A DNA stretch of 57,523 nt, from contig CAZQNT010000003.1 in assembly GCA_964595075.1 (NCBI GenBank), positions 7,666-65,188 on the forward strand. The letters run 5' to 3'. Within the stretch, counting starts at the first letter, position 1. Every line of letters starts with the position of its first letter. The notes beneath the pieces are model-generated. The model had not been told where the DNA came from and searched no databases. It worked only from the letters and a program-made list of their open reading frames with translations. A program made the translations under genes and the position numbers. Positions 1 to 57,523 of the stretch are shown in pieces. Source of the stretch: an uncultured Gammaproteobacteria bacterium. Its GTDB lineage: Bacteria > Patescibacteriota > Patescibacteriia > 2-12-FULL-60-25.

Positions 1-13
1 TTTCTTTGATTTT

Positions 14-751
14 TTAACCGTTCGCGCCCACGATTATTCGTTTGTAGCGTTCGTCGGTCGTTACGATTTTCGCCTGAATGAATCTTGCACCTCCTTCGCG
101 TTCTTCGATTTCTTCAACAACGACCTTCGTGGAGTAAGGCAATTCTTGTTCAAGCGCGATAAAAACTTTTTCACGAATAATTTCCTCGATCCATTCTTTG
201 TGCGGAACGTCCGTTATTTGCATTTCAGGGTAATGCGCGACGCCTTCCGGGATTATTCCGAAAATAATATCCACGAGCCGGTTGAGATCTTTGGATTTCA
301 GAGCGGAAATTTCCAATGTCGCGACTTGTCCCACATCAACATCCGAAAAAGTTTTGGAAAACTGCCGATCTTTTGGATGAAGGTCGCTTTTATTTATAAC
401 GGCAATTATCGGAACTCGTGTGGCGCGTAGCAAAGTCTGAATCATTTCTTCTTCCAATCCAGGCTCGCGCGACGGATCCATAACATAAACGATCGCGTCA
501 ACTCCTTCGAGAGTTTCTTTTACGAATTGATTTAGGCGTTTTGAAATGAAATCTTTTCTACCGAGAAAAACTCCCGGAGTATCCACGAACACAATTTGTC
601 CGCGAGGATCATGTAAAATTCCGCGGACAGGATGCCGCGTTGTCTGTGGCTTTGGAGTAACGATTGCGACTTTTGATCCAACGAGCGCGTTTAAGAGCGT
701 GGATTTCCCCACGTTTGATCGGCCTGCAAGCATTACGAAAGCGGATTTCAT
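14..751 (-). CDS. era: GTPase Era; ORF closed by an in-frame TAA inside the KH domain
   Basis: G1 GRSNVGKST, G3 DTPG, G4 NKSD. Ends ...RIIVGANG* where the Era KH motif GxxG-x-KIK is expected. Confidence 0.85.
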   Translation of the reverse strand: MKSAFVMLAGRSNVGKSTLLNALVGSKVAIVTPKPQTTRHPVRGILHDPRGQIVFVDTPGVFLGRKDFISKRLNQFVKETLEGVDAIVYVMDPSREPGLEEEMIQTLLRATRVPIIAVINKSDLHPKDRQFSKTFSDVDVGQVATLEISALKSKDLNRLVDIIFGIIPEGVAHYPEMQITDVPHKEWIEEIIREKVFIALEQELPYSTKVVVEEIEEREGGARFIQAKIVTTDERYKRIIVGANG

Positions 752-763
752 AAACTTAGTATA

Positions 764-2101
764 TCAGTCCTTCAACTTAAGCATAGATACGACTTCAACG
801 TGCGGCGTTTGCGGAAATAGGTCGAGCGCTTGAGTTGACTCGAGGTCGTAGTAGGGGAGGAAGTCGCGAAGTTCTTGGACGAATCTGCGAAAGTTGCATG
901 AGACGTAGACTATGCGTTTCGGTTTCATCTCCAAGAGGGTTTTTATTACGCGCGGATGAAGGCCGGAACGAGGCGGGTCTATTATCACAGCATCCGCTTT
1001 TTCATTTTTCCACGACAAGTCTTCCGCGGGTCCGGATACGAAATTGCAACGATCCGCTACGCCGTTTACGGTCGCGTTGTGTTTTGCGAGATCGATAGCT
1101 TCGGCGTCGAGTTCATATCCCATTACGCGAATATTTGGATTTTGTTTGGCGAGCGCGATGCCGAAGAAACCGAGGCCGCAATAGAGATCTAGAATAGTTT
1201 GTAGTGAGTAGTTGGTAGTGAGTAGCGACAAAACCACGTCTTGCAATTTGGCGGCCATGCCGGTGTTGGTTTGGAAGAAGGAATTTGGCGCGATTCGATA
1301 TCTGATTCCGTTCACTTCTTCTTCAAGCCATGGATTGCCGTGAAGAGGCAGAACGGTATTTACAAACGAGATGTCCGTTACAAGCGGTTGTTCGCCGAGC
1401 AAAAGCGAGGTGCAATGCGGCGAAAGCACTTCGCGGATTTTTTCGCGGCAAGCGTCGTCGATTTTTTTCAGATCCGACACCACGAGCATAACAAGTCTCT
1501 CCGACGTATTTTTACCGAGTCTTATAACGACGTAGCGAAGTAATCCGTTTTGCGAACGCGCGTCCCATGGTTCGAGTTTTAATTGCAGCATTAGATCTCT
1601 AACGCGCTCCAATATCTTCGGAGTTTCTTCATCAAGCAAAAGACAGGTTGAAAGATCTAGATAACGGTTCCATGATCCGTATTCTTTCAAGCCGATTTTT
1701 CCATCCCAACTAACGCAGTAGTCCATGCGGTTTCTATAATGCAGGGGAGTAACCCCCTCGGTCCCACTTACTCTAAGGGGGATGTTTTCAAAATGTCCGG
1801 CCTGTTCGAATGCTTGATTTATCATTTCCAATTTCAGACGAAGTTGCGCCTTATAGGAGATGTGTTGCCAAAGGCAACCTCCGCAAACGCCGGCATGAGG
1901 GCAAGGAGTGGAAACGCGATCCGGTCCCGGCTGCAAAACTTCTTCGAGTCGCAAAACTTTCTTTCCTTTGTCGCGTTTTACGAAGGTCGCGGAGACTTCG
2001 TCACCGATCGTGGTAAACGGTACGACAAACCCGTTCCAGGCGCCGCGTCCCTTTTCGTCGAAGTGCTCTATAGTCCCGTTTGTTTTATTTCCGTATTTCA
2101 T
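764..2101 (-). CDS. 23S rRNA (uracil-C5)-methyltransferase, RlmD/RumA family
   Basis: 445 aa; TRAM-like N-terminus, Cys cluster CPHAGVCGGC, SAM motif LDLYCGLGFFG, DPPRSG, catalytic YVSCN. Confidence 0.85.
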   Translation of the reverse strand: MKYGNKTNGTIEHFDEKGRGAWNGFVVPFTTIGDEVSATFVKRDKGKKVLRLEEVLQPGPDRVSTPCPHAGVCGGCLWQHISYKAQLRLKLEMINQAFEQAGHFENIPLRVSGTEGVTPLHYRNRMDYCVSWDGKIGLKEYGSWNRYLDLSTCLLLDEETPKILERVRDLMLQLKLEPWDARSQNGLLRYVVIRLGKNTSERLVMLVVSDLKKIDDACREKIREVLSPHCTSLLLGEQPLVTDISFVNTVLPLHGNPWLEEEVNGIRYRIAPNSFFQTNTGMAAKLQDVVLSLLTTNYSLQTILDLYCGLGFFGIALAKQNPNIRVMGYELDAEAIDLAKHNATVNGVADRCNFVSGPAEDLSWKNEKADAVIIDPPRSGLHPRVIKTLLEMKPKRIVYVSCNFRRFVQELRDFLPYYDLESTQALDLFPQTPHVEVVSMLKLKD

Positions 2102-2128
2102 TACTCGAGCCAGTTGTAATAATTCATC

Positions 2129-2213
2129 CGTGTCATTCCTGTGAAAACAGGAATCCAGGAATAAAGGAAATATTCACTTTGTATCCTGGATCCCAGCCTC
2201 CGCTGGGATGACG
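2129..2213. repeat. Family C structured repeat (GTGTCATTCC..GGAATCCAG..CTGGATCC..GGGATGAC), copy 1 of 3
   Basis: 85 bp with nested inverted repeats; homologous copies at 21951-22032 and 25115-25212. Confidence 0.85.
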
Positions 2214-2282
2214 AAAATGGTTGTTGGCAGGCGATTCATCGAGGTTAGCAAAAAACCGCATATTTTGCTATGCTTACACACG

Positions 2283-2759
2283 ATGTCCGCAAAACGGCTT
2301 CCTATATTGGATGTAATCGCCCACGATATTCGTTCGCGCGAAAATGTCGGGGCGCTTCTTCGTACATGCGAATTTTTAGGCGCGCACAAAGTGTGGTTTA
2401 CGGGGTATACGCCGTCGCCGCCCGATTCGCGAATCGAGAAGGTTTCGCTTGGCGCGGAGCGTGATGTTTTGTGGGAAAAACAACCTGACGTTATGCACGT
2501 ACTAACGTCTCTCAAGAAAAAGCGTTTTCGTCTGGTGGGATTGGAGCTTGCGGATGACGCGGCGGAGTTGGCATCATATCAACCGCCTGATCGCATAGCG
2601 TTACTTTTGGGAAACGAGGTGACAGGAATTACATCGACGCTTCTTGCGCGATGTGATGATCGGATCGAGATAGCGCGGCGTGGGAAAAAAGAATCGTTGA
2701 ACGTCTCGATCGCTGCGGGAATAGCCATACATTGGATGTTATGCCAAAAGTCTCGATAA
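2283..2759 (+). CDS. SpoU/TrmH-family RNA 2'-O-methyltransferase
   Basis: Track ORF 2208-2759. Start moved to ATG 2283 because the upstream part translates the family C repeat. Motifs NVGALLRT, LLLGNEVTGI, ESLNVSIAAGIA. Confidence 0.8.
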   Translation: MSAKRLPILDVIAHDIRSRENVGALLRTCEFLGAHKVWFTGYTPSPPDSRIEKVSLGAERDVLWEKQPDVMHVLTSLKKKRFRLVGLELADDAAELASYQPPDRIALLLGNEVTGITSTLLARCDDRIEIARRGKKESLNVSIAAGIAIHWMLCQKSR

Positions 2760-3457
2760 TCATTCCGACGAAAAACGAGGAACAGCATCTCCCGAAACTT
2801 CTTGAAACCATCAAGGCGCAGACTTTGAGTGATTTTGAAATCATCGTAGCGGACGCAAAGTCCACGGACAAAACGCGAGAAGTCGCTTTGGCACACGGGG
2901 CAAAAGTTGTCGAAGGAGGACTTCCGGGTCCGGGTAGAAATGCTGGAGCTGTCACAGCGACCGGAGACGTTCTTGTTTTTTTGGATGCGGACGTTCTTTT
3001 GCCGTCGACGAGATATCTTCAGGAATGTTTGAGCGAAATGGATCGTAAAGGATTTGACGTCGCGACGTGTAACGTAAAGCCGCTAAGCCGAAAACCGATA
3101 GATCGCGCGTTGCACGAGGCGTATAATGCGTTCGCGCTTGCAACGGAAAAAATTCGTCCGCACGCGCCGGGATTTTGTATTCTGGTACGTAGACATGCGC
3201 ACGAAAGTATAAAGGGTTTTGACGAGGACGTGGTATTCGGTGAGGATCACGATTACGTTCAACGCGCGGCGAAAGAGGGCAGTAGTTTCGGAATACTGCG
3301 TTCGCATCCTATTCGGGTTTCCGTGCGAAGATTGGAAAAGGACGGTCGTCTCGGAACGGCGTTGAAATACATGTTCGGAGAATTGAGAATGTTGACGAAG
3401 GGGTCGTTTAAGGATTTGCCGTTTGATTATGAAATGGGAGGAGAAGATGATAAGTAA
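2732..3457 (+). CDS. Family 2 glycosyltransferase
   Basis: SIIIPTKNEE N-terminus and FLDADV DxD-type motif typical of GT2; start could be ATG 2741. Confidence 0.8.
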   Translation: MDVMPKVSIIIPTKNEEQHLPKLLETIKAQTLSDFEIIVADAKSTDKTREVALAHGAKVVEGGLPGPGRNAGAVTATGDVLVFLDADVLLPSTRYLQECLSEMDRKGFDVATCNVKPLSRKPIDRALHEAYNAFALATEKIRPHAPGFCILVRRHAHESIKGFDEDVVFGEDHDYVQRAAKEGSSFGILRSHPIRVSVRRLEKDGRLGTALKYMFGELRMLTKGSFKDLPFDYEMGGEDDK

Positions 3458-3543
3458 TTTATTTTTTATAGAGCGAATAACTCCCCCGATTGCTATCGGG
3501 GTCGGACAATTCGCGCTAAAAAAATAAATTACTTATCATCTTC
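3443..3543. repeat. 101-bp palindromic element overlapping the GT2 stop codon
   Basis: Arms GAAGATGATAAGTAATTTATTTTTT (3443-3468) and their reverse complement (3527-3543 region), one extra A. Inner hairpin CCCCGATtgctATCGGGG. Confidence 0.8.
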
Positions 3544-3561
3544 TTGAGCTAAACTAGCGGT

Positions 3562-5187
3562 ATGAAGTTATTTTTTTCTAGGTTGTGGCATAGCGAGACT
3601 AGCGGACTGACGGCCGCTGCTTTGATTGTTGGGATGGCTTCGCTTGCTTCGCGCGTAATCGGCGTTTTGCGCGACCGTATTTTTGCTTCGCAATTTGGCG
3701 CAGGGGATGTTCTGGACGTGTATTACGCAGCGTTTCGTCTTCCGGATTTGCTTTACACTTTGATAATTCTCGGCGCTTTGTCAGCGGGATTCATTCCGGT
3801 TTTTGCGGAATACATGGAAAAGAGGAGTAAAGATGAGGCGTGGCGTCTTGCGGAACGGGTGTTGTCCGTTGTCGGCGCAACGATGATGGTTGTGTGCGCG
3901 GCGCTCGTTTTATTATCGCGAGTATTGGTACCGTTCGCAGTTCCCGGTTTTTCAGGAGATAAACTTGAGGCGACGATTCAGCTCACTCGGATAATGGCGC
4001 TATCTCCGTTTTTTCTTGGACTTTCTGCCGTAATGGGAGGAGTTCTTCAGGCGACGAGACACTTTTTTGCGTTTGCCATGGCGCCTGTTTTTTACAATGT
4101 CGGAATTATTTTCGGAGCTCTCGTACTGTCGCCGGTAATGGGCGTGCAGGGTCTGGCGTGGGGAGTCGTGCTCGGATCGTTTTTGCATCTTGTTACGCAA
4201 GCGACCGTGGCGCTAAGGCTCGGTCTGCGTCGAATCCCGGCGCCTTCATTCAAGACGGAAGGAGTGAAACGTATTTTGTGGCTAATGGCGCCGCGGACTG
4301 CAGGACTAGCCGTTTCGCAGGTTAATACGGTCGTACTTCTCGGCTTGGCATCGACTTTGCCGCAGGGCTCAATCGCGGTTTTCAATCTCGCGAACAACCT
4401 ACAATCGTTTCCGGTTGGGATTTTCGGAATCGCCTTCGCGGTCGCCGCTTTTCCGAGTCTTGCGATAGCCGCAGGTTCGAAGGATGACGGAGGGTTTATG
4501 AGTATCATTTCATCCGCCTCAAGAAAAATCGCTTTCCTCATCCTCCCGTCGATCGCTATATTTTTTCTTTTGCGCGCGCAGATCGTCCGTCTCGTCCTTG
4601 GAGCAGGAGTTTTTTCATGGAACGACACGATTCGAACGGCGGACGTACTCGGCATTTTTACTTTTTCTTTGGCGTTTCAAGCGCTGACTCCGTTATTCGC
4701 TCGCGCTTTTTATGCTTTGCAGGATACGTGGACTCCGCTAGTCATCGGAGTATTAACAGAAGCTTTCAACTTGATTCTTGCTCTCACGTTACGCGGGCCA
4801 TTTGGAATTCTCGGTTTGGCAATGGCATTCAGCGCGGCATCGTTACTGAATTTACTTCTTCTTTGGTGGTTTCTATATTACAAAAAAGGTCCGGTTTCCG
4901 ATGGAAAAGTTTTGTCTTCTTTTATGAAGACTGCGGCAGCGAGCGTCGCTTTGTTCGGATTCGGATGGCCGGTTCGCCAGGCGCTCGGTACGATTTTTCA
5001 ACTTAGAACCTTTTGGCAGGTTGCGTTGCAGATGACAGGGACGATCATCGTGGGCTTTTTGGCATTTTTCACGATCGCATATCTCATAAGGTCCGAAGAG
5101 CTGCGAGATTTGACGGAATCGATTCGAAAGAGGTTGTTTAAGAACGTACGCAAGATCGAGGGAGCGGATGAAGCGCAGGGCGTGTGA
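3562..5187 (+). CDS. murJ: Lipid II flippase MurJ/MviN
   Basis: 541 aa polytopic membrane protein with MviN-like N-terminus (LASRVIGVLRDRIFASQFGAG..DVYYAAFRLP). Confidence 0.85.
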   Translation: MKLFFSRLWHSETSGLTAAALIVGMASLASRVIGVLRDRIFASQFGAGDVLDVYYAAFRLPDLLYTLIILGALSAGFIPVFAEYMEKRSKDEAWRLAERVLSVVGATMMVVCAALVLLSRVLVPFAVPGFSGDKLEATIQLTRIMALSPFFLGLSAVMGGVLQATRHFFAFAMAPVFYNVGIIFGALVLSPVMGVQGLAWGVVLGSFLHLVTQATVALRLGLRRIPAPSFKTEGVKRILWLMAPRTAGLAVSQVNTVVLLGLASTLPQGSIAVFNLANNLQSFPVGIFGIAFAVAAFPSLAIAAGSKDDGGFMSIISSASRKIAFLILPSIAIFFLLRAQIVRLVLGAGVFSWNDTIRTADVLGIFTFSLAFQALTPLFARAFYALQDTWTPLVIGVLTEAFNLILALTLRGPFGILGLAMAFSAASLLNLLLLWWFLYYKKGPVSDGKVLSSFMKTAAASVALFGFGWPVRQALGTIFQLRTFWQVALQMTGTIIVGFLAFFTIAYLIRSEELRDLTESIRKRLFKNVRKIEGADEAQGV

Positions 5188-5206
5188 GTCGACATCGTCG
5201 GCCGTC

Positions 5207-5289
5207 GCATTATGAAATATGACTTATCTCGCTGCGGAACTCGCTTCGCTCAAACAGTCCTCGCTGCGATAAGTCATATTTCATAATGC
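5207..5289. repeat. Family D palindromic repeat, copy 1 of 2
   Basis: Perfect 22-bp terminal inverted repeats GCATTATGAAATATGACTTATC; inner direct CTCGCTGCG x2; second copy at 21446-21536. Confidence 0.85.
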
Positions 5290-5344
5290 GATGTCTGCAC
5301 GGTCCATTGCAAGAACCGATTTTTTCAGGCAGCATGTTCATCAC

Positions 5345-7150
5345 ATGGACCAGCATCACATCCGGAATTTCTGCATAATCGCGCACATCGATCATGGCAA
5401 GTCCACTTTAGCGGATCGACTTTTGGAAATTACCGGTACTGTCGAGAAAAGAAAAATGAAAGAGCAGCTGCTCGATACCATGGATCTTGAACGCGAGCGG
5501 GGGATTACTATCAAGTTGCAGCCGGCGAGAATGAAGTATGTTTGCGATGGAACGGAGTATCAGTTGAATCTCATTGATACTCCTGGCCACGTTGATTTTG
5601 GATACGAAGTGTCGCGATCTCTCGCGGCTGTCGAGGGCGCGCTCCTTCTCGTTGACGCGACGCAGGGAGTGCAGGCGCAAACCATAGCGAATCTTTATCT
5701 CGCAATCGAGCAAAATCTCTCCATAATTCCGGTGTTGAACAAAATCGATTTGCCGAACGCGGAAGTCGAACGGCGCGCGGAAGAGTTGATGCGGCTTATC
5801 GGATGCAAGCGCGAAGAAATTATTTTGGCGTCAGGAAAAACAGGTGAAGGCGTCGATGAGATTTTACGGCGTATCGTGACGGATGTTCCGGCTCCGCGAG
5901 GGGAATTTGATAAGCCGTTTCGCGCATTGATTTTTGATTCCAAATACGACGGATATAAAGGCGTTGTGGCATACGTTCGGGTAGTTGACGGAACGGTATT
6001 GAAAAATGAAAAAATAAAATTTTTGGCAACCGCGGCGGACGGCGACGTTTTGGATACGGGATATCTCAATCCCGGATATGTGGCCGCCGATCGTTTAAGT
6101 GCCGGTGAAATTGGATACATCGTTACTGGATTGAAAGACATTTCCACCGTTAGGGTAGGAGATACCGTAGCGAATCGAGAGCGCGCGCCGGAAACCGTTT
6201 CACTTCCAGGTTACAAAGAAGTGAAACCAATGGTTTACGCTGGAATTTTTCCTCGCGAAGGTAATGAGTATGAGAGATTGCGCGACGCGGTTATGAAACT
6301 TCGTCTATCTGACGCGGCGCTAACTGCGGAGCCGGAACATTCGGTGGCGCTCGGTTTTGGTTTTCGTTGCGGTTTGCTTGGGATGCTTCACCTTGAAATC
6401 GTGCAAGAGAGATTGCGCCGCGAACACAACATGGAGGTCGTGGTTACAACGCCATCCGTCGCGTATGAGGTGACGCGGACGAACGGGGAAGATGAAGTCA
6501 TAAAGTCGCCGCTCGCATTTCCTGAACCGTCGCATCTTAAAGAGGCGCGAGAACCGTGGGTCGCGGTTGACATCGTTTGTCCTTCGGACTACATGGGAAA
6601 CGTTATGCAGCTCGTTCAAGACAGGCGCGGAGAATTTAAGACCACGGATTATTACGATCCGACGCGCGCGGTATTGCATTACGATATGCCTCTCTCCTCC
6701 GTTATCGTGGATTTTCACGATAAACTTAAAAGTGTCACGGCCGGATACGCGTCGTTGAATTATGAATTGATCGGATATCGTCCGGCGCCGATCGTGCTTA
6801 TGGATATCATGGTTGCAGATGAGGCGGTTCCGGCGTTCGCGACTCTTATCCATACGGACGAAGCATATCGCCGCGGAAAAGAAATCGTCGAGACGCTGAA
6901 AGACGCTCTGCCGCGGCAGCAATTCGTGGTAAAGTTGCAGGCGTCGATCGGCGCGAAGATTATAGCGTCCGAGCGTATCTCCGCGTTCCGCAAAGACGTG
7001 ACGGGATATCTATACGGAGGCGACGTTACGCGCAAGATGAAATTGCTGGAGAAACAGAAGAAAGGAAAAAAGAGAATGCTCGCGCACGGCAAGGGATCCG
7101 TGGAAATCCCGCCGGAAGCGTTTATAAAAGTCTTAAAGAGGAACAACTAA
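5345..7150 (+). CDS. lepA: Elongation factor 4 (LepA)
   Basis: IRNFCIIAHIDHGKSTL, DTPGH, NKID, LepA C-terminal domain. Start set at ATG 5345; upstream ORF part overlaps the family D repeat. Confidence 0.95.
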   Translation: MDQHHIRNFCIIAHIDHGKSTLADRLLEITGTVEKRKMKEQLLDTMDLERERGITIKLQPARMKYVCDGTEYQLNLIDTPGHVDFGYEVSRSLAAVEGALLLVDATQGVQAQTIANLYLAIEQNLSIIPVLNKIDLPNAEVERRAEELMRLIGCKREEIILASGKTGEGVDEILRRIVTDVPAPRGEFDKPFRALIFDSKYDGYKGVVAYVRVVDGTVLKNEKIKFLATAADGDVLDTGYLNPGYVAADRLSAGEIGYIVTGLKDISTVRVGDTVANRERAPETVSLPGYKEVKPMVYAGIFPREGNEYERLRDAVMKLRLSDAALTAEPEHSVALGFGFRCGLLGMLHLEIVQERLRREHNMEVVVTTPSVAYEVTRTNGEDEVIKSPLAFPEPSHLKEAREPWVAVDIVCPSDYMGNVMQLVQDRRGEFKTTDYYDPTRAVLHYDMPLSSVIVDFHDKLKSVTAGYASLNYELIGYRPAPIVLMDIMVADEAVPAFATLIHTDEAYRRGKEIVETLKDALPRQQFVVKLQASIGAKIIASERISAFRKDVTGYLYGGDVTRKMKLLEKQKKGKKRMLAHGKGSVEIPPEAFIKVLKRNN

Positions 7151-7190
7151 GATTATACTATTCTTCGCGGCCGCGAAGAATAGTATAATC
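7151..7190. repeat. Perfect 40-bp palindrome directly after the lepA stop (possible bidirectional terminator)
   Basis: GATTATACTATTCTTCGCGG/CCGCGAAGAATAGTATAATC; no U-tract follows. Confidence 0.6.
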
Positions 7191-7202
7191 TTGAAAAATG
7201 AT

Positions 7203-7301
7203 ATGAAGCAAAAAGTTACACAAAAAATTTGGAAATGGCTCGTAGGATTTGTTGCTGTGGCGATGATATTGTCGCTGTTCTTGCCGTTTATATCTTACTA
7301 G
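7203..7301 (+). CDS. Possible 32-aa single-pass membrane micro-protein
   Basis: ATG..TAG reads MKQKVTQKIWKWLVGFVAVAMILSLFLPFISY; below the ORF-track cut-off; no homology support. Confidence 0.3.
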   Translation: MKQKVTQKIWKWLVGFVAVAMILSLFLPFISY

Positions 7302-7303
7302 TG

Positions 7304-7347
7304 TGTGGATAACGTACCAGGTACGTACCTGGTACCTAGAATGCTCG
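7304..7347 (+). repeat. REP-like element copy 1 (TGTGGATAAC + GTACCAGGTACGTACCTGGTAC + CTAGAATGCTCG)
   Basis: 44 bp identical to 8377-8420; palindrome core 7314-7335. Confidence 0.9.
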
Positions 7348-7357
7348 GTATTTGGCA

Positions 7358-7386
7358 TTTACATAAATCATGCGCTTTCGTATAAT
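7358..7386 (+). promoter_or_regulatory. Near-consensus sigma70-type promoter TTTACA-17-TATAAT
   Basis: TTTACA 7358-7363, 17-nt spacer, TATAAT 7381-7386, 38 nt upstream of ATG 7425. Confidence 0.45.
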
Positions 7387-7424
7387 CTGTGTAGCACAAA
7401 GTTAATTATGATATTTCATAAATT

Positions 7425-8375
7425 ATGAATCCTTTTCTTGAAATACCAAAAGCAACTGTAGCTACTTCAGACAAAAAGAAGCCAGGGTTGATGATCGAAA
7501 AGATGACTGAGCTGATAACGATAGAGCGTGCTATTGAAATATTGGGACGTGAGAACGTCCATGGCATAGATGATATTCAGTATGCCCTAGGTAAAGACTT
7601 CGTTGATAAAAAGAAGGCACCTCCTTTTCCATATACAGAAAAAGACATGCAGTTTCTTAAAGAATTAAAGGAACAAGGAGTTAACGTAATGGTTATGTTA
7701 ACTGTCGCTGAGAAGGATGGAACACCGTTAAAAGCTACACGTGTTTACGATTTGATTTCGTCTCGATACCAGGAACTGGGTTTAGGTAAGTTGTTGAAAG
7801 ATGAAAGCGCTACGTTGCTCTCTGATACCCCATCACGCGATGTTCCCGAGCTGACATATGGATGGAGTGCGATAACTACCTCCTGTCTTCCTGAAACAAT
7901 GACTCCCGACAAACCCGGATCATATTTTCAACCCCATGCTTTTCAAAAAAAGGCTATCGAGGGCGTGGCATTTAAAAGTGGCTACTATGCCTTCGCAGGT
8001 CGCTCTAGGGGCGCACCCAGATATATGGGGGGGATTGCACGAGCATCGTTTACGGATATGCTTTACGGTGTAGGTATTGATCGTATCGCGTCGCATAGAC
8101 TCAACCCTGGCCACGAACGCGCGTTATTAAAGACGCAATTTCACTTAAGCGATGCAACTGAAGTATCATATGTAAGTCTAGGTTTAGGGAAAATGGATCC
8201 TGAATCCGGAGGATTTATTTGTAAGTCGCGAATTAACTCGCGAGGAGGAGAGGTAATCTGGATGGAAAAAGTAGGCGCGTGCGTTCGAATCAAGCCACTC
8301 TCATCAATTGGATTAAAAGAACCAAATCCACCGCCAGAACCCCACCAATTATTTGGCCATAAATTCTATACATGA
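7425..8375 (+). CDS. Hypothetical protein (316 aa) bracketed by identical REP copies
   Basis: Long ORF with its own promoter-like signal; no motif recognised. Confidence 0.6.
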   Translation: MNPFLEIPKATVATSDKKKPGLMIEKMTELITIERAIEILGRENVHGIDDIQYALGKDFVDKKKAPPFPYTEKDMQFLKELKEQGVNVMVMLTVAEKDGTPLKATRVYDLISSRYQELGLGKLLKDESATLLSDTPSRDVPELTYGWSAITTSCLPETMTPDKPGSYFQPHAFQKKAIEGVAFKSGYYAFAGRSRGAPRYMGGIARASFTDMLYGVGIDRIASHRLNPGHERALLKTQFHLSDATEVSYVSLGLGKMDPESGGFICKSRINSRGGEVIWMEKVGACVRIKPLSSIGLKEPNPPPEPHQLFGHKFYT

Positions 8376-8376
8376 T

Positions 8377-8420
8377 TGTGGATAACGTACCAGGTACGTA
8401 CCTGGTACCTAGAATGCTCG
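8377..8420 (+). repeat. REP-like element copy 2
   Basis: Identical to 7304-7347; its last 12 nt encode the C-terminus and stop of the RAYT gene on the other strand. Confidence 0.9.
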
Positions 8421-8960
8421 CGTTTTATCGAGAGTTTGTTGGTATTTTTGTCTGATAATGTCGGTAATTGCTTCAGGTGATATAAAGAGTGGATCGGGGT
8501 CGATCAACGAATTGATCGCTCCTTGCGCGTAGTATCTATTACTTGACCACTCCCAATCTTCCGGACGATTAACCAGTCCGGCGCGAACAGGGTTCATTTC
8601 TATATAATTTCCACACGATAGGAGTTGCGCGTCGTTTTCGATTACGATGCTCTTGAAGCGTCCTTGCCATACGTGGCCGACGAAATTGTATTTTTTGCAA
8701 TAATATCTGGCGTAATTCATCTGTATTGCATGCATTATTTTGGAAAGTTTGTCTCCGGTTGGGTTAAGCAATAGGTGAACGTGATTAGGCATTAAAGCAT
8801 AATGGTAAAGGCAAAATCCAAACAAACGCTTTGCTTGCAATAAAATATCGAGATACGTTTTGTAGTCATTCTCGCCATGAAAAATTAAAGATTTGTTATT
8901 CCCTCTGCTAATAACGTGATATGTCCCTTCCGGGTCTATCAATCGAGGAGGTCGTGGCAT
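8409..8960 (-). CDS. REP-associated tyrosine transposase (RAYT; IS200/IS605-like Y1 HUH enzyme)
   Basis: 183 aa; HUH motif PNHVHLLL, catalytic Tyr motif YIEMNPVRAGLV; flanked on both sides by the palindromes; no tnpB partner. Confidence 0.85.
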   Translation of the reverse strand: MPRPPRLIDPEGTYHVISRGNNKSLIFHGENDYKTYLDILLQAKRLFGFCLYHYALMPNHVHLLLNPTGDKLSKIMHAIQMNYARYYCKKYNFVGHVWQGRFKSIVIENDAQLLSCGNYIEMNPVRAGLVNRPEDWEWSSNRYYAQGAINSLIDPDPLFISPEAITDIIRQKYQQTLDKTRAF

Positions 8961-8973
8961 AATTTTTCCCTTC

Positions 8974-9023
8974 GGTACCAGGTACGTACCTGGTACTTCG
9001 GTACCAGGTACGTACCTGGTACC
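8974..9023. repeat. REP-like palindrome doublet (copies 3 and 4)
   Basis: GGTACCAGGTACGTACCTGGTAC ttc GGTACCAGGTACGTACCTGGTACC, 13 nt upstream of the RAYT start. Confidence 0.9.
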
Positions 9024-9078
9024 TGTAAGGGTACATATATAGGGCTCCCATTATTTTGAGGGGTTGTCAAGGAGTGGA

Positions 9079-9111
9079 TGTGGATAACGTACCAGGTACG
9101 TACCTGGTACC
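9079..9111 (+). repeat. REP-like element copy 5
   Basis: TGTGGATAAC + palindrome; preceded by a partial GTGGATG duplication. Confidence 0.9.
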
Positions 9112-9128
9112 GTGGTAGGATTGAGGGC

Positions 9129-10874
9129 ATGAAAAAGAGGTGGAGGGTTTTATTGCCTGAGACGAAACTTGATACGTCTGAGTTTCTGGCGTTGCATGGG
9201 GTGGCTGGGGTGCTTTTTGCTAATCGTGGGATAACGGGGGTGGAGGAGGCGAGGGCGTTTTTGAGACCGGATTGGGATAAGTGGATACACGATCCTTTTT
9301 TGTTTTCCGGAATGCGTGATGCCGTCGCACGGACTCTCACCGCTCTCGAATCCGGCGAACGCATCACCGTCCACGGCGACTACGATGCCGACGGCGTCAC
9401 CGGCTCCACGGTCGTAATCACGACGTTGAGGGAGATAGAGAAGCTTGTAGGGACGCGGTTGCCGCGCCCAGGGCGGGAGAACCCCGCCCCTACACAGATT
9501 GACTACTACATCCCACATCGCGACAAAGAGGGATATGGTTTAAGTCTCGAAACGGTTCAGCTTCTTAAAGATCGCGGAACGTCTCTTATCATCACCGTGG
9601 ATTGTGGCATCGCGAATGTCGCAGAGATCGCAGCTGCGCGCGCGGCTGGTATGGATGTGATTGTGCTTGACCACCATCGGTTCGGCGACGAATTGCCGAA
9701 CGCGATAAATATCCACCCCGGACTTCCGGGCGAAACTTATCCTTTTAAACACCTCGCTGCCGTCGGAGTGGCGTGGAAGTTTTGTTCGGCGTTGTTGACC
9801 GAGGCGCGGTCGCGCGGCCTAGCAATTCCAGACGGGTGGGAGAAGTGGCTGCTCGATCTCGTATCCATCGCCACGGTAACGGACATGGTTCCGCTCGTAG
9901 GAGAGAACCGCGTACTGCTGACATACGGTCTCAAAGTTTTGAACAAGACGCGGCGTACTGGATTGCGGAAGCTTATTGAAATATCAGGACGTAAGCTCGG
10001 AGAAATTAACGCGCGCGACATAGGATTCTCTCTAGGTCCCAGGATCAACGCCGCAGGACGAATGGACCACGCTGAGCTCGCACTTCGTCTTATGTTGTCG
10101 GAATCGGAAGAAGAAACAGCGGAATTGTCTGAAAAGCTGGAAGAACATAATCGCGAAAGGCAACGCGTAGTCGAAGATATGTTCATGGTCGCAGAATCGC
10201 GTCAGACGGGCGGCGCGATCTCCGTGTTGTGGGATTCGTCGTGGTCGCCGTCGCTTGTCGGACTTGTGGCCGGAAGATTTCTCGAGCGCACCGGTAAGCC
10301 GTGCGTCGCCATCGGGAAATACGGCGACGCGTGGATCGGCTCCGGGCGTTCGATCGCGTCTTATGATATTACGGAGGCGCTCCGTCGCGCAGGAGAAGGA
10401 TTGCTTACGCGAGTCGGAGGACATGTTCAAGCTTGCGGGTTTTCTTTCGCTGACGATTCATTCGCGTCTCTTTTGGCAGAAAGACTCCAAACGGATGCGG
10501 ACGAGCGGCTGTCATCCGAAAATCTTATGCCGGAACTTTTGATAGATGCGGAGCTTTCTTTATCCGAAATATCTTTTCAATTGGTAGATATGGTGAATAG
10601 TTTTCAACCGTTCGGAATAGGAAACGCGGAGCCAATGTTTTTAACGCGAGGTCTTTACGTTTTTGACGTATCGACTGTCGGCAACTGCGGGAAGCATCTC
10701 CGTCTGACTCTAAAAAGTCCGGAAGGATTTTTTCAGAAATTTATCGGTTTCGGTCTCGGCGATCGTCGCGCAGAGATTGAGAAAGGAGTTTTGCTCGATG
10801 TGGTGTATAATATCGGTGCGAACGAATGGAACGGACGCAAAGAAATCCAGTGCAAGCTGGTTGATTTTCAATGA
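9129..10874 (+). CDS. recJ: Single-stranded-DNA exonuclease RecJ
   Basis: DHH motifs (VHGDYDADGV, ITVDCG, VLDHH) and DHHA1 (GGHVQACG). Start at ATG 9129; upstream ORF part translates the REP. Confidence 0.9.
   Translation: MKKRWRVLLPETKLDTSEFLALHGVAGVLFANRGITGVEEARAFLRPDWDKWIHDPFLFSGMRDAVARTLTALESGERITVHGDYDADGVTGSTVVITTLREIEKLVGTRLPRPGRENPAPTQIDYYIPHRDKEGYGLSLETVQLLKDRGTSLIITVDCGIANVAEIAAARAAGMDVIVLDHHRFGDELPNAINIHPGLPGETYPFKHLAAVGVAWKFCSALLTEARSRGLAIPDGWEKWLLDLVSIATVTDMVPLVGENRVLLTYGLKVLNKTRRTGLRKLIEISGRKLGEINARDIGFSLGPRINAAGRMDHAELALRLMLSESEEETAELSEKLEEHNRERQRVVEDMFMVAESRQTGGAISVLWDSSWSPSLVGLVAGRFLERTGKPCVAIGKYGDAWIGSGRSIASYDITEALRRAGEGLLTRVGGHVQACGFSFADDSFASLLAERLQTDADERLSSENLMPELLIDAELSLSEISFQLVDMVNSFQPFGIGNAEPMFLTRGLYVFDVSTVGNCGKHLRLTLKSPEGFFQKFIGFGLGDRRAEIEKGVLLDVVYNIGANEWNGRKEIQCKLVDFQ
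9447..9493. repeat. GTAG/GC-hairpin element (family B) inside recJ
   Basis: GTAGGGACGCGGttgCCGCGCCCAGGGCGGGagaaCCCCGCCCCTAC; right part identical to the reverse complement of 57025-57056. Confidence 0.85.
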
Positions 10875-12646
10875 AGAAAAATCAAAAACTATACGTGCGT
10901 GAGACCTTGGCGATCTACGGTCGCCATATTTTGAAATATCGTAAGTCCGCGGTCGCGCTCATCTTGGTGATTTTGGGTGCGGCCGGTGCCAGCATGATTC
11001 CTCCGCTCGTGGTGCAGCGCATGATAGACGAGTTTTCGAAAATAGACGGCGTTAATCCCGGTTTTTGGTTTGCATTTAAGCGCATCTTGGAGTTACTTGG
11101 TTTTTGGGTAATCGCGTGGACTTTGTGGCGCGTTTCAGGATTTTTGGCGACAGGGATACAGCCGCGCATCAGAACGGATTTGGAACGTACGGCATTAGAC
11201 GCGCTGCAACGGCAGTCGCATAGATTTTTTACGGACGAGTTCACCGGCGCCCTGGTGCGACGGGTTCGCGGTTTCGCAACAGCATACATAGATATTGCAG
11301 AAAGTATCTTGTGGAGGTTTGCGCCTCTTACAGTTGAATTGTTGTTCATTTTTGTTGTTTTTATCAGGTTGCATATTTTGTTTTTGCCGGTGCTGATTGT
11401 TTGGTTTGCGCTCATGGTTGCAAAAAGTATCTTTTTTGCATATCGGAGATCCGTTTTGGATTTAGAGCGCGCCGCTAAAGATTCCAAAGTTACAGGAGTT
11501 CTGTCTGATGTAATTACGAATAACTTGAACGTAAGGCTTTTTACTGCGGCACAGCACGAAAGAGAGAATTTTATTAAAGTTACTGAAGAACGGCAAGCGG
11601 TCGCGTTACAGACGTGGCGTTTCGGTGAACGCGTGCTCGTTCTTCAGAATATTATTTCCGCAGCTTTCATGTTGACCATGCTTGGGATTCTGGCGTGGCT
11701 TTGGTCGCGGAATGTCGTTGGGCTAGGGATTTTTGCGGCAGCGGTTTTATATTTTAACCGTTTGAATCGCAGCATGGATGACGTGGGGAATGCCATGAGA
11801 CGTATTTACGAGGCGCTTGCCGAGGCTGCGGAAATGACGGAGATTATTCTCCAACGTCCGGAGGTGCAGAACAAGCGCGGAGCAAAAGATCTTCGGACAC
11901 CCAAAGCCAAGGTCGAGTTTCAAAACGTTTCATTTATTTACAGCGATGGTCGAGAGGTGTTGGATTCATTCCGTCTCGTCGTAAACCCGAAGGAGAAAGT
12001 GGCTCTCGTCGGTCCTTCAGGCGCTGGGAAGTCAACGGTCACGAAACTTCTTTTGAGGTTTTACGACGTGACTTCCGGAATTATCAGTATCGATGGCCAG
12101 CGCGTTAGTGAAGTGACGCAGGACAGTCTCCACCGTGCAGTCTCTCTTGTACCGCAAGAACCATTGTTGTTTCACCGGTCGCTTAAGGATAACATCATGT
12201 ACGGCTGCCAGGACGCAACAGAGGAGGAAATTTTTTCTGCCGCTAAAAAAGCGCGATGCCATGAATTTATTTGCGGCCTTCCGAACGGATACGATACTTT
12301 CGTCGGGGAGCGAGGAGTAAAACTTTCAGGCGGAGAACGCCAACGCGTGGCAATAGCGCGCGCGATTTTGAAAAACGCACCGATACTCGTGCTTGACGAG
12401 GCGACTTCGTCTCTCGACTCCGAATCCGAGTCGTTGATACAGGACGCTCTGCGCGATCTCATGAAAAATAAAACCGTAATCGTAATTGCGCACCGGCTCT
12501 CCACTATTATCCAGATGGATCGAATTATCGTGATGGAGAAAGGGAGGGTTGTTGATATGGGGACGCACGAGGAGCTCTTGAAGAAGGTCGGAATATACCA
12601 AAAGCTTTGGAATATCCAGGCGGGCGGATTTAAAACTATATGTTGA
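10871..12646 (+). CDS. ABC exporter, fused permease/ATPase (MsbA-like)
   Basis: N-terminal TM domain; Walker A GPSGAGKST, signature LSGGERQR, Walker B ILVLDEATS; ATGA overlap with the recJ stop. Confidence 0.9.
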   Translation: MKKNQKLYVRETLAIYGRHILKYRKSAVALILVILGAAGASMIPPLVVQRMIDEFSKIDGVNPGFWFAFKRILELLGFWVIAWTLWRVSGFLATGIQPRIRTDLERTALDALQRQSHRFFTDEFTGALVRRVRGFATAYIDIAESILWRFAPLTVELLFIFVVFIRLHILFLPVLIVWFALMVAKSIFFAYRRSVLDLERAAKDSKVTGVLSDVITNNLNVRLFTAAQHERENFIKVTEERQAVALQTWRFGERVLVLQNIISAAFMLTMLGILAWLWSRNVVGLGIFAAAVLYFNRLNRSMDDVGNAMRRIYEALAEAAEMTEIILQRPEVQNKRGAKDLRTPKAKVEFQNVSFIYSDGREVLDSFRLVVNPKEKVALVGPSGAGKSTVTKLLLRFYDVTSGIISIDGQRVSEVTQDSLHRAVSLVPQEPLLFHRSLKDNIMYGCQDATEEEIFSAAKKARCHEFICGLPNGYDTFVGERGVKLSGGERQRVAIARAILKNAPILVLDEATSSLDSESESLIQDALRDLMKNKTVIVIAHRLSTIIQMDRIIVMEKGRVVDMGTHEELLKKVGIYQKLWNIQAGGFKTIC

Positions 12647-12678
12647 AACTTTATATTTATCGTTGACATGGTTATTTT

Positions 12679-13662
12679 ATGAAGCGCGAAAGTTCAATAT
12701 CTGTTGCGAGTGTGCGAGACGTTCTACGTCGATATGGACTAGGAACAGGGGTAAAGATTGTTCAGGCCAGCACTACCGGAAACATCGGTTTCATTATCAC
12801 AGCCGAGAAAAAGAAATTTTTTTTGAGACTTTGCCCGACCGGTAGAAGAGAACGCAGCGCGGATGAGATTTATTCCGAGATAAGTCTGCTTAAACGTTTA
12901 GCGCGTAATAATTTTCCAATCGTTCTCCCTTTGCGTGCTGATGACGGAAGCGAGGTGGTTTCAATAGGCGAACATCACGGGTATTTACGGCAATTCATTG
13001 AAGCCAAGTATAGGAATAATCCGTCTCTTTCTGATATTCATGAGTTAGGACGTACGCTTGGCAGGTATCATCGACTGATTGAGTCATATCGGCCGTCCCG
13101 ACCTCGAAAACATAGATTTGATTACCACACCACATTGCGACATTGGCATGACGTTAAGAATGAAGTTTTGGAGAGCGAGATTTTTTCGGCCGCAAAATTC
13201 GTAGAAGGTTTTGAAAAAGAGATGAGTCGACTCCGTTTTCCTAACGGTTTACCACGGGGATTTATTCATGAAGATTTGGGCAAGAGGCATGTTTTATGGA
13301 ACGGAAGTGAAATTATAGCAATAATTGATTTTGATCGCGCGTATTTCGGTCCGCTCATTTTGGATCTCGGACAAGCGATCCGTGGGTGGTGCTTCGTGGA
13401 TGATTGGCGTAGATTCAGTATTAAGAATGTGAAAACGCTTCTCTCCGGTTATTGTTCGCAACGGAGCTTGGTTAGTGCAGAAAAAGACTGTCTGATTGAT
13501 TCGATAAAATTTGCTATTTTGGAACGGGCACAATCTTTTTTTCTTCGCGCGGTATTTGGGGATGCGGAAGAGGGAGATATAAGATTCGCTATGGATTGCG
13601 TATTTAGACAGGTGCCATTGGTAGAGAAAAATAGAAAAACCGTTCAATCATTGTTGGACTGA
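12679..13662 (+). CDS. Phosphotransferase of the APH/choline-kinase/homoserine-kinase-II fold
   Basis: Catalytic loop FIHEDLGKRHVLW and IIDFDRAYFG. Confidence 0.7.
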   Translation: MKRESSISVASVRDVLRRYGLGTGVKIVQASTTGNIGFIITAEKKKFFLRLCPTGRRERSADEIYSEISLLKRLARNNFPIVLPLRADDGSEVVSIGEHHGYLRQFIEAKYRNNPSLSDIHELGRTLGRYHRLIESYRPSRPRKHRFDYHTTLRHWHDVKNEVLESEIFSAAKFVEGFEKEMSRLRFPNGLPRGFIHEDLGKRHVLWNGSEIIAIIDFDRAYFGPLILDLGQAIRGWCFVDDWRRFSIKNVKTLLSGYCSQRSLVSAEKDCLIDSIKFAILERAQSFFLRAVFGDAEEGDIRFAMDCVFRQVPLVEKNRKTVQSLLD

Positions 13663-14219
13663 ACGGCGAAGAGATCGGTCGCGTCGGGGAACGTAAGCTC
13701 CCCTCGTTTGAAACGCGGACGCACTATGATTAGACGACCGCGATATTGTTGAAGCGCGAGTTTATCCTCGCTGAAGTGGCTATGCCGCTTGACGAGCACT
13801 TTGGCCACAGTTGTCGCGATCGGAAGAAGGTTTCGCCAATCGCGTGGAGTTCCGCTGCCTCGCCAACCTCCACGGTCGCGATCGAAGTCGAATAGTCCTT
13901 TGTTGAACCATGCGACGGCTCTCGTGAGGAGGCAGCGAAGACCCGTGATCGTGTCCGGCATCGTGTATAGTACGACGTCGTACGAATCGATCGGTGAAAT
14001 TGCATTTGCGCAGAGCGCGTGCACGTCTTCCACGATCACGTTATCTTGTTTACAATCCGGTGTGTCGATACAATCGGTGTCGCGTCGATCACGCAGACGA
14101 TCGACACGGTCCGCATCGTAGTGGTCGGCTTGGAAGCCGGATGCGCGTAGATTTTCGATGATGGAACGGCGGAGGCCGCTTTTCCCGCTGATTGGCGGCC
14201 CAGTGACGAGAATTTTCAC
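13644..14219 (-). CDS. P-loop NTPase, function unknown
   Basis: Walker A at N-terminus ILVTGPPISGKSG; 3' end overlaps the convergent kinase gene by 19 nt. Confidence 0.55.
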   Translation of the reverse strand: MKILVTGPPISGKSGLRRSIIENLRASGFQADHYDADRVDRLRDRRDTDCIDTPDCKQDNVIVEDVHALCANAISPIDSYDVVLYTMPDTITGLRCLLTRAVAWFNKGLFDFDRDRGGWRGSGTPRDWRNLLPIATTVAKVLVKRHSHFSEDKLALQQYRGRLIIVRPRFKRGELTFPDATDLFAVQSNND

Positions 14220-14290
14220 CGGTCACCTCCTTCAAGGAGATATCTAGCACGAGCAATTTAATGCGTCAAAGTGGGAGTATTCAATTACAA

Positions 14291-14710
14291 ATGTTTATGC
14301 TGAAACTTATCATTCACACAGACGGAGGCGCTCGCGGAAATCCTGGACCCGCTGGAATCGGAGTCGTTATTCAAGACACGGAAACGAAAGAAGTCCTCGA
14401 AGAACACGCGAAGTTTTTGGGCAAGACCACGAATAATCAGGCGGAGTATCAAGCTGTTATTTTGGGGCTGCAACAAGCGAAGAAACTTGGCGCGTCGGAG
14501 GTCGAGATCGTGACGGACAGCGAATTGCTAGTGAAACAGGCGAATGGTGAGTATCGCGTGAAAAATCCGGATCTCGCCGTCAGATATTTGGAAATGAAAA
14601 ATCTTTGCACGCATTTCGATCGCGTTCGCTTTCGCCACGTTCGTCGTGAGATGAATAAGCGCGCAGATTTTTTGTCGAACGTGGCGATGGATGGGAAGGG
14701 TAATTTGTAG
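14291..14710 (+). CDS. rnhA: Ribonuclease HI
   Basis: TDGGARGNPGPAG, NNQAEY, VTDSELL, KRADFLSN catalytic DEDD pattern. Confidence 0.85.
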   Translation: MFMLKLIIHTDGGARGNPGPAGIGVVIQDTETKEVLEEHAKFLGKTTNNQAEYQAVILGLQQAKKLGASEVEIVTDSELLVKQANGEYRVKNPDLAVRYLEMKNLCTHFDRVRFRHVRREMNKRADFLSNVAMDGKGNL

Positions 14711-14732
14711 GGGCGGGCTTGTCCCGCCCTCC
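14707..14732 (+). repeat. GTAG/GC-hairpin element (family B variant)
   Basis: GTAGGGGCGGGcttgtCCCGCCCT; its TAG is the rnhA stop; reverse-complement copy at 34278-34300. Confidence 0.8.
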
Positions 14733-14804
14733 TCGTTTGGTAGCGGATAATTCAGGAGTTGTCCATGATTCGTTTTACGCGATTACGTGGTATACTTTTC
14801 TCTA

Positions 14805-16544
14805 ATGACAAGGAGGAAGCGTCCCCCTAGGTATGGCGTGCCCAGGCGTGAAAAAATCACGCCGCATTATTGTTTTTATTTGGCTTGGCATCACCTTGCG
14901 ATCGTTTTTTTATTTTGCGCGATCGGAGGTCTGGCGATAGGCGTTTTGTTATCTCCAATATTTCGTCCAACGCCGGTTTCCGCAACCACGAACGACAATG
15001 TTCGCGGATGGGCTTGGGCTGATCCCGTCGGTTGGATTTCTCTTAACGATCAAAATCAAGGTTCCGGCGGCGGGACTTATGGAGTCAATCTCGATCTTTC
15101 CACGGGCGAATTGACCGGATTCGGTTGGTCGGAAAACGCCGGATGGATTTGCTTTGGCAGTTCGTGCGGCGCGCCGGAGTGCAACGGATCCGTTCCGGCA
15201 TCAAACCCGCCTTACGACATTCCGTACGCCGCCGTTGTTCCGGCTCCATTTTCGGCCGGCCCGGTTATTCGTAACGCGCATGGATGGGCGAAGGTTTGCG
15301 GTCAGGGTGATTCGGGTTGGATTTCGTTGAACTGCAGCGACCCGCTTCCGTCCGCATGCGGCTCATATCCTTATCGAGTCCCGTTCAATATGTCCACGCA
15401 ACAATTTACGGATCCCACGGCGCCGGGTTCACCGGACAACGGAACGTCGTTTGCGTGGAACGGAAACGGCGACGGATCAGGTATAGGTTTCGTTGATTTT
15501 CATCTCGCCTACGTACAAACTTCGGAAGAGACGACGCCTGAATTATGCGCGAACGGATTCGATGACGACTTTAATGGATTGGAAGATTGCGAAGACACTC
15601 AGTGCGATCCCGTTTGTTTTCCTCCGCCGCCTCCGGACTTGACTGAAGATCAGTGTCCGCTTGGCACTGCCGATTTATGTTGCAGCGATAATGAAGACAA
15701 CGAAGGCGATGGAAAAATTGATTGCGACGATTCGGATTGTCAGGGAACCGCAAGCATGTGCACCGTCTCGTGGCTAAAAACGAAATTCGGGAACGTTTAC
15801 GCGCAAAAGGGGATCGAATCGATCGCTCCGCCCGGTACTCAATTTAACGCATCATATTGCCTCTCGTATTCCGAAGGAACGATATCAGGTTTTGCAAGCA
15901 AGGTCGGTTGCGTTGAAGCCGGACAGCAGCTCGCTCTTCCGAACGAGAGCAACGGATACGTAGGAACGTTCGGCTCGATCGACGTACAAGGTATAGCCAA
16001 CGGCCGTTATGGAGCCGTTGTGCAAATCGCGGATGGCTCGGCTATTCCGCAGCAGCTCGACGGAAAGATTTATTTGTATACCGGAGGCGGTACTTTGCAA
16101 CTTCCCGCGAAATCTTTCCAAAATGGAAATGGAGCCAACGGTCGTGGAAACGGCTTGCTGTTCGTAAAAGGCGCGGATTTGGAAATTACCGGCGATCTTT
16201 CATACGCCTCTCCGTCCGTCGAGATGTATTTGAAAAATATCGCGTCTTTCGGCGTGATAGTAACAAGCGAGAACGGAAGTGGGGGAAACATCGCGATCGC
16301 CCCGACGGTTCAAAAAGTCGTAGGTACTTTTTTTGCGGAAAAGTCATTCAACACCGGATCCTCGGCCGTACCGCTCGACGCTTATGGGATGTTCGCTTCT
16401 CGTCAGTTTTTGTTCGAGCGAACCGGAGGCACCAGCTCGACTGCGGCGGAAACAATAAGTTTTGACGGTCGGGCTATCGCCAATCCTCCTCCGGGCATGC
16501 AAAACGTTGGCAAATCGTTACCATCGGCAAAAACCGGTTTTTGA
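14805..16544 (+). CDS. Membrane-anchored secreted protein with GW..GWISLN repeats and acidic Cys-rich motifs
   Basis: N-terminal TM helix; GWAWADPVGWISLN, GFGWSENAGWICFG, GWAKV..GWISLNC; CANGFDDDFNGLEDCEDTQC and CCSDNEDNEGDGKIDCDDSDC. Confidence 0.6.
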   Translation: MTRRKRPPRYGVPRREKITPHYCFYLAWHHLAIVFLFCAIGGLAIGVLLSPIFRPTPVSATTNDNVRGWAWADPVGWISLNDQNQGSGGGTYGVNLDLSTGELTGFGWSENAGWICFGSSCGAPECNGSVPASNPPYDIPYAAVVPAPFSAGPVIRNAHGWAKVCGQGDSGWISLNCSDPLPSACGSYPYRVPFNMSTQQFTDPTAPGSPDNGTSFAWNGNGDGSGIGFVDFHLAYVQTSEETTPELCANGFDDDFNGLEDCEDTQCDPVCFPPPPPDLTEDQCPLGTADLCCSDNEDNEGDGKIDCDDSDCQGTASMCTVSWLKTKFGNVYAQKGIESIAPPGTQFNASYCLSYSEGTISGFASKVGCVEAGQQLALPNESNGYVGTFGSIDVQGIANGRYGAVVQIADGSAIPQQLDGKIYLYTGGGTLQLPAKSFQNGNGANGRGNGLLFVKGADLEITGDLSYASPSVEMYLKNIASFGVIVTSENGSGGNIAIAPTVQKVVGTFFAEKSFNTGSSAVPLDAYGMFASRQFLFERTGGTSSTAAETISFDGRAIANPPPGMQNVGKSLPSAKTGF

Positions 16545-16575
16545 TTTACTATACAGATTAAGACCATCAAAAAAT

Positions 16576-17643
16576 ATGGGACTGTTTTCAAAAGCCGCAT
16601 CCAAGCAGAGTTACCTCGGGATTGATCTCGGATATTCCGGGATCAAACTCGTCGAGCTCTTAAATGAAAAAGGCCGTGCGCGTCTTGTGACTTACGCGTT
16701 TGTCGACGGCAATATGCAGTCGAACGATAGACCGCTCATAGAAGATACTGATAGGACGGCGGCGCTATTGAAGAAAATGGTCGCGAAAGCGAGATGCACT
16801 ACAAAACGAACGGTCGCCGCGCTTCCGGTATCCTCCGTATTCTCATCGATTATCAGCGTCCCTGCGGCAAACGAGAAAGAATTAAAAGAAGCGATTCAAT
16901 GGCAGGCGAAAAAACTAATCCCCGTTCCTCTTGAAGACATCACGCTTGATTCAAAGACTATCGATACTACTGATGCGCCAGGCGGAAAAAAGATTACGCG
17001 CGTTTTGATTACCGGCGCGCCGAAACCGCTCGTGAACAAGTACATCGAGATTTTCAAGAAAGCGGGGCTGGATCTAATATCTCTCGAAACCGAAGCGTTT
17101 GCGCAAATCAGGTCTCTGGTAGGGAAAGATCGATCCAGCATAATGGTGATCGATATCGGCTCGCAGCGCACCAATATATCCGTCGTTGAAAAAGGCGTGC
17201 CGTTTTTGAACCGCTCCATCGCAACCGGCGGAATCGCGATCTCGCAAACCATAGCAAAAACTCTCGGCATAACATTCGAACAGGCGAATACAATGAAGCG
17301 CGATATTCGTTCCATGCAGGGGTTTACGCCGACGGGGGACCTTTCATCTATTTTGCAAACGCTTTTGAAGCCGATCTTGGATGAGATACGTTACTCGTTC
17401 AATTTGTATCAGGGTCAAAGCGAAGGAGGACAGGCGAAACGGATCGACAAAATCATATTAACCGGAGGATCATCGCTTTTGCCTCGCTTGCCGGAATTTT
17501 TAACGCAACTTCTTAACGTCAACGCGTATCTGGGCGATCCATGGGCGCGAGTAGTTTATCCGCAAGACTTGCGTCCGGTTCTTGACGATATTGGCGCGCG
17601 ATTCACCGTATCAATAGGATGCGCGATGAGGGATATCGAATGA
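16576..17643 (+). CDS. pilM: Type IV pilus assembly protein PilM (actin-like ATPase fold)
   Basis: YLGIDLGYSGIKLVEL, VIDIGSQRTN, ILTGGSSLLP; start moved to ATG 16576. Confidence 0.85.
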   Translation: MGLFSKAASKQSYLGIDLGYSGIKLVELLNEKGRARLVTYAFVDGNMQSNDRPLIEDTDRTAALLKKMVAKARCTTKRTVAALPVSSVFSSIISVPAANEKELKEAIQWQAKKLIPVPLEDITLDSKTIDTTDAPGGKKITRVLITGAPKPLVNKYIEIFKKAGLDLISLETEAFAQIRSLVGKDRSSIMVIDIGSQRTNISVVEKGVPFLNRSIATGGIAISQTIAKTLGITFEQANTMKRDIRSMQGFTPTGDLSSILQTLLKPILDEIRYSFNLYQGQSEGGQAKRIDKIILTGGSSLLPRLPEFLTQLLNVNAYLGDPWARVVYPQDLRPVLDDIGARFTVSIGCAMRDIE

Positions 17644-17660
17644 CGAAATCCGAATGACAA

Positions 17661-18713
17661 ATGACGGATAATATCTCGCTACTTCCGGAAAACCTACGAA
17701 AAAGGGAGGAGCAAATTAAGAAAGAGGCGCCTACTCCGGAACGGGAGGAGGAAGTTAAGATGCATTTGCCTTCCGCTGAAGAGGAAGACATTGAGATCAT
17801 TGAAATCGACGAGGGAGAGGTGGGAGAAGTTTTGGCTGGCGAGCCGTCTTTTACGCGAGCTATTTTCGGAATTCAAAGTTTTTTTCAGGACATGAAGGCG
17901 AAGCTGCTTCATCCTTACGCGGCTGAACCGCCGCCAAAGCTGCCACCGCAATTTTTTACTCCTCCAAAACCCAAAGAAAAAAAACCGCCGCCTGGACTCG
18001 TTCCTATTCCCGGAGTCACGCCTCCTCCAATAATTCAAATCAAAGAGGCGGTTGTTGCGCAACAAAAGCCGCGAGTGATGCCGGCGGCGAAGACTCCGAA
18101 GCGCGTACGCATTATCAAGCGTGTCAGAAAACCGGTACGCGTCAGTTTTTTGGACGAACAAGAATTGCAGTTGCGAATAGACATACCGCGCCGGAGATTC
18201 ACGTTGGCGATTTATGTCGTAGCGTTTGCGTTGTTGTTCACCGGATCATATTTGATTTTGATTTGGCAGGGCGAACGAGTCGGCGCGAACGCGGAGAGCG
18301 TGCGCATGGATTTGACTGAAATCGAAAAGAAGATCAGCGAGAAACAAAGCGCGTGGATTTCCTATCAAGACCTTGAACCGCGCCTTAAAGCATTGGGAGC
18401 GCTTCTTGATCGTCACGTTGCGCCAACACGGCTTTTCGACCAATTGGAACGTTATACCGTGAAGGATGCTTCTTACAGTTCGTTCACCCTGTCGCCGGAC
18501 GGCCACTTGCTGTTGTCGGCCAGTACGAAATCGTACGAATCTGCGGCTCGGCAAATCGTATCGTTTCGTAAATCAGGCATCGCCAGCTCGGTAGAAGCGT
18601 TCGGATACCAGGCGAGTTTTGACGATGCAACGGGGGCAATCATCAAGGTTACGTTTCAAATCAATCTGGTTTTGAATCCCGAGGTTCTTCGTTTGGCGCA
18701 AGTTAAAAAGTAA
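17661..18713 (+). CDS. PilN-like bitopic protein with a long acidic/Pro-rich cytoplasmic region
   Basis: Position after pilM; single TM (FTLAIYVVAFALLFTGSYLILIW); coiled-coil ectodomain. Confidence 0.5.
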   Translation: MTDNISLLPENLRKREEQIKKEAPTPEREEEVKMHLPSAEEEDIEIIEIDEGEVGEVLAGEPSFTRAIFGIQSFFQDMKAKLLHPYAAEPPPKLPPQFFTPPKPKEKKPPPGLVPIPGVTPPPIIQIKEAVVAQQKPRVMPAAKTPKRVRIIKRVRKPVRVSFLDEQELQLRIDIPRRRFTLAIYVVAFALLFTGSYLILIWQGERVGANAESVRMDLTEIEKKISEKQSAWISYQDLEPRLKALGALLDRHVAPTRLFDQLERYTVKDASYSSFTLSPDGHLLLSASTKSYESAARQIVSFRKSGIASSVEAFGYQASFDDATGAIIKVTFQINLVLNPEVLRLAQVKK

Positions 18714-18720
18714 CGCGAAC

Positions 18721-19347
18721 ATGGTAAAAATCACGAACGAAAAAAAGGCATCTCCGCTTCTCACCGATTATTACTCGACATCTTTTTTCTTGCTCATTTT
18801 GCTTTTTTTGGTCGCCTCGGCGTTCGCGCTATTGCCGCTCATGAATCAATTGAAGACGAAGAATTCCGAACTTGGCGCTGATATTGAACGCCTCACGCAA
18901 GAGCGGGCGTATTTGCAGAGTTTGGATCAATCGATCGTATCCGCGGAAAACATTTCGCCTACGGTATTAAGCCGTGTAGATCAGGCGTTGCCGAGAGAGT
19001 CGAATGTTCCGGAATTATTGACTTTGCTCGGAAGCGTCTCTGAAATGGACGGCGTGAAATTGAATTCCGTAAATTTTTCAGAAGTTAAGTCAGCGCAAGC
19101 CCGCGGAGCTGCGAGCGCGACATCCAGCATAATGCAAACGCAAATCAATATCTCCGTTAGCGCGGCAAATTATCCGCAAATAAAACGATTCCTTAGTCAT
19201 CTTGAATCGAGTCTTCGTCTTTTGGATGTGGTTGGAATAAACGTGTCGCTAGACGGAGAAAGGGCGACGTACGCGATACAGCTCGCCACCTACGCTTATA
19301 GACCGGCGGTTGTTCCGAGGGCGACTACAGAGAATAAGAAGCTATGA
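18721..19347 (+). CDS. PilO-like bitopic protein
   Basis: N-terminal TM followed by a coiled coil; position in the operon. Confidence 0.5.
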   Translation: MVKITNEKKASPLLTDYYSTSFFLLILLFLVASAFALLPLMNQLKTKNSELGADIERLTQERAYLQSLDQSIVSAENISPTVLSRVDQALPRESNVPELLTLLGSVSEMDGVKLNSVNFSEVKSAQARGAASATSSIMQTQINISVSAANYPQIKRFLSHLESSLRLLDVVGINVSLDGERATYAIQLATYAYRPAVVPRATTENKKL

Positions 19348-19703
19348 CGAATCGAAAAATACCGCTAATCGCGCGAATCGTACAAATAACGGTAATATTG
19401 GGTTGTATCGGTGGCTTGTTATGGGTCGGCATGAGATTTTTTGAACCTGTTCCTGTGCCGCCAAACGCAAAGATTCAACGAGCCGTGAAATTCGACGCAT
19501 CGTCCGACGTCAGCAAGAATTCGGTTTTTAGCGGATTGCAGCAATACGGCACCGCTATGGTAGAAGTTGGGGAGACGGGGAGGGTAAATCCGTTCGTGCC
19601 ATTGCCTTCTCCGGTCAATGTTACGGGTACCGTGACTTCGACAAAATCAATGCTGAATCTTACGAAGCAAGCAACAGGTACTACAATGGAAGCGGCAAAT
19701 TAA
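19344..19703 (+). CDS. Small membrane-anchored protein, PilP-like
   Basis: TM helix plus GRVNPFVP motif; start overlaps the upstream stop. Confidence 0.45.
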   Translation: MTNRKIPLIARIVQITVILGCIGGLLWVGMRFFEPVPVPPNAKIQRAVKFDASSDVSKNSVFSGLQQYGTAMVEVGETGRVNPFVPLPSPVNVTGTVTSTKSMLNLTKQATGTTMEAAN

Positions 19704-19705
19704 GT

Positions 19706-21445
19706 ATGGACGAAAAATTACTTGAATTTCTTGTAAAAAAAGGCCTTCTGGACGAGAAGACTCTTTCGATCGTTCGCGAACTTATTTTGCGCGGTAAAAC
19801 TGCGGAACAGGTTCTCGTGGGCGGAAAATATGTTCCGGAGACCGATCTCGCAAAGGCGAAGGCAGAAATCTTTGCACTGCCTTTCGTCGATATTGCGAAT
19901 GTGCAGGTGACGCAGGAAGTCATCGAGTTGATCCCTGCCGCTACAGTACAGAGTTATAAAATGGTTCCTATCGGGTTTGATGGAACGACCATACAGGTCG
20001 CCATGCAGAATCCGCAGGATGTTCACGCCATGGAAGCGCTACAGTTTTTAGCGAATGAGCGAAAGTGGAGAGTGCAGACGGTTGTAGTTCCGGCAAGTCA
20101 GATGACTCGTCTGCTCAGGCAGGCCGGAACATCCTCGGGAGAGGTAGAGTCCGCTCTCGCCGAAGCCAAGGGAAAGTTTTCTCAACCAAAGGAGATAAGA
20201 GACGAGGCGAGCGCCCTCGAAGAAGTAATCAAAGGTGCGCCCGTGTCTCGTATGATTTCTGTGATAATGCGGCAGGCCGTGGACGGCGGCGCTTCCGATA
20301 TTCATATCGAGCCCATGGGCGACGAGTCTCGCGTTCGCTACCGTATTGACGGAGTTTTGCGCACGTCTCTCGCGCTTCCGCTGTATATTCATCCGGCTCT
20401 CGTGTCTCGCATAAAGGTTTTGGCTAATTTGAAACTCGATGAGACGCGGATTCCCCAAGACGGCCGTATCACCGAGTCGCTAAACGGAAAGAAAATCGAC
20501 TTTCGCGTTTCCACGCTTCCGGTCGTCGACAATGAGAAGGTAGTGATGCGTATTCTCGACACTTCGGTCGGCGCTCCGACTTTTGAGACCCTCGGCTATA
20601 GAAAAGAGTATATCGACATAATCAAGCAAGAGATCAAGAAACCTTTCGGACTGTTTTTGATCACCGGTCCGACAGGTTCCGGAAAATCAACAACGTTGTT
20701 TTCAGGGCTCAATCTTCTTAATGCCGAGGGCGAAAACATCTCCACTCTTGAAGATCCCGTGGAATACTACATTGCAGGAGTGAATCAATCGCAGATTCGT
20801 CCGGAGATCGGTTATACGTTCGCGACCGGGCTGCGTTCGCTTTTGCGGCAGGATCCTAACGTGATAATGGTTGGAGAAATTCGTGACCGCGAAACCGCGG
20901 AGCTCGTTATCCACGCGTCGCTCACAGGGCACCTCATCTTTTCCACGCTCCACACGAACGATGTTTTCAGTATCGTGCCGCGGCTTGTGGATATGGGAGT
21001 CGAGCCGTTTTTGCTCGCAGCGACTATGAACCTCGGGATTGCGCAACGTTTGGCGAGAAAGATTTGCTCGCATTGCAAAGAGCCGCAGGAAGTTTCGGTT
21101 GAAACTATTGAAAAAATTAGAAAGCAGCTCGCGGGGATTCCAAAGGCATACCTCCCTGCGTCACTCGACATCTCCGGTACTTTGATTTTTTATCACGGCA
21201 AAGGTTGCGCGCGTTGCGGGAATTCGGGATACTCCGGTCGTACGTCGGTCGCGGAACTTTTTCAATTTACGCCACAAGCGAAACGTTTGATAGAAAGGGG
21301 ATTTACCGCCGATGAAGGCAGAAAAGAGGCGGCGAGGCAGGGGATGCTCACGCTTCGCCAAGATATTATTCTAAAGGCGATCGAGGGGATTACGACGTTG
21401 GAAGAGGTTTTGCGGGTTAGTCAGGAGACGAGCGAAGGGGAATAA
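19706..21445 (+). CDS. pilB: Type IV pilus assembly ATPase PilB (GspE family)
   Basis: Walker A GPTGSGKST, VIMVGEIRD, TGHLIFSTLHTN, tetra-Cys CSHC..CARC. Confidence 0.92.
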   Translation: MDEKLLEFLVKKGLLDEKTLSIVRELILRGKTAEQVLVGGKYVPETDLAKAKAEIFALPFVDIANVQVTQEVIELIPAATVQSYKMVPIGFDGTTIQVAMQNPQDVHAMEALQFLANERKWRVQTVVVPASQMTRLLRQAGTSSGEVESALAEAKGKFSQPKEIRDEASALEEVIKGAPVSRMISVIMRQAVDGGASDIHIEPMGDESRVRYRIDGVLRTSLALPLYIHPALVSRIKVLANLKLDETRIPQDGRITESLNGKKIDFRVSTLPVVDNEKVVMRILDTSVGAPTFETLGYRKEYIDIIKQEIKKPFGLFLITGPTGSGKSTTLFSGLNLLNAEGENISTLEDPVEYYIAGVNQSQIRPEIGYTFATGLRSLLRQDPNVIMVGEIRDRETAELVIHASLTGHLIFSTLHTNDVFSIVPRLVDMGVEPFLLAATMNLGIAQRLARKICSHCKEPQEVSVETIEKIRKQLAGIPKAYLPASLDISGTLIFYHGKGCARCGNSGYSGRTSVAELFQFTPQAKRLIERGFTADEGRKEAARQGMLTLRQDIILKAIEGITTLEEVLRVSQETSEGE

Positions 21446-21536
21446 GATCATATTATGAAATTTTACTTATCTCGCTGCGGAACTCGCTGCGCTCGGGCAG
21501 TCCTCGCTGCGATAAGTAAAATTTCATAATATGATC
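21446..21536. repeat. Family D palindromic repeat, copy 2
   Basis: Starts 1 nt after the pilB stop; same inner CTCGCTGCG..TCCTCGCTGCG core as 5207-5289. Confidence 0.85.
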
Positions 21537-21551
21537 TCTGAAATAATTTAA

Positions 21552-21932
21552 ATGTATATGAAATCCACTATTCTGATTATTGAGGACGATGCGTTTCTTG
21601 CGGGGATATATGCGAAAAAAATGGAAGAGGAGGGTTTTCAGTGCGTTCTTGCGACGAACGGCGAAGACGGGTTGAGGCAGGTTCAAAAAGAGAAGCCAAC
21701 GTTGATTTTGTTGGATCTTATGTTGCCGAAGATGAACGGATTCGAGGTGTTGGAGGCGTTGAAGCGCGATACGGGAACGGCATCCGTACCCGTTCTCGTG
21801 ATGACGAATCTCGCGGAGCGAAAAGACGTCGAGCGATGCATGGCGCTTGGCGCGGCAGGATACGTCATCAAAGCCCACGCCTTGCCGCATGAAACGGTCA
21901 GTAAGATAAAACAAATATTATCCAAAAGCTAA
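21552..21932 (+). CDS. Stand-alone response-regulator receiver domain (CheY-like)
   Basis: ILIIEDD, phospho-acceptor context LILLDLMLP, VLVMTN, GAAGYVIK. Confidence 0.85.
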   Translation: MYMKSTILIIEDDAFLAGIYAKKMEEEGFQCVLATNGEDGLRQVQKEKPTLILLDLMLPKMNGFEVLEALKRDTGTASVPVLVMTNLAERKDVERCMALGAAGYVIKAHALPHETVSKIKQILSKS

Positions 21933-21950
21933 ACATTGCAATATTATATC

Positions 21951-22032
21951 CGTGTCATTCCCGTGAAGACGGGAATCCAGATCAAAAGGATTATTTTTCA
22001 CTATCTGGATCCACGCCTACGCTGGGATGACG
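21951..22032. repeat. Family C structured repeat, copy 2
   Basis: CGTGTCATTCCCGTGAAGACGGGAATCCAG...CTGGATCC..GCTGGGATGACG. Confidence 0.85.
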
Positions 22033-22042
22033 CATACATCGC

Positions 22043-23254
22043 ATGCCTTCATTTAAGTATAGAGTTCGGTTGGCGGACGGGTCCGTGCAGTCCGGATTAG
22101 TTGAGGCGGAGAATAGAGACGCCGCCTCATTAGCTTTGCAGGAACGCGGGTATGACGTCATGCTTTTGGAAACCGCGTCCGCCTTTTCAGCCGGGCAAGG
22201 CGGCGGCATGGGTTTTTTGAATCGTATAAACAAAAAGGAGCTTGTGATAGTGGCCAGGACGCTGTCCGTAATGGTTTCCGCTTCCGTTCCTCTCGTTGAC
22301 GCTGTACGAAACATCGCAAGGCAGACTGAAAATCCAAGACTTAGGGGGTTGTTGGCGCAAGTAGCGTCAGACGTTGAAAGCGGAGGAAAACTTTCCGACG
22401 CTTTGGATATTTACGGCAAGGTGTTCGGCGATTTTTTTATTAACATGATCCGATCCGGTGAAACGTCCGGACAGCTCGCCGGCGTGTTGGAATATCTTGC
22501 GGATCAAATGGAAAAAGATTACGACCTGAACGCCAAAGTTAAAGGCGCAATGATTTATCCGGCGTTCATCATGTCAGGGCTTTTCGTGGTCGCGTTTATA
22601 ATGATGTCTTTCGTGATTCCAAAGTTGACCGCGATTCTGGAGGAGGCGGACGTCGCTCTACCGTTAAGTACGCGAATTTTGATAACAGTATCCGGTGCTT
22701 TTGAAAATTATTGGTGGCTTATTCTTATTTTTATGGCAGTCATTGCCGGAGTTATCCGCTCGTGGCTTTCGACTCCTGGTGGGAGGTATCTTTGGGATTT
22801 AATGAAAATGCGAATCCCGATTTTCGGAGGGTTGTTGCAACGAATTTATGTGGTTCGGTTCGCGCGTTCGCTTTCAACTCTAAACAAAGGCGGTGTGGAC
22901 ATGGTTTCTTCTCTTGAAATAGTAGCGGGTGTCATGGGAAACGCCGCATGGAAACATCTCGTGTTCCTGACCATACAAGAGCTGAACGAAGGAAATTCCA
23001 TTGTCACTGCCATGATGAGGGAGAAGTATGTTCCGTCCATGATGATTCAAATGTTAGGAGTTGGGGAGGATACCGGACGTATTCAAGAGGTATTAGAGAG
23101 GTTAAGCTCGTTTTTCACAAGAGAAATCGACAATACCGTTGCGAACCTCGTGTCTCTCATAGAGCCGGCAGTCATGATTTTACTAGGCGTTGGCGTAGGA
23201 GTGATGGTTTCCGCGATATTATTGCCTTTGTACAGTCTATCGTCGGCTGTCTAA
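22043..23254 (+). CDS. pilC: Type IV pilus platform protein PilC (two T2SS-F domains)
   Basis: 403 aa, three TM segments, duplicated GspF-like domains. Confidence 0.9.
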   Translation: MPSFKYRVRLADGSVQSGLVEAENRDAASLALQERGYDVMLLETASAFSAGQGGGMGFLNRINKKELVIVARTLSVMVSASVPLVDAVRNIARQTENPRLRGLLAQVASDVESGGKLSDALDIYGKVFGDFFINMIRSGETSGQLAGVLEYLADQMEKDYDLNAKVKGAMIYPAFIMSGLFVVAFIMMSFVIPKLTAILEEADVALPLSTRILITVSGAFENYWWLILIFMAVIAGVIRSWLSTPGGRYLWDLMKMRIPIFGGLLQRIYVVRFARSLSTLNKGGVDMVSSLEIVAGVMGNAAWKHLVFLTIQELNEGNSIVTAMMREKYVPSMMIQMLGVGEDTGRIQEVLERLSSFFTREIDNTVANLVSLIEPAVMILLGVGVGVMVSAILLPLYSLSSAV

Positions 23255-23329
23255 TATCCTGTTTCACTCATTGTCTGCATGTGATAAACTATCCACATAT
23301 TAATAATTCATCTTTTAACAAAGACGTTT

Positions 23330-23821
23330 ATGAAACGCAAAGGTTTTACACTAATTGAGTTGCTGGTCGTTATCGCTATCATCGGATTGCTCGCTACGCT
23401 TGCCGTTGTCGCGTTCGGCAACGCGCGGCAGAAAGCTAACGACGCAAAGCGTGTAGCGGACATTCGAGGTATAGTCGCGGCATTCGCATCCGCATCACAG
23501 GACGGCGCTGCTTTGTGCGATGCGACAGGAGCAGCTCCATGTGCGGCAGGTACTACGGTCAGCCAGTGCGGACTTTTTACGCCCGCATGCGTGGCAGGAA
23601 ATTCCGACGTCACTAAAAATTACATAAACCTGTCAAATATCAAGGATCCTCAGTATACGGCTGCCTGTGGCGGCGCTCCTTACGCGGCTTGCGACTATAC
23701 GCTTGTAGTAGCAGGAAGTATCTCGGATTTCACAATCGGTTTCGTCACGCAGCAGAGTGATTTGCAGGGGTTGTCCGCAGGAACGTCGCATGAAGCCAAC
23801 CAAAACGGGTTGCTGAATTAA
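23330..23821 (+). CDS. Type IV pilin
   Basis: Prepilin signal [22 protein letters not shown]; several Cys in the C-terminal domain. Confidence 0.85.
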
Positions 23822-23851
23822 AAAGCGGGTTGTTCGTCAAAATAATAGAGT

Positions 23852-24313
23852 ATGAAAACAAAGGGAGGTTTCACCATTCTTGAGTTGCTCATTGTTTTGG
23901 CGATCGTCGGAACGCTTGTTGGCGTTGCAGTTTACTCTCTCGGCGTCTCCCGCGCAAAAACCCGCGATGCAAAACGCGTATCCGATGTTAGCGTGATTAG
24001 AAGTTCTTTAAGCCAGTACTGGCTGCAAAAAGCGAGCTATCCGGTAACGCAAGGAGAAGGGGTATTGCTAGGCAGTCAGGGCGCTAATGCGGACGGACTT
24101 ACGTCAGAAGGATTCATAGGCAAGAGCGGAGGAGGTGCAGTTATTCTTCCAATGGTTCCGGTTGGTCCGAAGTCAGGAGAGTTCTACCGTTATAAAGGCG
24201 CAACTGGAGGATATTCGCTTCAATTCAAAACAGAGCGAGATACGGCATATGGAAAAGCCGGAACGTATTTCGCTCATTCGGGCGGCGTTGATCAGGAGGA
24301 TACGGAAAAATGA
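23852..24313 (+). CDS. Type IV pilin (second paralogue)
   Basis: MKTKGG/FTILELLIVLAIVG. Confidence 0.8.
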   Translation: MKTKGGFTILELLIVLAIVGTLVGVAVYSLGVSRAKTRDAKRVSDVSVIRSSLSQYWLQKASYPVTQGEGVLLGSQGANADGLTSEGFIGKSGGGAVILPMVPVGPKSGEFYRYKGATGGYSLQFKTERDTAYGKAGTYFAHSGGVDQEDTEK

Positions 24314-25101
24314 GCCAGTATCTAACTATTCCGTTCGCCGCCGTGCTCGGCGCTTGCTTAGGTTCGTTCGCGAATGTGGCAGCCATCCGTCTTCACGCGA
24401 TGACGTCTCTCGGCGGCAGATCACGTTGTCCGGAATGCGACGCGCCGATCCGTCCGCGCCACCTTGTCCCGATTTTTTCCTGGCTGGCGCTTCGAGGTCG
24501 TTGCGCGGATTGCGGAGCAAAAATTCATATTCAATATCCGCTAGTAGAATTACTCTGCGCCGCGTTAGTGGTTTTGGCGGCTATAAGACACGATCCGTTT
24601 CTTGGTTATGCCGCGCCTTTCGCATTTGAGACGATTATTTCCATCTCACTCGTGATAGTTTCAGTTATGGATCTTAGGTGGAGTGAGCTTCCGGTTGAGG
24701 TTCTTGTTTTAGTCGGAATAGTCGGTGCGATTTGGAATTTATTTTTTGGTTGGTTAAACGGCGAAATCATTACTTCCGCTATCTCGATCGCTACCGGAAC
24801 TGCGGTTGGGACGGTATTTTTCGGCGCGCAATGGGCGCTCTCAAAAGGAAAGTGGCTAGGGAGCGGCGACGTTTGGTTCGGCGCCATGATGGGACTCGTT
24901 CTCGCGTGGCCAACTACGGCTTATGCAATATATCTCTCATATATTTTTGGAGGATTCGGAGTGGGGATGCTTTATGTTTTGCGTAAGGTTAAAAAGGGAA
25001 TGCGTGTCCCTTTCGCGCCGGCATTATCTCTTGGACTCATGGCCGCGCTTTGGTTTCAGCCGTATTTTGACGAACGACTAAAGTTTCTTTTCGGAATATG
25101 A
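24310..25101 (+). CDS. pilD: Prepilin peptidase/N-methyltransferase PilD (A24 family)
   Basis: N-terminal Cys pairs CPECD..CADCG; polytopic membrane domain with GSGDVWFG. Confidence 0.85.
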   Translation: MSQYLTIPFAAVLGACLGSFANVAAIRLHAMTSLGGRSRCPECDAPIRPRHLVPIFSWLALRGRCADCGAKIHIQYPLVELLCAALVVLAAIRHDPFLGYAAPFAFETIISISLVIVSVMDLRWSELPVEVLVLVGIVGAIWNLFFGWLNGEIITSAISIATGTAVGTVFFGAQWALSKGKWLGSGDVWFGAMMGLVLAWPTTAYAIYLSYIFGGFGVGMLYVLRKVKKGMRVPFAPALSLGLMAALWFQPYFDERLKFLFGI

Positions 25102-25114
25102 GATCTTGCAAATT

Positions 25115-25212
25115 GTGTCATTCCCGTGCAGACGGGAATCCATTTCCTCGAAATATCAGGAATAGGATTTTCACGGTCTGGATCCACCCGAAAGCTTTCG
25201 TGGGGATGACAC
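25115..25212. repeat. Family C structured repeat, copy 3
   Basis: GTGTCATTCCCGTGCAGACGGGAATCC...CTGGATCC...GGGGATGACAC, 98 bp. Confidence 0.85.
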
Positions 25213-25220
25213 GGGGATGG

Positions 25221-25868
25221 ATGACAAAGAAAGGATTCACCATCATGGAGCTCATGGTTAGCATAACGATCTTGATGTTGATTTCAGCGGCAACAGTATT
25301 CGGATTAAGGGGAGCGAGGGAGAGAGAGGAATTGCAGACCGCCGCGCGTTTATTGGCCGGTGACATTCGTTCAGTGGAAACAAGGGCTCTCGCCGGATCG
25401 AACGTAAAAGTTTGCGCGGTCTCGGCAGCCACTGTAAAAGTTTGTGAAGCTGAAAATCCATCGCTTGAAGCATGCGTTTCGGATTGCGCGCCAACATCGC
25501 CTCCTATATTCGGAGTGCGTTTTTCAGCGCAGGATAGCAGATATACGCTGTTTGCAGATACGGAATCCGAGGATTGGCGTTTGACTTCAGCGCGGGAATC
25601 TATCGCGCCGCGAACCTTGAATACGCTCGGTAGCAATCGAGTGGTAATTGATGATATTACGACGGAATCGGGACAGATAGCCGCGGTAGATATAGGAATT
25701 GAGCGTCAGAACGGTCGCGTTCGAATCAACGCCTGCGGTGAAGTTGGACTTCCGGATTGCGCGCCGACTGAACCGCGAACGGCCTCAATACTTTTGCGTC
25801 ACCTCGGTACGGATCAAACCGTAACGATTAAGGTGAACGCCGTTAGCGGACGCGTTACAATAGAATAG
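25221..25868 (+). CDS. Minor pilin/pseudopilin
   Basis: MTKKG/FTIMELMVSITILMLI. Track ORF start 25098 translates the family C repeat, so the start was moved. Confidence 0.7.
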   Translation: MTKKGFTIMELMVSITILMLISAATVFGLRGAREREELQTAARLLAGDIRSVETRALAGSNVKVCAVSAATVKVCEAENPSLEACVSDCAPTSPPIFGVRFSAQDSRYTLFADTESEDWRLTSARESIAPRTLNTLGSNRVVIDDITTESGQIAAVDIGIERQNGRVRINACGEVGLPDCAPTEPRTASILLRHLGTDQTVTIKVNAVSGRVTIE

Positions 25869-25879
25869 ATCGATGATAT

Positions 25880-26479
25880 ATGAAAAAGTTGCTGAACGGA
25901 CAAACTCTGATCGAACTGTTGATCGCAAGCGGTGTAATCGCAGGCGGATTGTTTGCCTCTGTTACTTTGATTTTTTCAAACCTACGGCTTTCCGACCGCG
26001 ATTCGGATTCCGTTGTCGCGATAAATCTTGCGCGGGAGGGAATAGAGCAAGCGAGGGAGCTTCGCGATTCCAATTGGCTCGCGGGAAATCCGTTTGATAG
26101 CGGAATGTTCGTCGCCGGCGGAGACTATTCAGCGACCCCCTCTTGGGATGGCAAAGCCGTTTCGGATCAAATATCTTTTGACTTTACAGCGGATGATTTT
26201 TCCGATCCTGCCGCGATAGTTAGATCGTCCACAGAGCCCGAAAATCAAGGATTTTTAACGCAAAATTCAGGAGTCGCGGCTGATCCGACTTTATGGAGGC
26301 GTCTCATCACGTTCCATCCCGTTTGCGATGCGCCCGGAGGATTTACATATAAAAACGATGGGGAAACTTGCGGAGGAGATTCGACCGTTGGCGTGAGAGT
26401 CGAATCGCGCGTGCGTTGGATGCGTAAAGGTAAGTCATTTGAACGAGTACTTTATGAAGATCTTTTCGATTGGCGGTAG
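25880..26479 (+). CDS. Minor pilin-like protein
   Basis: N-terminal NGQTLIELLIASGVIAGG hydrophobic helix. Confidence 0.6.
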   Translation: MKKLLNGQTLIELLIASGVIAGGLFASVTLIFSNLRLSDRDSDSVVAINLAREGIEQARELRDSNWLAGNPFDSGMFVAGGDYSATPSWDGKAVSDQISFDFTADDFSDPAAIVRSSTEPENQGFLTQNSGVAADPTLWRRLITFHPVCDAPGGFTYKNDGETCGGDSTVGVRVESRVRWMRKGKSFERVLYEDLFDWR

Positions 26480-27104
26480 GGGCGCGATTACCGCGCCAGG
26501 GCGGGAGAACCCCGCCTCTACGTTTGCTACGAAAAAACCCGGATTTTCCTTAATAGAGATGTTGGTAGTCGTCGCGATTTTTTCGGTTACGGTTTTGGTG
26601 TTGGCGCAGACGTTCGCTTCGTTCAATCAACTTCATCGCAGGATTTCAAACTCGACAGTTTTGAATCAGGACATGCGGTTTGTTACCGAGTCGCTCACGA
26701 GAGCTGTTCGACAATATCCGCTTACATTCGTAGGAGGGGGAATACCATCCAAGCAAAATGAGATTCAATTGAATCAGCCGGACGGCACGCTATACAGAGT
26801 AAAGCTTTCTGCTGAAGGGGATCCGGCTTGCGACGATCTGCCGTCCATCTCGTGTCTCTTGTTATCGAAAGACGGCGGAGCCACGTGGACGCCGATTACA
26901 GGCAAGCGTGTCAACGTGGAACGTTTCGACGTGTACGCGCGGCCTCCCGTATCGCCGTTTGAATCCGTCGGCGGAATTTATCCGAACGACGTACAGCCGT
27001 TCGTTACTTTTTCGATAAAATTAAGATACGTCGCCTCTAACTCGAAAGACGATACGACGCTAGAGACGCAGTCAACCGTATCGTCACGCACGTATCAACG
27101 CTGA
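26454..27104 (+). CDS. Minor pilin with an unusually long leader
   Basis: KKPG/FSLIEMLVVVAIFSV. The only in-frame starts are ATG 26454 or TTG 26439, upstream of the family B repeat. Confidence 0.65.
   Translation: MKIFSIGGRGAITAPGRENPASTFATKKPGFSLIEMLVVVAIFSVTVLVLAQTFASFNQLHRRISNSTVLNQDMRFVTESLTRAVRQYPLTFVGGGIPSKQNEIQLNQPDGTLYRVKLSAEGDPACDDLPSISCLLLSKDGGATWTPITGKRVNVERFDVYARPPVSPFESVGGIYPNDVQPFVTFSIKLRYVASNSKDDTTLETQSTVSSRTYQR
26476..26521. repeat. GTAG/GC-hairpin element (family B)
   Basis: GTAGGGGCGCGattaCCGCGCCAGGGCGGGagaaCCCCGCCTCTAC; its TAG is the stop of ORF 25880-26479. Confidence 0.85.
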
Positions 27105-27105
27105 T

Positions 27106-27924
27106 ATGAAATTATCACGTAACACGCGACACGCGACACGCAACGAGAGGAACTTGGCTGGAAACATCCTGCCGTTGGCTTTGATCGTGACGTTTACAAT
27201 CGTACTCGCGGGCGTCGGAATCGGGACGGTGGTTTTGGAGGGGTCGAGTCGAGCGCGTGAAATCGACGATAGCGTTGCCGCATATTATATGGCGGATTCA
27301 GGAATAGAGCGCGAGTTGTTTGAGTTGCGAAAGCGTGAAGCGACGCTTCAAGATGTTGCCGCGCTCTCCAGCCAATATCCAAACGCCGGAACTTGGAAAT
27401 CAACTGCTGCGATAGAGACGGCGGATCAAAAGACGTTTGAGACAATATCGCAGGGTGATTTTCACGTCGTGGATTTATTTGATCCGAACAATCTCGGCTC
27501 GGCTGGCGGCGTCGATCAATTGCAGATTGATTGGTCCGGAGCTGCGCAGCTTGAGATTGGTTACGCGCAATGGACGTCAGGAGCGATAGTGACATGGCCG
27601 AGCGAGGATTCGTATGTTTTTGAAACAGGAGCAGGTCCGTCATACACAATCGCAGGGCTAGACGCGACAAAGGCGTATAGATTTCGGATCAAAGCGATGA
27701 ACGGAGATGCCGCAAACGTCGTCGTGACCGCGTTTAACGGCGGATCGCCGGTTCCGTTTCCTGGCGACATCACGTTGTCCGCCGAGGGAACGTACGGAAA
27801 AGCGACTCAAAAAACCGCCGTTACTTTACCGAAGCTCGACGTTCTTTCCGAAATTTACGGTTTCGTGATTTTTTCGGAATGCCAGATATTGAAGGGGGTC
27901 GGAGGAGTCCCGATTTGTCCGTGA
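27106..27924 (+). CDS. PilX-like pilus-associated protein
   Basis: N-terminal TM (LPLALIVTFTIVLAGVGIGTVVLEG) and position at the end of the pseudopilin block. Confidence 0.5.
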   Translation: MKLSRNTRHATRNERNLAGNILPLALIVTFTIVLAGVGIGTVVLEGSSRAREIDDSVAAYYMADSGIERELFELRKREATLQDVAALSSQYPNAGTWKSTAAIETADQKTFETISQGDFHVVDLFDPNNLGSAGGVDQLQIDWSGAAQLEIGYAQWTSGAIVTWPSEDSYVFETGAGPSYTIAGLDATKAYRFRIKAMNGDAANVVVTAFNGGSPVPFPGDITLSAEGTYGKATQKTAVTLPKLDVLSEIYGFVIFSECQILKGVGGVPICP

Positions 27925-27925
27925 A

Positions 27926-27947
27926 GTACCAGGTACGTACCTGGTAC
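27926..27947. repeat. REP-like palindrome copy 6 (core only)
   Basis: GTACCAGGTACGTACCTGGTAC, 1 nt after the upstream stop. Confidence 0.9.
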
Positions 27948-28002
27948 GTATTCTGGCCAAGATTAACAATCCTCAATGTTTTTGAGTATTTTAAGTAGAG
28001 TG

Positions 28003-28034
28003 TGTGGATAAGGTACCAGGTACGTACCTGGTAC
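28003..28034 (+). repeat. REP-like element copy 7
   Basis: TGTGGATAAG + palindrome. Confidence 0.9.
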
Positions 28035-28127
28035 GTGTGTATAAACAAAGAGCGCACCGTCGGGAGACATGAGCGCGGAGTTCCGTCTTGCGACGGCGCG
28101 TCTCTTTGTCTCACGCGGTGCGCGAGG

Positions 28128-28316
28128 CTACTTCTGCGGTCCGGAGGAGTTGATCACGACGGTGCTGGTTCCAGGCCCGAAGCCGAGCATTCGGTCGTAC
28201 GTCTCCTTCTCGCTCTCACGAGACGTCAGCGACTTGTCCCGATCGCGGGAACCCTCGGTGTGCTTGCCCTTGTCGCTCTTGCTCGCCTTGCTGGACTTGC
28301 TCGAATGTTTTCCCAC
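28128..28316 (-). CDS. Small Lys/Ser-rich hydrophilic protein (62 aa)
   Basis: GTG start with AGAGGA 6 nt upstream; sits in a locally GC-rich stretch (~63% in two hand-counted 60-nt lines). Confidence 0.4.
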   Translation of the reverse strand: MGKHSSKSSKASKSDKGKHTEGSRDRDKSLTSRESEKETYDRMLGFGPGTSTVVINSSGPQK

Positions 28317-28451
28317 TGTATCCTCTTTTCTGCGCTGTCGCGCGGTTTGTCTGGAACTGTTACCAACGGTGCTTTATTAGCATTTTTTTTAGTTATTGTC
28401 AAGAGCGGTTGGTCTTCCACGTACTTCGCTTTTCCTCTATTTTTCCTGTAA

Positions 28452-30446
<1,995 letters not shown>

Positions 30447-30471
30447 GTCACCCATTCTCCATCTAAGTAAT

Positions 30472-30610
30472 GTGTCATTGCGAGGAGGCTCGTGCGACGT
30501 GGCAATCTTTATAAGAGATTTACTTTGAAAGATTGCCGCGTCGTTGCTACTCCTCGCAACGACAGGGGTATTAGATTGCCACGTCGCCTGCTGGCTCCTC
30601 GCAATGACAT
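30472..30610. repeat. Family E composite hairpin element (GTCATTGCGAGGAG...CTCCTCGCAATGAC)
   Basis: Three related arms: 30474-30510, the complement around 30530-30564, and 30575-30608. Confidence 0.75.
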
Positions 30611-30655
30611 AGGCCTCTATTCTAAAATCAGGTTTTCAGATACAATTTTTCCATT

Positions 30656-30958
30656 ATGCCACTGACGCGGAAAGAGGTAGAAACGCTTGCAGAGCTCGCG
30701 CGTTTGAAGTTGTCGGAAGAGGAATTGACTAGCGCTGAAAAAGATTTGGATTCCATACTTGGATATGTCGATCGATTGCAGAAAATTGATACGTCCGGAG
30801 TTTTGCCGCACGGAATTTCTTCGACTGAAATCGGGTGGCGTTCGGATACGGTTTTCGAGTGCGACGATGCAACGCGAGAATTGATATTGGCGAATTTCCC
30901 GGCGCGCCGTGGAGATCTTCTTGAAACTCCGGCGGTTTTCGAGGAACCGAAAAAATAA
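30656..30958 (+). CDS. gatC: Asp/Glu-tRNA amidotransferase subunit C
   Basis: 100 aa; LAELARLKLSEEEL..L..ILGYVDRL; immediately upstream of gatA. Confidence 0.85.
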   Translation: MPLTRKEVETLAELARLKLSEEELTSAEKDLDSILGYVDRLQKIDTSGVLPHGISSTEIGWRSDTVFECDDATRELILANFPARRGDLLETPAVFEEPKK

Positions 30959-30963
30959 TCAAC

Positions 30964-32394
30964 ATGCCAAAGCCACTCAACGAACTTACGATTTCAGAAT
31001 CTGAACAAATGCTGCGTGCCGGCGATGTTTCGTCGCGCGAGATAACTGACGCTTGTTTGAAGGAGGTCCGTTCGCAGAACGTCACGTTAAACGCATTTTT
31101 AGACGTGTACGAGGAAGAAGCGCGCTCTGCGGCGGATCGTTCGGATGAACGCAGAGCGGAAAGAAATTCGTTCGGTCCGCTCGACGGCGTTCCTATCGCG
31201 TTGAAAGATAACATTTTATTTCAGGAAAAACGTTGCACTGCCGGATCGAAGATGCTCGCGAACTATACGGCTACAACTCACGCTACCGTAACCAAGAAGT
31301 TGCTTGAAGCTGGCGCGGTGATACTCGGCAAAACAAACATGGACGAGTTTGCCATGGGATCGTCCACCGAACATTCCGCGTTCGGCCCGACGCGAAATCC
31401 GCGAGACATTGAACGAGTTCCCGGCGGTTCGTCTGGAGGAAGCGCTGCGGCTGTCGCGGCTCGGATGTGTTCCGCCGCTTTAGGATCGGACACGGGAGGA
31501 TCCATTCGACAACCCGCGTCTTTTTGCGGTGTAGTCGGACTAAAGCCGACATACGGAAGAGTTTCACGATCTGGTCTCATGGCAATGGCATCGTCGCTCG
31601 ATCAGATCGGACCCATCACAAGGACAGTTGAAGACGCGGAGATTTTGCTTGAGACAATCCAGGGATATGATCCGGCTGACGAGACAACGGCGGACGTTGA
31701 GAATTTTTCTCGTGTGAAGCGCGAGAGTCTGTCCGGAGTACGTATCGGTTTGCCGAAACAGGCGTGGGGAGAGGGGATGGATAGTGGAGTTCGCGAGCGC
31801 GTTGAACAGGCGATTAGCGTTTTGAAGGAAGCTGGTGCGGAAGTTCAAGAAGTGGATTTGCCTTATGCGGACGCGGCGTTGGCGGCTTATTATCTCATAA
31901 TGCCGTGCGAAGTTTCGGCGAATATGGCTAGATTCGACGGAATTCGCTACGGGATTCGTACTGGAGGGCTCCCGCTTTTTGAAACTTACGCTCATGCTCG
32001 AGCGAGTGGATTAGGTTCCGAAGTCCGACGACGCATCCTACTTGGGACGTACGCGCTTTCACGCGGATACTACGACGCGTACTATCTTCAGGCGAAAAAA
32101 GTTCAGACGTTGATCCGTCGCGCGTACCATGACGCTTTCGAGCAAGTGGATATTCTCTTAACCCCAACGGCACCCACAACTGCATTTAAGATCGGAGAAA
32201 AAATTTCCGACCCGCTTACGATGTATCTCGAAGATATTTTTACGGTCGGAGTAAACGTCGCCGGAGTCCCGGCGGTTTCCGTCCCATGCGGAGACTTCGA
32301 GGGACTGCCTGTTGGAATGCATCTGGTCGGCAAATGGTTCAAGGAGGCGGAGTTATTGTCTACTGCTCGCATTTATGAGGAACGACGCGGTTGA
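30964..32394 (+). CDS. gatA: Asp/Glu-tRNA amidotransferase subunit A
   Basis: Amidase signature GGSSGGSAAAVA and GSDTGGSIRQPA. Confidence 0.93.
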   Translation: MPKPLNELTISESEQMLRAGDVSSREITDACLKEVRSQNVTLNAFLDVYEEEARSAADRSDERRAERNSFGPLDGVPIALKDNILFQEKRCTAGSKMLANYTATTHATVTKKLLEAGAVILGKTNMDEFAMGSSTEHSAFGPTRNPRDIERVPGGSSGGSAAAVAARMCSAALGSDTGGSIRQPASFCGVVGLKPTYGRVSRSGLMAMASSLDQIGPITRTVEDAEILLETIQGYDPADETTADVENFSRVKRESLSGVRIGLPKQAWGEGMDSGVRERVEQAISVLKEAGAEVQEVDLPYADAALAAYYLIMPCEVSANMARFDGIRYGIRTGGLPLFETYAHARASGLGSEVRRRILLGTYALSRGYYDAYYLQAKKVQTLIRRAYHDAFEQVDILLTPTAPTTAFKIGEKISDPLTMYLEDIFTVGVNVAGVPAVSVPCGDFEGLPVGMHLVGKWFKEAELLSTARIYEERRG

Positions 32395-32858
32395 CGCTTA
32401 TGGATTACGAAACAACAACCGCCGGTTTCAATTATCTTCCAATCTTGTACGTCGCAATCGGGCTGGTTTTTGCGGTTTTTCTGGTTCAGCTTATTAGGAA
32501 ACTTAGCGGCGCCTTGTTGCGTCCGGAAATGTATGGCGTATCAAGACAGGAAATCAAAACAAGTTGGGAGAATATAAAGAAAACTTCGGGACAGGGGATG
32601 ATGGGAGCGAAAATCGCGATCATGGAAGCCGACGCGCTTCTCGATTCCGCGCTCAAGTCCATGTCCATGCCCGGATCGTCCATGGCGGATCGGTTACGCG
32701 TGGCGCGGTATAAATATCCAAAGTTGAATAAAGTCTGGTGGGCGCATAAATTGCGGAACCAACTTGTGCATGAATCGTCTTTTCAACTGGGATCCGGTCA
32801 GGCGAAACAGGCGCTCGACGAATACGAGAGGGCGTTTAAGACGATGAATTTGCTGTGA
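32391..32858 (+). CDS. Hypothetical membrane-anchored protein
   Basis: One TM helix (LPILYVAIGLVFAVFLVQLI); TTG start in the track, ATG at 32400 is possible. Confidence 0.55.
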   Translation: MTLMDYETTTAGFNYLPILYVAIGLVFAVFLVQLIRKLSGALLRPEMYGVSRQEIKTSWENIKKTSGQGMMGAKIAIMEADALLDSALKSMSMPGSSMADRLRVARYKYPKLNKVWWAHKLRNQLVHESSFQLGSGQAKQALDEYERAFKTMNLL

Positions 32859-33595
32859 TCCCATTCTTCGAGTCCCATCAGTATTTTCTTGGACCTCTGC
32901 GTTTGCAAACGTGGGGGACGTTTGTTGCAATAGGATTTTTAGCCGGAACGTTCATCGCGTCGCGTCGCGCGAGCAAGAAAGGATTGGATCCGGCGGTCGT
33001 ATGGGATTTGGCATTTTGGGCTTTTCTTTCAGCCATGGTCGGATCGCGTTTGTTTCACGTAATTTTTTACGAACCCGTTTATTATCTCGCTCATCCATTG
33101 GAAATAATCAATCCTCTCGCTCCCGGTTATGCCATATTCGGAGGATTTGCCGGCGCAGCGTCGGCCGTATGGTTCTTTGCGAAAAGGAAGGGCTTGGATT
33201 TTCTCGCATATGCGGATATCATGGCTTGGGGTTTGCCGTGGGGTTGCGGGATAGGAAGGATCGGATGCTTTCTCATTCACGATCATCCCGGCACTTTGAC
33301 CTCGTTTGTCGGCGCCGTTAAATATCCCGGCGGCTCGCGGCATGATCTTGGATTGTACCTTTCCGTTTTCGGTTTTGTTCTGGGTCTCGTTTTTCTACTA
33401 CTCGATCGAAAACCGCGAAGAAAAGGATTTTGGGTCGTCGCCTTTCTAGTGGCGGAAAGTTTGTCGAGATTTTTTCTCGATTTTCTGCGCGTTGCGGATA
33501 CAAGATACGGTCCGCTCACACCGACTCAATGGACTGTAATATTAATTTTTTCTTTATGTCTTCTACTGAACAAGCGCAAAAAGTTTTTCTCCTAG
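32855..33595 (+). CDS. lgt: Prolipoprotein diacylglyceryl transferase
   Basis: Polytopic; GGFAGA, GRIGCFL, HDLGLY motifs. Confidence 0.85.
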   Translation: MIPFFESHQYFLGPLRLQTWGTFVAIGFLAGTFIASRRASKKGLDPAVVWDLAFWAFLSAMVGSRLFHVIFYEPVYYLAHPLEIINPLAPGYAIFGGFAGAASAVWFFAKRKGLDFLAYADIMAWGLPWGCGIGRIGCFLIHDHPGTLTSFVGAVKYPGGSRHDLGLYLSVFGFVLGLVFLLLDRKPRRKGFWVVAFLVAESLSRFFLDFLRVADTRYGPLTPTQWTVILIFSLCLLLNKRKKFFS

Positions 33596-34224
33596 GATCT
33601 ATCGTTCTCGGAGTTCTCATCGTCGGCGGTTTGATTTGGGCGGTTACATCGACCGGAACAGGAATAGGAGTGGATTCAGGCGGTGGCGCCCCCGCATTCT
33701 CCGATGACAACGATCCGTCGTACGGACCGGGTGAAGCTAAAGTCGTTGTGCGAACATACGGCGATTTTCAGTGCCCGGCTTGCAAGGCCGCCGAACCCGG
33801 GTTTCGTTATGCGTTAAAAACCTACGGGGATAAGGTGCGTTTCGTATGGAACGATTTTCCGCTACAGAGCTTGCATAAGAATGCTTTGACCGCCTCTAAC
33901 GCCGCAAGATGCGCTGAAGATCAGGGGAAGTTTTGGGAATATCACGACAGGTTATACGACGACCAATCCTCGTGGTCGGATCTTATATCGCCGCAACAGT
34001 CTTTTGTTGAGTATGCCTCGGCACTCGGCTTGGACAAGGGTTTATTCGAATCATGCTTGGCTGAGAAAAAAAACAACAACAAGATAATGGACGACGTTGC
34101 CGAAGGAAATCGAATAGGAGTAAACGCGACCCCGACGTTCTTTATAGGAAATACGAAGATCGCCGGAGTCATGGATCAATCGCAATGGGATAAAGAGATC
34201 CAAAGCCGCTTGACCGAGAAATAA
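33556..34224 (+). CDS. DsbA-family thiol:disulfide oxidoreductase, membrane-anchored
   Basis: TM helix then the thioredoxin motif CPAC; start moved to ATG 33556. Confidence 0.8.
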   Translation: MSSTEQAQKVFLLGSIVLGVLIVGGLIWAVTSTGTGIGVDSGGGAPAFSDDNDPSYGPGEAKVVVRTYGDFQCPACKAAEPGFRYALKTYGDKVRFVWNDFPLQSLHKNALTASNAARCAEDQGKFWEYHDRLYDDQSSWSDLISPQQSFVEYASALGLDKGLFESCLAEKKNNNKIMDDVAEGNRIGVNATPTFFIGNTKIAGVMDQSQWDKEIQSRLTEK

Positions 34225-34275
34225 CCGCAAAGTATCTTACCCGTCACCGGGGCGATCAGGGTGGGACAAATGGGG

Positions 34276-34363
34276 GGGGGCGGGACAAGCCCGCCCCTAC
34301 CAATTCGGGCGAACACATCGGTCTCGCCCCTACGCTACTCACTACAAACTACTCACTACTAAC
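34276..34363. repeat. Cluster of two GTAG-type hairpins (reverse orientation) plus a TACTCACTAC doublet
   Basis: GGGCGGGacaagCCCGCCCCTAC (to 34300), GGGCGAacacatcggtcTCGCCCCTAC (34307-34333), CGCTACTCACTACAAACTACTCACTACTAAC (34333-34363). Confidence 0.8.
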
Positions 34364-34373
34364 TCTCACATAT

Positions 34374-35138
34374 ATGTCCATGCTTCAAGATGAATCTCCT
34401 GTGGCAAATTTCACAGGTACGCCGAAGACCATGTTTTTTCTTGGATTGTTTATTGGAATTTCATCGGTTACCACTTTGGCTCTGGCGGTTTTAGTCGGGC
34501 TTCTGGTTTCAGGCAAAGGACTGCCTGTTACGGGAGCAATCGCCGCGCAAGGAACCGCGCCCGTTGCCGTCGCGCCGTCGCCATCGGAGCAACCGGATGC
34601 TCCGCCTGCGGGTCCGGTAAAGAATGTCGATGAAGCAGTGGATCATATTCGCGGAAACAAGAGCGCGAAAGTGACTCTCATCGAATATTCGGACTTTGAA
34701 TGTCCTTTTTGTCTTCGACACGATGCGACGATCAAGCAGGTCATGAAGGATTATCCGAACGACGTCCGTATAATTTATCGTCACTTCCCGCTATCATTCC
34801 ATCCTGAAGCGCAAAAGGCGGCAGAGGCATCGGAGTGCGCCGCGAAGCAGGGTAAGTTTTGGGAAATGCACGACAAGATTTTCGAAGCCAATTCTGCCAG
34901 CGCCATGTCAGTTGCAAAATGGAAAGAAGAAGCGCGCAAGATGGGTTTGAATGGAGATAAGTTTGATAAGTGTCTTGATTCGGGCGAAACGGCCGCTCGT
35001 GTATCCCAAGATCTTCAAGAGGGGACGATCGCCGGAGTTGCGGGCACGCCAGGAACGTTCGTAAACGGACAATTGATCGAAGGAGCGGTTCCTTACGCCA
35101 CCATAAAACAAGCGATTGACGCAGCCTTAAAGGGCTAG
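34374..35138 (+). CDS. DsbA-family thiol:disulfide oxidoreductase, membrane-anchored (second paralogue)
   Basis: TM helix, Pro/Ala linker, CPFC motif. Confidence 0.8.
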   Translation: MSMLQDESPVANFTGTPKTMFFLGLFIGISSVTTLALAVLVGLLVSGKGLPVTGAIAAQGTAPVAVAPSPSEQPDAPPAGPVKNVDEAVDHIRGNKSAKVTLIEYSDFECPFCLRHDATIKQVMKDYPNDVRIIYRHFPLSFHPEAQKAAEASECAAKQGKFWEMHDKIFEANSASAMSVAKWKEEARKMGLNGDKFDKCLDSGETAARVSQDLQEGTIAGVAGTPGTFVNGQLIEGAVPYATIKQAIDAALKG

Positions 35139-35154
35139 GATAAGTCAAAAATCA

Positions 35155-35193
35155 AACCTCTCCCCTTAAGATAAGGGGAGATTAAGAGGGGTT
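35155..35193. repeat. Family F hairpin (AACCTCTCCCCTTA..TAAGGGGAG..AGAGGGGTT)
   Basis: Related to 47585-47685 and 52076-52226. Confidence 0.75.
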
Positions 35194-35228
35194 ATGATGC
35201 GTTTTGTATCGGTTCGAATCGGGTCGGC

Positions 35229-35257
35229 TTTACAACCTACCCGATTTGTGCTATATT
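35229..35257 (+). promoter_or_regulatory. Sigma70-type promoter TTTACA-17-TATATT with ~100-nt leader
   Basis: TTTACA 35229-35234, TATATT 35252-35257, upstream of the RRM gene. Confidence 0.4.
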
Positions 35258-35355
35258 GTTTGCAGCAAGTAAATCTTTTTCCCTCCTTAAACAAATAAGT
35301 GAGCAGTGAAAAGATCTTAGGTCGGCTTGCATATAAGATTATTTGTGAAAGGACT

Positions 35356-35823
35356 ATGGCGAAAAAGCTATACGTAGGTGGTCTGCCTTACGCAACCACC
35401 GAGAACGCTCTTCGTGAGTACTTTTCCCAAGCGGGCAACGTCGAATCGGCGATGATTATCTCCGATAAGATGACCGGTCGCTCAAAGGGTTTCGGTTTCG
35501 TTGAAATGTCAACGGACGACGAAGCTCAAAAGGCGATCGAAATGTTCAATGGGAAAGACTTCGAAGGACGCTCGCTCGTAGTGAACGAAGCTCGCCCCAT
35601 GGAAGCTCGTCCTCCACGCTCCGGCGGTTTCGGCGGCAGCGGCGGCAGTCTCCCGCCCCTGCAGCAGCCGCAGCCACGGCGGATACGGCGGCCAAGGTGG
35701 CGGACGCTGGTAATCACGCGAACGAACAAAAACCCCTCACGGGGTTTTTTGTTATCCACAGGGAATGTTTTTGATATGGTGGTATACTCGTTTCAATTCA
35801 TGAAACATTTTATTTTGATATGA
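35356..35823 (+). CDS. RRM-type RNA-binding protein; C-terminus probably frameshifted
   Basis: RNP2 LYVGGL, RNP1 KGFGFVEM, Gly-rich tail. The ORF as written reads through an intrinsic terminator. Confidence 0.8.
   Translation: MAKKLYVGGLPYATTENALREYFSQAGNVESAMIISDKMTGRSKGFGFVEMSTDDEAQKAIEMFNGKDFEGRSLVVNEARPMEARPPRSGGFGGSGGSLPPLQQPQPRRIRRPRWRTLVITRTNKNPSRGFLLSTGNVFDMVVYSFQFMKHFILI
35728..35751 (+). terminator. Rho-independent terminator
   Basis: AAAAACCCC tcac GGGGTTTTTT. Confidence 0.7.
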
Positions 35824-38800
35824 ACACTATGACAAACGAAAGACGTTTTTGTTTTGATATGCGCACACTGTTTTTTGCAGCCGCGATAGCCGCATTGAGC
35901 ATCATTGGGATCGCTTCAACGACCAAGCATGCTGATGCGTACGTGTGCATATATCAGCAAACTGTAGGAGGGGCAATCGGGGATTTTAATAACGCGGCTA
36001 ACTGGACCGGCTGTAATTCAGCGGCTCCTCAGCCCGGTGACGATGTGGTTATAGTTTCCGGAACATCTACGCAGTTAAGCGCGAACGCGAAGTTTGCCGC
36101 GTTGAATACAAGTGGAACTGTTGATGCGTTGACGTTTGACTTGATGGCATCGTCTACTGTCACCGTTAACAACGGCGGCGTCGTAACTTCCACGAGCGGA
36201 AATTTGGGATTCGGAGGATCGCTCAATGTTGGGAATGCTGGGACGAGCGCACTGGGAACAATTTCAGGAACGATAAACGTTTCTTCTTCCGCGCAATTTC
36301 TTGGAGCTTCAACAAAGTTTGAACTCGGATCGAGCACGAGTACTTTTTATAGCGGATTCACCATAGGCCAGAGCGCGACTGTAAATGGGAATACAGGAAA
36401 ATTGGAATTCATAGGCAATCCTTCAATTAGTGCCGCTACTTGGAATATGGGGAGTGCAACTGTTTATTTCACAGGCGGCGAAGCGCAGACGTTGCTGTAT
36501 GCGGAAGTAAATAACACAGGATTTGGGAATGTAAAAGTTAATAAAACACCAGCCACAACATTGACCCTCTCAGGCAACGGGACTTCCACGGGTACGTTCA
36601 CGATTGAACGCGGTACCTTGTCACTTGGAACAAATACTCTAAACGTCGGTGTAAACTTCAATGTGAACGGAGGCGTATTAACTGCCGGAACAGGAACGCT
36701 GAATCTTAACGGTTCCGGAGCGCAGACGGTTAGTTCGACAGCGCTTTATAATTTGTCTATAGCCAAATCAGGCAACTCTGTAACGTTCTTAACTAACGTT
36801 ACTTCAACAAATAATTTCACCATCACAGGTGGCACGCTTGATCTTGGAACCGTCGCTTTCGACGTAGGGGGAGACTTCGTTGTAAACGGCGGCGTGTTTA
36901 CACCGGGGACTGCAACTACAACATTGCATGGAGCGAATTCGCAAAGCGTAAGTTCTACGAGTTTTGCTGCACTTACGATCGACAAGTCAGCAGGAACAGT
37001 TACGTTTACAGGCAATACGACATCAACCGGAGGGTTCAATCTGACGGGCGGAACGCTTTCTCTTGGAACGAACAGGTTCAACGTTGGCGGAGACTTCGCG
37101 GTAAAAGGCGGCGTGTTTACACCAGGGACCGCAACAACAACGTTAAACGGCGCGTCTGGGCAAAGCGTAAGTTCTACAAGCTTTTATGACTTGGTTATTG
37201 ATAAGTCAGGAGGTACTGCCACGCTGTCAACGAACGCCACGACAACCGGCAACTTCGCGTTATTGTCAGGGACCCTTTCTCTAGGAACAAAAGCATTTGA
37301 CGTTGGTGGAGGATTTACAGTAAACGGCGGCGTGTTTACACCGGGTACGGCTACTACGACCTTGAACGGCGCCGCGCCGCAAAGCGTAAGTTCTACGAGT
37401 TTTGCTGCACTTACGATCGACAAGTCAGCAGGAACAGTTACGTTTACAGGCAATACGACATCAACCGGAGGGTTCAATCTGACGGGCGGAACGCTTTCTC
37501 TTGGAACGAACAGGTTCAACGTTGGCGGAGACTTCGCGGTAAAAGGCGGCGTGTTTACACCAGGGACCGCAACAACAACGTTAAACGGCGCGTCTGGGCA
37601 AAGCGTAAGTTCTACAAGCTTTTATGACTTGGTTATTGATAAGTCAGGAGGTACTGCCACGCTGTCAACGAACGCCACGACAACCGGCAACTTCGCGTTA
37701 TTGTCAGGGACCCTTTCTCTAGGAACAAAAGCATTTGACGTTGGTGGAGGATTTACAGTAAACGGCGGCGTGTTTACACCGGGTACGGCTACCACGACCT
37801 TGAACGGCGCCGCGCCGCAAAGCGTAAGTTCTACGAGTTTTGCTGCGCTTACGATCGACAAGCCGGCTGGTATTGCAGTAACGTTTTCGGGCAACACGAC
37901 ATCAACCGGAGGGTTTAAGATCACCGGAGGTACGCTTTCTCTCGAAACCAAAGCATTCGACGTTGGTGGAGACTTCGTTGTCAACGGAGGCGTGTTTACA
38001 CCTGGAACTGCAACTACCACTTTGAACGGCGCATCTGCTCAAAGCGTTAGCTCAACAAGTTTCATGGGTTTGGTAATCGACAAATCAGCAGGCACAGTCA
38101 CGTTTACCGGCAATACGACATCAACCGCAGGATTAAGGATCACGGGCGGAACGCTTTCGCTCGGAACGAACAGGCTCAACGTTGGTGGAGACTTCGAGGT
38201 AAACGGCGGAACGTTTACTCCGGGGACCGGTCTCTTGGTACTCAACGGCGCATCCGCTCAAAGCGTTAGCTCGACGAGCTTTGAAGATCTGACGATCGAT
38301 AAGTCGGGAGGAACCGTGACGCCGGCTGTTAATACAACGTCAACAGGCAACCTGGTGTTATTGGGCGGCACGCTCGCGCTTGGAACAAAAGCATTGGATA
38401 TCGGAGGAGATTTCACGGTAAACGGAGGCGTGTTTACACCTGGAACTGCAACTACCACTTTGAACGGCGCATCCGCTCAAAGCGTTAGCTCGACAAGTTT
38501 CATGGGTTTGGTCATCGACAAATCAGCCGGCACGGTCACGTTTACCGGTAATACGACATCAACCGCAGGATTCAGGATCACGGGCGGAACGCTTTCGCTT
38601 GGAACGAACCGGCTCAACGTTGGTGGAGACTTCGAGGTAAACGGCGGAACGTTTACTCCCGGAACAGGTCTCTTGGTACTCAACGGCGCAGCCGCTCAAA
38701 GCGTTAGCTCGACGAGCTTTGAAGATCTGACGATCGATAAGTCGGGAGGAACCGTGACGCCGGCTGTTAATACAACGTCAACAGGCAACCTGGTGTTATT

Positions 38801-41252
38801 GGGCGGCACGCTCGCACTTGGAACAAAAGCATTGGATATCGGAGGAGATTTCACGGTAAACGGTGGCGTGTTTACACCCGGAACTGCAACTACAACTCTA
38901 AACGGATCCGGCGCGCAGAGCGTCAGCTCGACGGCTTTTACAGGTCTGGTGATTGATGGAGGCACCGTGACGTTTACCGGCAATACTACTTCGACGGCAG
39001 GGGTAAAAGTGACTTCCGGAACGTTTTCGCTTGGAAGCAACCGATTCAACATAGGCGGAGACTTCGTAGTCAACGGCGGAACGTTTACTCCCGGAACAGG
39101 TCTCTTGGTACTCAACGGCGCAGCCGCTCAAAGCGTTAGCTCGACGAGCTTTGAAGATCTGACGATCGATAAGTCGGGAGGAACCGTGACGCCGGCTGTT
39201 AATACAACGTCAACAGGCAACCTGGTGTTATTGGGCGGCACGCTCGCGCTTGGAACAAAAGCATTGGATATCGGAGGAGATTTCACGGTAAACGGCGGAG
39301 TATTCACGCCAAGCAACGCGACAACGACGCTCAACGGTTCAGGTGCGCAAAGCGTCAGTTCAACAAGTTTCGGTCCCCTGGCAATCGATAAATCCGCAGG
39401 AACCGTAACGTTCGCAGGAAACACAACGTCAACAGGAGGATTCAAACTCACAGGAGGAACCCTATCTCTTGGAACGAAGGCGTTCGCAGTAGGCGGAGAC
39501 TTTATAGTCAACGGCGGCGTGTTTACGCCAGGTACAGCGACAACCACACTGAACGGCGCGGGAGCGCAAAGTGTGAGTTCCACAGGATTCTATGACGTAG
39601 TCGTCAGTAAATCCGCAGGAACGGCTACGTTGTCGCACGTTAGTAGTACGATAGAAAACATAATGCTCTTAAGAAGCGGTACGCTAAATCTTGGCAATGG
39701 AACAACGACGTTTACTGGAGCGGGCACTCCGCTGCAGCTCCCTGGGGGAACATTCAATCCAGCCAATGGTACTGTTTCTTTCCGAGAAACTCAGACGGTG
39801 GCGAGCACGACATTCTACAATTTGAATGTCGATCCGGGTGCGGCAAAGACAGCGTCATTAAATGCCAGCACTACTGTTATCGGGAACGTTCATATAAATT
39901 CCAATGGAACTCTTGCAATGGGAGCCAACGACTTGACGGTGCTTGGAAATATCAGAAATACAGGATTGATCACCGTCACCACGGGTAATTTTATCCACAC
40001 CGCGGAATCAGTCCTTTTCACGGATTCAAGCGGAAATGAGTCGGCTTCATACACTAATTCGGCGACAGTATATGTAACCGTGCAGGATACTGATCAGAAT
40101 ATGGATGGAAATACAGCGGAAACGTTCACTATTCCTGTGAACTTTAACGCAGCCGCCGGAAGCGATTTCGATTCGCTAACATTGACAGAGACAGGCGCTT
40201 CCACTGGAATATTTAGATCTTCAGGAATAGCGATGACGGCAAATACTGTTGCATACCCCGGAAACAGTGCTTTTGAACTATTGGCGAGCGGTATCGGAAC
40301 GACGACGTATGTGGATCCCGGTTATGCGACCGACACGGCTTCGGATACAGTAACGCTTACCTATAGCGCTGCAGCGGCGAGTGCGGCAACGACCGGAAGC
40401 ACTGGCGGAGGCGGCGGCGGAGGATATACGTATACGACCCCCGTGGTAGTCGCCGTGACTACTCCTGCGGCAACTGTAAAGGTGAGTATTGATACGGTTT
40501 CACTGGCGAAGATTGCTACGATCGGACAGGCGGTACACAACCTTGTCAAATTGAAGGACGACGGTAACTCGACGACACAGGAAGACAGCGCAGTGTATTA
40601 CCTCGGCGGAGACGGACGACGCCACGCATTCCCGAACTCGAAGTCATTCTTTAGCTGGTACTGCGATTTTTCCGGAGTGAAGATTGTAAGCGCAGCTGAC
40701 CTTGCAAGTATCCCGCTTGGAAAGAACGTAACTTATCGAGCGGGTCACAACATGGTTAAGTTCCGAACCGATAACAAGGTTTACGCGGTCACGAAAGGCG
40801 GAGTTCTGCGCTGGGTAAAGACAGAGGCATTGGCGATCGCCTTGTACGGAAATACGTGGAACAAGATGATAGACGACGTGGAGGACACGTTCTATACGAA
40901 CTACGTATTCGGAACGGATATAAGCGCAACAACAGATTTCAGCGCAAGCACGGCTATTGTCTCGGTATCCCATCCTAGCGACTCGATGTCCATAACCGGT
41001 TATACTGAAAGCGAGGTTTCTTCTTCAGCGCCTGTTTGTTCCGTAAAAGATACCGATAATGACGGTTTATCAGACGCTGACGAGGCGGTGAACGGAACGA
41101 AAGTATCAGTTGCGGATACTGACGGAGATGGATTGAAAGATGGGGAAGAGGTCAATAAGTACGGCACGAATCCCCTAAAAAAGGATACTGATGGAGATGG
41201 ATACAGCGATGGGGTAGAGGTGAAGGCGGGGAAAGATCCGCTAAAAAAGTAG
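35820..41252 (+). CDS. Giant secreted repeat protein (1810 aa), putative adhesin/surface protein
   Basis: Signal peptide ending HADA/Y; ~14 units of 73 aa; poly-Gly linker; C-terminal DTDxDGxxDxxE (thrombospondin type 3-like) calcium-binding repeats. Confidence 0.85.
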   Translation: MNTMTNERRFCFDMRTLFFAAAIAALSIIGIASTTKHADAYVCIYQQTVGGAIGDFNNAANWTGCNSAAPQPGDDVVIVSGTSTQLSANAKFAALNTSGTVDALTFDLMASSTVTVNNGGVVTSTSGNLGFGGSLNVGNAGTSALGTISGTINVSSSAQFLGASTKFELGSSTSTFYSGFTIGQSATVNGNTGKLEFIGNPSISAATWNMGSATVYFTGGEAQTLLYAEVNNTGFGNVKVNKTPATTLTLSGNGTSTGTFTIERGTLSLGTNTLNVGVNFNVNGGVLTAGTGTLNLNGSGAQTVSSTALYNLSIAKSGNSVTFLTNVTSTNNFTITGGTLDLGTVAFDVGGDFVVNGGVFTPGTATTTLHGANSQSVSSTSFAALTIDKSAGTVTFTGNTTSTGGFNLTGGTLSLGTNRFNVGGDFAVKGGVFTPGTATTTLNGASGQSVSSTSFYDLVIDKSGGTATLSTNATTTGNFALLSGTLSLGTKAFDVGGGFTVNGGVFTPGTATTTLNGAAPQSVSSTSFAALTIDKSAGTVTFTGNTTSTGGFNLTGGTLSLGTNRFNVGGDFAVKGGVFTPGTATTTLNGASGQSVSSTSFYDLVIDKSGGTATLSTNATTTGNFALLSGTLSLGTKAFDVGGGFTVNGGVFTPGTATTTLNGAAPQSVSSTSFAALTIDKPAGIAVTFSGNTTSTGGFKITGGTLSLETKAFDVGGDFVVNGGVFTPGTATTTLNGASAQSVSSTSFMGLVIDKSAGTVTFTGNTTSTAGLRITGGTLSLGTNRLNVGGDFEVNGGTFTPGTGLLVLNGASAQSVSSTSFEDLTIDKSGGTVTPAVNTTSTGNLVLLGGTLALGTKALDIGGDFTVNGGVFTPGTATTTLNGASAQSVSSTSFMGLVIDKSAGTVTFTGNTTSTAGFRITGGTLSLGTNRLNVGGDFEVNGGTFTPGTGLLVLNGAAAQSVSSTSFEDLTIDKSGGTVTPAVNTTSTGNLVLLGGTLALGTKALDIGGDFTVNGGVFTPGTATTTLNGSGAQSVSSTAFTGLVIDGGTVTFTGNTTSTAGVKVTSGTFSLGSNRFNIGGDFVVNGGTFTPGTGLLVLNGAAAQSVSSTSFEDLTIDKSGGTVTPAVNTTSTGNLVLLGGTLALGTKALDIGGDFTVNGGVFTPSNATTTLNGSGAQSVSSTSFGPLAIDKSAGTVTFAGNTTSTGGFKLTGGTLSLGTKAFAVGGDFIVNGGVFTPGTATTTLNGAGAQSVSSTGFYDVVVSKSAGTATLSHVSSTIENIMLLRSGTLNLGNGTTTFTGAGTPLQLPGGTFNPANGTVSFRETQTVASTTFYNLNVDPGAAKTASLNASTTVIGNVHINSNGTLAMGANDLTVLGNIRNTGLITVTTGNFIHTAESVLFTDSSGNESASYTNSATVYVTVQDTDQNMDGNTAETFTIPVNFNAAAGSDFDSLTLTETGASTGIFRSSGIAMTANTVAYPGNSAFELLASGIGTTTYVDPGYATDTASDTVTLTYSAAAASAATTGSTGGGGGGGYTYTTPVVVAVTTPAATVKVSIDTVSLAKIATIGQAVHNLVKLKDDGNSTTQEDSAVYYLGGDGRRHAFPNSKSFFSWYCDFSGVKIVSAADLASIPLGKNVTYRAGHNMVKFRTDNKVYAVTKGGVLRWVKTEALAIALYGNTWNKMIDDVEDTFYTNYVFGTDISATTDFSASTAIVSVSHPSDSMSITGYTESEVSSSAPVCSVKDTDNDGLSDADEAVNGTKVSVADTDGDGLKDGEEVNKYGTNPLKKDTDGDGYSDGVEVKAGKDPLKK
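36610..39690 (+). repeat. Coding tandem array, 219-bp units organised as 438-bp double units
   Basis: 36942-37379 and 37380-37817 differ at one base. Further 438/432-bp near-identical copies start at 38259, 38697 and 39129. Confidence 0.9.
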
Positions 41253-41274
41253 GGATCCAATATAAGTAAAAACA

Positions 41275-41316
41275 ACACCCGTCTATTCGTGACGATAGAC
41301 GGGTGTTTATATTTTT
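41275..41316 (+). terminator. Rho-independent terminator
   Basis: ACACCCGTCTAT tcgtgacg ATAGACGGGTGT followed by TTATATTTTT. Confidence 0.7.
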
Positions 41317-41393
41317 CCACAAACGCCACCAGACTTGAACAAAGAGGCAGAGTCCGCTATTCTTTGGTGGCTTCGGTTGAATATCAGAACCAC

Positions 41394-41478
41394 GGAGAGG
41401 TCGCATAGTGGTCTAGTGCACTTGCTTGGAAAGCAAGCGTACCGCAAGGTACCGCGAGTTCGAATCTCGCCCTCTCCG
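41394..41478 (+). tRNA. tRNA-Ser (anticodon GGA), class II with long variable arm, no encoded CCA
   Basis: Hand fold: acceptor GGAGAGG/CCTCTCC, anticodon stem CTTGC/GCAAG with loop TTGGAAA, variable stem GTACC/GGTAC, T arm GCGAG-TTCGAAT-CTCGC, discriminator G. Confidence 0.9.
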
Positions 41479-41491
41479 AGTGCAGCTCATA

Positions 41492-41567
41492 TCGTGGGCG
41501 TCGCTCGGAGAGGATCGGTCATACAGCCGTGGATAGGGTACCGTGAGCGTACCTGGTACCTAGAAAC
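41492..41567 (+). repeat. Extended REP-like unit copy 8 (degenerate palindrome)
   Basis: TCGTGGGCGTCGCTCGGAGAGGA ... GTGGATAGGGTACCGTGAGCGTACCTGGTACCTAGAAAC. Confidence 0.75.
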
Positions 41568-41638
41568 ATAAATGGAAACTATGACAAAAAATTCCAAAGG
41601 TCTCGGTGTTTCAATTGATGATTTAATGAAATAAAAAT

Positions 41639-42427
41639 ATGAAATTAGGTTTTATATCAGATATACACGAAGATATAACGCGGCTTGAACAAGCGGTGAG
41701 CATTTTGGAGTCGCATAAATGCGATAAAATAATTTGTTTGGGCGATATTGTGGGATATAGCGTTCCTTATTACGGTTTTTTGTGGTCAAGAAATGCTCCA
41801 GAGGTAATGAAACTTGTTAAAAAGAAAAGTGATATTGTGCTCGCTGGCAATCATGATTTGTTTGCGGTAAAAAAATTGCCAAAATATAAAGCTGGATTTA
41901 AGTATCCAAAAAATTGGTATGCTTTGGATTATTGGAAACGAAAGGCATTAGCTAAAGATAAAGTTTGGCTTTACGAATACAACGAATTGCCAGCATTGCT
42001 AACAAAGAACGACGAAAAATTTATTTCAGAATTACCAGAGTTCGTCGTGGGAAATTTTGCTGGCGTAAAAATTCTTTTATCCCACTATGCCTTCCCTGAC
42101 TTGGTGGGAAATACCAAATTTGAACCAAAAACCGCAAAAGATGTAAAAAAGCATTTTGAATTTATGAAAAAGCTTGGTTGTAATCTTGCTATTTCCGGAC
42201 ACGATCACAAAGAAGGAATTATGAGATTTACGCCAAAAAAAGTTGAAAACTTTATTTTTGGAAAAGTAAAAATTGATAAAAATACGCCGACCTGGTTTCA
42301 TGTTCCGAGCGTTGTCAATGGAAGTTTTGCCAACGGGGTTACTATATTTGACACGAAAAGTTTTGAGGTTGAAACAATTCCAATTAAATCAGAACAGCAT
42401 ATTGTCCCCGAATGGAGAAAATTATAA
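41639..42427 (+). CDS. Calcineurin-like metallophosphoesterase
   Basis: SDIHED, GDIVG, GNHD, SGHDH motifs; AT-rich (~35% GC in a hand-counted line). Confidence 0.8.
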   Translation: MKLGFISDIHEDITRLEQAVSILESHKCDKIICLGDIVGYSVPYYGFLWSRNAPEVMKLVKKKSDIVLAGNHDLFAVKKLPKYKAGFKYPKNWYALDYWKRKALAKDKVWLYEYNELPALLTKNDEKFISELPEFVVGNFAGVKILLSHYAFPDLVGNTKFEPKTAKDVKKHFEFMKKLGCNLAISGHDHKEGIMRFTPKKVENFIFGKVKIDKNTPTWFHVPSVVNGSFANGVTIFDTKSFEVETIPIKSEQHIVPEWRKL

Positions 42428-42492
42428 ATTACCACCAAAGAAAAACTTGAAATCGTACTTTCCGCTCCGGTTCCCGCCTTCACGCAAGAGTT

Positions 42493-42560
42493 TCGTGGGC
42501 ACCGCTCGGAGAGGAATAACAAGAGCCCTGTGGGTAAGGTACCAGGTACGTACCTGGTAC
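42493..42560 (+). repeat. Extended REP-like unit copy 9
   Basis: TCGTGGGCACCGCTCGGAGAGGA ... TGTGGGTAAGGTACCAGGTACGTACCTGGTAC. Confidence 0.85.
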
Positions 42561-42580
42561 TGGAAAACTATTTATTTTGT

Positions 42581-43207
42581 ATGAAACTCTTCCTTACTTC
42601 CACGTGCATCTCGTCAAACCTTCGCGAGGCATTTCTCGCATTTCTAGGGAAACCGCCTGGCGGTGTGAAGCTTTATTTCATTCCCACGGCGAGTGATGTC
42701 GAAGATGAAAAATTCTACACTGTGAAATCAATGGATGATTTTGCTGCAATTGGCGTGGATCCAATTTGGTATTCACTGAAGTTTAAAACGCCGGGACAGG
42801 TTGCCCACGAACTCGCAGATGCGGATATGATATGGGTGAATGGCGGTAACACCTTCTATCTTCTTGAAGTCGCCCGTCGTACCGGTTTTATGGAAACCGT
42901 CAATGAACTCGTGTGTAACAAAGGCGTGATGTATGGCGGAACTAGCGCCGGTACAATACTTGCTACACCGTCAATCGAGATTGCGAGTTGGGGACACGAT
43001 ACAGATCCGAACGATGTCGGTATAAAGGATTTTACGGGATTCGATTTTGTTAATATTCTTACACAGGTTCATTACGATCCATCGACGCACAGGGATATAC
43101 TTCTCTCGAAAAAACAACAGCTCCCAATTTATGCAATTCCTAACGGCGCAGCGATTGAAGTGAATGACGATCAGATCGTGGTTTACGGAAACGTCGAAGT
43201 TTTGTAA
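42581..43207 (+). CDS. Peptidase S51 (dipeptidase E-like)
   Basis: GGNTFYLL and nucleophile motif GTSAG; start moved to ATG 42581, outside the REP. Confidence 0.75.
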   Translation: MKLFLTSTCISSNLREAFLAFLGKPPGGVKLYFIPTASDVEDEKFYTVKSMDDFAAIGVDPIWYSLKFKTPGQVAHELADADMIWVNGGNTFYLLEVARRTGFMETVNELVCNKGVMYGGTSAGTILATPSIEIASWGHDTDPNDVGIKDFTGFDFVNILTQVHYDPSTHRDILLSKKQQLPIYAIPNGAAIEVNDDQIVVYGNVEVL

Positions 43208-43237
43208 TTATATCGTGGCCGTCATTACCTCTGAAAT

Positions 43238-44005
43238 TTATGATGGCGAAACAAAGCCCGATGCATCAACAGAGCACTCAAAAGGAACTTCCATATCGTC
43301 TTTTTTAAGACGAGCATGAATGCGTATTCTGGCTGAACGTCCCGTGTCTTTAGAAAAATCAAGACCGAAGTTATGAAGTCCGTGCATCTGGATCCAGCTT
43401 CTGGCATTCTGTAGGGCCTCGTCTTTCGTTGTTTTAGTTTCAACATCAAGATTGTGGATTGTAACTGTTTTCATGGTGCCGCTGCGGTGCGGATAAGTAA
43501 CTTGCAGAACGTATCGACCTTCCGGGAACCCACGTTCTTGATCCATGTGCGCCACGTGTTCAGCTCTTGTCTTATCATGAGCAACACGGCTTTTTTCGAC
43601 GCGTTTTCGTATTATTTCATCTATTTCTTGTCGTTTCGTCGAGAGTGGCAACGTCGTATCTAAGACGTCGAACTCACGGGCATCGTATATGCCGTTTTCG
43701 TCAAGAATTACTACACCCACTGTTTTTTCGTTTTGTTTTCCACCAACATATACGGACCACTCGAAATCAGTCAGATCGATAGGATTTACTTTGTCCAGTC
43801 CGAATTTTTTCCAATCTTCGGCGGATAGCAATTCGTCCGTGTGATCACGAGCTACCTCGGTCAGGATTTGCGCTTCCAAAGTCAGTCGCTCCGACCGTAT
43901 TCTTCCCTCTTCGGTTTCCTGTGGAGTAAAGGGATTTTCTTTCATGTTTGCAATCTTATCATTACGATACAGATTCATACAGTGCAAGTCGGAAAATGGG
44001 GTCAA
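43238..44005 (-). CDS. Hypothetical protein (255 aa)
   Basis: Long ORF, no recognised motif. Confidence 0.55.
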   Translation of the reverse strand: MTPFSDLHCMNLYRNDKIANMKENPFTPQETEEGRIRSERLTLEAQILTEVARDHTDELLSAEDWKKFGLDKVNPIDLTDFEWSVYVGGKQNEKTVGVVILDENGIYDAREFDVLDTTLPLSTKRQEIDEIIRKRVEKSRVAHDKTRAEHVAHMDQERGFPEGRYVLQVTYPHRSGTMKTVTIHNLDVETKTTKDEALQNARSWIQMHGLHNFGLDFSKDTGRSARIRIHARLKKDDMEVPFECSVDASGFVSPS

Positions 44006-44038
44006 GTCCCATATATTTGTGCCTTATATCATCACTAA

Positions 44039-44078
44039 TGTGGATAAGGTACCAGGTACGTACATGGTACCTCGAAAC
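44039..44078 (+). repeat. REP-like element copy 10
   Basis: TGTGGATAAGGTACCAGGTACGTACATGGTACCTCGAAAC (one core mismatch); 3' flank shared with copy 8. Confidence 0.85.
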
Positions 44079-44104
44079 ATATCGCGGAAAGTAAAACGCA
44101 TTTA

Positions 44105-44133
44105 TTGACGGTTGAGTGGTTTTGCGATAATCT
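44105..44133 (+). promoter_or_regulatory. Promoter-like TTGACG-17-TAATCT ending 6 nt before ATG 44140
   Basis: Geometry implies a leaderless transcript. Confidence 0.4.
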
Positions 44134-44139
44134 TTTTAT

Positions 44140-44577
44140 ATGGAAACGGAATTTTTCGGACTGTCTCTATCGCGCAGCGAGTTATTGGAGCTTCAGACCG
44201 CGCTTATTCAACGGTATATTCTTGAAGACGATTTACGTCGCGAAAAAGGTCTGGAGCCGGTAGCGGAGCACAAGCTCCTTTGTCGCGTTGACGACTTGCT
44301 ACGATTGTCCGACCGCGACCTTGACCGGCTCTCGGAGAATCTTGAAGATGAGCTTTGGGAATATTCCTGGTTCGCATTTACCGAAGAATGGGCGTGGTTC
44401 AGGGCGAGTCAGGAAGTGAAAAAAGAATTGGGATCCGGCGCTTCAAAAATAAGTCAAGATGAAATGGACCGTAGAATTGATAATGCGCTTTCGAAAAATT
44501 TTGAAAAATACGTAAGAGAGGTTGAAATGAAAGATTGCGCTCCTGTAAAGCAGAGGGTTGATCAGCGTAAGGCGTAG
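44140..44577 (+). CDS. Hypothetical acidic protein (145 aa)
   Basis: ORF with promoter-like signal; no motif. Confidence 0.5.
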   Translation: METEFFGLSLSRSELLELQTALIQRYILEDDLRREKGLEPVAEHKLLCRVDDLLRLSDRDLDRLSENLEDELWEYSWFAFTEEWAWFRASQEVKKELGSGASKISQDEMDRRIDNALSKNFEKYVREVEMKDCAPVKQRVDQRKA

Positions 44578-44583
44578 GATCGG

Positions 44584-44838
44584 TTAGCGCGAGTGAGCCG
44601 GTATAAGTTCGTTGATAACCGTCTCAAAACGAGTCAGTTTTGTGCTTAATGATTGGAACTGACTGACGCTGGGAATAGTCTCGCTCAAATACAGCGACGC
44701 TCCAACATAGAGAACCAATAAGGCGCCGATCACGTAAACGAAAGTGTTTCCGTGTTCCGTAAGGTCCGGAATAAAATAAAAAACAACCGACGCCATGATC
44801 AGAAATAATATCGCTATAACAACGGGCCAGAAGGTCAT
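44584..44838 (-). CDS. Small two-TM membrane protein
   Basis: 84 aa with two hydrophobic helices. Confidence 0.45.
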   Translation of the reverse strand: MTFWPVVIAILFLIMASVVFYFIPDLTEHGNTFVYVIGALLVLYVGASLYLSETIPSVSQFQSLSTKLTRFETVINELIPAHSR

Positions 44839-44861
44839 ACGGTTCCTTTTTTTGATACTTT

Positions 44862-46463
44862 ATGGTACAGGGTAGCGAGGCAATAATCAATAGATTTATG
44901 GTCGAATCGTCAAAAGTCCAAAAACAAAGGTTTATTGAGGCATTATCGCCCTCGACGCAAACAGAGACGCCCGAACACGCCACAATAACAGTTAACGAAA
45001 CCATAGGCAGGTTCGCGTTTTTGTACGAAAGGATCCGTAACGCGGTGGACTATAAAGACGATCATCTCATTCGGAAAGCGGCTATTTTGCGCATCATGAA
45101 GCGGCAAATGGTTTTGGAATCCGAACCGCGCGTTATCGCGGATCGTTTGATCCGTGAACTCATAGGCGCAAGATATCTTCCGAACTCAAAGCTTCCCGAA
45201 TCCAAGATCGGAGAAGTTTCGGAAAGCATAAAAAAATTTCAAGCGGTCGCGAAGATTAAAGCCGGATCGGAGCGGCATCTGGAATGGCTGAGGGGACTGA
45301 TAGCCGTTGAAATAGAAGAAAGGTTAGTCGACGCGAAAATAGAAAAAGCTCTCGCAAATTTTTTATACGAACGGCTTGCCGAGCGGATTCGCATCAAAGA
45401 CGGAACGATAGACGATACGGAGCGACGGCTTCAGATTTACGTAGCGTGTTTGCGAACTTTTCAGAAAGCGGACGAGGAAGTGTTGGGCTACAAGCTGCTC
45501 CGCGCGCATCTTCCGGAGTGGGTTCACCCGGAGACGTGGACAGAAGACCCGCGGCCGATAGCGGAGCGTCTTGTAGCGCAGGAACGCAGAATAAAAGCAT
45601 GTCTAAAGCATCGGCTCGGTCCGGCTTTTTCGCGCATGGTCAAGCCGTGGGCGGTTTCGCTAAATGTTCTTCGCGACGTGATGCAGGAAAAACCGGAGGA
45701 CGTTGCGATATTGTTGGAAAAGCCGGACGCACTCTCCATTCGCGTGGCTAGAAAAGCGGAATCTCGCTACTCGTCGTCTCGCGGTCGCGTAAGACGCGGT
45801 ACAGTCCGCGCGATTTTGTATCTTTTTGTGACCAAGATGCTGGTAGCGTTATTGCTCGAAGTGCCGCTTGAATGGTTGTGGTACGGCGGAGTAGACCGCT
45901 TGGCGCTCGGGACAAATCTCGTTTTTCCTCCCGTTCTGATGTTTTTTGTGGGTCTTTTGATCCGCATTCCCGGGCAGAAGAATACCGAGCGTCTACAACT
46001 GGGCGTGCAGGAATTGCTTTCTGACGAGCAATTGCCATTGCGCGAAATACGTTTACGGTCGAGAAAGGGGATGCGTCAGTTTTGGTTCACCGCCGCGTAT
46101 GCGTCTACCTTTTTGTTATCATTCGGACTTACGATATCGCTGCTTCAGGCGTTGCATTTCACGTGGCTTTCCATCAGCATCTTTTTGTTCTTTTTGTGCA
46201 TAGTCAGCTTTTTCGGATTCCGTTTGCGCGTTGCCGCTCGCGAGTTATTTGTGGTGGAAGGGAAGCAGGGTATATTTTCCATGTTCGTGGATTTTTATTC
46301 GCTACCGATTCTTCGCGCCGGCAAATGGCTTTCGCGCAGCATAAATCGGATCAACGTTTTTCTTTTTATTTTCGACTTTTTGTTCGAAGCGCCATTTAAG
46401 ATTTTTCTTACCGTGCTCGAAGAATGGTTCGCTTTTTTGAAGGAAAAGAAAGAGGAGCTCTAA
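44862..46463 (+). CDS. Hypothetical protein: soluble N-terminal half, polytopic C-terminal half
   Basis: 533 aa, about 6 predicted TM segments after residue ~300; alternative start at ATG 44898. Confidence 0.6.
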   Translation: MVQGSEAIINRFMVESSKVQKQRFIEALSPSTQTETPEHATITVNETIGRFAFLYERIRNAVDYKDDHLIRKAAILRIMKRQMVLESEPRVIADRLIRELIGARYLPNSKLPESKIGEVSESIKKFQAVAKIKAGSERHLEWLRGLIAVEIEERLVDAKIEKALANFLYERLAERIRIKDGTIDDTERRLQIYVACLRTFQKADEEVLGYKLLRAHLPEWVHPETWTEDPRPIAERLVAQERRIKACLKHRLGPAFSRMVKPWAVSLNVLRDVMQEKPEDVAILLEKPDALSIRVARKAESRYSSSRGRVRRGTVRAILYLFVTKMLVALLLEVPLEWLWYGGVDRLALGTNLVFPPVLMFFVGLLIRIPGQKNTERLQLGVQELLSDEQLPLREIRLRSRKGMRQFWFTAAYASTFLLSFGLTISLLQALHFTWLSISIFLFFLCIVSFFGFRLRVAARELFVVEGKQGIFSMFVDFYSLPILRAGKWLSRSINRINVFLFIFDFLFEAPFKIFLTVLEEWFAFLKEKKEEL

Positions 46464-46467
46464 AGAC

Positions 46468-47565
46468 ATGTTCACGCACCACGCAACATCGAGCAAATCT
46501 CGTGCAAGACGCGGAACGCTCGTTACTCCACACGGTTCCGTCGAGACTCCATGCTTCATGCCTATTGCGACGCGCGGCGTGGTGAAGACGATTTCGTCCG
46601 AAGATCTTAAAAGTCTCGGAGCGTCAATCATCCTTTCAAATACCTATCATCTATATATTCGTCCGGGTTTGGATGTGCTTCAAGCGGCAGGCGGTCTTCA
46701 TCCTTTTATGTCGTGGAACGGTCCGCTTTTGACGGACTCCGGCGGATATCAGGTTTTTTCGTTGGCGAAAATGCGGAAGATAACGGAAGAAGGCGCGATG
46801 TTCGCTTCACATATCGACGGTTCACGCCACTTGCTTACGCCGGAATTGTCCATGCAAATCCAGCAGATAATCGGGAGCGACGTCATCATGGTTTTGGACG
46901 AATGTACCCCCGCGAATTCCACCGCGGAATATCTTCGCGACTCCGTATCTCGAACAACGCGATGGGCGGAGCGATCCAAAAAGGAATTCGAAAAGAGGAG
47001 AGACACGTCGTTTAATCCTGGCGCAAAACTTTTCGGAATCGTTCAAGGAGGTACGGACGAAGAAATGCGAAAACGCCACGCGGCAGAACTCATGTCGATC
47101 GGATTCGACGGATACGCGATCGGCGGTCTTTCTGTCGGCGAACCGTTCGATGCGGCATGCAACATCGTAGAAGCGGTTGATAGCGTGTTGCCGAAAGATG
47201 AACCACGATATTTTATGGGCGGTGCAAAACCGGAAGAGATCGTTGCGTACGTTCGTCGCGGAATTGATATGTTCGATTGCGTTCTTCCGACAAGGAACGC
47301 AAGGCACGGGCAGCTTTATCGTTTCGTGCACGATGATTTGTCTCGTCCGGATTTCTACGAAGTCGTACACATAACGAATGAAAAGTGGAAGGATTATTTT
47401 TCTCCTGTATCCAGTGAACTACCAAACGTCTCATACGCCTATCTTCGCCACCTATTTACAATCGAAGAAATGCTTGCGTGCCGGCTGGCGACGTTGAATA
47501 ACTTGAGATTTTATATTGAACTGATGTCGCGACTTCGTGCGGGAATTAGTATTGGCTCAGTGTAA
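46468..47565 (+). CDS. tgt: Queuine tRNA-ribosyltransferase homologue
   Basis: TDSGGYQVFS, VLDEC, AIGGLSVGE; the Zn-binding CxCxxC..H positions are substituted. Confidence 0.9.
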   Translation: MFTHHATSSKSRARRGTLVTPHGSVETPCFMPIATRGVVKTISSEDLKSLGASIILSNTYHLYIRPGLDVLQAAGGLHPFMSWNGPLLTDSGGYQVFSLAKMRKITEEGAMFASHIDGSRHLLTPELSMQIQQIIGSDVIMVLDECTPANSTAEYLRDSVSRTTRWAERSKKEFEKRRDTSFNPGAKLFGIVQGGTDEEMRKRHAAELMSIGFDGYAIGGLSVGEPFDAACNIVEAVDSVLPKDEPRYFMGGAKPEEIVAYVRRGIDMFDCVLPTRNARHGQLYRFVHDDLSRPDFYEVVHITNEKWKDYFSPVSSELPNVSYAYLRHLFTIEEMLACRLATLNNLRFYIELMSRLRAGISIGSV

Positions 47566-47584
47566 AAGACTATCAAATGCGGGG

Positions 47585-47685
47585 AATAACCCCCTCTAAC
47601 TCCCCCTTATAATTAAGGGGGAGGATGGTGCGTAAATTCCTCCCCTTAACTATACAGACGTAAGGGGAGGTTAGGAGGGGTTATT
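47585..47685. repeat. Family F composite hairpin element
   Basis: AATAACCCCCTCTAACTCCCCCTTA ... TAAGGGGAGGTTAGGAGGGGTTATT with an inner TAAGGGGGAG / TTCCTCCCCTTA. Confidence 0.8.
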
Positions 47686-47784
47686 TCATTTCGGATGAAT
47701 GATTGACGTTGATTTGAAGGATTGCTACAATTTTGCCCTTCGCACTTTCTTTTCTTTGGAACAAACAACACTGGAGGTGAAGCA

Positions 47785-48291
47785 ATGGGACAGGTGGATA
47801 CGCAGAATCGAATCGTACAAAGCTGCCAGCTCACGGTCATCACGTGCATGGATTTCCGCCTCCACGGGGCGACGAACCTTCCGCATTACCTGGCGCAACG
47901 CTTCGGCGAGTACGCCACGTACGATCTTCTCACGCCGCCAGGCGGTTGCTACCCGCTGATCCACGAAGGGGAGCAGGAACGTCAGAGGGTTCTCGATCAC
48001 CTCGCGCTTTCGGTCGGTCTCCACGCTCCCGAAACCATTCTCATCATCCCGCACGTCAACTGCGGACGCTACCACGCGGCGCGCAAGTTCTTGTCCATGG
48101 AGGACGAGGTAGACCAATTGACGCAGGACGTACTCCTTACCGGCAAGCTGCTTCTCAAGCAGTTTCCAACGGCGGAAGTCCGCGGCTTCATCGCCAATGT
48201 CAGCGACCAAATGATGACCGGGTTGGAAGAGGTACTCTCGGCTCCTGTCGAATCCCGAAGCGGAACGCTGCAATTCAGCAGCGTCGACTAG
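47785..48291 (+). CDS. Beta-carbonic-anhydrase-like protein (Cab-type motifs)
   Basis: CMDFR and HVNCG; GGAGGTG Shine-Dalgarno 6 nt upstream of ATG 47785; ~60% GC. Confidence 0.6.
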   Translation: MGQVDTQNRIVQSCQLTVITCMDFRLHGATNLPHYLAQRFGEYATYDLLTPPGGCYPLIHEGEQERQRVLDHLALSVGLHAPETILIIPHVNCGRYHAARKFLSMEDEVDQLTQDVLLTGKLLLKQFPTAEVRGFIANVSDQMMTGLEEVLSAPVESRSGTLQFSSVD

Positions 48292-48357
48292 CGGCTGTTC
48301 CAACGCTCTTGCGGCGACCTTCACGGCGCCGTTTTTTCTTGCTAACGTATTTTCACT

Positions 48358-48792
48358 ATGAGTCATAAATGTTCAAACCTTGTTCTACAATGCATGGACT
48401 TCCGCTTCATGCGAGGAATTCGCGAGTATCTTGACGCGCGCGGTTTTACCGGTGATTCGGATCTTGTTTCCATGGCAGGGGCGGCTAAAAATCTTGTTGA
48501 TTCCGCGGATCCATCATCCGCGGCTACGGCGCGTTTACAGATCAAGCTGTCACACGATCTGCATGGGATTTCGCGCGTAATATTGATAAATCATCTTGAT
48601 TGCGGCGCGTATGGAGGACGAGCGGCGTTCGTGTCAGATGAAGAAGAGTTTGCCAGACACTCGGAAGACCTGAAGTCCGCTCGCGCGTCGATTATTGCCG
48701 AATATCCAAGGACAGAAGTTAGTCTCGCAATCGCAAAGATAAACTTTGACGGGAAAGTGAGTTTCGAAGAAATCGATGCCCGATCTTCTTGA
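48358..48792 (+). CDS. Beta-carbonic-anhydrase-like protein, divergent paralogue
   Basis: CMDFR, GDSDLVSMAG, HLDCG; 144 aa. Confidence 0.6.
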   Translation: MSHKCSNLVLQCMDFRFMRGIREYLDARGFTGDSDLVSMAGAAKNLVDSADPSSAATARLQIKLSHDLHGISRVILINHLDCGAYGGRAAFVSDEEEFARHSEDLKSARASIIAEYPRTEVSLAIAKINFDGKVSFEEIDARSS

Positions 48793-51736
48793 GGGTTTAA
48801 ATGATGCGCAGCGCGCTGCCGTCACGCATGGCAACGGGCCTCTTCTGATTGTCGCTGGCGCAGGGACTGGTAAGACCGCTGTTCTTACGCGACGTTACGC
48901 GTGGTTGTTGAAGGAACGATCGTTGGACACGTCGCGGATACTCTCTCTCACTTTTACGGATAAGGCGGCTGGTGAGATGGAGGATCGTATTCTGCAGCTT
49001 TTGCCGAACGGTTCTTATGATTTTTGGGTTCACACGTTTCACGGTTTTTGCCAACGCGTTCTTGAATCCCATGCGGTGAAAATCGGACTTCCTCATAAGT
49101 TCAGGTTGCTGAACGAGACGGAGGCGTGGCTGTTCGTTACGCGCCACTATCGCGAATTTCCGCTCGACTACTATACGCAGCTCGGAAATCCTCGAAAGTT
49201 TTTAGCTGCTTTGCTGAAACATTTTTCGCGCGCGCAAGACGAGGATATTTCTCCAGAAGTATATTCGGCGTTCGCGAAAGATATCGCTTTGGATGCTGAC
49301 GTTGAAACCGAAAGAAGTCGGCTTGAAGAGCTGGCTTCGTGTTACGCGATGTATCGGCGTTTGATGCGCGATGAGGGATATTTGGATTTCGGCAGTTTGC
49401 TTGTCGAGACTCTTCGGCTGTTTCGTGAAAGACCCGAAGCTCTCGCCGCATATCAAAAGCAATTCGATTTCATCCTCGTTGACGAGTTTCAGGATACGAA
49501 CGGCGCGCAGTATGAGTTGATAAAACTTCTTGCGGGAGACGATCGCAACATCACGGTCGTAGGAGACGACGATCAGGCGATATATAAATTTCGCGGCGCG
49601 TCACTTTCGAACATACTTCAATTTCGCGACGATTTTCCAGATGCGACAACCGTGGCCTTACGCCAAAACTATCGTTCGGCGCAGGAGATTTTGGACGTTT
49701 CCGGCGCGTTTATCCGCAAGAACGATCCGAATCGTCTCGAATCGCAATTGAAGGAGATAGGACTTGATAAGACGCTTCAATCGGCGCGCGACGATGTTCG
49801 AGGAGACGTGCGCGCTATTTGGTATGAAAATATCGAGGATGAAGCGGAAGCGGCGGTTGAACGAATGATCGCGCTCAAAAACGCCGATCCTGAAACGAGT
49901 TGGAACGACATGGCGATTCTCGCGCGATCGAACGAAAGCGCCATGCCTTTCGTGCGCGCGCTTGAGAGAGCGGACGTTCCATATCTGTTTCAAGCGTTGC
50001 GCGGTTTGTATTCCAAGCCCGTTGTTTTGGATTTGCTCGCGCTTCTCGGCATGTGCGTTTCGACTCAAGATTCTCCGTTCGCGTTTCGCGTTCTGACTTT
50101 GCCGTCATTCGCGTTTCCGCCGTCGGATCTCGCGGCCGTTATTCGTTTCGCGGAAAAGAAGCGCATCGGATTATGGGATGCGTTGAGGCGAATTCCGCAA
50201 GGAGAAGACGGACTTTCAGACGCGGGGAAAACGGCTGCCGAGAGCGTTTTATCCCTTTTTGATTCTCTTACGATCGCGTCTCATCGCGAGCCGCCGTTAT
50301 CCGTTCTGCATTCCGCGATCAAACAAAGCAAGATTCTAGAAAGCGTTCTTGCCGGCGACGAAGCTTCTCGCATGGAACAGATCGCGTATATCAACGCGTT
50401 TGTTCGCCGTGTCGAGCGTTACGAATCATTGAGACACAATCCGACAGTCCTTGGATTGTTGGAAGAAATAAGAATGGAGATTGAGAGCGGGGACGACGGC
50501 GCGCTCAGATCCGATCCGAACGACGGGCCGGATCAAGTGAAAGTGATGACGGTTCATGCGTCTAAGGGATTGGAATTCAAACACGTCTTCGTCGTGTCTT
50601 TGGTGGATCAGCGTTTTCCCACGCGCGAACGGGAGGACGCAATTCCTCTTCCCGAAGGTTTGTCTCGAGAAAAAATCTACAAAGGCGGAACGCATCTCGA
50701 AGAAGAGCGGCGGCTTATGTACGTGGCGATGACAAGGGCGAAGCAATCGCTTACGCTAACCGGCGCCGCGGACGTAGGCGGCGTACGAAAGAAAAAACCT
50801 TCCGTGTTTTTTGAGGAGGCGTCGCTCGAAGTTAGGGTCGCTCAGACAGGCGGCGATCGCGTCGAGAGATTCGTGAATATCTCCGAACGCCCAACGCGCG
50901 AGACCAAGGAAGCGGAGCTCTTGACGTACCTGCCGTTAAAACGGCGTTTTTCTTTTACGCAATTGGCGGCATTTCGAAGCTGTCCCATGCAGTACAAGTT
51001 CGCGCACGTCTACCGAATTCCGATTATCGGTTCGCATCAAAAGAGTTTCGGACAGGTTATGCACTCCGCGCTTCACGATATTTTGGAAAATCACGCGGAA
51101 CGCGGAAAGGCGGCGCAAGGATCGTTGTTCGAGGGGTCGGCGCGGCAGGAGTTCCCAACATCCGGGTTACGAGTTACGAAAGACGAGGCGCTCGAGATTT
51201 ATGAGACGCGCTGGAATGAAAATGATTTTTGGTATCCTGATCGCGCGATGTATGACAAGTATTATTCGGAAGGGAAAGAAGCGATCTCGCGGATGTGGAA
51301 TATCTGGAACGAGAAACCGCCGACTGTCGCCGGTCTTGAGTTGAATTTTGACTGGAAGATCGGCGATCACTCTATCCGAGGAAGCGTGGACAGGATCGAC
51401 GATTGCGGCGACGGTACGGTCGCGATCTTCGACTATAAGACGGGACAGCCGAAGACCGAAGAAGACATCGGCAAAGAAGATCGCGAGCAGCTTCAGATTT
51501 ACCAGCTGGCGATGGAATGTCGCGGAATGAATGTTTCGTCGCTCGCCTACGTTTACCTACAAAACGGACAGAGCGTTAACGCGCCGACTCTGGGAGAGAA
51601 AGAGCGCGCGCCGTTTACGGATGCTTTGCTTGAGAGAATGAATGAGATTTTACAGTCGCGTTTCACGCCGAAACCGTCCCAATTCATCTGCAAGTTTTGC
51701 GATTTCAAGAACATCTGCGAATTCAGGAAGACGTGA
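48776..51736 (+). CDS. UvrD/PcrA-type helicase fused to a PD-(D/E)XK nuclease with a Cys cluster (AddA/AdnB-like)
   Basis: AGAGTGKT, VDEFQDT, VGDDDQAIY, YVAMTRA; C-terminal CPMQY..DRID..FDYKTG..QLQIYQ..CKFCDFKNIC. Confidence 0.88.
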   Translation: MPDLLEGLNDAQRAAVTHGNGPLLIVAGAGTGKTAVLTRRYAWLLKERSLDTSRILSLTFTDKAAGEMEDRILQLLPNGSYDFWVHTFHGFCQRVLESHAVKIGLPHKFRLLNETEAWLFVTRHYREFPLDYYTQLGNPRKFLAALLKHFSRAQDEDISPEVYSAFAKDIALDADVETERSRLEELASCYAMYRRLMRDEGYLDFGSLLVETLRLFRERPEALAAYQKQFDFILVDEFQDTNGAQYELIKLLAGDDRNITVVGDDDQAIYKFRGASLSNILQFRDDFPDATTVALRQNYRSAQEILDVSGAFIRKNDPNRLESQLKEIGLDKTLQSARDDVRGDVRAIWYENIEDEAEAAVERMIALKNADPETSWNDMAILARSNESAMPFVRALERADVPYLFQALRGLYSKPVVLDLLALLGMCVSTQDSPFAFRVLTLPSFAFPPSDLAAVIRFAEKKRIGLWDALRRIPQGEDGLSDAGKTAAESVLSLFDSLTIASHREPPLSVLHSAIKQSKILESVLAGDEASRMEQIAYINAFVRRVERYESLRHNPTVLGLLEEIRMEIESGDDGALRSDPNDGPDQVKVMTVHASKGLEFKHVFVVSLVDQRFPTREREDAIPLPEGLSREKIYKGGTHLEEERRLMYVAMTRAKQSLTLTGAADVGGVRKKKPSVFFEEASLEVRVAQTGGDRVERFVNISERPTRETKEAELLTYLPLKRRFSFTQLAAFRSCPMQYKFAHVYRIPIIGSHQKSFGQVMHSALHDILENHAERGKAAQGSLFEGSARQEFPTSGLRVTKDEALEIYETRWNENDFWYPDRAMYDKYYSEGKEAISRMWNIWNEKPPTVAGLELNFDWKIGDHSIRGSVDRIDDCGDGTVAIFDYKTGQPKTEEDIGKEDREQLQIYQLAMECRGMNVSSLAYVYLQNGQSVNAPTLGEKERAPFTDALLERMNEILQSRFTPKPSQFICKFCDFKNICEFRKT

Positions 51737-51740
51737 TTTT

Positions 51741-52046
51741 ATGCCGTTTCATTCCATAAAAAAAATACTCCCGTCCGTTCTTGCGGGTCGTCCGTTTACT
51801 CGCCAACTTGAAGCGTCGCAGGTGCTTGAACATGCGGCGGCGGCGGTTTTGGGGGTTTGGGGAGAGGAGCGCGCCAGGTTTGTGAATCCGGTGTCGTTTG
51901 CGGATGGGACTTTGAAATTCGAATCAACGTCCGCCGTGGCGATGCAGCAATTTCGCGTTGATGAGGTGAGGATGATGAATGAAATAAATAGGAGATGCGG
52001 AAGCCGCCGAGTGACGCGAATAGAAGTGAGATCGAAAGGGTTTTGA
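51741..52046 (+). CDS. DUF721-like small protein
   Basis: ~100 aa, pattern ..VLGVWGEE..V.P.SF.DGTL.....S.A.A.Q......V..MN..; assignment from memory of the family. Confidence 0.5.
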   Translation: MPFHSIKKILPSVLAGRPFTRQLEASQVLEHAAAAVLGVWGEERARFVNPVSFADGTLKFESTSAVAMQQFRVDEVRMMNEINRRCGSRRVTRIEVRSKGF

Positions 52047-52075
52047 AACAAAAGCATATCGATCACGATCCAGTC

Positions 52076-52226
52076 CTCCCTCTTAAGATAAGAGGGAGTT
52101 ATGAACCGTGAAGAAATCTTATTCCAATTGGTTTTGATTATTCACTGTTCGTAACTCCTCCTAACCTCCTCTTACCCCGTAAAGGGGCGTTGCCCCAACG
52201 GGGCTTTACGCCCTAAGAGGAGGGAT
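52076..52226. repeat. Two family F-related hairpins
   Basis: CTCCCTCTTAagaTAAGAGGGAG (52076-52098). CCTCCTCTTA (52165-52174) pairs with TAAGAGGAGG (52214-52223) around a 39-nt GC-rich nested hairpin. Confidence 0.75.
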
Positions 52227-52238
52227 TTGAATCAGACG

Positions 52239-52247
52239 TGATATAAT
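52239..52247 (+). promoter_or_regulatory. Extended -10 TGaTATAAT ending 6 nt before ATG 52254
   Basis: Geometry implies a leaderless transcript; no clear -35. Confidence 0.3.
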
Positions 52248-52253
52248 CACTGC

Positions 52254-52643
52254 ATGACGTTTCGGATGTATCTTATGTTTATGGCGGTGGCAACCGCTTT
52301 GGCGGCTTTTGCGTGGGGCGTTATAGTTTGGAATACGGATCCGTTCGAAACCGGACTGGCGGGATTTTTGATGTTCTATCTTACGCTGTTCATGGCGCTG
52401 GTCGGCGGGCTCACGATTTTAGGATCGCTTTATCGAGTGCATATCTTGAAACGCAAGGACGTGCTTATTCGCGAGGTAAAGATATCTTTTCGACACGCAA
52501 TCGCGCTGTCGATGGCAGGAATCGCGGCGCTTGTTTTATCCGCACAGGGGAAACTTCACTGGTGGTCGTTTCTCATTCTGATCGTAATATTTTCCATTGT
52601 TGAATATTTGTTTTTGATGAAAGAGGAGTCGCGGCGGTCTTGA
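52254..52643 (+). CDS. Hypothetical four-TM membrane protein
   Basis: 129 aa, strongly hydrophobic. Confidence 0.55.
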   Translation: MTFRMYLMFMAVATALAAFAWGVIVWNTDPFETGLAGFLMFYLTLFMALVGGLTILGSLYRVHILKRKDVLIREVKISFRHAIALSMAGIAALVLSAQGKLHWWSFLILIVIFSIVEYLFLMKEESRRS

Positions 52644-52708
52644 ACACGAAATTGGCTCATTGCTCTCACTTGATCATCTCGCTTCAGCGTGCCTAAGATA
52701 GGGAACGT

Positions 52709-53755
52709 ATGTTCACGATGTTAACGTCCCGCTTGTCCAAAGATCTCGGCGTGGATCTTGGAACGGCCAATACCCTGATGTACTCGAAGGGAAAGGGAAT
52801 TGTCGTGAACGAACCGTCTTTCGTTGCCGTAAATCTTCGCAACGGGCAGATACTCGCGGTCGGGCATGACGCCAAGGCGATGCTCGGAAAGACGCCTCCG
52901 CACGTTTTGGTTTCACGACCGCTTCAGCGAGGGATAATTGCGGATTTCGAAGTTACGGAAAAAATGCTCCGTTTTTTCTTTGAAAAAGTTCATCGAGAAA
53001 GTTCCGCGCTGATTCCAAGGCCGCGCGTTGTAGTAGGCGCTCCTCTCAACATTACCGAAGTGGAGCGCAAGGCCGTTGGGGACGCGATTCTCGCCGCAGG
53101 CGCGCGCGAAGTTCACATAGTGGAAGAGCCTATGGCTGCGGCTATAGGCGTAGGTCTTCCGATAACGGAACCGGTCGGAAATTTGATAATAGACATCGGA
53201 GGAGGCACAACCGAAATAGCGGTCATCTCATTGAACGGAGTAGTGACATCCAAGTCCATTCCGATCGCGGGAGATGAAATGAATCGAAATATAGTTCAAT
53301 ACGCCAGAGACGTATTCAATCTTCTGCTCGGAGAGCGTGTTGCCGAAGACGTGAAAATCGAAGCGGGAAGCGCGATTCCGCTCTCCGAAAGGCGCGAGGT
53401 TTCCATGCGCGGGCGCGATTTGCTTTCGGGATTGCCGCGCGAAATAATGGTGAGCGACGAACAGGTCAGAGAGGCGCTCGCGCGTTCCGTTAAAGCGATA
53501 GTCGAACACATCAAATCCATTTTGGAAATAACACCGCCCGAATTGGTAGCTGACATTTACCGTCAGGGAATCGGGCTTTCCGGCGGCGGCGCGCTTCTTC
53601 GTGGTTTGGACAAAGCGATTTCGGATGGGACCGGATTGGCTGTACGAATTGCGGACGAGCCGTTATTTGCGGTAGTACGAGGCGCGGGTTTATTGTTGGA
53701 GGATCGCAGATTGCTTAACGACGTATCAATACCGGTGACGGATCTGATGCGTTAG
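52709..53755 (+). CDS. mreB: Rod-shape protein MreB
   Basis: LGVDLGTANTL, DIGGGTTEIAV, LSGGGALLRGL. Confidence 0.93.
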   Translation: MFTMLTSRLSKDLGVDLGTANTLMYSKGKGIVVNEPSFVAVNLRNGQILAVGHDAKAMLGKTPPHVLVSRPLQRGIIADFEVTEKMLRFFFEKVHRESSALIPRPRVVVGAPLNITEVERKAVGDAILAAGAREVHIVEEPMAAAIGVGLPITEPVGNLIIDIGGGTTEIAVISLNGVVTSKSIPIAGDEMNRNIVQYARDVFNLLLGERVAEDVKIEAGSAIPLSERREVSMRGRDLLSGLPREIMVSDEQVREALARSVKAIVEHIKSILEITPPELVADIYRQGIGLSGGGALLRGLDKAISDGTGLAVRIADEPLFAVVRGAGLLLEDRRLLNDVSIPVTDLMR

Positions 53756-53767
53756 CAAGGAGGACGC

Positions 53768-54586
53768 ATGAAGAGAAGTTCAAAACTTTTAATCGCCTCG
53801 ATCGTAACGGTTATCGTATTATCCGTTCTTCAGATTTCTCGGCTTCTACAACCGGTCGAGGATGTTTTTCGCGCGGCGCTTCTTCCTGTCGGGCGTATTT
53901 TTGCGACAGTCGGAGTCGGCGCGCGAAATTTACTGATCGGATCTCCGGAATTCAACGAGTTGCGTGATCGCAATGAAGAGCTGGAAGCGCGCGCGAGTTC
54001 GCTTATCGTAGATTATGTTCGTTTGCGGGCGTTGGAGGAAGAGAACCGGTCGCTTACTTCGCTTCTTAACTTTAAACAACAGACCGGTTACGACATGGTT
54101 CCGGCGAGAGTCATCGTTCGAAGCGTCGATCCGCATTCAGCCACGATCGTTATTGATCGCGGTTCAAAAGACGGCGTGGAAACAGGAATGGCCGTAGTTG
54201 TAGGTGATGGGATTTTGGTCGGTAAAGTCACGTCTCTTAAGGAAAGAATATCCACAGTGACTTTGGTTTCCGATGAATCGAGCCGGCTCGCTGCGGCGTC
54301 AATCGGAGGGAGTCGTTTGTTCGGACTCGTTGAAGGAAGCGGGAATCAAGTTGCGCGGCTCACGCTGGTTCCGCAGTCAGAGCCGCTTGAACGCGATGAT
54401 ATTATCGTTACGGCGGGAACGGAAGAAAAAATTCCGCCGCATCTTGTGATCGGCATAGTAAACGACGTGCAGGGTACTCCCACCGATCCTTTCAAGAGCG
54501 CGTCCATAGAACCGCTTGCAAAAAGAGATCAATTGAACATAGTAATGGTTCTATTGCCAAGCGCGCTTCGTCCGGTTGAAAAATGA
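53768..54586 (+). CDS. mreC: Rod-shape protein MreC
   Basis: N-terminal TM, coiled coil (ENRSLTSLLNFK), beta-barrel region GMAVV..G.LVGKV. Confidence 0.85.
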   Translation: MKRSSKLLIASIVTVIVLSVLQISRLLQPVEDVFRAALLPVGRIFATVGVGARNLLIGSPEFNELRDRNEELEARASSLIVDYVRLRALEEENRSLTSLLNFKQQTGYDMVPARVIVRSVDPHSATIVIDRGSKDGVETGMAVVVGDGILVGKVTSLKERISTVTLVSDESSRLAAASIGGSRLFGLVEGSGNQVARLTLVPQSEPLERDDIIVTAGTEEKIPPHLVIGIVNDVQGTPTDPFKSASIEPLAKRDQLNIVMVLLPSALRPVEK

Positions 54587-55122
54587 TTATGACAAAAAGG
54601 CGCTGGGTAATCGTAATTGCGGCATCCATAATTGTCGGCTTGGCGCAGGTTTGTTTTTTCAGTATTCTTCCGACTCCATGGAGGGAATTTCAGCCCGTAC
54701 TTCCGATAGCCGCAGTATTTTTGATACTTAACAGATCCAATGCCGCAATGGTTTTTGCCGGCATCGCCGGGTTTGTTTTAGATTTGTTCAGTCCGGGTTT
54801 TTATAAGTTCGCGGTAGCGGAATATATTTTGATAACCCTTGCGTTGATATTTATTTTGGAAACCGTTCTCACGAATCGTTCGGTTTATGTTATGGCGACT
54901 CTTGTTGTTATCGGCAGAACGCTTTCGATAATTTGGGAAGTTACGGCGGCTTTCGCATCCAATTTGTTTTTCAAATCTTCCTTGTCGTACGGCTCCGTCC
55001 AAGCTTTTTTTATTTCTTGTCTCTGGGATATCGCATTCGTAGCGATTCTGTTTTTCATGATAGCGCGCTTCACCAGACGTTTTCTCATACCGGTAATCCA
55101 AAGCGGAGCTTATGAGTATTGA
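54583..55122 (+). CDS. mreD: MreD-like polytopic membrane protein
   Basis: Position between mreC and PBP2; five hydrophobic segments. Confidence 0.6.
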   Translation: MIMTKRRWVIVIAASIIVGLAQVCFFSILPTPWREFQPVLPIAAVFLILNRSNAAMVFAGIAGFVLDLFSPGFYKFAVAEYILITLALIFILETVLTNRSVYVMATLVVIGRTLSIIWEVTAAFASNLFFKSSLSYGSVQAFFISCLWDIAFVAILFFMIARFTRRFLIPVIQSGAYEY

Positions 55123-57028
55123 TCCGTTTCCGTGGAGAGACGATGGCGGACTCGGTCAATCGGTAAGAACCGAATCGCCGTCGCTTGTTTCCCATGAAGT
55201 GATGTATGAAAAGGATATTACCCACTTGAAAGAGCGTCCTTTGTTTATGGGAAACGCGATTCCGCGTAAACGGTTTAATTTCGCAATCGTTTTCGTAGGA
55301 TTGATCGTAGCCGTGCTTGTCGGACGCGCTTTTTGGATGCAGATAGTGAATGGAGCTTCTTTTCGAGCGCAGGCGGATAGGAATCGTTTGCGTTATGAAG
55401 TGAAGTTGCCGAAGAGGGGAGTTATTCGCGACAGAAACGGTTACATCCTGGCAGAAAACGTGCCGTCTTTCGAATTACGCGCGGTCGAGCGTCTTTTGCC
55501 GCTGTCCTCGAACGAGCGCGCGGAACTTTTGGCGAAGGTCGGACGCGCAGTGGGTTTATCAGTAAATGAAATCGAACAGGTTTTTGCTTCTTCGACGGAT
55601 CCGGACGACAGCTCCGTGCTTAAGCGCGATATCCCTTATGACCAGGCGATAGCGGTCAATATTCTAGCCGGACAATATCCCGCCCTGGAAATCGTTGTCG
55701 GAAGTAAAAGAAAATATTTCTCGGAATCGGATGTTTTGAGTTTTTCGCACGTTCTGGGTTATCTCGCTCCGATAACTCCGGAGGAATTGGATGAGAAGAG
55801 GAAGCTTGGATATAGCCAGATTGATTTGATAGGAAAAACAGGGGTCGAGTCGCAATATGAAGAGATGTTGCGCGGAACCCCGGGAGTCACGATTTATGAA
55901 GTCGATTCGCGGCACAGAAAAACGGCGGTAATCGAGGAGCGTCAGTCCAAAGACGGAACGGATTTGGTTTTAGCGATTGACGCCCATTTGCAGTCGGCGG
56001 CGGAAAGAGCTCTTCGCGACGGTTTGCAAAAAGCCAAGGTTACGCGAGGAGCGGTTGTGGCGCTTGATCCTCGAAACGGAGACATCATCGCTTCCGTTTC
56101 TTTGCCAGCGTATGACAATAATATATTTTCCGGCACCGTATCATCCACCGGATATCGTCTCCTATTGCAGAACGAAGATCGTCCGTTTCTTCCACGCGCT
56201 TGGGCCGGTGTTTATCCTTCCGGTTCTACGGCAAAACCGGTTATCGCGACTGCGGGATTGGCGGAGGGTGTGATAACGCCGAAGACCACGGTGATTTCAA
56301 CGGGCGGTTTGCAAATAGGTCCGTGGTTTTTTCCCGACTGGAGCGCTGGAGGTCACGGGGTTACGAACGTGAGGCGCGCGATCGCATGGTCGGTGAACAC
56401 GTTTTTTTACGAACTTGGAGGAGGTTATGAAAAATTTATCGGGCTTGGCGTGGATCGTTTAACCGACTGGATGCGTAGATTCGGACTCGGATCAAAGACG
56501 GGTTTGGATATTCCCGGCGAAGCAACCGGCTTCGTTCCGTCACGTGAATGGAAGGAGCGCGTAAAAGGCGAGAAATGGTATGTCGGAGATACTTATAACC
56601 TTTCTATAGGTCAGGGGGATTTGCTGGTAACTCCGCTTCAAGTCGCGTTGTTTACAGCCGAAGTAGCTAACGGAGGGTTGAAGATAAAGCCGCATTTTAT
56701 TAAAAGTACCGAGTACCGAGTGCCGAGTGTCGAAGTGGAGAGGATAGCGCCGGAGGAGGCGGTGCAGACGGTGCGGTTTGGGATGAGGGATACGGTCATT
56801 TATGGCTCCGGGCGGGCCTTGGCCGGGTTTCCGGTGCCAGTAGCAGGAAAGACCGGAACAGCGCAATGGCGTAGCGACCGTCCGAATCACGCTTGGTTTA
56901 CGGCATTTGCGCCGTTCGATAAACCGGAGATAGTGGTCACGGTCCTGATCGAAGAGGGGGCGGAGGGTTCGAGAACGGCGATTCCTGTAGCCCGAGCCGT
57001 GTTGGATGCTTGGATTAAACGCCGGTAG
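55112..57028 (+). CDS. mrdA: Penicillin-binding protein 2 (elongasome transpeptidase)
   Basis: N-terminal TM and dimerisation domain; STAKP (SxxK), SVN, KTGT. Confidence 0.9.
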   Translation: MSIDPFPWRDDGGLGQSVRTESPSLVSHEVMYEKDITHLKERPLFMGNAIPRKRFNFAIVFVGLIVAVLVGRAFWMQIVNGASFRAQADRNRLRYEVKLPKRGVIRDRNGYILAENVPSFELRAVERLLPLSSNERAELLAKVGRAVGLSVNEIEQVFASSTDPDDSSVLKRDIPYDQAIAVNILAGQYPALEIVVGSKRKYFSESDVLSFSHVLGYLAPITPEELDEKRKLGYSQIDLIGKTGVESQYEEMLRGTPGVTIYEVDSRHRKTAVIEERQSKDGTDLVLAIDAHLQSAAERALRDGLQKAKVTRGAVVALDPRNGDIIASVSLPAYDNNIFSGTVSSTGYRLLLQNEDRPFLPRAWAGVYPSGSTAKPVIATAGLAEGVITPKTTVISTGGLQIGPWFFPDWSAGGHGVTNVRRAIAWSVNTFFYELGGGYEKFIGLGVDRLTDWMRRFGLGSKTGLDIPGEATGFVPSREWKERVKGEKWYVGDTYNLSIGQGDLLVTPLQVALFTAEVANGGLKIKPHFIKSTEYRVPSVEVERIAPEEAVQTVRFGMRDTVIYGSGRALAGFPVPVAGKTGTAQWRSDRPNHAWFTAFAPFDKPEIVVTVLIEEGAEGSRTAIPVARAVLDAWIKRR

Positions 57029-57089
57029 GGGCGGGGTTCTCCCGCCCTGGGCGCGGAAACAGGGGAGGGCGGGAGAACCCCGCCCCTAC
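57025..57089. repeat. Inverted pair of family B GTAG/GC-hairpin elements
   Basis: GTAGGGGCGGGGTTCTCCCGCCCTGGGCGCGG aaaca GGGGAGGGCGGGAGAACCCCGCCCCTAC; its TAG is the PBP2 stop. Confidence 0.9.
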
Positions 57090-57223
57090 GCAGATATCTG
57101 GGTACAAAATATTGACAGAACTATTTTTATATGGTTTTTTAGTGCGGCTCCTTTTCTTATTAACGATGCGAACGAACAACTCATGGGCGACACGGTCGTC
57201 CAACAGACAACGGAGAGAGCGAA

Positions 57224-57523
57224 ATGCAGCTCGAATACTATCAACTCCCTCTCGTGTCGCAAGGGCCGTTCAGCGCGGATGAGCTAGGCGAGGAGTTCGA
57301 CAGGATCGACCCTCTGATCGCCACGGCACGGCTCGAGCCGACCATGGCGCGAAGCAGACCGATCAAGAGCTTCTTGACCGTGAACGGATACCTGATCCGG
57401 CTGCCGTGCGGCGGACGCACCAGGGATGCGCTCAACCTCGGCGCGGAGCGCGGATTCCTTCCGGCGCTTCCGAACGAGCTTCTCGCGTACGCTCGCATCA
57501 AGCAGGCGGACTGCGGCTCCGAG
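57224..57523 (+). CDS. 5' part of an unknown GC-rich gene, open at the window edge
   Basis: ATG with GGAGAG 5 nt upstream; 100 codons without a stop (MQLEYYQLPLVSQGPFSADELG...); not in the ORF track because it has no stop. Confidence 0.45.
   Translation, partial: MQLEYYQLPLVSQGPFSADELGEEFDRIDPLIATARLEPTMARSRPIKSFLTVNGYLIRLPCGGRTRDALNLGAERGFLPALPNELLAYARIKQADCGSE

Follow-up and report, generated by a model that had tools for sequence, protein, structure and literature searches.

Among the systems described so far, the closest to the locus presented here are the TIRYT proteins and their TIRtrons (Di Nocera et al. 2013, PMC3733652), which have also been classified as subclass 2.1 of TnpA_Y1 (Quentin et al. 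2018, PMC6006769) and as Group 1 of the RAYTs (Bertels et al. 2017, PMC5581495). This subclass 2.1 or Group 1 has been reported as not REP-associated (PMC6006769, PMC5581495), and proteins of subclass 2.1 are extended at the C-terminus by some 50-100 aa, in which an HTH-like domain (Bac_DnaA_C, HTH_23 or HTH_28) is found (PMC6006769). The canonical REP groups are Groups 2 and 3, or subclasses 2.2, 2.4, 2.5 and 2.7, and class 2 TnpA_Y1 as a whole is recognized by a Y---NP tyrosine motif together with low copy number, whereas Y---Q is the motif of IS200/IS605 (PMC6006769, Table 1). In this study, a single-copy Y1 HUH nuclease gene and the palindromes around it were investigated in a window of 57,523 nt, by which we mean the whole stretch of DNA analysed (Table 1). 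Contigs of Patescibacteria MAGs match the window at 80-93% identity, in line with the earlier note, which had taken the window for part of a Candidate Phyla Radiation (CPR) genome. We consider, with a probability of about 0.7, that the locus represents a domesticated, chromosomally fixed class-2 Y1 HUH endonuclease with its cognate palindromic repeats, that is, a system of the REPtron/TIRtron type in an uncultivated, ultra-small CPR bacterium. This kind of system is already known, and the new part is the copies tagged with a DnaA box; the literature yielded no paper that connects Patescibacteria with RAYT or REPIN.

Table 1. Coordinates of the nuclease gene, the palindromic repeats and the associated features in the window
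Feature	Position	Strand	Remarks
Boxed repeat, 44 nt	7304..7347	+	exact duplicate of 8377-8420 (repeat family D3, 100% identity)
Boxed repeat at gene 3' end	8377..8420	+	TGTGGATAA, C, 22-nt palindrome, CTAGAATGCTCG
Single-copy Y1 HUH nuclease gene, 183 aa	8409..8960	-	HUH H60-V-H62; catalytic Y119 in YIEMNP
Tandem doublet of the palindrome, TTCG spacer	8975..9022		14 nt upstream of the start codon
Conserved upstream block	9036..9070	-	TTGACA 9070-9065; TATATA 9041-9036, 23 nt later
Boxed repeat upstream of the gene, towards recJ	9079..9110	+	orthologous boxed copy in a relative (L020/L048)
Unboxed palindrome copy	27926..27947		2 nt past the stop codon of ORF 27106-27924
Boxed copy	28003..28044	+	has another box-like 9-mer, TGTGTATAA, after it, oriented the same way
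Degenerate boxed copy	41528..41559	+	CGTGGATAGG and 4-mismatch palindrome; 49 nt downstream of tRNA-Ser
Copy with 1-mismatch box TGTGGGTAAG	42529..42560	+	
Boxed copy with 1-mismatch palindrome	44039..44070	+	between divergent genes

The 183-aa product carries both motifs that had been read from it before, the HUH motif in PNHVHLLL and the tyrosine motif in YIEMNPVRAGL, and its gene, which is intact, is single-copy in the window, with no TnpB domains encoded nearby, as was also claimed. Scoring with the Pfam Y1_Tnp model, a check proposed with the earlier note, gave 52 bits against a cutoff of 23, while the IS200 model NF033573 gave only 18 bits against 55; the NCBIfam model REP_Tyr_transpos (NF047646) gave 78.1 bits, just under its cutoff of 80, a score in keeping with a sister branch and not with the canonical RAYT groups themselves. 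In the PDB, the E. coli TnpA_REP structure 4ER8 was the only significant match of a single-sequence search and the best match of a profile search (6e-12, with ISDra2 at 3e-4), and an AF2 model of the protein (pLDDT 89.3) also had 4ER8 as its top Foldseek match (TM 0.72), followed by matches to ISDra2, IS200 and IS608. The tyrosine motif is the Y---NP of class 2, in the form YIEMNP, and across 44 homologues no variation occurs at any of the catalytic residues, H60 and H62 of H60-V-H62 and Y119. Of the features by which Bertels et al. recognize RAYTs, we found a gene that is single-copy in the window, lepA-recJ synteny in four or more genomes and an over-represented flanking 22-mer. The protein is a class-2 (RAYT-type) Y1 HUH enzyme and not an IS200/IS605 TnpA, and it is predicted to be enzymatically active.

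Comparison by BLASTP with the reference alignment of PMC3733652 gave E = 1e-47 for the TIRYT gbm_2474 and 1e-8 for the E. coli RAYT, with identities of 39-42% to the TIRYT references and about 28% to E. coli TnpA_REP. The protein nests in the TIRYT clade of an NJ tree, and the TIRYT motifs NHVH, WQ and YIE(L/M)NP agree. It belongs to the TIRYT branch (subclass 2.1 of Quentin et al., Group 1 of Bertels et al.) and not to the classical proteobacterial REP-associated groups. This position answers to the placement among RAYT groups that had been recommended earlier, and the earlier description of a REP/RAYT arrangement known from Proteobacteria holds as regards a class-2 RAYT-type enzyme with palindromes and fails as regards the branch, which the BLASTP search and the NJ tree identify as TIRYT. 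The protein ends at residue 183, aligned with about residue 191 of the 224-aa gbm_2474, and so goes without the C-terminal 40 or so residues of the branch. No Pfam domain was found in the C-terminus of the 183-aa protein or of its 218-232-aa relatives at E <= 10, and even at that level none of them showed a C-terminus like DnaA domain IV, so a link between the DnaA box and such a domain is not drawn on here.

The 22-nt palindrome GTACCAGGTACGTACCTGGTAC is present in the window as eight perfect copies (starting at 7314, 8387, 8975, 9001, 9089, 27926, 28013 and 42539), one copy with a single mismatch (44049) and one degenerate copy (41538), the left arm of which reads GTACCGTGAGC with 4 mismatches. 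The count of ten given in the earlier note is therefore correct, and the perfection it ascribed to them applies to eight; of the positions it listed, 27926 is a palindrome start, and at 28003, 41529, 42529 and 44039 it is the flank that begins. None of 100 shuffles contained any match to the 22-mer, the chance expectation being 0. All ten copies are intergenic, lying between probable genes, five of them clustered around ORF 8409-8960(-); their position relative to gene starts and ends is inconsistent, and no T-tract follows the copies in the window. At the 3' end of the nuclease gene, the palindrome (8387-8408) abuts the stop codon (8409-8411), and the final 12 nt of the 44-nt repeat are the closing codons and stop codon of the gene, with CTAGAA, a shared right flank, providing both the last sense codon and the stop; the abutting and overlapping copy reported before was thus confirmed. 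The doublet upstream of the start codon was likewise real, with its distance off by one (it had been put at 13 nt), and so was the copy beyond it, the flank of which begins 56 nt on instead of 55. As a single strand, this doublet has a computed fold of a 23-bp hairpin (-28.5 kcal/mol, z = -10). The ortholog of the 27926 copy in a relative is degenerate (L064 2936). Searches of Rfam at the repeats and of the IMG/VR viral contigs for the 22-mer returned no match, and in the literature the motif was found solely as an unrelated primer sequence. As side observations, a separate GTAG...CTAC repeat family also occurs in the window, and an ultra-conserved 88-nt element had no Rfam match. Outside the repeats, GTAC and CCWGG occur somewhat less often than expected; an explanation of the palindromes as restriction sites was rejected, as it leaves the gene adjacency and the co-variation described below unexplained.

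Outside oriC, DnaA boxes are known from DnaA-regulated promoters and from the datA/DARS-type clusters of E. coli. Read on the opposite strand, the flank of the palindrome, TGTGGATAA, gives the consensus DnaA box TTATCCACA, a match which the earlier note had missed. All seven boxed copies in the window lie on the + strand, as the earlier note had observed of the flanked copies, and its conserved flank is exact (TGTGGATAAS) ahead of five of them and degenerate (CGTGGATAGG and TGTGGGTAAG) ahead of the other two. The window has seven perfect TTATCCACA sites, five of which belong to flanks of the repeat. Among 41 distinct copies of the CPR type, TTATNCACA stands at a distance of exactly 1 nt from the stem in 14 and, with one mismatch, in four more, so that the box occupies this position in about 40% of the CPR-type copies, more than half being without a box; only one of 25 copies from other lineages has TTATNCACA 1 nt from the stem. 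The variation of the box is concentrated at the N position of the consensus TTATNCACA. By its letters, the flank is a perfect and recurrent match to the DnaA-box consensus, and DnaA would be expected to bind it. We found no description in the literature of such a system with palindrome copies carrying DnaA boxes.

A box is also placed upstream of the gene: on the gene strand the DnaA box of 9079..9110 is 8 nt from TTGACA, and TTGAC(A/T) adjoins a DnaA box upstream of the gene in five genomes (the window, L032, L034, L083 and L084). The TTGACA/TATATA block may be the promoter of the nuclease gene; its spacer is 23 nt, and a scan for the sigma-70 consensus did not call it as a promoter. In L084, DnaA boxes are also paired with an unrelated palindrome. 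The orientation of the boxed copies is consistent with GC skew in 7/7 cases in the window, where it is confounded with gene direction, and across other contigs it is no more than suggestive, with about five concordant, two discordant and one mixed. Reading the cluster of boxes as an oriC was ruled out because GC skew is uniformly positive across the window, which places no origin in it.

The locus is conserved in order and under constraint. The order lepA-gene-recJ is kept in four relatives (L032, L034, L018 and L077), in the first three of which a palindrome holds the same position at the 3' end of the gene. Between the relatives compared, pN is 0.12-0.19 and pS is 0.75-0.83, which is saturated, and the nuclease gene is under purifying selection. 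The palindrome stays perfect where synonymous sites are saturated, which requires either selection or continuing homogenization. Homologues with 78, 73 and 72% identity have the same palindrome on both sides, as does a Planctomycete homologue with only 40% identity; those with 60% and 52% identity have GGTGCCWGGCACC, a symmetric double change of the unit, those with 57% and 54% have GGTACCWGGTACC arrays or TIRs, and one with 46% has CAGATACCnnGGTATCTG, while relatives at 46-50% show GGGGAC-type TIRs. True TIRs were seen at L035, L040 and L042, of the GGGGAC type, which has been described for TIRYTs, in the latter two. The type of repeat does not track protein identity in a simple way. Palindrome-type repeats stand next to the Y1 nuclease gene at all of the approximately ten loci examined across phyla, and in the homologues examined the gene is always flanked by arrays, the unit of which is the 11-nt dyad GTACCWGGTAC or a form of this dyad with symmetric mutations.

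Beyond the locus, a related MAG contains at least 11 exact copies of the 22-mer, and the identical 22-mer is also repeated in Planctomycetes, in a Gaiellaceae actinobacterium and in others. The palindrome is not lineage-specific, and its family appears small, with tens of copies rather than hundreds. The earlier note had regarded a fully perfect palindrome as unusual; some REPs have already been described as perfect palindromes (PMC8266576), and this claim was not upheld. The arrays of units differ in length, with two, three or four units. The three copies that could be compared all lie at orthologous sites in a relative whose DNA is about 82% identical, and recent mobility is therefore not demonstrated.

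By analogy with E. coli TnpA_REP and the TnpA of IS608 and ISDra2, the palindrome would fold, when single-stranded and chiefly on the lagging-strand template, into a hairpin with a 9-bp stem and an ACGT loop. The enzyme would bind this hairpin, cut nearby by means of a metal held by H60/H62 and of Y119, and possibly rejoin the strands, and such cutting could copy or move the repeats and promote rearrangements in their neighbourhood. As the palindrome is perfectly symmetric and gives the same hairpin from both strands, polarity can come only from the flank. Most likely, the box began as a DnaA operator in the upstream region of the nuclease gene and was then co-mobilized with the adjacent palindrome, so that it would now serve as the asymmetric tag of the repeat. 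We also put forward tentatively, and with more doubt than belief, that the repeats are DnaA-box-tagged REPs, by which a domesticated single-strand nuclease system is wired to the replication initiator. If so, DnaA at the box by the TTGACA block would time nuclease production to replication, DnaA on the dispersed boxed copies could polarize the hairpin or aid its extrusion, and the scattered boxes could titrate DnaA in a genome of roughly 1 Mb. The repeats might, in addition, be attC-like places for the gain and loss of single genes.

Several other explanations were weighed against the REPtron/TIRtron-type reading. An ordinary autonomous insertion sequence of the IS200/IS605 type, with the gene and its own hairpin ends moving as a unit, would account for the Y1_Tnp fold and for the boxed hairpins that stand in direct orientation on either side of the gene, like the LE/RE hairpins of IS608. 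It is nonetheless very unlikely, given the failure of the IS200 model (18 bits against 55), the Y---NP in place of Y---Q (PMC6006769), the gene that is single-copy in the window and lacks a tnpB, its occurrence at the same lepA-recJ site in genomes with saturated synonymous sites, and the repeats that stand alone at many sites. It is improbable, too, that the palindromes are host regulatory or structural sites (operators of dimeric transcription factors, DnaA-associated sites or terminators) without any functional link to the nuclease, their adjacency being a historical accident or the gene being merely regulated by them. The dyad symmetry of the 11-nt unit is typical of operators, a DnaA box lies beside many copies and beside the TTGACA block, copies are kept at orthologous sites, and the boxes of L084 have an unrelated palindrome as partner as well; however, the adjacency to a Y1 gene at all of the approximately ten loci across phyla, with the unit co-varying symmetrically, is the defining REPtron/TIRtron pattern and counts against this explanation, as do the lack of a consistent position relative to gene starts and ends and of a T-tract after the copies.

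A decaying relic, in which the nuclease no longer processes the repeats and slippage, gene conversion or recombination keeps or expands them, agrees with the low copy number, with arrays of two, three or four units (as slippage would produce) and with the age of the orthologous copies; yet with catalytic residues invariant in 44 homologues, strong purifying selection and a 22-mer that is perfect in lineages with saturated neutral sites, we find it quite improbable. The cargo near the repeats was considered as well. ORF 7425-8375, which is bracketed by the exact 44-nt duplicates 7304..7347 and 8377..8420, was without a homologue in a search of 5.8 billion proteins and drew no match from Pfam, NCBIfam or PHROG, and it is absent from the same locus in L034. 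Similarly, 42529..42560 and 41492-41571 bracket a low-GC metallophosphoesterase gene (repeat families D3 and D16) by a duplication of about 80 nt that includes the repeat, the slot between lepA and the 3' repeat of the gene holds different cargo in three genomes, and at the site orthologous to 28013 a relative has a toxin-antitoxin pair inserted next to the repeat. Cassette capture, in which the nuclease would insert and delete single genes at attC-like single-strand recombination sites, is suggested by all four of these cases, but they are few, they would look no different had the repeats recombined homologously or had ordinary indels arisen at intergenic hot spots, and no circular intermediates or repeated cargo were seen, making it a highly improbable account of the locus.

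Taken as a system of the REPtron/TIRtron type, the locus would extend such systems to the Candidate Phyla Radiation, the genomes of which are regarded as streamlined and repeat-poor, and it would give a TnpA_Y1 branch reported without REPs one member with dispersed cognate palindromes, one and the same 22-nt palindrome occurring in systems of three phyla or more. A testable link between nuclease and replication is offered by the consensus DnaA box, which is both joined to the repeat and found upstream of the gene. The question of strand choice by Y1 enzymes could be addressed cleanly with a substrate of this kind, in which the hairpin is fully symmetric and the asymmetric tag can be separated from it.

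In comparison with known systems, the locus resembles the TIRYT/TIRtrons in its closest sequence matches and in the repeats that flank the gene, one of them overlapping its 3' end, and some TIR families likewise consist of self-complementary repeats with a moderate copy number in the genome (sml 1152). Unlike the TIRYT references of 216-238 aa, the protein here has 183 aa; its ends are perfect palindromes of an 11-nt dyad unit instead of GGGGWSAS TIRs; the boxed copies are in direct orientation, the palindromes being self-complementary and so only trivially inverted; and the repeats carry a DnaA box. Again, such genes have been reported as enriched in large genomes, whereas the CPR bacterium that hosts this one has a small genome, and dispersed palindromes accompany a member of subclass 2.1, for which REP-like sequences were looked for by Quentin et al. 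and not found (PMC6006769).

With the canonical REPtrons (E. coli TnpA_REP, 4ER8; Groups 2 and 3), the locus shares the fold and catalytic motifs, a single-copy and vertically kept gene flanked by dispersed intergenic palindromes, and a conserved tag by the hairpin foot, located on the 5' side of what is here the G-rich strand. It differs from them in having no bulge, asymmetric loop or GT[AG]G tag, as TGTGGATAAS precedes the foot and neither GTAG nor GTGG was found directly at the palindrome stem; in copy number, which appears to be in the tens (10 in the 57.5 kb of the window) against hundreds (>100 per genome); and in the pairing of copies, the only pairs seen being tandem doublets of the self-complementary unit, with none of the spaced inverted pairs of REPINs. 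The TnpA of IS608/ISDra2 has in common with it the Y1 HUH fold, direct hairpin ends and a presumed single-strand mechanism on the lagging-strand template, while Y---NP instead of Y---Q, the fixed single-copy locus, the absence of tnpB and the ends dispersed on their own set it apart from IS200/IS605. As in DnaA-box elements outside oriC, there is a perfect TTATCCACA 9-mer, with the N position of TTATNCACA variable and one copy abutting a promoter-like block; in contrast to those elements, the predicted box sits inside a repeat resembling a mobile element, at a fixed distance of 1 nt from the hairpin.

In this study, the translation of the nuclease gene displayed PNHVHLLL and YIEMNPVRAGL, the HUH and tyrosine motifs read by the earlier note, and no other such gene occurs in the window, in line with its description as single-copy. 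The protein passes the Pfam Y1_Tnp model (52 bits; cutoff 23) and falls slightly below the cutoff of the NCBIfam REP-associated tyrosine transposase model (78.1 bits; cutoff 80), while the NCBIfam IS200 model gives 18 bits with a cutoff of 55. E. coli TnpA_REP (4ER8) was the sole significant match in a single-sequence PDB search, and it scored 6e-12 with a 44-sequence profile, where ISDra2 TnpA scored 3e-4. It was also the top structural match (E = 2.5e-9, TM 0.72) of an AlphaFold model with pLDDT 89.3, followed by ISDra2, IS200 and IS608 transposases. The family alignment shows no variation at H60, H62, Y119, N123 and P124, and the tyrosine motif reads Y---NP, the hallmark of class 2 (RAYT-like), Y---Q being the IS200 motif (PMC6006769). 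With reference to the motif, the model scores and the PDB and AlphaFold matches, an IS200/IS605 identity was therefore rejected.

The RAYT-type assignment of the earlier note thus stands at the level of class 2, but the protein belongs to the TIRYT/subclass 2.1 branch and matches canonical RAYTs poorly. Its motif set NHVH / WQ / YIEMNP agrees with subclass 2.1 as defined in Table 1 of Quentin et al. (PMC6006769), which corresponds to Group 1 of Bertels. Among reference sequences rebuilt from Additional file 5 of Di Nocera et al. (PMC3733652), the best matches were TIRYTs, namely gbm_2474 (39%, E = 1e-47), then pfs_148A, dau_2153 and sml_1152 (E <= 1e-41), as compared with 28% and E = 1e-8 for E. 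coli b228 and E = 1e-11 to 1e-6 for the RAYTs of Pseudomonas and Stenotrophomonas. A neighbour-joining tree, computed without support values, agrees with this placement. Two loci from other genomes with 46-50% identity to the window protein (L040, L042) harbor TIRs of the TIRYT GGGGWSAS type. Unlike the TIRYT references, which measure 216-238 aa, the window protein has 183 aa and is missing the ~40 residues at their C-terminus.

The 22-nt perfect palindrome GTACCAGGTACGTACCTGGTAC is made up of two copies of the 11-nt unit GTACCWGGTAC, itself a dyad, and had no match in 100 dinucleotide-preserving shuffles. All ten copies reported by the earlier note were recovered, eight of them perfect, and all lie between probable genes; the coordinates and spacings it gave were correct within a few bases and needed small corrections. 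Five copies are preceded by an exact TGTGGATAAS and two by degenerate versions of it; all seven are on the plus strand, as the earlier note had observed of a flank in one orientation. On the right, several copies share a weaker flank, CTAGAA(AC).

Positions in the window of the nuclease gene, the palindrome copies and other repeats and elements
Feature	Position	Remarks
Nuclease gene	8409-8960 (-)	183 aa
Palindrome, perfect	7314, 8387, 8975, 9001, 9089, 27926, 28013, 42539	
Palindrome, one mismatch	44049	
Palindrome, right arm alone intact	41538	tenth copy
Exact 44-nt duplication	7304-7347, 8377-8420	contains last 12 nt of nuclease gene
Bracketed ORF	7425-8375 (+)	316 aa; GC 0.435
Strong promoter-like site	7358-7386	
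Direct repeat, ~80 nt	41492-41571, 42493-42572	23 nt + boxed palindrome
GTAG...CTAC family	9448-9493, 26476-26521, 34277-34306, 57066-57095	first in recJ ORF, second in ORF 26439-27104
88-nt element	28040-28127	
89-nt MITE-like element	5209-5297, 21452-21540	
Third small repeat family	2114-2213, 21936-22032, 25115-25142	
Tandem 219-nt (73-aa) units, ~13 copies	36609-39619	within ORF 35820-41252 (1810 aa)

By sequence comparison across loci, the repeat is tied to the nuclease gene. Arrays of GTACCWGGTAC lie on both sides of the gene, one abutting the stop codon, in L032, L034 and L018 (78%, 73% and 72% identity to the window protein). Other loci harbor flanking arrays of GGTACCWGGTACC (L036/L037, 57%), 33-nt TIRs containing GGTACCTGGTACC (L035, 54%, in the closed CPR genome CP129476), GGTGCCWGGCACC, which is the GTACCWGGTAC unit with a symmetric A>G, T>C pair (L083, 60%; L084, 52%), or CAGATACCnnGGTATCTG on both sides (L038, 46%), and the identical 22-mer stands on both sides in a Planctomycete (L001, 40%). 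When the 20-nt palindrome core was scanned in one genome per species, at least 11 copies were detected in a related CPR MAG, three in another CPR MAG, repeated copies in several Planctomycetes and eight in a high-GC actinobacterial Gaiellaceae MAG. In the latter, the 22-mers are paired 90-115 nt apart with their own conserved flank, CCGAGGTGGCG, and the 8-kb stretches inspected showed no nuclease gene (L004, L006, L026, L031).

The flank TGTGGATAA is the reverse complement of TTATCCACA, which we take to be the consensus DnaA box (TTATNCACA), making the repeat flank a putative DnaA box on sequence grounds. Five of the seven perfect boxes in the window serve as repeat flanks. From genome and metagenome scans, 66 distinct palindrome copies were gathered, 41 from CPR-like loci and 25 from other lineages; TTATNCACA stands exactly 1 nt off the stem in 14 of the 41, with one mismatch in four more, as against one of the 25, the chance of a random flank matching being P ~1.5e-5. 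The boxed copies vary chiefly in two places, the degenerate N (C 15, A 3, T 1) and position 3, and one copy in L024 is boxed on both sides in inverted orientation. A conserved TTGAC(A/T) block, lying upstream of the nuclease gene in the window, L032, L034, L083 and L084, likewise has a box nearby, at a distance of 4-8 nt (27 nt in L083) and in either orientation; the nuclease proteins of these five loci share only 52-78% mutual identity. The promoter scan did not call the TTGACA...TATATA block, whose spacer measures 23 nt. L084, from another CPR genome, displays at 18757-18820 two perfect boxes with a palindrome of another kind, TCGACGTCGGACGTCG, after each, and the pairing may accordingly be more general in CPR genomes. 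The box consensus is quoted as TT[AT]TNCACA by Quentin et al. (PMC6006769), whose negative remark on TIRs was the sole mention found; no paper linking DnaA boxes to REPs or RAYTs was found.

By analogy with TnpA_REP and IS608/ISDra2 (PMC8266576, PMC3479197), the window enzyme would bind the hairpin when the DNA is single-stranded and cleave close by via Y119. Calculated folds give the single-stranded repeat a 9-bp stem with an ACGT loop (-8.3 kcal/mol), and the doublet ahead of the gene a 23-bp stem (-28.5 kcal/mol). TnpA_REP is strand-specific, with GTAG, a bulge or the loop distinguishing the strands (PMC8266576), whereas stem and loop of the window palindrome are fully symmetric, so that polarity would be possible from the flank alone. 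GC skew is positive across the entire window, indicating that it holds no replication origin and that its plus strand has leading-strand composition. On the G-rich strand of the window, which is the lagging-strand template, the tag stands 5' of the hairpin, the same geometry as GTAG and the IS608 guide sequences; within the window this orientation is not separable from gene direction, and other contigs show it with only partial consistency. Located 14 nt from the start codon and adjoining the likely ribosome-binding site, the doublet hairpin may limit expression of the nuclease gene.

The host was judged CPR-like by the earlier note, and this is upheld by 80-93% DNA identity over ~27 syntenic kb with contigs of the Patescibacteria MAGs H41-bin265_1 and GCA_964359245, the named closest protein homologues also being Patescibacteria. 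The nuclease gene sits between lepA and recJ in the window, L032 and L034/L018/L077, with non-synonymous differences of 0.12-0.19 per site and saturated synonymous differences (0.75-0.83), which indicates from sequence divergence a gene long resident at this site under purifying selection. The 22-mer remains perfect in all these genomes despite the saturation, requiring constraint or continuing homogenisation. The three sites comparable with a relative (9089, 27926, 28013) are all occupied there, and repeat turnover is therefore slow.

Gene cargo beside the repeats suggests that they are hot spots of gene gain and loss. The 44-nt duplicates, direct repeats of a boxed palindrome, bracket an ORF of lower GC than its neighbours, for which a search of 5.8 billion proteins gave no homologue and family searches no hit; its slot is taken by two other small ORFs in L032 and is empty in L034. 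The ~80-nt repeat brackets a metallophosphoesterase gene of very low GC (0.349) directly downstream of tRNA-Ser, and the relative's ortholog of the 28013 repeat has a RelE/ParE-like pair next to it. The 40-46 kb region has lower GC overall and may be an acquired islet.

Other elements were also noticed. The GTAG...CTAC family, unrelated to the palindrome, looks like a canonical REP, with 5'-GTAG, two GC-rich hairpins and CTAC-3' ('double foot', ~-18 kcal/mol); two copies are in frame within coding sequences, the one in recJ being shared with the H41 relative and missing from L032 recJ, and no RAYT of its own was found in the window. The 88-nt element matches the relative (L064 4195-4282) at 100% identity between genes at ~82%, forms a long hairpin (-31 kcal/mol, z = -6.7), has no Rfam match, and may represent a small RNA that has escaped annotation or some other element under strong constraint. 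The two MITE-like copies, 88% identical, carry long terminal inverted repeats (ATTATGAAATATGACTTATC...) and fold at -21.5 kcal/mol; the third family, of two or three copies, consists of the hairpin GTGTCATTCCCGTGAAGACGGGAATCCA with adjoining conserved blocks. The giant ORF with tandem units presumably encodes a repetitive surface protein.

In summary, the finding is real and represents a system of a known kind, the REPtron/TIRtron. For subclass 2.1, Quentin et al. found no REP-like sequences (PMC6006769), Bertels et al. reported merely slightly raised flanking 16-mer counts in Group 1 (PMC5581495), and Di Nocera et al. described some TIR families as self-complementary and moderately repeated (PMC3733652). 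Previously undescribed are the CPR host, a short enzyme of subclass-2.1 type whose cognate palindromes are dispersed, one palindrome common to several phyla, and a putative consensus DnaA box serving as the asymmetric tag and standing beside the upstream block of the gene.
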